From UHGV virus genome UHGV-0313909: a stretch of 13,808 nt of DNA. The stretch is one strand, 5' to 3'. Positions 1 to 13,808 of this stretch are shown here, one piece after another. The notes under the pieces were generated by a model that saw only the letters and a program-made list of their open reading frames with translations, was not told where the DNA came from and did no database searches. The position numbers were made by a program, and so were the translations under genes. Each line of letters opens with the position of its first letter. The stretch's first letter is position 1. The stretch is from a virus.

Positions 1-192
1 TTAGTTAATCAGGCCAACGAATACATGAACAGTAAACAATGGCCTGGTAAAGCGGCGATTGGTCGTCTGAAAGGTGAGGAACTGGCGCAATATAATTTGT
101 GGCTGGATTATCTGGACGCACTGGAACTGGTCGATACTTCCAGTGCGCCAGATATTGAATGGCCTACGCCTCCGGCAGTTCAGGCCAGATGA
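1..192 (+). CDS. tfa: Tail fibre assembly protein (Tfa), C-terminal 63 codons; 5' end lies left of the window
   Basis: Frame 1 of + strand is open from nt 1 to TGA at 190-192 and translates to LVNQANEYMNSKQWPGKAAIGRLKGEELAQYNLWLDYLDALELVDTSSAPDIEWPTPPAVQAR. Its C-terminus parallels that of the complete minus-strand Tfa at 164-766 (LDYIDAV..TDTSTAPDVIWPELPEA). Absent from the supplied ORF track because it has no in-window start of sufficient length. Confidence 0.6.
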   Translation, partial: LVNQANEYMNSKQWPGKAAIGRLKGEELAQYNLWLDYLDALELVDTSSAPDIEWPTPPAVQAR

Positions 193-766
193 CATCCGGC
201 GCGGTGCTGGTATCTGTTGCCGTCACCGCGTCAATGTAATCCAGCACAGCGTTAAGTCTGGTTGTTTCTGCCTGCGTCGGTTTACGTCCGGCCTGCAATT
301 TCAGTTGAATCAGACTGATGGAAGCCATTGCTGCATCAATCAGTGACTGGCGCTGTGCTTCTGCCGCTTCTACTGCGGCACCGTATTGTGCCTCAGTATC
401 TGTCACCCATTTTTCACCATCCCATTTATCGTATGGCGTTAACGGGGCGATAGTGGTTGTATTTTCGGGATAGTCGCCTAGTGCTGTGATTTCTTTGGCA
501 TCTCCCGTTTCGGTGTTATAGACTATTTCACCTCGATGGTCTGACACATATTCCCATGATTTTAAATCCACAGAACGGAAAATTGTATAACCAGCCTTAT
601 ATGTACCAGGAGCGTCTAAACAGGAATATGCAGGGATACCGACACCAATGGCAAGATATTCATTTGAAGTGGAAATATATTCCCGTGTTTCGCCATCATA
701 GTTATAGACGGTAATATTTCCCGCCTTTGTAGCAATAAACTCGCTATTTAATACAGCGTTATCCAT
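164..766 (-). CDS. tfa: Tail fibre assembly protein, alternate copy in inverted orientation (Tfa')
   Basis: 200-aa ORF; ATG at 766-764 overlaps the stop of the upstream fibre segment (TAATG on minus strand, translational coupling). MDNAVLNSEFIATKAGNITVYNYDGETREY...DVIWPELPEA is recognised from memory as the phage tail fibre assembly chaperone family (Mu U/U', P2 G, e14 TfaE-like). Confidence 0.8.
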   Translation of the reverse strand: MDNAVLNSEFIATKAGNITVYNYDGETREYISTSNEYLAIGVGIPAYSCLDAPGTYKAGYTIFRSVDLKSWEYVSDHRGEIVYNTETGDAKEITALGDYPENTTTIAPLTPYDKWDGEKWVTDTEAQYGAAVEAAEAQRQSLIDAAMASISLIQLKLQAGRKPTQAETTRLNAVLDYIDAVTATDTSTAPDVIWPELPEA

Positions 767-1266
767 TATGCAGCCCTCACGATATAGTTAAATGCAATAT
801 TCCGTGGGCGAGTATCGGCAGGAACGACATACATTTCACCAATTGCCCGCTCATTAGAGTTGTTCAGCAATAGGCTTGAGCCATTACTGTCATGACCCGT
901 AATTAAGATATCATTGGACAAAATAAGTGAGCCCGTACCTGCAGGAATACCATAAATTCCCATATCAAATTTAATGTAACCAACACGCGCGCTCTGTGCA
1001 GACATAACGCTGCGACCAGTATCTACTGAACGACCGTCATCCCAGCCACGAATAAACTCACCGCGTAAATCAGGCAATTTATTTGTCGGGTAGGCCTTTG
1101 CCAGTTCCGGGTATTCTTCAGCAGAAAAAGCCGCACCATTGCATTTCAGCCAGCCTGTTGGCGGAGTGGCTGAAGGCCACGGAACAGGCACACCAACGGG
1201 TAATGCCGAACCTTCTCCCAAACCAACGTTTAAGAAAATGCAGAGGTAACAGCTAACTGGCATCAT
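766..1266 (-). CDS. Tail fibre C-terminal variable segment, alternate (Sv'-like); silent in this orientation
   Basis: ORF with tail-fibre C-terminal character (PTGWLKCNGAAFSAEEYPELAKAYP, Gly/Ser/Asn-rich distal part), directly followed by tfa'. The crossover site at 1213-1238 lies in its 5' end. GGAG abuts the ATG with no spacer, so independent translation is unlikely; expression is expected only after inversion fuses it to the constant 5' part of the fibre gene outside the window. Confidence 0.7.
   Translation of the reverse strand: MMPVSCYLCIFLNVGLGEGSALPVGVPVPWPSATPPTGWLKCNGAAFSAEEYPELAKAYPTNKLPDLRGEFIRGWDDGRSVDTGRSVMSAQSARVGYIKFDMGIYGIPAGTGSLILSNDILITGHDSNGSSLLLNNSNERAIGEMYVVPADTRPRNIAFNYIVRAA
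1213..1238. other. Invertase crossover site (hix/gix/cix/pix-like), right boundary of invertible segment
   Basis: TTCTCCCAAACC-AA-CGTTTAAGAAAA has the 12-2-12 architecture and AAACC/GGTTT-type half-sites of Hin/Gin recombination sites (compare hixL TTCTTGAAAACCAAGGTTTTTGATAA, from memory). It lies 55 bp upstream of the invertase ATG and inside the 5' end of the alternate fibre segment, as gixR does relative to gin in Mu. Confidence 0.55.
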
Positions 1267-1293
1267 CTCCGGTTTTTATTCAGGGGGATGATC

Positions 1294-1860
1294 ATGCTTA
1301 TTGGCTATGTACGCGTGTCAACAAATGACCAGAACACCGATTTGCAACGTAATGCACTGAACTGCGCGGGATGTGAGCGGATTTTTGAGGACAAAATCAG
1401 TGGCACTAAGTCCGACAGACCGGGGCTGAAAAAACTACTCAGGACACTATCGGCAGGAGACACGCTGGTTGTCTGGAAGCTGGACAGGTTGGGGCGCAGT
1501 ATGCGGCATCTTGTTACGCTGATAGAAGAGTTGCGCCAGCGTGGTGTGAATTTCAGAAGCCTGACTGACAGTATTGATACCAGTACCCCAATGGGCCGTT
1601 TCTTTTTTCATGTCATGGGTGCCCTGGCTGAAATGGAACGCGAACTGATAGTTGAACGTACCAGGGCAGGGCTGGCTGCAGCTCGTGCCAAAGGCAGAGT
1701 AGGTGGATGCCGTCCTAAGTTGACCACCGAACAGTGGGCACAGATTGGGCGTTTACTCGAGGCCGGAGAATCAAGACAGCGTATTGCACTGATTTTTGAT
1801 GTAGGCGTTTCTACCATTTATAGAAAATTTCCGGCAAATAAGATCAATGAATCCCCCTGA
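1294..1860 (+). CDS. Site-specific DNA invertase, serine recombinase (Gin/Hin/Cin/Pin family)
   Basis: MLIGYVRVSTNDQNTDLQRNAL...DTLVVWKLDRLGRS...FRSLTDSIDTSTPMGRFFFHVMGALAEMERELIVERT... is the canonical resolvase/invertase catalytic domain with the active-site Ser in YVRVST and a C-terminal HTH (GVSTIYRKF). Start placed at the ATG of MLIGY (1294) because GGGGG at 1284-1288 gives correct SD spacing; the track's start at 1288 is 6 nt upstream. Confidence 0.9.
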   Translation: MLIGYVRVSTNDQNTDLQRNALNCAGCERIFEDKISGTKSDRPGLKKLLRTLSAGDTLVVWKLDRLGRSMRHLVTLIEELRQRGVNFRSLTDSIDTSTPMGRFFFHVMGALAEMERELIVERTRAGLAAARAKGRVGGCRPKLTTEQWAQIGRLLEAGESRQRIALIFDVGVSTIYRKFPANKINESP

Positions 1861-1908
1861 ATCAGCATTATGTTGATTATCCCTGCAAGCAGACAAATAC
1901 CGTTATTT

Positions 1909-1926
1909 TGTGTGAATAACGACACA
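1909..1926 (+). promoter_or_regulatory. Candidate Ogr/Delta-type late-promoter activator site (TGT-N12-ACA) for the FI operon
   Basis: TGT(1909-1911)-gtgaataacgac-ACA(1924-1926) is an exact match to the P2-family late promoter dyad. Its centre is about 85 bp upstream of the FI ATG, consistent with a site centred near -55 and a short leader. Confidence 0.45.
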
Positions 1927-2002
1927 ACTGCGCTTAGCTGTTTGTCAGGCACAATCACTTCAACATAGGGCGAAGCCTAATCCAATCAGGAGGTTCGCCA
2001 CT

Positions 2003-3175
2003 ATGGCTCAGGATTACCACCACGGGGTGCGCGTTGTTGAAGTCAACGAAGGCACCCGATCTATTACCACGGTGAGCACCGCCATCGTGGGTATGGTCTG
2101 CACGGGCGATGATGCCGATGCAAAAATGTTTCCTCTTAATAAACCCGTGCTGATCACTGATGTGCTGACTGCCAGCGGTAAAGCGGGTGAGTCCGGTACT
2201 CTGGCCCGTTCGCTGGATGCCATCGCTGACCAGGCAAAACCCGTGACCATTGTTGTGCGTGTGCCGCAGGGTGAAACGGAAGACGAAACCACGACCAATA
2301 TCATCGGCGCAGTGACTGCTGAAGGTAAAAAAACAGGTATGAAAGCCCTGTTATCTGCCCAGTCACAGCTCGGCGTTAAACCGCGCATTCTCGGCGTGCC
2401 AGGCCACGACACCAAGGCGGTAGCTACTGAGTTGCTGAGCGTGGCGCAAAGCCTGCGTGGATTTGCTTACCTGTCAGCGTATGGCTGCAAGACAGTGCAG
2501 GAGGCGATCACTTACCGCGAAAACTTCAGCCAGCGCGAAGGGATGCTGATCTGGCCTGACTTTACTGGCTGGGACACGGTGCTGAATGCCGAAGCAACGG
2601 CATATGCCACCGCCCGTGCGCTTGGTCTGCGCGCCAAAATTGACGAGCAGACCGGATGGCACAAAAGCCTGTCCAATGTGGGCGTGAACGGTGTCACCGG
2701 AATTTCTGCAGATGTGTTCTGGGATCTGCAGGACCCGGCAACCGATGCAGGTCTGCTGAACCAGAACGACGTCACCACGCTTGTGCGTAAAGACGGTTTC
2801 CGCTTCTGGGGGTCCCGCTGCCTGAGTGATGACCCGCTCTTTGCCTTCGAAAACTACACCCGCACGGCGCAGGTGCTGACGGACACGATGGCAGAAGCAC
2901 ACATGTGGGCGGTGGACAAACCGCTTAACCCGTCGCTGGCCCGCGACATTATCGAAGGTATCCGCGCCAAAATGCGCAGCCTGGTCAGTCAGGGCTATCT
3001 CATTGGTGGTGATTGCTGGCTGGATGAGTCGGTGAACGACAAAGACACGCTGAAAGCCGGAAAACTCACCATCGACTACGACTACACGCCAGTGCCGCCA
3101 CTTGAAAACCTGATGCTGCGTCAGCGCATCACCGATCAGTACCTGGTGAATTTCGCCAGCCAGGTCAGCGCGTAA
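2003..3175 (+). CDS. FI: Contractile tail sheath protein (P2 gpFI family)
   Basis: 390-aa ORF with AGGAGG SD at 1988-1993; position and size match P2 FI; followed 10 nt later by the tube gene. Confidence 0.88.
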
Positions 3176-3184
3176 GGGGACAAC

Positions 3185-3700
3185 ATGGCTTTACCACGCA
3201 AATTAAAACACCTGAACCTGTTTAACGACGGGAACAACTGGCAGGGGATCGTTGAGTCGCTGACGCTGCCGAAATTTACCCGCAAATATGAGAAGTATCG
3301 CGGCGGCGGAATGCCGGGTGCGGTGGATGTGGATCTGGGGCTTGATGACAGTGCGCTGGACACAGAATTTTCCATTGGTGGTACTGAATTGCTGCTGTTT
3401 AAACAGATGGGTAAAGCCACGGTGGATGGCATCCAGCTGCGCTTTACAGGCTCTATTCAGCGTGACGATACCGGGGAAGTGCAGGCCGTGGAGCTTGTCG
3501 TGCGTGGACGTCACAAAGAAGTGGATTCCGGCGAGTGGAAGACGGGCGAAAGCAACACCACCAAAGTGACCAGTACCAACAGCTACGCGAAGCTGACCAT
3601 CAATGGTGAGGTGCTCTATGAAGTGGACCTTATCAACATGGTGGAAATTGTGGACGGTGTGGACCTGATGGAAGCGCACCGCAACGCCCTCGGCCTCTGA
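3185..3700 (+). CDS. FII: Tail tube protein (P2 gpFII family)
   Basis: 171-aa ORF immediately after the sheath gene with AAGGGGA SD; size and order match P2 FII. Confidence 0.88.
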   Translation: MALPRKLKHLNLFNDGNNWQGIVESLTLPKFTRKYEKYRGGGMPGAVDVDLGLDDSALDTEFSIGGTELLLFKQMGKATVDGIQLRFTGSIQRDDTGEVQAVELVVRGRHKEVDSGEWKTGESNTTKVTSTNSYAKLTINGEVLYEVDLINMVEIVDGVDLMEAHRNALGL

Positions 3701-3754
3701 TATATCTGAACGGCGCGGGATACCGCGCCAGAACCCAATTGACAGGACAGCAAA

Positions 3755-4057
3755 ATGAGCGATAAGCAGACTGAAAAGACCATTCAACTGGATACCCCCA
3801 TCAAGCGCGGTAAAACAGAAATCACCGAAATTGTGCTGCGTAAACCGCAGTCCGGTGCGCTGCGCGGTACACGCCTGCAGGCCATTATGGATATGGATGT
3901 AAACGCGATGATGACCGTGATCCCCCGCATCTCCAGTCCGGCACTGACTGCACAGGAAATTGCAGAGATGGATCCGGCAGATCTCACTGCCATGTCGGTT
4001 GAGGTTGTCACTTTTTTGTTGAAGAAGTCGGTGCTTGCCGGTTTACCGACAGCCTGA
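3755..4057 (+). CDS. E: Tail assembly chaperone E (zero-frame product)
   Basis: 100-aa ORF between tube and tape measure genes; contains slippery heptamer T_TTT_TTG at 4012-4018 near its 3' end, as in P2 gene E. Confidence 0.8.
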   Translation: MSDKQTEKTIQLDTPIKRGKTEITEIVLRKPQSGALRGTRLQAIMDMDVNAMMTVIPRISSPALTAQEIAEMDPADLTAMSVEVVTFLLKKSVLAGLPTA

Positions 4058-4191
4058 CGGTTGACGATCTGGTGGCAGATATCGCCACCATTTTTCACTG
4101 GCCGCCATCCGTTACTGACGTTATGCCGCTGACCGAAGTGCTGGAATGGCGGTATAAAGCGATTCAGAGAAGCGGGGCCAACGATGAGTGA
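3755..4191 (+). CDS. E': Tail assembly chaperone E+E', produced by programmed -1 ribosomal frameshift at 4012-4018
   Basis: After a -1 slip on TTTTTTG the -1 frame stays open for 57 codons (VEEVGACRFTDSLTVDDLVADIATIFHWPPSVTDVMPLTEVLEWRYKAIQRSGANDE) and stops at TGA 4189-4191, overlapping the T start (ATG 4184). This is the conserved chaperone frameshift immediately upstream of tape measure genes. Confidence 0.6.
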
Positions 4192-7100
4192 TAACAACCT
4201 GCGTCTGCAGGTCATTCTTAATGCGGTTGACAAGCTCACCCGCCCATTTCGATCTGCGCAGGCCAGTTCAAGAGAACTGGCTGCTGCTGTCAAAAAATCC
4301 CGCGATGCAATAAAGCAGCTTGATCAGGCCGGGAGCAGTCTGGACAGCTTCCGAAAGCTGCAGGCAGAAAATCAGAAATTAGGCGACAGGCTGAACTATG
4401 CCCGCCAGCGTGCAAATTTGCTCAGTCAGGAACTGGGAGCGATGGGGCCGCCTTCGCAACGTCAGGTTGTTGCTTTGGGCCGTCAACGGCTGGCTGTTCA
4501 GCGCCTGGAAGAACGCCAGAAAAAGCTGCAGCAGCAGACGGCGCTTGTGCGTGCTGAACTGTACCGGGCGGGAATTTCTGCGAAAGACGATGCGGGAGCA
4601 ACTGCCCGTTTAGCCCGTGAAACATCACGTTATAACCAGGAACTTTCGAAACAGGAGGCGCGGCTGAAGCGACTGGGGGAAGCTCAGCGCAGGATGAATG
4701 CAGCGCGTGCCAGTTATGCCCGTTCGCTGGAGGTGCGTGATCGTATTGCAGGTGCCGGAGCCACCACCACGGCTGCAGGGCTGGCAATGGGCGCACCAGT
4801 GATGGCGGCAGTAAAAAGCTATACCAGCATGGAAGATGCCATGAAAGGTGTGGCAAAGCAGGTCAATGGCCTGCGTGACGATAATGGCAACCGCACTGCA
4901 CGTTTTTATGAAATGCAGGATGCCATCAAGGCTGCCAGCGAACAGTTGCCGATGGAAAACGGTGCGGTGGACTTCGCTGCACTGGTTGAAGGTGGGGCGC
5001 GCATGAACGTCGCAAACCCTGACGACAGCTGGGAAGACCAGAAACGTGACCTGCTGGCCTTCGCCAGTACGGCAGCAAAGGCGGCAACAGCCTTTGAGCT
5101 GCCAGCGGATGAACTGTCAGAAAGTCTGGGGAAAATCGCCCAGCTCTACAAAATACCTACCCGCAATATTGAACAGCTCGGCGATGCGCTGAACTATCTG
5201 GATGATAACGCCATGTCGAAAGGGGCGGACATCATTGATGTGATGCAACGTCTGGGCGGTGTGGCTGACCGTCTGGATTATCGTAAAGCGGCGGCGCTGG
5301 GTTCCACCTTCCTGACACTGGGCGCTGCGCCGGAGGTTGCAGCCAGTGCAGCAAACGCGATGGTGCGTGAATTGTCCATTGCCACCATGCAAAGCAAGAG
5401 TTTCTTTGAAGGAATGAATCTGCTGAAACTCAATCCTGAAGTGATTGAAAAGCAGATGACGAAGGATGCGATGGGAACTATCCAGCGCGTACTGGAGAAG
5501 GTGAACGCACTGCCGCAGGATAAACGTCTGTCTGCCATGACCATGTTGTTTGGTAAAGAGTTTGGCGATGACGCGGCGAAACTGGCAAACAACCTGCCGG
5601 AACTGCAGCGCCAGCTAAAACTGACAGCGGGCAATGATGCGCTCGGCTCCATGCAGAAAGAATCCGACATTAACAAGGACTCACTTTCTGCGCAGTGGTT
5701 GCTGGTCAAAACCGGAGCGCAGAACACCTTCAGCAGCCTGGGCGAAACGCTGCGCCAGCCGCTGATGGATATTCTGTACACGGTGAAAAACATCACGGGG
5801 GCGTTGCGCCGCTGGGTGGAAGCTAACCCGGAACTGACAGGCACACTGATGAAAGTAGCCGCTGTGGTGGCTGCGGTTACCGTAGGCCTCGGCACCTTAG
5901 CGGTGGCGCTGGCTGCAGTGCTGGGGCCGCTGGCAGTGATCCGTCTGGGATTCTCTGTGCTGGGTATCAAAACGTTACCTTCCGTTACGGCAGCAGTAAC
6001 TCGAACCAGCAGCGCGTTGTCCTGGCTGGCTGGCGCACCACTGGCACTGCTGCGACGCGGGCTTGCTTCATCGGGCAACGCCGCAGGTTTACTTACTGCG
6101 CCGTTGTCGTCTTTGCGCCGCACGGCATCACTGACGGGAAATGTCCTGAAAACTGTAGCAGGTGCGCCGGTTGCACTTTTGCGGTCTGGATTATCCGGTT
6201 TACGTGCTGTTGCTGTGATGTTTATGAATCCTTTGGCGGTACTGCGCGGTGGACTGGTCGCCGCAGGCACGGTGCTGCGAGTACTGGCATCTGGTCCACT
6301 GGCGATGCTGCGCGTTGCCCTGTATGCCGTATCTGGTCTGTTAGGTGCTCTGCTCAGTCCGATAGGTCTTGTGGTTACTGCACTGGCGGGCGTGGCGCTG
6401 GTTGTCTGGAAATACTGGCAACCCATCACCGCATTTCTTGGTGGCGTGGTGGAAGGATTCAAAGCGGCGGCAGGTCCCGTCAGTGCAGCATTCGAACCGC
6501 TTAAGCCCGTGTTCCAGTGGATTGGCGACAAAGTACAGGCGCTGTGGGGCTGGTTTACTGATCTGCTGACGCCCGTTAAGTCGACCTCTGCCGAACTGCA
6601 GAGTGCAGCGGCAATGGGGCGGCGATTCGGAGAGGCACTGGCGGAAGGGCTGAATATGGTCATGCATCCGCTGGACTCCCTGAAATCCGGCGTTTCCTGG
6701 TTGCTGGAGAAACTTGGCATTGTCAGTAAAGAGGCCGCAAAGGCAAAACTGCCGGAAAGCGTGACGCGTCAGCAACCTGCGACGGTGAATGCAGACGGTA
6801 AAGTGATGATGCCATCGGGTGGTTTTCCGTCATGGGGATATGGTTTTGCGGGGATGTATGACAGCGGCGGGTATATCCCGCGCGGGCAGTTTGGCATCGT
6901 CGGTGAAAACGGGCCGGAAATTGTTAACGGCCCGGCAAATGTAACCAGCCGGAGAAATACAGCTGCACTGGCTGCCGTTGTCGCCGGAATGATGGGCGTT
7001 GCTGCCGCGCCAGCAGAGCTTCCACCGTTGCACCCTTTGGCACTTCCCGCGAAAGGCGGTGAAGCGATGGTGAGTCGCGCAGCCACTGTGCCGCTCGTTC

Positions 7101-7261
7101 AACAGATTGAGGCACCGACGCAGATCATCATTCAGACGCAGCCAGGACAAAGTGCGCAGGATATTGCGCGGGAGGTGGCACGCCAGCTTGATGAACGTGA
7201 ACGCAGGCTGAAGGCAAAAGCCAGGAGTAACTACAGCGATCAGGGGGGATACGACGCATGA
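4184..7261 (+). CDS. T: Tail tape measure protein (P2 gpT family)
   Basis: 1025-aa ORF; coiled-coil-like N-terminal part, central hydrophobic block (VAAVVAAVTVGLGTLAVALAAVLGPLAVI), repeated xPLAxLRxGL motifs, Gly-rich C-terminal region; position after E/E'. Confidence 0.9.
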   Translation: MSDNNLRLQVILNAVDKLTRPFRSAQASSRELAAAVKKSRDAIKQLDQAGSSLDSFRKLQAENQKLGDRLNYARQRANLLSQELGAMGPPSQRQVVALGRQRLAVQRLEERQKKLQQQTALVRAELYRAGISAKDDAGATARLARETSRYNQELSKQEARLKRLGEAQRRMNAARASYARSLEVRDRIAGAGATTTAAGLAMGAPVMAAVKSYTSMEDAMKGVAKQVNGLRDDNGNRTARFYEMQDAIKAASEQLPMENGAVDFAALVEGGARMNVANPDDSWEDQKRDLLAFASTAAKAATAFELPADELSESLGKIAQLYKIPTRNIEQLGDALNYLDDNAMSKGADIIDVMQRLGGVADRLDYRKAAALGSTFLTLGAAPEVAASAANAMVRELSIATMQSKSFFEGMNLLKLNPEVIEKQMTKDAMGTIQRVLEKVNALPQDKRLSAMTMLFGKEFGDDAAKLANNLPELQRQLKLTAGNDALGSMQKESDINKDSLSAQWLLVKTGAQNTFSSLGETLRQPLMDILYTVKNITGALRRWVEANPELTGTLMKVAAVVAAVTVGLGTLAVALAAVLGPLAVIRLGFSVLGIKTLPSVTAAVTRTSSALSWLAGAPLALLRRGLASSGNAAGLLTAPLSSLRRTASLTGNVLKTVAGAPVALLRSGLSGLRAVAVMFMNPLAVLRGGLVAAGTVLRVLASGPLAMLRVALYAVSGLLGALLSPIGLVVTALAGVALVVWKYWQPITAFLGGVVEGFKAAAGPVSAAFEPLKPVFQWIGDKVQALWGWFTDLLTPVKSTSAELQSAAAMGRRFGEALAEGLNMVMHPLDSLKSGVSWLLEKLGIVSKEAAKAKLPESVTRQQPATVNADGKVMMPSGGFPSWGYGFAGMYDSGGYIPRGQFGIVGENGPEIVNGPANVTSRRNTAALAAVVAGMMGVAAAPAELPPLHPLALPAKGGEAMVSRAATVPLVQQIEAPTQIIIQTQPGQSAQDIAREVARQLDERERRLKAKARSNYSDQGGYDA

Positions 7262-7743
7262 TGATGGTGCTGGGATTGTACGTGTTTATGCTGCGCACCG
7301 TTCCGTATGAGGAACTGCAGTATCAACGCAGCTGGCGACATGCGGCAAACAGCCGGGTTAACCGACGCCCGTCAACGCAGTTTCTGGGACCGGATAACGA
7401 CATGCTGACGCTTTCTGGCGTTCTTATGCCGGAGATAACAGGCGGCAGGCTGTCGTTGCTGGCACTGGAGCAGATGGCAGAACAGGGGAAAGCATGGCCC
7501 CTGATTGAAGGCAGCGGCACGATTTACGGCATGTATGTGATTGAGGGACTGAATCAGACTAAAACGGAGTTTTTCCGCGACGGTATGCCGCGCCGGATTG
7601 AGTTCACCCTGTCGCTCAAACGAGTGGATGAATCCCTGTCCGATATGTTCGGTGATCTCAGTGCGCAACTGAATAATCTGCAGGAAACGGCAACATCTGC
7701 TTTAAGCGATATCAGTAAAACGGTGGGAGGGCTGCTGTCGTGA
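7258..7743 (+). CDS. U: Tail protein U (P2 gpU family)
   Basis: 161-aa ORF whose ATG overlaps the T stop (ATGA); order T-U-D as in P2/186. Confidence 0.8.
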   Translation: MMMVLGLYVFMLRTVPYEELQYQRSWRHAANSRVNRRPSTQFLGPDNDMLTLSGVLMPEITGGRLSLLALEQMAEQGKAWPLIEGSGTIYGMYVIEGLNQTKTEFFRDGMPRRIEFTLSLKRVDESLSDMFGDLSAQLNNLQETATSALSDISKTVGGLLS

Positions 7744-8840
7744 ATTTCAGCTCTGAACTGCTTAACAAGGGCAACAAAACTCCCGCATTCAGCATCAGTA
7801 TTGAGGGCAGGGATATCACTACTGTGCTGGACAACCGCCTGATGGGGCTTACGCTGACGGATAACCGGGGCTTTGAAGCGGACCAGCTTGATCTGGAGCT
7901 GGACGATGCTGACGGAAAAATCGTGCTGCCGCGCCGTGGTGCGGTCATTACGCTGGCGCTGGGCTGGAAGGGGCAGCCGCTTTTCCCGAAAGGGGCATTC
8001 ACGGTGGACGAGATTGAACACACTGGCGCACCGGACCGCCTGACTATCCGGGCGCGAAGTGCTGATTTTCGGGAAACGCTGAATACCCGCCGTGAAAAGT
8101 CGTGGCACAAGACCACGGTCGGGGAAGTGGTGAAGGAAATAGCCGCGCGGCACAAACTGAAGATGGCACTGGCTAAAGACTTGTCGGATAAACCCGTGGA
8201 GCATATAGACCAGACTAATGAGAGTGACGGCAGTTTTTTGATGCGGCTGGCGCGCCAGTACGGTGCTATTGCGTCGGTGAAAAATGGCAATCTGTTATTC
8301 ATCCGGCAGGGACAGGGTAAAAGTGCCAGCGGTAAACCACTACCGGTGATCACTATCACACGTAAGGATGGCGACAGTCACCGCTTTACCCTGGCAGATC
8401 GCGGAGCCTATACGGGCGTAATTGCCAGTTGGTTGCATACCCGCGAACCCGCGAAGAAAGAAAGCACAACGGTGAAGCGTAAGCGCAGGACTAAGAATCG
8501 GAAGAAAGAGCCGGAAGCGAAGCAGGGCGATTACCTGGTGGGTACGGATGAAAACGTGCTGGTACTTAATCGCACTTATGCCAACCGGAGCAACGCTGAA
8601 CGGGCAGCGAAAATGCAGTGGGAACGCCTGCAACGCGGCGTTGCGTCATTCTCGCTACAACTGGCGGAAGGTCGGGCAGATCTCTACACGGAAATGCCAG
8701 TGAAAGTCAGTGGCTTTAAACAGCCGATAGATGATGCGGAATGGACTATTACCACCCTGACGCATACTGTCAGCCCGGATAACGGTTTTACGACCAGTCT
8801 GGAGCTTGAAGTGAAGATTGATGATTTCGAAATGGAATGA
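7740..8840 (+). CDS. D: Tail protein D (P2 gpD family)
   Basis: 366-aa ORF with GTG start overlapping the U stop (GTGA); last gene of the tail operon before ogr, as in P2/186. Confidence 0.8.
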   Translation: MNFSSELLNKGNKTPAFSISIEGRDITTVLDNRLMGLTLTDNRGFEADQLDLELDDADGKIVLPRRGAVITLALGWKGQPLFPKGAFTVDEIEHTGAPDRLTIRARSADFRETLNTRREKSWHKTTVGEVVKEIAARHKLKMALAKDLSDKPVEHIDQTNESDGSFLMRLARQYGAIASVKNGNLLFIRQGQGKSASGKPLPVITITRKDGDSHRFTLADRGAYTGVIASWLHTREPAKKESTTVKRKRRTKNRKKEPEAKQGDYLVGTDENVLVLNRTYANRSNAERAAKMQWERLQRGVASFSLQLAEGRADLYTEMPVKVSGFKQPIDDAEWTITTLTHTVSPDNGFTTSLELEVKIDDFEME

Positions 8841-8930
8841 TTCTTCGCAATGGAGAACTTTTAAGTTTTCAAAATGGAATAATGCGGTATCATTATTGTG
8901 AATTTAGCAAAAATGGGGAGAACTCGAAAA

Positions 8931-9149
8931 ATGATGATTTGCCCACTGTGTGGAAGTGCCGCCCATACTCGCAGCAGTTTTCAGGTATCTTCATTGACCA
9001 AAGAGCGTTACAACCAGTGCCAGAACATTAACTGCAGCCATACTTTTGTTACCCATGAAACTTTTGTTCGTTCGATTGCAACGCCAAAAGAGTCAAATCC
9101 GGTTCAGCCGCATCCAATGAAATCAGGACAGGTGGCGCTCTCTCTTTGA
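8931..9149 (+). CDS. ogr: Ogr/Delta-family zinc-finger late transcription activator (186 B / P2 Ogr)
   Basis: MMICPLCGSAAHTRSSFQVSSLTKERYNQCQNINCSHTFVTHETF carries the C-x2-C...C-x4-C zinc-finger pattern of Ogr. Start moved to 8931 (GGGGAG SD upstream), giving 72 aa, the size of P2 Ogr. Confidence 0.85.
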   Translation: MMICPLCGSAAHTRSSFQVSSLTKERYNQCQNINCSHTFVTHETFVRSIATPKESNPVQPHPMKSGQVALSL

Positions 9150-9176
9150 CTCTGCCGCCATTTTTTCACCATTGCT

Positions 9177-9206
9177 AAAAACAGTGATTCTAAAAATCAT
9201 TGTTTT
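9177..9206. terminator. Candidate bidirectional hairpin between convergent ogr and the downstream minus-strand gene
   Basis: Imperfect inverted repeat AAAAACAGTGATT-cta-AAAATCATTGTTTT with A-run on one side and T-run on the other, in the 68-bp gap between two convergent stops. The stem is AT-rich, so predicted stability is low. Confidence 0.25.
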
Positions 9207-9217
9207 CGAATAAGTGC

Positions 9218-9721
9218 CTAGCATCCGATAAGGTCGTTTGCTTCAAACTTTGGCAAATGATACTCATTTGCCAAATGTTCGTTATCTTTGTTATTTTTTA
9301 AATATTTGTATTTTAATGTATTTTTATCTTCATTGTATGATAATAAAGCTTCCCCGATAGGAACATCACGCCACCCTATTTGAATGCAAAGAAGGATAGT
9401 GACCTGCCCTTTATGGTTTAGCTTACCCGAGAATGTAAAGGTGCATTTCTCTTCATCAAGGCTTGTTGATGAACAGTTAGTGATAGTCCCTCCCAAATTG
9501 CCGACGACATCTGATGACTCAATTTTTATGCTTATTATATTCTCATTATGGTTGCGAATATCACCAACATTGTTCCAGTTTTTTGAGACTAGAAGCTCAA
9601 TAATTCTTTTTTTCTTAAGGCGTTTTACTTCCTTTGCCTGTGGTGAGTATAAGAGGTATGCGGGTATGCCTGCTACAATCGTTGCTACAATTGCCAGCAC
9701 AGCTAATATAATGGTAACCAT
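9218..9721 (-). CDS. Hypothetical membrane-anchored protein, AT-rich cargo (moron) gene
   Basis: 167-aa ORF from ATG 9721-9719 with AAGGA SD 6 nt upstream. N-terminal hydrophobic helix followed by KEVKRLKKKR, then a Lys/Asn-rich ~140-aa domain. The track's 212-aa version starts at a TTG with no RBS and is discounted; ATG at 9748 is an alternative start. Confidence 0.55.
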   Translation of the reverse strand: MVTIILAVLAIVATIVAGIPAYLLYSPQAKEVKRLKKKRIIELLVSKNWNNVGDIRNHNENIISIKIESSDVVGNLGGTITNCSSTSLDEEKCTFTFSGKLNHKGQVTILLCIQIGWRDVPIGEALLSYNEDKNTLKYKYLKNNKDNEHLANEYHLPKFEANDLIGC

Positions 9722-9788
9722 CTGAAGTCCTTGTTCTTCTGCCGCCATTTTGCCGCCAAAGATAAGTAAAGTAGTTTCTAACTTATTG

Positions 9789-9818
9789 ATTATGGAATGG
9801 AAGAATAGCAGGCAACAA
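9789..9818 (-). promoter_or_regulatory. Candidate sigma70 promoter for the cargo gene
   Basis: On the minus strand: TTGTTG (9818-9813), 18-nt spacer, CATAAT (9794-9789); about 60 nt upstream of the ATG at 9721. Confidence 0.3.
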
Positions 9819-9901
9819 AAAACCCATTTATGTAAACGGGTTAATGAAAACAACAAGTTAGATTAAAAACAATAAGTTAGGTTGGTGGTCAGTGGTGGTT
9901 A

Positions 9902-10954
9902 TTACGGGGTAATGCCAACCGCTGCCGCCACTTTGTCGCCACTTGGCAGCGTTGCCAGAGGATTGAAACGGAGCGCCGTTTCCAGATGATCCGGTGCCAG
10001 ATGTGCGTAACGCATAGTCATTTTTATATCGTGGTGTCCGAGAATTTTTTGTAAGGCCAGAATGTTTCCACCCGACATCATGAAGTGCGCCGCAAACGTA
10101 TGGCGCAGAACGTGTGTGAGTTGACCGCGAGGGAGCACGATAGACGTTTTTTCCATCACGGATAAAAATTGAAAATAGCAGTCTGTGAAGAAATTGAACC
10201 CATCAAGCGCCATGATCTCTTCGTAAAGCTCTTTACTGATAGGGATACTTCTGTTTTTCTTCCCCTTCGTTCTTACAAAGGTAATTCGGTATTTGGTCAC
10301 CTGTGAACGAGTAAGATTTACGGCTTCTCGCCAGCGTGCGCCTGTGCTTAAGCATATCTTAACTACCAGTGCTAGAATTGGGTCCTGACGTTTGCAATCA
10401 GCCAGTAATTCAACAATCTGCTCATGGGTAAGCCATGCCATCTCTTTTTCTGCGATGGTGAATTTTCGCATGTTCTCCAGTGGGTTCGGATACGACCATT
10501 CGCCCAGACGGGATAGTTCGCTAAAAACACTACTTAGATAGCTTTGCTCCAGGTTAATGGTGACCGGGCTTGCTCCTTTCTTCCATTTCTCGCTGAAGTA
10601 GATCTCGCCTGTCAGGCGTTTATCTCGATAGTGGGCAAACATTTTAGAGGTGAGATCGGTTGCAAGAGGATTGCCCAGAGCGCCAACCATCAGCAGCAAT
10701 TTGTCATAGACATGCTGCCCAGCAGTCAGAGATTTACCATGTAGTTTGAACCATAGCTCAACCACGTCTTTCAGGGTTCGACGATCCACTGATTCGCCCA
10801 GCCATGGCTTTGATTCGGTTTCTTCCATAGTGTGACGCTCAAAAGCCAGAGCTTCGCCTTTGGTGGCGAATTGTTTACGCACACGACGCCCACTTCGTCC
10901 GGCGGGGTAACATTCGCAAAGCCATTTCCCTGTGGTGAGTTTTCGTACTGCCAT
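9902..10954 (-). CDS. int: Tyrosine integrase (P2/186 Int family)
   Basis: MAVRKLTTGKWLCECYPAGRSGRRVRKQFATKGEALAFERHT... parallels the P2 Int N-terminus (recalled); C-terminal catalytic region has ARWREA...HVLRHTFAAHFMMSGGNILALQKILGHHDIKMTMRYAHL with the R..H-x-x-R..Y signature. Start placed at the ATG of MAVRK (10954); the track's 402-aa version extends into AT-rich upstream sequence. Confidence 0.9.
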   Translation of the reverse strand: MAVRKLTTGKWLCECYPAGRSGRRVRKQFATKGEALAFERHTMEETESKPWLGESVDRRTLKDVVELWFKLHGKSLTAGQHVYDKLLLMVGALGNPLATDLTSKMFAHYRDKRLTGEIYFSEKWKKGASPVTINLEQSYLSSVFSELSRLGEWSYPNPLENMRKFTIAEKEMAWLTHEQIVELLADCKRQDPILALVVKICLSTGARWREAVNLTRSQVTKYRITFVRTKGKKNRSIPISKELYEEIMALDGFNFFTDCYFQFLSVMEKTSIVLPRGQLTHVLRHTFAAHFMMSGGNILALQKILGHHDIKMTMRYAHLAPDHLETALRFNPLATLPSGDKVAAAVGITP

Positions 10955-11142
10955 AAAAAATGCCCTCCAGTAGAGAGCATTTTTACTGTATGTATAACCA
11001 GTGTCAATGTATGAAATCCTACGACCATACATCTCACTGAAGCCATAATGAAGTTGGCTATTCTTTTTGCTATGTGAGCATGTAACTTTTGCGGTTAACC
11101 TGCGGCTCATTTTTATTTTAGACGCAGATATAAAAGCAAAAG

Positions 11143-11334
11143 TTATCGTGAGTTTTTAGTACAGATTTTTTTGGATTTACTAATAGTTCCATCATTGCAA
11201 ACGAATTTGCCATCTGAGGTACAGTGAGAAACACCTCCCTTTTTCCCTGAGCAGGGATAATTTCTAGCATAGGTAGTTAGTGGGTTTAATAACAAAGAAC
11301 ATGACAAAACCACAAAAAATACCTTACCAAGCAT
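11143..11334 (-). CDS. Small secreted cysteine-rich basic peptide (hypothetical)
   Basis: 63-aa ORF; strong SD GGGAGGA 5 nt before the ATG; starts 15 nt after the cI stop, so co-transcribed with cI. Predicted signal peptide [23 protein letters not shown]; mature ~40 aa with 4 Cys and many Lys. AT-rich. Confidence 0.5.
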
Positions 11335-11349
11335 AGTTTCCTCCCGGTA

Positions 11350-11919
11350 CTATTTAACATACTTGACTGTTAAACTTATAATTTTACCAATTATTTCAAT
11401 GTCTTCTATCTTACATTCGAAGGCTCTGTTTCCACCCTCGACGAAGATTCTTCCACCGGGTAAACGAGTAATGTCACGGATCGTTACTTCGCCATCAATA
11501 CTTATTACCCATTTACCATCACGTATATCATCAAATTCTTTATCACAAATAAATTCAGAATTGTTATCTGTGATGACAAAAGGTTTTTTAAACGTAGAGG
11601 GTAGAAATCCCTTATCAAAAATATAAAAACCGTCTTCACGCAAGGCACCATCAGATAATACATATTTAGCAACTTCCATAGTATTTGTATTACCTGAAGT
11701 TTGCTTTGAACCATGTCCGGTTGTGAGCCAATTAAGCGAGGTGCCCGTTTCAAGGGCGCACTGGATTACCCATTCTGCTGGGAATGAGTCACGCATGTAG
11801 CGTGTGGCGAGTGTACTTTTAGAGATTCCTAAATGATCGCACAACGCCTGTCGAGTTTTGAATCCATAAGCTTCTACCATGCGCTCTATAGCGCCTCGTC
11901 CGCCTTTCTCCAAATTCAT
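11350..11919 (-). CDS. cI: CI-type immunity repressor (phage 186 CI-like)
   Basis: 189 aa; N-terminal HTH region (AYGFKTRQALCDHLGISKSTLATRYMR) and C-terminal domain; size and position (upstream of int, divergent from apl/cII) as in 186. Start placed at ATG 11919 with GGAG SD rather than the track's GTG at 11925. Confidence 0.8.
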   Translation of the reverse strand: MNLEKGGRGAIERMVEAYGFKTRQALCDHLGISKSTLATRYMRDSFPAEWVIQCALETGTSLNWLTTGHGSKQTSGNTNTMEVAKYVLSDGALREDGFYIFDKGFLPSTFKKPFVITDNNSEFICDKEFDDIRDGKWVISIDGEVTIRDITRLPGGRIFVEGGNRAFECKIEDIEIIGKIISLTVKYVK

Positions 11920-11943
11920 GGTCACTCCAAGTGAACTTTTATC

Positions 11944-11972
11944 TTGACGATTTCATTGTGCGATCGTATGTT
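11944..11972 (+). promoter_or_regulatory. Candidate rightward early promoter (pR-like) for the apl-cII operon
   Basis: TTGACG (11944-11949), 17-nt spacer, TATGTT (11967-11972); about 70 bp upstream of the apl ATG, in the cI/apl divergent region. Confidence 0.45.
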
Positions 11973-12044
11973 TATGGTGTTCACAAAATACAAACGATCC
12001 GTATTCGTCCTGATTAATCATCATTAAACGAGGAATGTTGCATC

Positions 12045-12266
12045 ATGAGACCTAACATTTCAATCACTCTTACCACGCCTCATGTGACTATTGAGCGCTA
12101 TAGCGAGCTGACAGGGCTGTCCATCGATACCATCAATGACATGTTGGCTGACGGACGCCTTATCCGTCACCGTTTGCGCAAAGATAAAAAACGCGAAAAA
12201 GTGATGATCAACATAGCAGCCATGACCGTTGATGCGCTTTCAGAATGCAATCTAAACCTTAATTAG
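12045..12266 (+). CDS. apl: Apl/Cox-like small HTH protein (excisionase and switch regulator)
   Basis: 73-aa ORF with GAGGA SD; first gene of the rightward operon opposite cI; HTH-like segment [21 protein letters not shown]; position equals 186 apl / P2 cox. Confidence 0.65.
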
Positions 12267-12298
12267 TTCGATTCTGAAATACATCAGAGGCATTGACC

Positions 12299-12808
12299 AT
12301 GTTTGATTACCAAGTTTCCAAACATCCACATTTTGATGAAGCCTGTCGTGCATTTGCACTGCGCCACAATCTGGTGCAACTGGCAGAACGTGCAGGCATG
12401 AATGTGCAGATTCTGCGGAACAAGCTGAACCCAGCTCAGCCTCATCTATTAACCGCACCAGAAATCTGGCTGCTTACCGATCTGACTGAAGATTCAACGC
12501 TGGTAGATGGTTTTCTGGCACAGATTCATTGTCTGCCATGTGTACCGATTAATGAGGTGGCAAAAGAGAAACTGCCACATTACGTCATGAGTGCAACCGC
12601 AGAGATCGGGCGTGTTGCTGCAGGTGCGGTATTTGGCGATGTAAAAACCAGTGCAGGTCGTCGTGATGCTATCAGCAGCATTAACTCTGTAACACGACTG
12701 ATGGCGTTGGCTGCTGTTTCATTGCAGGCCCGTTTACAGGCTAACCCTGCGATGGCGAGTGCAGTTGATACCGTGACCGGCCTCGGTGCTTCATTCGGTT
12801 TGCTGTGA
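12299..12808 (+). CDS. cII: CII-like lysogeny establishment regulator (phage 186 CII-like)
   Basis: 169 aa from ATG 12299 (GAGG SD 8 nt upstream). [49 protein letters not shown]...[23 protein letters not shown] closely resembles 186 CII as I recall it, with the same length and position. Confidence 0.75.
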
Positions 12809-12815
12809 GGTGCTT

Positions 12816-13112
12816 ATGCTGACGAAAGAACCATCATTTGCATCGCTGCTGGTAAAGCAAAGCCCGGCAATGCACTACGGTCACGGCTGGATCATGGGTG
12901 AGGATGGAAAACGCTGGCATCCATGTCATTCACAAGATGAATTGCTGTCTGAATTGACCACGAGGAAACGGAGAAAGTCAAAATGTATGCAGCGGAAAGT
13001 GAAGTGGTTTATCAGTTTTGTTACAGAGGGGAGAGTTATTCAGTACCTGAAGATGATTTGCTCTGTTGTTATCCGTCGTTGTCGGGCGATGGCAGTTACT
13101 TTTTCACGCTAA
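12816..13112 (+). CDS. Hypothetical early-operon protein (positional analogue of 186 fil); 3' extent uncertain
   Basis: ATG 12816 with GAGGTG SD just after the cII stop. The N-terminal ~55 aa look protein-like (MLTKEPSFASLLVKQSPAMHYGHGWIMGEDGKRWHPCHSQDELL), but the distal part overlaps the next gene in another frame and looks low-complexity. Confidence 0.4.
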   Translation: MLTKEPSFASLLVKQSPAMHYGHGWIMGEDGKRWHPCHSQDELLSELTTRKRRKSKCMQRKVKWFISFVTEGRVIQYLKMICSVVIRRCRAMAVTFSR

Positions 13113-13207
13113 AGGATGGGGCGTTTTTACGGGGAGAGCAGGTTAAAGAGACGGTACGAAAAAATGTATCTCCCCTTGAGCGTTACCGTAAGAACAAAGA
13201 ACGATAG
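12983..13207 (+). CDS. Hypothetical early-operon protein (positional analogue of 186 dhr)
   Basis: 74-aa ORF with GGAGAAAG SD 5 nt before the ATG; protein-like composition (MYAAESEVVYQFCYRGESYSVPEDDLLCCYPSLSGDGSYFFTLKDGAFLRGEQVKE...). Confidence 0.5.
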   Translation: MYAAESEVVYQFCYRGESYSVPEDDLLCCYPSLSGDGSYFFTLKDGAFLRGEQVKETVRKNVSPLERYRKNKER

Positions 13208-13229
13208 GTGCGTTTGGGGGATATGAAGT

Positions 13230-13571
13230 ATGGCAATTAATGGCGCTGCGGCGACTGTTCCATTAAGCCCCGGAGAACGCCTGAATGGACTTAATCACAT
13301 TGCGGAATTAAGGGCGAAAGTATTTGGCCTGAATATTGAGTCAGAGCTTGAGCGGTTTATTAAAGATATGCGTGATCCACGGGATATCAATAACGAACAA
13401 AATAAACGGGCACTGGCTGCCATATTCTTTATGGCAAAAATTCCAGCTGAACGTCATAGCATCAGCATTAATGAGCTGACCACTGACGAAAAGCGGGAGT
13501 TGATTAAAGCAATGAATCATTTTCGTGCAGTGGTGAGCTTATTTCCCAGACGGCTAACCATGCCGAATTAA
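13230..13571 (+). CDS. Hypothetical early-operon protein
   Basis: 113-aa ORF with GGGGGA SD 8 nt upstream; no family recognised by eye. Confidence 0.5.
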   Translation: MAINGAAATVPLSPGERLNGLNHIAELRAKVFGLNIESELERFIKDMRDPRDINNEQNKRALAAIFFMAKIPAERHSISINELTTDEKRELIKAMNHFRAVVSLFPRRLTMPN

Positions 13572-13808
13572 CCAACCAATGAAATTAATGGCGTAAACCC
13601 GCCGGGCACTGAGAGATCCCCTCATAATTTCCCCAAAACGTAACCATGTGTGAATAGATTTTGAGTAAGCAGGGTTGCAGCCACGAGTGAGTCTTCCCTT
13701 GTTATTGTGTAGCCAGAATGCCGCAAAACTTCCATGCCTAAGCGAACTGTTGAGAGTACGTTTCGATTTCTGACTGTGTTAGCCTGGAAGTGCTTGTCCC
13801 AACCTTGT

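Follow-up and report, generated by a model that had tools for sequence, protein, structure and literature searches.

Two convergent fibre cassettes beside an invertase gene

The DNA analysed here, referred to below as the window, is a stretch of 13,808 nucleotides from UHGV virus genome UHGV-0313909. From the letters of the window alone, the original prediction had placed at its left end the end of an expressed tail-fibre assembly gene (tfa), a complete inverted counterpart (tfa'), an alternate fibre segment, a crossover site and a serine invertase, and all five are indeed present at the predicted positions. The 3' end of tfa occupies 1..192 (+), with 63 codons and a stop codon and a match to Caudo_TAP (PF02413, E=3.5e-16); we take this gene to be the equivalent of P2 G and Mu U, belonging to the cassette that is currently expressed. 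It is met by tfa' on the minus strand, a complete gene for a TfaE-like protein of 200 aa (164..766; PF02413 Caudo_TAP, E=3.7e-31; phrog_105 tail fiber assembly, E=9e-95), and the two convergent genes overlap by 29 nt.

The alternate C-terminal segment of the fibre (Sv') follows on the minus strand at 766..1226, with 148 variable aa and a Collar domain (PF07484, E=1.1e-15). Its reading frame abuts tfa' and extends as a free-standing ORF to ATG codons at 1266 and 1263 (766-1266, -; 165/166 aa), and gene callers annotate it as a gene. The matches of this ORF are confined to the C-terminal parts of full-length fibre families (for example, positions 470-638 of 673 in phrog_523). It had been proposed that the segment lacks a usable ribosome-binding site, which is only roughly right: GGAG stands directly upstream of both ATGs on the minus strand, at the poor spacings of 0 and 3 nt, and the gene callers accept the ORF. 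The ORF cannot be a fibre by itself because the constant N-terminal part of 354 residues is absent, and not only on account of its ribosome-binding site. The 165/166-aa 'phage tail protein' beside the invertase is the alternate C-terminus of the fibre and no separate gene.

A 26-bp crossover site of the pix/gix/hix type, TTCTCCCAAACCAACGTTTAAGAAAA, lies at 1213..1238, with its inner half at 1213-1224, the central dinucleotide AA/TT at 1225-1226 and its outer half at 1227-1238. The site occurs once in the window, was matched in none of 200 shuffles at three or fewer mismatches, and is identical at 25 of 26 positions to the site adjoining pinE in e14. Homology to other cassette types begins at 1212-1214. 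The spacer that separates the site from the invertase gene (1239..1293, +) is colinear with the region upstream of pinE in e14; the two look alike by eye, and the spacer falls within a blastn block of 84% identity. A consensus promoter scan returned no plus-strand match between the site and the invertase gene and no convincing sigma-70 promoter in 1239..1293, a result that is uninformative because the promoters of such invertases are weak. The spacer includes a Shine-Dalgarno-like GGGGG at 1283-1287, and since this is too close to the ATG at 1288, the ATG at 1294 is the likely start of the invertase.

The gene at 1294..1860 (+) encodes a serine DNA invertase of the Pin/Gin/Cin/Hin family, 188 aa long, with Resolvase (PF00239, E=2.3e-53) and HTH_7 (PF02796, E=1.2e-13) domains and a match to phrog_125 DNA invertase (E=2e-99). 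Residues 1-184 align with the Mu Gin structures 3UJ3 and 4M6F (E about 1e-91), and Ser9 is kept, aligned to Ser9 of 4M6F. The protein is 83% identical to e14 Pin (PinE) in a pairwise global alignment (157/189) and 85% identical in a multiple alignment, and 71-73% identical to Mu Gin over the whole length. This is the build of the Din family, a small serine recombinase with an N-terminal catalytic domain bearing the nucleophilic Ser and a C-terminal HTH, and nearly all family-invariant residues are kept.

A partner site inside the fibre gene to the left

If the locus is invertible, a second crossover site and the constant part of the fibre gene must lie to the left of the window, as the original prediction had pointed out. 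The window was extended leftwards by an exact-sequence look-up of the invertase, which is carried by at least 23 contigs. Over 11,860 nt, two contigs, L006 and L009, match the window at 100% identity, and because of this identity L006 serves as its leftward extension; the left half of the locus, which is outside the window, was read from this contig. Positions 1-192 of the window correspond at 100% to 8708-8899 of L006, where the full tfa gene (8468-8899) encodes 143 aa. The gene order in L006 is V-W-J-I, followed by a fibre gene of 468 aa (PF12571 and Gp53-like_C) and the 143-aa tfa.

The H-type gene for the 468-aa fibre contains the partner site, TTCTCGCATACCTTGGTTTGGGAGAA, in inverted orientation at L006 8095-8120; the right site follows 1,825 bp downstream, so that the partner corresponds to -612 to -587 in the numbering of the window. 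When each site is read inwards from its outer end, the core is TT in both and the 12 nt of the inner half-site, GGTTTGGGAGAA, are the same. In the fibre gene, LGLGE, with which the 354-residue constant part ends, is encoded by this core together with the inner half-site. As is usual for the Din family, the two sites are inverted 26-bp imperfect palindromes with the family consensus and a common central dinucleotide, and they fit the Sandmeier consensus (Mu/P1/e14/p15B/S. boydii) as quoted in a passage of Forde et al. 2014 (PMC4134206). The same inverted-repeat pair is present in three annotated relatives (L001-L003), 1.8-1.86 kb apart. We also considered a third site with multiple inversions, resembling a shufflon and comparable to one EPEC P2-like prophage. 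Only two sites are present in L006 at eight or fewer mismatches, and the element is therefore a simple two-state switch.

Near-identical genomes carry the segment in both orientations

Contig L005 matches L006 at 99.9% identity apart from 8107-9936, which is present as the reverse complement, and the breakpoints of this inversion fall within the two sites. Inverting L006 in silico at the site centres yields L005, with 4 mismatches in 18,534 nt, none of them in the segment or at the junctions. Both in the simulation and in the real L005, the flipped fibre gene is in frame and encodes 502 aa, with LGLGE fused directly to GSALPVG, and the fibre gene is immediately followed by tfa' in L005. This gene structure agrees with the proposal that the alternate segment is expressed by fusion after inversion. 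Between the two states, 354 residues of the fibre stay constant, while the fibre changes from 468 to 502 aa and the chaperone from 143 to 200 aa. Simulated inversion of L001-L003 likewise gave in-frame fibres, of 502-518 aa.

The flipped state is also present in L012, an NCBI isolate assembly that stands for 7 contigs: its invertase side is 100% identical to the window and its junction is flipped, again with breakpoints in the two sites. A homologous cassette in expressed orientation occurs in KC618326, a P2-like phage of E. coli O157:H43 T22. In a comparison between samples, L005 and L012 represent one orientation and L006, L009 and the window the other. Given that contigs of both orientations are nearly identical and encode the same invertase protein, inversion has recently occurred in this lineage. 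Absence of an inverted copy of the site within a few kb to the left, or a single fixed orientation together with a disrupted invertase, had been named in advance as contrary outcomes; the partner site is there, the invertase is full length, and L005 and L012 differ in orientation from L006. Three points are direct observations: how the locus is built, that the fibre gene is fused in frame in either state, and that genomes almost identical to each other occur naturally in both orientations.

A search of complete genomes with a flipped left junction built from L002 reached at least 80% query coverage in only 9 complete E. coli genomes, at 85-95% identity. As evidence, the exact-protein look-up is much cleaner than this search.

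Since the contigs come mostly from short-read metagenome or draft assemblies, the flipped ones might be artefacts of assembly. We regard this as hardly credible: a repeat of 14-18 bp would not lead an assembler to a precise inversion, the flipped junctions yield perfect in-frame genes, and the flipped state was found in independent sources, namely an ENA metagenome assembly, an NCBI isolate assembly (7 places) and the complete phage KC618326. A further explanation would dispense with active inversion and attribute the two arrangements to rare homologous or illegitimate recombination, or to exchange of cassettes between phages, at a locus that is now fixed. Whole-segment exchange does happen, as L007 and L008 carry different cassettes in otherwise 98%-identical phages, with the boundaries at the sites. 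Yet the 1.8-kb segment is identical in L005 and L006 and cleanly inverted between them, the exact product of site-specific inversion, and the sites that bound it have only about 14-18 bp in common, too short for efficient homologous recombination. With an intact invertase adjoining the segment and both states recurring in several independent samples, such an origin is very improbable. Cassette boundaries at the sites were also considered as a sign of invertase-mediated exchange between phages, and boundaries of this appearance are expected whatever the mechanism.

An unusual residue in the invertase and a presumed enhancer

At position 139 the invertase has Cys (GGCRPKL), which is unique among 15 aligned sequences; the 14 others all have Arg, and include nine other members of the 90% cluster, two E. 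coli relatives, Pin and Gin. Alignment to the DNA-binding peptide of Hin (1HCR) places Cys139 opposite Hin Arg140, where the peptide begins. Hin Arg140 reportedly belongs to the minor-groove arm (Feng, Johnson and Dickerson 1994, Science 263:348), and DNA binding by the Cys139 enzyme may therefore be weakened. The next residue is Arg140, where relatives have an RR pair.

These observations raise the possibility that the switch is real, but that its own invertase is crippled by the change from Arg139 to Cys, so that inversion would be carried out in trans by a Pin- or Gin-type enzyme of the host, such as e14 Pin or that of another prophage. The crossover site, at 25 of 26 identical positions to the e14 site, should be recognised by Pin, and complementation in trans has precedent: according to a passage of Forde et al. 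2014 (PMC4134206), the Phi4 segment of EC958 inverts despite a truncated invertase. Weighing against a recent dead-end mutation, the exact Cys139 protein is found on at least 23 contigs (28 blocks indexed), with three cassette pairs and in both orientations. The neighbouring Arg140 might also substitute at this position, and the rest of the protein is fully conserved. Either the Cys139 enzyme works, or other invertases act in trans, and we consider a crippled enzyme with inversion in trans unlikely, while less remote than the two explanations discussed above. At a similarly low level of confidence, the change from Arg139 to Cys could mark a natural variant that binds DNA more weakly or in a different way, in which the rate of switching is changed or a host invertase is needed in trans. 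Our preferred reading remains that the locus is served by the invertase it encodes.

Inversion by Din-family enzymes is assisted by an enhancer with two Fis sites in cis, classically located inside the 5' part of the invertase gene. An enhancer with two Fis sites is presumed, from position and homology, at 1315..1378 in the 5' part of the invertase gene. This stretch has aligned counterparts in e14 pin and Mu gin and contains ATTT(G/A) and TAATG tracts; its A/T tracts are like those described for the Hin enhancer. When invertase codons 6-30 were compared with pin and gin, we found no significant excess of synonymous conservation (p = 0.12 to 1). The conservation of 1315-1378 could be due to coding constraint alone, because its synonymous sites are no more conserved than those of the rest of the gene.

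A P2/186-like phage with the probable switch in a known slot

The genes downstream of the invertase are of P2 type: sheath FI, tube FII, E, tape measure T, U, D and ogr, with Pfam matches to sheath, tube, Phage_TAC_7, tape measure, GpU, GPD and Ogr_Delta and a TTTTTTG slippery site at 4012-4018. The early region beyond ogr is 186-like and includes int, CI, Cox/Apl-like, CII and Fil. To the left of the window sequence, L006 supplies the baseplate genes V, W, J and I and the fibre gene H, and the whole has the order of a P2-like (Peduoviridae) tail module, H-G-(hotspot)-FI-FII-E/E'-T-U-D-ogr. Among 5,426 complete E. coli genomes, 205 hold at least 80% of window positions 1-4000 in one place, and the gene content was the same in 25 of 25 genomes among the matches listed. 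Parts of the window are also matched by pro483, Cartapus and several P2-like phages of Klebsiella and Salmonella; the annotated records are 87-97% identical, and the matching phage records are annotated as tail fiber assembly (twice), tail fiber and DNA invertase.

Elements of this type have been described before. Goldberg et al. 2014 (PMC4272514) reported phase-variable inversion, detected by sequencing, in two P2-like prophages of EPEC E2348/69, one of them a two-state system. In the passages concerned, Forde et al. 2014 (PMC4134206) describe both orientations of EC958 prophage tail-fibre segments in PacBio reads. For the Z/fun hotspot of P2-like phages, which lies between G and FI, a preprint (bioRxiv 10.1101/2024.10.15.618418) reports DNA invertases together with inversion of adjacent genes. 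The element in the window is of an already known kind in a known place, ordinary and documented. The phrase 'grafted onto a P2/186-type tail module', which had been used of it, is correct as to the P2-type tail genes and overstates the novelty, as fibre modules that carry an invertase are common between G and FI in P2-like phages.

Relationship to e14, Mu and other P2-like loci

The closest classical relative is the P segment of e14 in K-12 (stfP-tfaP / tfaE-stfE / pinE), which has the same order of parts, a pair of tfa genes that likewise converge with an overlap of 29 nt, and a nearly equal distance between the sites (1,827 bp, against 1,825 bp here). The product of tfa' is 86% identical to e14 TfaE, whereas the StfE tip is 57% identical, and at the DNA level the two loci are 84-88% identical over tfaE and over the start of Sv', the site and pin. 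Unlike e14, which is a defective lambdoid remnant, the phage studied here is P2/186-like and has an apparently intact set of genes from tail to early region; its constant part is a fibre of the P2 H type (PF12571), its expressed tip is Gp53-like_C and its invertase carries Cys139.

The original prediction had likened the organisation to that of the Mu G segment. The organisation Sc-gix-Sv-U-U'-Sv'-gix-gin and a host-range switch, here a predicted one, by in-frame exchange of the fibre C-terminus are common to both, but e14 Pin and not Mu is the closest classical relative. The Mu segment measures about 3 kb, compared with 1.8 kb here. For the Mu fibre and chaperone, no similarity was detected at the blastp threshold used; the DNA identity with Mu is 70% and confined to the invertase gene, and no Mu site was found within 7 mismatches. 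Mu is much more distant than e14 despite the common organisation.

The P2-like loci of E. coli (the EPEC E2348/69 prophages, pro483, Cartapus, the T22 phage and the Z/fun invertases) hold the same kind of element in the same slot, and the locus studied here differs from them only by allele, in its particular pair of fibre tips and in Cys139. The switches of EC958, as described in passages of Forde et al. 2014 (PMC4134206), likewise have 26-bp sites with the same consensus, a constant 5' part of the fibre gene with an invertible Collar-domain 3' part, and a minor fibre or chaperone gene that is inverted along with it, as here. They differ in belonging to different prophages, whose types are not stated in those passages, in their segments of 2.1-3.1 kb and in having one truncated invertase.

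A probable two-state switch of fibre tip and chaperone

Taken together, we assign a probability of about 85% to the reading that the left end of the window is the right half of a working Pin/Gin-type invertible tail-fibre switch, which a temperate P2/186-like phage of E. coli carries in the slot between H/G and FI. Two convergent cassettes lie between the sites, and each pairs a fibre tip with the assembly chaperone cognate to it. If the enzyme acts as Gin and Hin do, its dimers would bind both sites and, with Fis at the presumed enhancer near the start of the invertase gene, would form an invertasome on supercoiled DNA. The strands would be cut at the central TT/AA dinucleotide through Ser9, rotated by 180 degrees and religated. 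Dependence on Fis and the enhancer is predicted on the analogy with Gin and Hin, as is catalysis by the Cys139 allele itself.

In the orientation of the window, the phage would make the 468-aa fibre with the Gp53-like_C tip and its 143-aa chaperone; after inversion, it would make the 502-aa fibre with the Collar-domain tip and the 200-aa TfaE-like chaperone. A population of lysogens could in this way release particles of two receptor specificities, and we infer an effect on host range from the exchange of the tip domain together with the chaperone.

Beyond correct annotation, the finding is of little importance. Where contigs or assemblies are distinguished by this 1.8-kb inversion, they represent one and the same phage, and both tips, Gp53-like_C and Collar, should be counted as expressed in phage typing and in host-range prediction. 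The Cys139 allele is potentially a cheap natural test of the weight of the minor-groove arginine in Pin-type invertases. If the tentative reading of this allele as a variant with altered DNA binding is true, it would couple the host-range choice of the phage to the prophage content of its current host.

Attachment site and organization of the phage genome

In two integrated relatives that encode the identical invertase (contigs L005 and L012), homology to the window stops at ...GGCAACAAAAAACCCAT (window about 9811-9827). Beyond this point both relatives pass into host sequence on the ybjL side; in the window, int follows. This divergence places the window in the attP configuration (an excised, circular or phage-genome form), with the att core in this stretch.

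Between ogr and the attachment site lies an ORF of 176 amino acids on the minus strand (9218-9748), which had no match in Pfam, PHROG or PADLOC. Three 98%-identical relatives (L007, L008 and L010) lack it, which makes it a probable cargo gene of the hotspot that P2-like phages have between ogr and att. Reading its translation by eye, we also noted an apparent hydrophobic N-terminal stretch.

The early region (11350-13571) is 186-like, not P2-like, and includes CI (Phage_CI_repr and Phage_CI_C domains), a Cox/Apl-like excisionase-repressor, CII (CP76), Fil and DUF5347. The late-gene activator is an Ogr/Delta zinc finger located after D, at the P2 position. Within the tail genes, the gpE ORF (3755-4057) carries a TTTTTTG heptamer (4012-4018) close to its 3' end and is followed by a reading frame of the GpE family, the classical layout of the P2 E/E' -1 frameshift of tail assembly chaperones.

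The invertase gene and exchange of the invertible segment

About 77 nucleotides upstream of the FI start (2003), TGTGTGAATAACGACACA (1909-1926) forms a TGT-N12-ACA dyad, the shape taken by the P2 late promoter element that depends on Ogr (P_F). The invertase gene (1294-1860) thus lies between G and the putative FI promoter. Taken by itself, the dyad pattern is no more frequent in the window than chance predicts (5 occurrences versus 3.85 expected).

Codon 139 of the invertase is TGC (1708-1710), encoding Cys; in all 14 relatives aligned, e14 Pin and Mu Gin among them, the residue is Arg. This position corresponds to Arg140 of Hin, which lies in the arm that binds the DNA minor groove. Even so, the exact Cys139 allele was found on 23 contigs read, with both orientations of the segment represented.

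Four phage contigs (L007, L008, L010 and L011) have flanks about 98% identical to those of the window and its contig L006 and encode the identical invertase, with entirely different pairs of fibre-tip and chaperone cassettes, for example a Gly_rich_2-type fibre of 576 aa together with chaperones of 131 and 125 aa. Their homology stops exactly at the two crossover sites, at window 1212-1214 on the right and, on the left, at 8114-8121 of L006, the contig that extends the window leftward. The coincidence of both boundaries with these sites indicates, from sequence comparison, that invertible segments are swapped whole, as units, between phages.

Follow-up and report, generated by a model that had tools for sequence, protein, structure and literature searches.

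What is a gene doing beside the attachment site of a P2-like temperate phage, in an interval where close relatives carry attP and nothing else? The question is raised by a 13,808-nt stretch of virus genome UHGV-0313909 (this whole stretch is called the window below), in which a coding sequence (CDS) lies between the late-activator gene ogr and the integrase gene int. A sequence-only reading had singled it out as AT-rich, single-gene cargo encoding a membrane-anchored protein. Following up that reading by computational analysis, we find that the gene is best explained as an optional accessory gene (a 'moron') of a P2-like temperate phage integrating at rybB. What is new is the position of attP, between the gene and int, together with a small unannotated family whose members mostly end the cI-int operon or abut an att site. 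As to function, the context of the gene suggests superinfection exclusion, abortive infection or lysogenic conversion. Our best reading, offered tentatively, is that the product is a membrane-tethered, ligand-sensing protein, expressed in lysogens, that excludes other phages.

Gene call, start codon and composition

The stop-to-stop open frame at 9218-9856 on the minus strand is 212-214 codons long. None of 2000 shuffles of positions 9150-9901 reached this length (mean 70, maximum 199). Within the frame, the CDS (9218..9721, minus) encodes 167 residues and ends at a TAG codon (9218-9220, minus); its call combines the ORF itself, hydropathy, composition, family alignment and AlphaFold2. A Shine-Dalgarno sequence, AAGGA, is located at 9728..9732 (minus), 6 nt upstream of ATG 9721. 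Relatives of the product were found at 25-43% identity, and the coding strand and frame are therefore confirmed. The shuffle test, the AAGGA and the conservation in relatives thus uphold the 167-residue minus-strand gene with its own Shine-Dalgarno that had been read from the letters. A plus-strand ORF at 9384-9725 was ruled out as the true gene, because the conservation lies in the minus-strand frame.

The RefSeq form of the protein (WP_023147539) is 176 residues long and begins at ATG 9748 (codon 9746-9748). This codon falls within a putative Int arm-type site, and the annotated N-terminus of a 42%-identical orthologue, MATKWRQ, is that arm site translated. For both reasons ATG 9721 was preferred, and it is the most likely start of the 167-residue form.

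The GC content of the CDS is 0.367, against 0.466 for ogr, 0.484 for int, 0.542 for D and 0.502 for the whole window; for ogr, int, D, T and FI, values lie between 0.47 and 0.57. Homologues have a GC content of 0.36-0.43 inside loci of 0.375-0.53, and the AT-rich trend is the same in five homologous loci. The gene was thus rightly described as AT-rich and of differing composition (36.7% against 50% for the window).

Presence and absence in related phages

In Klebsiella phage KP12, ogr and int are separated by 165 bp; the gene is absent from this phage and from 4LV2017. Among 73 IMG/VR loci with an identical ogr, one carries the gene; in the other 72 the att core lies 77 nt after the ogr stop and the slot is empty. 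The gene was found in 3 of 5426 complete E. coli genomes, 909 of which share the same attP core and P' arm, so that 3 of the 909 E. coli prophages at rybB possess it. For close relatives, these data (KP12 and 72 of 73 IMG/VR loci) agree with the expectation that the interval normally holds attP only. Carried by 1 of 73 and 3 of 909 prophages that are otherwise alike, the gene behaves as the non-core, single-gene cargo that had been proposed, and it is optional rather than a conserved core gene of 186-like phages, the outcome that would have contradicted the proposal. Comparing the ogr-int junction across relatives thus showed an optional gene, but not a slot that is a general variable hotspot in the lineage: a hypervariable hotspot between ogr and att was ruled out, with 72 of 73 slots empty and no other cargo seen. 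The rarity of the gene would also fit a nearly neutral passenger.

Architecture of the attP region

The gene is convergent with ogr (8931..9149, plus), which encodes an Ogr/Delta zinc-finger late activator. Directly 3' of the ogr stop lies a relic, partial P arm (copy 1, 9151..9206), which shares homology with the initial ~57 nt of the P arm found in relatives that lack the cargo. The second of its half-sites has degenerated (TTCACCA), and 587 nt separate copy 1 from a second copy on the other side of the gene. Copy 2 (9740..9758, minus) consists of tandem sites, TGGCGGCAAAATGGCGGCA, assigned as putative Int arm-type sites because they recur on both arms at a constant spacing. A distance of exactly 50 nt, found in all relatives examined, separates copy 2 from the core, and it is probably the functional P arm. 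The 50-nt P-arm spacer (9759..9808, minus) doubles as 5' leader and putative promoter region for the CDS.

The attP core, CAGGCAACAAAAAACCCAT, occupies 9809..9827, and the exact match to E. coli lysogens ends at 9827. Both the 3' end of the host rybB terminator and the attR annotated in Klebsiella phage 4LV2017 have the same sequence as this core. Downstream of int, a hairpin followed by a T run (9821..9842, minus) resembles an intrinsic terminator; its 3' half is the att core, so that it mimics the rybB terminator, and it separates int from the CDS in the unintegrated phage. A putative P' arm-type Int site, CTGCCGCCACTTTGTCGCCA, is found at 9922..9941, within the 3' end of int. The int gene itself (9902..10954, minus) encodes a tyrosine integrase and is upstream of, and co-oriented with, the CDS. 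Its start is approximate: the open frame extends to 11110, with Met codons at 11110, 11032 and 10954. An apl/cox-position gene is present at 12045-12266.

The interval had been read as attP plus cargo. Both are indeed there, but their order is now fixed, attP being located between the gene and int. Integration therefore parts the two and places the gene directly after host rybB. Integration of P2-like/Felsduovirus prophages at rybB has already been described in the literature, so the novelty does not extend to the att site.

Two other origins of the arrangement were considered and rejected. Tandem prophages with bacterial DNA between them are ruled out by the complete attP (19-nt core, 50-nt spacing and arm sites), and are also countered by the gene travelling with the phage end in lysogens. 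Host DNA captured by aberrant excision would sit past the core rather than in the interval from ogr to the P arm.

Genomic context in lysogens and expression

In lysogens of the rybB lineages, the gene lies at the far (right) end of the prophage; rybB precedes it by 65-92 nt and has the same orientation. The order rybB, core, 50 nt, arm sites, gene was found in three lineages, namely the query, P0016 (42% identity) and P0017 (38%). Degraded prophage remnants, in which most phage genes are gone, have kept the gene as well.

Placed on the circular phage map, the gene follows int in the same orientation in every locus where int was read. In the Salmonella, Enterobacter, Siccibacter and metagenome lineages its start overlaps the int stop or follows int by at most about 45 nt, and most family members either close the cI-int operon or lie directly beside an att site. 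C/cI and int are co-transcribed in P2/186 lysogens. In most lineages, the gene is thus strongly predicted to stand at the end of the lysogenic cI-int operon, translationally coupled to int. Most members are not beside rybB: they come after int, at att sites of the tRNA type, and the family as a whole is therefore not tied to rybB.

Independent transcription of the gene had been proposed from a candidate promoter. The elements exist as described, a candidate -35 TTGTTG at 9813-9818 (inside the att core) and a candidate -10 CATAAT at 9789-9794 (inside the P-arm spacer), both minus and separated by 18 nt. However, the promoter is weak, and most relatives are coupled to int. It matches 8 of 12 consensus positions, below the scan threshold of 9 of 12 (no minus-strand site was reported there), so that the match is not above chance. 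Whether the phage is integrated or not, intrinsic terminators precede the gene, the rybB terminator being a 12-bp G+C-rich stem followed by a U run.

The position in lysogens might instead reflect lysogenic conversion of host physiology, the predicted barrel of the product (see below) modulating an envelope or stress function coupled to sigma-E by read-through from rybB. This explanation is consistent with the short, co-oriented distance to rybB, with the recurrence of the arrangement in three diverged lineages and with the persistence of the gene in remnants. We consider it unlikely, however: most of the family is found away from rybB, read-through of the rybB terminator may be small given its stem, and no similarity to a known host-physiology factor was found.

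Whatever the function of the gene, the locus shows that the position of attP relative to the cargo sets the transcriptional context of a gene in the lysogen. One gene family occurs in two layouts, int-gene-att, within the lysogenic operon, and int-att-gene, across the att site. In the latter, integration passes the gene to a host locus encoding a stress-regulated sRNA.

The protein family

Scans of the CDS product and all family members with Pfam, PHROGs, PADLOC and NCBIfam gave nothing above threshold. The matches to GLUG, PycTM, Big_8 and HIRAN were at noise level; in PADLOC, the CDS product had none and two relatives had only the PycTM match (E 0.031). A tblastn search of the protein against 50,697 phage records gave no match, and a word-indexed search of 5.8 billion proteins recovered the E. 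coli cluster only. Distant relatives surfaced by exhaustive HMMER searching, to which two profile rounds added few further hypothetical proteins. A profile search of PDB sequences returned LSm6 and OspB at chance level only, and looking up WP_023147539 by accession in the literature gave no mention. By sequence, the family is small and previously unannotated, with about 20 clusters at 25-43% identity, mainly in P2/HP1-like phages of Enterobacterales.

Across this range of identity the relatives keep the transmembrane (TM) helix, the basic cluster, a WxNxGD motif and the barrel pattern. At least 243 contigs carry the frame intact, and among them the sole length variants are in-frame changes of a 12-nt repeat within the TM helix. 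The E. coli copies are all at least 99% identical, and are therefore uninformative on selection.

These data bear on whether the gene could be a nearly neutral passenger, brought in by recombination that swapped the P-arm module and now functionless in E. coli. The gene is rare, the duplicated P-arm segment that flanks it suggests a single recombination event, and the near-identity of the E. coli copies leaves room for such a history. However, conservation down to 25% identity, a confidently predicted fold, the frame kept open with only in-frame repeat changes, and retention of the gene in remnants stripped of most phage genes make this explanation very unlikely.

Membrane anchor, topology and predicted fold

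The product is predicted to comprise one TM helix (aa 2-25, 9647-9718, minus), a basic juxtamembrane helix (aa 26-44, 9590-9646, minus) and a C-terminal region with a WNNxGD motif and an eight-stranded β-barrel (aa 45-167, 9221-9589, minus). The Kyte-Doolittle mean is 2.85 over residues 1-19, and 7 K/R are present among the next 20 residues. AlphaFold2 placed helices at residues 3-16 and 21-44. With a 12-sequence alignment instead of the single sequence, its pLDDT rose from 48.6 to 85.1 (pTM 0.74), and an eight-stranded up-and-down β-barrel is confidently predicted by this model.

By the positive-inside rule, the N-terminus is strongly predicted to be outside and the C-terminal barrel cytoplasmic, throughout the family. 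Indeed, 0-1 K/R precede the TM helix and 3-7 follow it in every full-length member except P0016, whose additional basic N-terminus is the translated arm site. Hydropathy, AlphaFold2 and the K/R counts of the family thus agree, at the level of prediction, with the single N-terminal TM helix, basic cluster and cytoplasmic C-terminal domain described earlier. The statement that the protein has no recognisable motif holds for sequence searches (Pfam, PHROGs, PADLOC, NCBIfam and PDB sequences) but not for the fold, given the confident prediction of the barrel.

One weak sequence resemblance concerns Pfam PF22820 (TcaA_3rd_4th), which four members of the Salmonella/Enterobacter clade match over ~50 barrel residues. 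The best match (P0021, E 4.1e-5, 23.9 bits) is, like all the others, below the gathering score of 27, and neither the window protein nor its closest relatives match PF22820. TcaA domains are extracellular, whereas the barrel of the CDS product is predicted to be cytoplasmic. Homology to TcaA, if real, would therefore conflict with the predicted topology.

Foldseek searches of BFVD and the PDB with the predicted structure gave no match at E <= 0.001. The predicted barrel is of the fold seen in the cyclic-dinucleotide receptors Cap15 and OptE, but this fold match is generic, since avidins, Gid4 and designed barrels score equal to or above barrels of the Cap15/OptE class. The shared fold, in a phage-borne gene without a cyclase of its own, might point to counter-defence, the product, as a membrane-tethered sponge or decoy, capturing or sensing a host immune second messenger and so shielding the phage or prophage from CBASS, Panoptes or Pycsar-type systems. 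The known sponges Tad1, Tad2 and Acb2 are soluble and expressed early in lytic growth, whereas this gene encodes a membrane-anchored product and lies in, or after, the lysogenic operon. Moreover, no sequence similarity to any nucleotide-binding barrel was found. Together with the generic nature of the fold match, this makes counter-defence highly doubtful.

Proposed mechanism

Equally improbable is a role in the phage's own life cycle (integration or excision, or a lysis-lysogeny decision at the membrane): among lineages whose context could be read, all but three have the gene next to int or to arm-type Int sites, and putative P-arm Int sites lie inside its 5' leader, but more than 98% of near-identical phages with the same int and attP lack the gene, which is therefore not needed for recombination, a membrane anchor would be unusual for a recombination directionality factor, and P2 and 186 use Cox and Apl as such factors, the apl/cox position here being already filled.

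The reading that we prefer, exclusion of other phages by a lysogen-expressed protein, would work as follows. Before integration, the gene would be transcribed by read-through from cI-int. After integration, expression in the lysogen would come from a weak promoter using the att core as its -35 element, from read-through of the rybB terminator, or from both. The membrane-tethered barrel would bind a small ligand or peptide that appears or disappears when another phage infects. Binding might alter the oligomeric state of the protein and perturb the inner membrane, or might block an entry step at the cytoplasmic face. The lysogen would thereby gain protection by exclusion or abortive infection, in analogy to the TM-plus-barrel effectors Cap15, OptE and PanE but minus a dedicated cyclase. 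As the family is small and confined to Enterobacterales, the protein is short, and natural isogenic phages with and without the gene exist, this hypothesis would be cheap to test.

A more specific version, which we rate as quite unlikely, is that the family is a stand-alone, single-TM counterpart of Cap15/OptE. It would be a prophage-borne, one-gene effector whose barrel senses a ligand made elsewhere (a nucleotide signal of host or invader, or a phage peptide), recombination rewiring its expression from the end of the cI-int operon to a site downstream of the sigma-E sRNA gene rybB.

Comparison with known systems

HK97 gp15, P22 SieA and T4 Imm are inner-membrane superinfection-exclusion proteins. 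Compared by description, they are, as predicted for the CDS product, small, prophage-expressed, anchored in the inner membrane and encoded near int/att. To our knowledge, a cytoplasmic β-barrel domain of the kind predicted here has not been described for gp15, SieA or Imm.

The gene also resembles the P2 conversion genes old, tin and Z/fun, which are AT-rich, non-essential, carried by only some of otherwise similar P2-like phages and expressed from the prophage, as is probably the case here. We know of no sequence relation between the CDS product and old, tin or fun. The int-att region is a minor defence hotspot of P2-like prophages, with 3% of systems (PMC13586616). The CDS differs in being located between ogr and the P arm, at the prophage end opposite int, a slot absent from the list in that study. 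Whereas P2-like hotspots are hypervariable, this slot is binary, holding the CDS or nothing.

The other comparison is with the S-2TMβ effectors. Cap15 was not found at E <= 10 in the profile search of PDB sequences, and the members scanned matched neither Pfam S_2TMBeta (E <= 1) nor the PADLOC CBASS effector models (E <= 10). Neither in the window nor in any related locus read (from 13 clusters) was a cyclase (CD-NTase, mCpol or mDAC) or another partner detected; the gene is flanked there by ogr, int, rybB, host genes or tail-fibre genes. The S-2TMβ effectors have two TM helices, and the CDS product has one (hydrophobic aa 1-25, the helix at aa 26-44 being highly charged). Proteins combining TM helices with a nucleotide-binding barrel are membrane-disrupting defence effectors (PMC12657218; bioRxiv 10.64898/2026.08.10.743972). 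Cap15 (CBASS), OptE (Panoptes) and PanE (PanDA) consist of an N-terminal anchor and a small cytoplasmic eight-stranded barrel, the organisation predicted for the CDS product, whose modelled C-terminus shows the minimal eight-stranded β-barrel by which S-2TMβ effectors are defined. Like the CDS, these effectors are carried on mobile elements, and their known role is phage defence by membrane disruption. If our preferred reading is true, the gene would be a cyclase-independent, single-gene addition to this growing class of membrane-anchored β-barrel immune effectors, and its slot, just beyond the P arm of attP, would add to the cargo positions of P2-like phages.

The phage and its cargo gene

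By Pfam scans and annotated relatives, the window belongs to a P2-like temperate phage of the Peduoviridae, of Felsduovirus type; its nearest records are P2-like prophages of Klebsiella and E. coli. Genes for sheath, tube and tape measure, then U, lie upstream of D (7740-8840). They are followed by ogr (8931-9149, plus strand), the cargo gene (9218-9721, minus strand), int, which encodes a tyrosine integrase (9902 to about 10954, minus strand), and cI, which encodes a 186-type repressor (11350-11925, minus strand); beyond cI come a small gene in the apl/cox position and then CII. The tail-fibre segment (164-1860) is invertible. It encodes a tail-fibre assembly protein (164-766, minus strand), a fibre fragment with a tail-collar domain (766-1266, minus strand) and, in the opposite orientation, a serine invertase with Resolvase and HTH_7 domains (1288-1860, plus strand), an arrangement suggestive of a host-range switch like that of Mu Gin or P1 Cin. 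A second AT-rich region (10950-11925, GC 0.33-0.41) spans the sequence upstream of int, a 63-aa ORF and cI (GC 0.399); the ORF carries a YdcA family annotation in one relative.

The sequence-only reading had placed between ogr and int an AT-rich, independently transcribed gene for a membrane-anchored protein. All its elements were borne out except the promoter. The 167-aa coding sequence starts at ATG 9721 on the minus strand, with an AAGGA Shine-Dalgarno motif 6 nt upstream. The open frame comprises 212-214 codons in DNA of 38% GC, a length reached by none of 2000 shuffles. The RefSeq form (WP_023147539, 'hypothetical protein') has 176 aa from ATG 9748; ATG 9721 was preferred because ATG 9748 falls within a recombination site. 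GC content is 0.367, against 0.47-0.57 in the adjoining phage genes. As for the proposed promoter, TTGTTG (9813-9818) and CATAAT (9789-9794) are indeed present with an 18-nt spacing, but they match at only 8 of 12 positions and are not among the sites that a consensus scan reported. Inside the 3' end of the gene, at 9249-9275, 12-bp arms form a perfect inverted repeat around a 3-nt loop. Read on the plus strand, the repeat precedes a T-rich run and scores like a terminator; the convergent ogr transcript could end there, within the cargo gene.

The protein begins with a strongly hydrophobic segment, and 7 of the 20 residues after it are K/R. A 12-nt tandem repeat (9668-9691, ATTGTAGCAACG / ATTGTAGCAGGC) encodes IVAT-IVAG within the transmembrane (TM) helix. 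With a 12-sequence alignment, AlphaFold2 gave a model of pLDDT 85.1 and pTM 0.74 (pLDDT 48.6 without alignment), consisting of helices 3-16 and 21-44, then eight or nine strands with one short helix among them. By the positive-inside rule, the barrel is predicted to be cytoplasmic in every full-length family member. Foldseek against PDB and BFVD returned no match at E <= 0.001, and Cap15 was outside the top 50.

Position relative to the attachment site

The annotated attR of Klebsiella phage 4LV2017 (CAGGCAACAAAAAACCCAT, 72 nt past ogr) is a 19-mer that recurs in the window at 9809-9827, where it forms the core. Gene-carrying E. coli lysogens are 100% identical to the window from 9150 exactly to 9827, where host DNA begins. 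A 20-nt element, CTGCCGCCAYTTTGYCGCCA, is present three times: directly past ogr (9152-9171), directly upstream of the cargo gene (9739-9758) and within the 3' end of int (9922-9941). From their presence on both arms and fixed geometry, these copies are putative tandem arm-type Int sites. Exactly 50 nt separate the core from the second copy in the window, and the same spacing between core and arm site recurs in one E. coli lysogen, two diverged lineages and the cargo-free alleles. This fixed spacing argues for the copy at 9740-9758 as the functional P arm. The ogr-side copy appears to be a relic, since one of its half-sites is degenerate and it lies 587 nt farther out. The cargo gene is therefore just outside attP, and attP lies between it and int.

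The earlier reading had stated that in P2 and 186 this interval holds only attP. Cargo-free relatives likewise have a single P arm, with just 165 bp from ogr to int in KP12, and the core lies 77 nt past the ogr stop in 72 of 73 IMG/VR loci. Likeness between the window and cargo-free alleles ends about 57 nt past ogr and resumes at the core. The simplest history would be that a related phage donated a module comprising the gene and its own P arm, complete but diverged. On the right, the crossover would lie within shared sequence, the core or int; on the left, the join would lie inside the resident P arm. In the chromosomes of E. coli CFSAN061772 and FDAARGOS_1248 (L086 3280-4716; L087 3280-4715), ogr, an entire attP without cargo, and int adjoin one another, indicating tandem or rearranged P2-like prophages at the locus.

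In E. coli lysogens, the cargo gene lies at the right prophage end, after ybjL and convergent with ogr. Its immediate upstream neighbor is the sRNA gene rybB (Rfam RF00110, 103-107 bits), at which P2-like/Felsduovirus prophages of E. coli are known to integrate (PMC3032704, PMC10121019). The att core completes the rybB terminator, and the gene, on the same strand, starts 65 nt after the RybB 3' end in its 176-aa form and 92 nt after it in its 167-aa form. When the phage is not integrated, the gene comes after int instead, and between the two lies a hairpin terminator with the core as its 3' half.

Distribution and protein family

The cargo gene is rare. Of 5426 complete E. coli genomes, 909 share its core and P' arm, but only 3 have the gene itself; 1 of 73 IMG/VR loci with identical ogr has it, and 50,697 phage records yielded no copy. 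Its cluster at 90% identity comprises 18 members; a single sequence occurs on 243 contigs, all of E. coli. Copies are at least 99% identical; they differ in length mainly by 1, 2 or 3 units of the 12-nt IVAT repeat, each changing the TM helix in frame by 4 residues. In two of the three complete genomes the prophage is heavily deleted with ogr and the cargo gene kept; in the third, VG12A2, the tail-gene region upstream is intact.

Exhaustive HMMER searching of 1.84 billion cluster representatives gave eight relatives (25-43% identity), and two profile rounds brought the family up to about 20 clusters. Every member is a hypothetical protein lacking Pfam domains; those with a named source come from Salmonella, Enterobacter, Siccibacter and E. 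coli. They share the TM helix, the basic cluster, a WxN(E/x)GD motif and the barrel motifs GK..KG, GWR and Y; the closest clade adds a C-terminal LPRF..L.GC.

Two members occupy the same slot as in the window: P0016 (42% identity), with rybB, core, 50 nt, arm sites, gene and convergent ogr, and P0017 (38%), after rybB in a prophage remnant. P0021, P0024, P0025, P0029 and P0031 come last or next to last in cI-(x)-int and overlap the stop codon of int, whereas P0022 starts 43 nt after int. P0021 and P0024 are followed, about 100 nt on, by part of a tRNA 3' end, which marks the att site. P0018 and P0019 lie at the tail-fibre end of HP1/P2-like phages, and P0023 close to a lambda-type terminase in an unrelated phage. 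On the circular map, the family gene is downstream of int and co-oriented wherever the locus read includes int; only the att position varies. No nucleotide cyclase or recurrent partner was found in the neighborhoods examined.

Some loci showed further features. In a metagenomic lineage ordered cI, int, family gene (L107), a 254-aa gene without Pfam match (5531-6295) overlaps the family member's stop codon and may be a lineage-specific partner. In L097 (~5420-6000), about 590 nt separate rybB from the family member and hold a second set of arm-type sites; by eye, this stretch includes what looks like an ssrA (tmRNA) 3' end (...GGACGCGGGTTCAACTCCCGCCAGCTC...), which would be the att remnant of another integrative element. 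The cI-int interval is itself a variable cargo slot in related prophages (L092 4125-6018; L097 10057-11658; L106 3420-3971; L103 1359-2261; L001 3112-3574; L005 1-1340). It holds a set of a 369-aa protein, DUF4325 and a 155-aa protein, or a 533-aa TPR-like protein, a bPH_3/SHOCT protein or a 300-aa protein. Two further proteins are encoded in this neighborhood: a 'chromosome segregation ATPase' directly upstream of int and, in a remnant without int, a DUF4041 protein on the far side of an IS1 insertion. The window has nothing but the 63-aa ORF (11143-11334) in this interval.

Putative function

Three points are solid. The cargo gene is a real, constrained, optional phage gene; its product is, from the model, a predicted membrane-tethered cytoplasmic beta-barrel; and it lies either at the far end of the lysogenic transcription unit or separated from that unit by the att site. 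Neither the integration site nor the concept of P2 accessory genes is new, and the int-att region is a listed minor P2 defence hotspot (PMC13586616). New are the family itself, the predicted TM-plus-barrel architecture without cyclase, the position immediately outside the P arm, and the att-site 'swap', which puts the same gene within the cI-int operon in one case and after an sRNA gene of the host in the other.

Our tentative proposal, held at somewhat less than even confidence, is that the product may be a lysogen-expressed exclusion or abortive-infection factor, working in the manner of the S-2TMbeta effectors described below but sensing something not self-made. The gene would be expressed in the lysogen, the predicted barrel would bind a ligand, and the protein would act on the membrane and give an anti-phage phenotype. 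Host-directed lysogenic conversion, possibly sigma-E-coupled through read-through from the adjacent rybB, is unlikely. We give still less credence to counter-defence, with the product as sponge or decoy, and just as little to involvement in integration or lysogeny decisions of the phage itself. A near-neutral passenger is equally improbable. With its anti-phage role so far putative, the gene is a well-defined candidate that is cheap to test.

By architecture, the closest functional analogue is the S-2TMbeta class (Cap15, OptE, PanE). There, a membrane anchor is joined to a nucleotide-binding barrel, and a change in ligand occupancy leads to inner-membrane disruption. The cargo product falls outside this class because it has a single TM helix where these effectors have two, gives no sequence signal and lacks a cyclase partner; what it shares with these effectors is the barrel only, a generic match.

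Follow-up and report, generated by a model that had tools for sequence, protein, structure and literature searches.

A YdcA family gene between cI and int of a 186/P2-like Escherichia coli phage: a candidate periplasmic factor in the exclusion of incoming DNA

A small ORF lies between the cI repressor and integrase (int) genes of the virus genome UHGV-0313909, and its position raises the question of what such a gene does in a lysogen. We analysed the whole 13,808-nt stretch of this genome (the window). A first-pass annotation, made from the letters of the window, had proposed that the ORF encodes a small secreted cysteine-rich peptide that is expressed in lysogens and is a candidate conversion factor. 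We asked whether the ORF is a gene, to which family it belongs and what its product might do. We found that it is an accessory gene (moron) of a 186/P2-like temperate E. coli phage, located in a variable cargo slot between cI and int.

Position, selection and expression of the gene

We located the ORF on the lysogenic strand (Table 1). The first-pass annotation had described a 63-aa ORF with a strong Shine-Dalgarno (SD) sequence, GGGAGGA, 15 nt past the cI stop and upstream of int. Coordinates and sequence both agreed with this description, and the terminator scan found no terminator between cI and the ORF. The cI ORF (Pfam Phage_CI_repr and Phage_CI_C) ends with TAG at 11350-11352, exactly 15 nt (TACCGGGAGGAAACT) from the ATG of the gene, hereafter ydcA; the GGGAGGA motif is 4 nt 5' of this ATG. 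PGAP places the cI start at an ATG at 11919 and names the products of the two flanking genes 'phage repressor protein CI' and 'phage integrase'. ydcA is the sole ORF of the cargo block.

Table 1. Coordinates of features in the cI-int region of the window
Feature	Position	Strand	Details
cI repressor gene, 186-type	11350..11925	(-)	Pfam PF07022 (E = 2.8e-33), PF16452 (E = 5.4e-29)
cI-ydcA gap with Shine-Dalgarno GGGAGGA	11335..11349	(-)	15 nt, sequence
ydcA-like gene	11143..11334	(-)	ATG start, 63-aa precursor, stop TAA at 11143-11145; ORF listing and translation
Signal peptide coding part	11266..11334	(-)	Residues 1-23, predicted cleavage between TYA and RN
Mature domain	11146..11265	(-)	Residues 24-63, 40 aa, 4 Cys, pI 9.7
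Long hairpin from ydcA stop codon	11083..11145	(-)	RNA fold -20.5 kcal/mol, z = -3.7
Cargo block between cI and int module	11015..11349	(-)	335 bp: SD, ydcA, 128-nt 3' untranslated tail
Conserved int leader	10955..11014	(-)	60 nt; part of int module, not of ydcA
Integrase gene	9902..10954	(-)	350 aa from the ATG used by PGAP; Pfam Int_N and Phage_integrase

We compared ydcA with the 93%-identical copy in BL21(DE3). The two copies differed by 11 synonymous changes and 1 non-synonymous change (dN/dS of about 0.02; range for ydcA, 0.02-0.07), and 11 of the 12 differences were at third codon positions. None of the 15 positions of the SD gap differed between the copies, whereas the flanking coding DNA differed by 6-15%. 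These data show that ydcA is under strong purifying selection. The gene is still intact in the decayed BL21(DE3) prophage, and BL21(DE3), E. coli B and E. coli C are natural carriers of the prophage copy. Across complete E. coli genomes, the cargo was present in 590 of 5,426 (~11%, roughly 1 in 9), BL21(DE3) among them. The low dN/dS, together with the family HMM matches given below, bears out the earlier proposal of a real, selected gene, and we conclude that the ORF is almost certainly a genuine translated gene.

We assessed how ydcA might be transcribed. Because a consensus promoter scan did not find the lysogenic promoter of the window phage, membership of ydcA in the cI operon rests on its geometry and on annotated relatives, namely 186, HP2 and K139, where pL is annotated as driving cI and downstream genes. 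By analogy with these pL operons, ydcA is probably co-transcribed with cI in lysogens. The hairpin at the ydcA stop has no U-run after it and is possibly a 3' stabiliser.

The 60-nt int leader differs from the cargo block in its conservation. It was 96.7% identical in the phages 813R9 and 4LV2017 and showed 0 of 60 differences from BL21. In the leader, the int SD GGAGGG (10963-10968) is sequestered by a 13-bp hairpin (10956-10984); a U-run comes after the hairpin, 1 nt ahead of the int AUG. The leader fold was strong (-18.5 kcal/mol, z = -5.7), and the opposite strand folded more weakly. The terminator scan missed this minus-strand hairpin; RNA folding shows it clearly. The promoter scan returned a promoter-like TTGACA-17-AAAAAT at 11007-10979 in the leader.

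We examined the same slot in related phages. The cI and int genes of 186 overlap by a single nucleotide, and in P2 the 115 nt from C to int contain no ORF; the slot is thus empty in both, in line with the adjacency of repressor and int that the first-pass annotation gave for these phages. For 813R9 and 4LV2017, homology to the window starts at 11012-11014 and runs through int at 96.7% identity, and upstream of this point both carry other cargo than the window phage. The 813R9 slot holds PD-Lambda-1 (E = 3e-120), next to the same int and rcdA attachment site as in the window phage. The slot in E. coli NC101 holds ydcA together with a KAP NTPase (PDC-S20, E = 2e-171, PifA-like), that of Haemophilus phage HP2 a YdcA homologue and a Sie-like ORF, and that of the Vibrio cholerae phage K139 orf2 and Glo, the latter annotated 'periplasmic protein; involved in phage exclusion'. 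YdcA homologues also occupy the slot in Yersinia prophages. Altogether, the order cI then ydcA was seen in E. coli, three Yersinia species, Buttiauxella, an Enterobacterales MAG and Haemophilus HP2/S2, with differing cI and int alleles. A search of PADLOC-DB 2.0 gave no match for YdcA; the slot neighbours in relatives matched PD-Lambda-1 and PDC-S20. Previous work has described a cI-int defence hotspot in K139-like phages (PMC9122126) and has placed 8% of P2 defence systems between int and primase (PMC13586616). The cI-int cargo slot is a defence/exclusion hotspot.

The YdcA domain, its export and its relatives

We performed HMM searches with the translated ORF, which the first-pass annotation had left without a family name ('small exported DUF-type'). 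The protein matched NCBIfam NF007463 (E = 5.3e-34; 115.8 bits, above the curated threshold of 93; protein residues 5-63 on model positions 1-58 of 58) and phrog_6000 (E = 1.9e-34). PF27300.1 is precomputed on homologues of the protein, and RefSeq/PGAP names it 'YdcA family protein' (WP_000900883.1). A Pfam scan with a release older than PF27300 gave only a sub-threshold chance match for the ORF. All 16 invariant columns of a 27-sequence family alignment are found in the window protein, as is the four-Cys basic motif P-C-S-G-x-K-G-G-x-x-x-C ... F-x-C-x-D-G-x-x-S-x-S-K-x-x-C. The protein can be placed in the YdcA family (NF007463 / PF27300 / phrog_6000) with near certainty. Relatives formed 457 clusters at 50% identity, and the family ranges over alpha-, beta- and gamma-proteobacteria, phages and plasmids.

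Other labels were set aside. A match to the NCBIfam lpg1681 family was weak (E = 0.11) and was taken as noise. UniRef has the label 'Conjugal transfer protein'. There is no T4SS gene near the prophage copy, and this label probably spread from plasmid contexts, e.g. a TraD-adjacent copy. Three entries share the name and are unrelated: B. subtilis YdcA (a rhomboid), pS88 ydcA (a DNA methylase) and ydcA of the gonococcal genetic island.

We judged the export signal by rule (n-, h- and c-regions, the -3/-1 rule and the family alignment). The n-region is MLGK, the h-region spans V5-L16 (best 11-residue Kyte-Doolittle mean, 2.77), and NPLTTYA forms the c-region, which places T at -3 and A at -1. Across the 27-sequence alignment A23 never changes, the remainder of the signal peptide varies freely, and the mature domain stays close to invariant in gamma-, beta- and alpha-proteobacterial members. 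Because a variable leader precedes a near-invariant mature domain and the A at -1 is invariant, the ydcA product is predicted to be exported to the periplasm, and we hold this to be very likely. K-12 YdcA has likewise been predicted to be a periplasmic protein with a signal sequence (bioRxiv 10.1101/2024.02.12.579971). Rule and alignment thus agree with the Sec/SPase-I-type signal peptide and the basic 4-Cys mature part of ~40 aa in the first-pass annotation. A lipoprotein, which that annotation had suggested checking for, was rejected: there is no valid lipobox at Cys12 (VLSC12), which lies 11 residues from the N-terminus with K4 in the forbidden stretch and is absent in most homologues, unlike the A-x-A type site at residues 21-23, which is conserved in them.

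The mature part contains 9 K/R but only 2 D, its net charge is about +7, and its calculated mass is 4,293 Da, or 4,289 Da with two disulfides formed. Lysines are among its invariant residues (P27, C28, S29, K32, G33, G34, C38, F44, C46, D48, G49, S52, S54, K55 and C58). The AF2 model is a beta-hairpin with pLDDT 81-89 over residues 31-60.

We searched for the YdcA domain in other proteins. Behind a signal peptide, it is joined to nucleases of three unrelated folds, namely SNase (PF00565), Endonuclease_NS (PF01223) and PLD-like (PF13091). For one fusion, the best 120 of 744 homologues were all PF27300+PF01223, cultured Methylobacter genomes included. An hmmsearch of the family profile against PDB sequences retrieved Dis2 (7muc_AN, E = 2.1e-5), the only solved relative of the domain. 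Dis2 was also the top Foldseek match of the AF2 model, with a Foldseek E of only 0.4, and the model superposed on 7mud_AN with an rmsd of 1.8 Å over 27 columns at 38-44% identity. In the literature, Dis2 is Legionellales-specific, without homologues, and its deletion has subtle effects; its link to YdcA appears to be unrecognised there. On a five-gene MOBQ plasmid, a YdcA homologue directly follows the TraD gene. Many other family members are chromosomal, without mobile-element context, e.g. K-12 ydcA beside cybB and trg. A neighbourhood census (141 flanking ORFs, 72 species-level loci) revealed no recurrent functional partner; what recurred was the E. coli-type cybB/trg locus, DUF2946 (6 loci) and assorted prophage genes. 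Because no neighbour gene is conserved, YdcA appears to act alone.

A possible barrier to incoming DNA, and other readings

Four observations suggest a link to the passage of DNA through the Gram-negative envelope: the gene has repeatedly been captured in the P2-like cI-int slot, the domain serves as N-terminal module in three unrelated families of secreted nucleases, it is homologous to Dis2, and it occurs on a five-gene mobilisable plasmid. We favoured DNA traffic as the more specific reading because nuclease fusions, a homologous T4SS subunit and a defence/exclusion hotspot occur together; the envelope modifier or receptor blocker offered by the first-pass annotation may still apply. DNA itself is suggested as the ligand because the three unrelated nuclease folds share only substrate and compartment, because the mature peptide is strongly cationic with invariant lysines, because Dis2 belongs to a T4SS that evolved from conjugation systems, and because the plasmid homologue adjoins TraD. 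Mobile elements use periplasmic nucleases against incoming DNA (PMC12378983).

In the mechanism that we propose, the cI (lysogenic) transcript would be read through ydcA, and translation would start from the gene's own strong SD. Sec would export the 63-aa precursor, signal peptidase I would cleave it after Ala23, and periplasmic oxidation would yield a strongly cationic beta-hairpin mini-protein of 40 residues with two disulfides. In function, the YdcA domain would be a periplasmic, outer-membrane-proximal binder of polyanions, most likely DNA; other bacteria fuse the domain to secreted nucleases, and Legionella has incorporated it into a T4SS outer-membrane cap. Produced constitutively in lysogens as a free-standing protein, YdcA would hinder foreign DNA crossing the envelope. 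The outcome would be protection of the superinfection-exclusion or entry-exclusion type, as an analogue, not a homologue, of K139 Glo. That the window protein has a function tied to exclusion of incoming DNA in lysogens is a tentative reading, possible rather than probable.

Several points stand against DNA binding and exclusion. Phage and conjugative DNA is normally shielded in the periplasm, and a soluble binder may not reach it. Dis2 contacts the lipoproteins DotK, DotC and DotD, not DNA. The N-terminal domain of the nucleases could serve localisation or folding rather than substrate binding, and the hotspot location is guilt by association only. Many family members, moreover, reside on chromosomes rather than on mobile elements, and PADLOC lacks a model for YdcA.

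YdcA might instead be an outer-membrane-proximal docking protein or entry blocker. Like Dis2 in the Dot/Icm cap, it would bind a partner, protein or lipid, just under the outer membrane. Exclusion would then come from contact that covers or perturbs a receptor, a porin, a secretin or a route of injection, without DNA binding; in the fused nucleases, the domain would act as a tether keeping the enzyme under the outer membrane. The location of Dis2 near the outer membrane and its lipoprotein contacts fit this reading, as do the match of the family profile to Dis2 (E = 2e-5; AF2 model on 7mud_AN, 1.8 Å, 27 columns, 44% identity), a cationic surface that could bind anionic inner-leaflet lipids, as proposed for Dis3 (PMC8486379), and a slot that also houses the periplasmic exclusion protein Glo and a Sie-like ORF. 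However, Dis2 is distant and two-lobed, and its partners are Legionellales-specific. The mature domain is >50% identical in three proteobacterial classes, which argues for a universal ligand over a lineage-specific protein partner, and no partner gene is conserved beside ydcA. We consider docking rather unlikely. Much the same standing falls to a host-fitness (lysogenic conversion) factor that acts in envelope or acid stress. On this view, a small basic protein in the periplasm would shield envelope components from acid or organic acids, a role that K-12 ydcA may have as well, and the prophage copy would benefit the lysogen without acting on foreign DNA. The only reported ydcA deletion phenotype, sensitivity of E. 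coli W to 300 mM 3-hydroxypropionate, and the reported induction of ydcA at pH 5 under YdcI (PMC7642389) point to envelope or acid stress and against DNA exclusion. The many chromosomal members without mobile-element context and the intact gene in the decayed BL21(DE3) prophage are also consistent with a stress factor. This explanation does not account for fusion to three nuclease folds, for the T4SS relative Dis2 or for repeated capture in a defence/exclusion slot and by a five-gene mobilisable plasmid; moreover, deleting yieP suppressed the ydcA deletion phenotype, in which the neighbouring rydC sRNA locus could be involved. We regard a stress role as improbable, though not negligible.

The remaining explanations carry far less weight. 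An antimicrobial peptide, one of the roles offered by the first-pass annotation, would be a secreted bacteriocin that kills competitors, and YdcA is indeed small, cationic, disulfide-rich and found on mobile elements. It is disfavoured by its cargo, in which ydcA is alone, with no immunity, processing or export partner there or in 70 other genomic contexts. In addition, a Sec signal delivers only to the periplasm in a Gram-negative cell, and the YdcA domain is also found as a module within enzymes and within a T4SS subunit. We judge this role very improbable. A chance ORF in an untranslated int leader, with no functional gene, would suit the small size and the lack of a match in the Pfam scan, and it is already refuted, for practical purposes, by the conservation pattern: matches to the family HMMs (E about 1e-34), 11 synonymous changes for 1 non-synonymous change, 457 clusters of relatives, and a conserved int leader that takes in only the 60 nt beside int, the ORF lying outside it.

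A broader form of the barrier to incoming DNA can be stated with low confidence. The YdcA domain would be a previously unrecognised periplasmic module that binds DNA or a DNA-entry site, and its free-standing copies (prophage, plasmid and chromosomal; K-12 and BL21(DE3) included) would be a one-gene, 40-residue barrier against phage injection, conjugation and transformation. If such a barrier exists, YdcA would be the smallest known exclusion factor and would add a periplasmic layer to prophage-encoded defence. Dis2, the 'species-specific' T4SS subunit and an orphan part of a major virulence machine, would also gain a role, as would the N-terminal module that a large group of secreted nucleases shares. 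The hypothesis is cheap and testable for the YdcA family, which includes a K-12 y-gene.

Comparison with known systems

The gene is not of a new kind. It is ordinary in the sense that it is already annotated by RefSeq, belongs to a named family and is common in E. coli genomes; the new context is the slot occupancy across relatives, the nuclease fusions and the Dis2 homology. The closest named system is E. coli K-12 YdcA (b1419; PRK10040 group, PF27300, PHROG 6000), of the same family as the window protein. Both have a signal peptide followed by a basic 4-Cys domain of 35-40 aa (PCSGxKGG..HC...F.C.DG..S.SKK.C). K-12 ydcA is chromosomal and core-like, between cybB/rydC and trg, whereas the window copy is phage cargo in a lysogeny operon. 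Chromosomal-type YdcA shares about 57% protein identity with the window protein, which scores 68.5 against a cut-off of 118 with the K-12 YdcA sub-model NF007462.

Among slot cargo, PD-Lambda-1 (813R9) and PDC-S20 (NC101) occupy the same slot as the window ydcA, flanked by cI and the 96.7%-identical int module. They are large cytoplasmic NTPase-type systems, in contrast to YdcA, a predicted 40-aa periplasmic peptide that can co-reside with other slot cargo (NC101, HP2). Glo of K139 is, like the window ydcA, a cI-int gene with an export signal in the lysogenic operon of a P2-related phage, and it is described as a K139 family immunity gene. Unlike the window protein, Glo has 137 aa and lacks the 4-Cys motif. 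Homology between the two was rejected (hhalign probability 2.5%, with only the signal peptides aligned), and the likeness is one of position and compartment only. The exclusion lipoproteins Cor, Llp and Ltp have a lipobox with an invariant Cys; the window protein has none.

In the secreted nucleases (e.g. a Methylobacter 'DNA/RNA non-specific endonuclease'), the YdcA domain is N-terminal, with the same Cys/Lys pattern as in the window protein. The fusions carry a catalytic domain, whereas the window protein is the module alone, so no nuclease activity is possible for it. Dis2 (Lpg0823) is an outer-membrane-cap subunit of the Legionella Dot/Icm type IVB system (PDB 7MUC/7MUD chain AN), and T4SS genes are absent from the window, a P2/186-like phage genome. 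Dis2 has two tandem lobes in a 124-aa precursor with five disulfides, clearly visible in density (PMC8486379), and is a stoichiometric subunit present in 13 copies, in contact with the three lipoproteins named above; the window protein is a free single domain with four Cys. Each Dis2 lobe is homologous to the YdcA domain and conserves the pattern C..S.K.GG...C......VCN.G..S. Dis2 is periplasmic, disulfide-stabilised and near the outer membrane, and YdcA is predicted to share all three properties.

Gene order and transcription signals around ydcA

The window represents a temperate E. coli phage of P2/186-like type, in a circular (excised) permutation. In E. coli chromosomes, where the integrated prophage adjoins rcdA, stretches 9150-9827 and 9809-9950 match opposite prophage ends, which places attP near 9809-9827. 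The first-pass annotation had described a small exported, cysteine-rich peptide gene between cI and int. Upon checking the sequence, its coordinates, spacing, Shine-Dalgarno sequence, basic mature part with four cysteines and hydrophobic leader were all correct. Its statement that repressor and int are adjacent in related phages is also correct, and the slot is empty in both 186 (1-nt overlap) and P2 (115 nt apart with no ORF).

Features of the lysogeny and tail-fibre regions (coordinates in the window)
Feature	Coordinates	Strand	Remarks
cI	11350-11925	minus	Pfam Phage_CI_repr and Phage_CI_C
cI-ydcA gap		minus	15 nt, TACCGGGAGGAAACT; carries the Shine-Dalgarno sequence
ydcA	11143-11334	minus	63-codon ORF
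ydcA-int interval		minus	188 nt, without a credible ORF
int	ATG at 10954 to 9902	minus	
Apl/Cox-like ORF and cII		plus	opposite to cI, ydcA and int
Tail-fibre assembly gene	164-766	minus	next to the serine invertase, as is the tail-collar-domain fragment
Tail-collar-domain fragment	766-1266	minus	
Serine invertase	1288-1860	plus	Resolvase and HTH_7

Judging from the shared strand, the short gap to cI and the lack of a terminator, ydcA would be transcribed from the lysogenic promoter. This promoter, pL, is annotated in 186, HP2 and K139; a consensus promoter scan did not locate it in the window. The scan returned sigma-70-like sites no more numerous than in shuffled sequence. One such site, close to consensus (TTAACA-17-TATAAT, 11354-11382, plus strand, 11/12 matches), lies in an AT-rich region where cI meets ydcA and faces antisense into the cI 3' end.

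We made two further observations on gene content. Between ogr (8898-9149) and attP, a minus-strand ORF (9218-9856, likely start ATG 9751) encodes a product of 177-212 aa whose N-terminus is predicted to form a membrane helix, and it has no match in Pfam, NCBIfam, PHROGs or PADLOC. Only 3 of 5,426 complete E. coli genomes contain this stretch at 100% identity, so the ORF is a rare cargo gene at the att-ogr position in P2-like phages. Separately, 164-1860 resembles an invertible tail-fibre segment of the Gin/Hin type, which would switch host range, and contains an inverted repeat of 15 nt (1139-1153/1624-1638).

Family membership, constraint and export signal

The HMM search proposed in the first-pass annotation identified the family as YdcA. 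The product scored 115.8 bits against NCBIfam NF007463 (E = 5e-34; curated cut-off 93) and matched phrog_6000, of unknown function (E = 1.9e-34). Precomputed Pfam PF27300 is present on its homologues, and an identical protein is listed in RefSeq/PGAP as 'YdcA family protein' (WP_000900883.1). K-12 YdcA has been described as having 57 aa, a signal sequence and a predicted periplasmic location, its function being unknown (bioRxiv 10.1101/2024.02.12.579971).

The exact protein sequence is found in at least 1,000 contigs in public collections. The cI-ydcA-int block (at least 80% of the query covered) is present in 591 of 5,426 complete E. coli genomes. ydcA differs from the BL21(DE3) copy at 12 positions, 11 synonymous and 1 non-synonymous (dN/dS 0.02); 11 of the 12 lie in third codon positions, and the gap carrying the Shine-Dalgarno sequence is invariant. 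dN/dS was 0.07 against the copy in E. coli NC101. In comparisons with the Yersinia copies, synonymous sites have reached saturation and pN of the mature domain is 0.06-0.09. ydcA is a real, constrained gene of the YdcA family, and the idea that it is not a gene at all is effectively excluded.

We assessed export by rules and by comparison across 27 family members. The sequence of the product has the hallmarks of an export signal, with an n-region that is short and basic, a hydrophobic core of 12 residues and the cleavage motif T-Y-A. The alanine at -1 is invariant while the leader varies freely; the mature domain is nearly invariant, with 16 invariant columns that include all four cysteines. 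An AF2 model from the family alignment showed a small beta-hairpin unit (pLDDT 81-89 over the mature core). The precursor would be cleaved after A23 to release a mature peptide with two predicted disulfides. We also considered Cys12 as a lipoprotein site and rejected it, as no lipobox is formed and Cys12 is not conserved among homologues.

Tenants of the cI-int slot

Pairwise comparison showed that int and its 60-nt leader (10955-11014, minus strand) are 96.7% identical to those of Escherichia phage 813R9 and Klebsiella phage 4LV2017, the leader being shared at this level among phages with different cI and cargo. The match ends abruptly at 11012-11014, which defines the cargo as 11015-11349. 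This 335-bp block consists of one gene, its Shine-Dalgarno sequence and a tail of 128 nt, and a hairpin lies at the stop codon. By itself it is present in 590 complete E. coli genomes, including BL21(DE3) and E. coli B and C (93% identity). The stop-codon hairpin (11083-11145, minus strand) is long and imperfect (-20.5 kcal/mol, z = -3.7) and lacks a trailing U-run. The NC101 variant, whose homology stops near 11166, has other sequence in its place.

Within the int leader, a 13-bp hairpin (10956-10984, AAAAAUGCUCUCU/GGAGGGCAUUUUU, -18.5 kcal/mol, z = -5.7) buries the int Shine-Dalgarno sequence and leads into a U-run 1 nt ahead of the int AUG. The -10 hexamer of a promoter-like TTGACA-17-AAAAAT (11007-10979) falls within the 5' arm. 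Speculatively, cI-ydcA read-through transcripts may terminate or stay translationally silent at this hairpin, while transcripts begun at the promoter-like site would be without the 5' arm and could allow int expression.

Other phages carry other genes in the slot: a 558-aa PD-Lambda-1 protein in 813R9 (L166 4091-5767; PADLOC E = 3e-120), a 349-aa unknown protein in 4LV2017, and orf2 plus Glo, annotated 'periplasmic protein; involved in phage exclusion', in Vibrio phage K139. In NC101 (L169 1142-2473), a PifA-like KAP NTPase (PDC-S20, E = 2e-171) lies downstream of a 60-aa ydcA variant. The PD-Lambda-1 protein and the KAP NTPase mark the slot as a defence hotspot of rcdA-integrating P2-like E. 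coli phages.

YdcA itself recurs here. Haemophilus phages HP2 and S2 encode a 60-aa homologue (HP2: NC_003315 2486-2668, complement; L001 2920-3102) between cI and orf1(S)/int, with no feature annotated at this ORF in either record. In both phages the start ATG of this ORF and the cI stop codon overlap, and next comes an exported ORF of 254 aa with a weak Sie-like match in PHROGs. Prophages of Yersinia alsatica, Y. aldovae and Y. nurmii have the order cI, 47 nt, ydcA, ~97 nt and an int of a different type, and ydcA also lies just downstream of the repressor in Buttiauxella and an Enterobacterales MAG. In a Buttiauxella brennerae prophage (L088 3588-3989), a 133-aa exported ORF (leader MIFCCLFLAGIAHA; no Pfam match) sits between cI and ydcA, its stop overlapping the ydcA start. 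With HP2, this makes two cases in which ydcA is paired in the slot with a gene for another secreted protein.

The YdcA domain elsewhere and its proposed function

An exhaustive profile search returned 457 clusters at 50% identity, most of them stand-alone proteins of 55-130 aa, some with two or three tandem YdcA domains. In other members (P0198, P0172, P0195, P0105, P0183, P0231-P0349), the same signal peptide and YdcA domain precede a nuclease domain of one of three kinds: SNase (PF00565, E = 5e-24), Endonuclease_NS (PF01223, down to E = 8e-33) or PLD-like (PF13091, E = 5e-19). The PF27300+PF01223 architecture was found in all of the best 120 of 744 homologues of fusion P0198 (E ≤ 1e-10), including cultured Methylobacter genomes, where it is annotated as DNA/RNA non-specific endonuclease; this rules out an assembly artefact. 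By sequence, the YdcA domain is a regular N-terminal module of secreted nucleases. Because these three unrelated catalytic folds share only a nucleic-acid substrate and an extracytoplasmic location, the simplest view ties the role of the YdcA domain to one or the other.

Long forms of ~100-150 aa (P0056, P0058, P0060, P0062, P0119, P0148), beta-proteobacterial and metagenomic, add a second Cys-rich C-terminal module (C-x-C-x5-C-[TA]-G-P-[RK]-G-G-x-[YF]-C...Y) that echoes C-S-G-x-K-G-G (cf. NF007464, 112 aa). Homologues also occur in Acinetobacter Vieuvirus prophages and a Pseudomonas phage, between head and tail genes in Moraxella prophages, where the gene is small, and in 57 plasmid records. 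The five-gene Acinetobacter pittii plasmid pApiMCR53a (L172, 3,916 bp, MOBQ) encodes TraD, YdcA, two unknowns and MobA, the 58-aa YdcA (728-904) directly following TraD (PF06412). This adjacency may be why UniRef labels the E. coli protein 'Conjugal transfer protein'. Among 141 ORFs flanking 72 species-level loci, we observed no recurrent partner gene.

We tentatively propose that the mature peptide acts in the periplasm, near the outer membrane, as a cationic module that would bind a polyanion, most likely DNA, and that the free peptide would hinder foreign DNA entry in lysogens; we hold this as a possibility well short of an even chance. A less probable role is docking on an outer-membrane-proximal partner, as Dis2 does in the Legionella Dot/Icm T4SS. 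Dis2 (PDB 7MUC/7MUD chain AN), called species-specific and without structural or sequence relatives in the literature, matched the YdcA family profile (E = 2e-5), and its two lobes are each similar to one YdcA domain.

Service to host fitness in acid or envelope stress is about as probable as docking, and is suggested by the only reported ydcA phenotype, the 3-hydroxypropionate sensitivity of an E. coli W deletion, together with induction at pH 5 (PMC7642389). We give comparable weight to an explanation not yet thought of, and a bacteriocin is so improbable as to be effectively excluded. The decayed P2-like prophage of BL21(DE3) (NZ_CP053602 873356-877601) has a truncated cII and replication gene and keeps int, ydcA and cI intact, which makes this strain a ready-made experimental system.

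Overall, the first-pass observation was confirmed and its interpretation is supported in part: the gene is real, its product has export-signal features and it lies between cI and int. An exported moron in a lysogeny operon is no surprise to a specialist. The nuclease fusions, the T4SS subunit and the defence slot converge on a concrete hypothesis for a long-standing 'y-gene' family, testable in BL21(DE3). ydcA belongs to a known but uncharacterised family and occupies a hotspot of a known type. YdcA has no PADLOC model and had not been catalogued before as a recurrent tenant. Of P2 defence systems, 8% have been counted between int and primase (PMC13586616), and a defence hotspot between cI and int is recognised in K139-like phages (PMC9122126).
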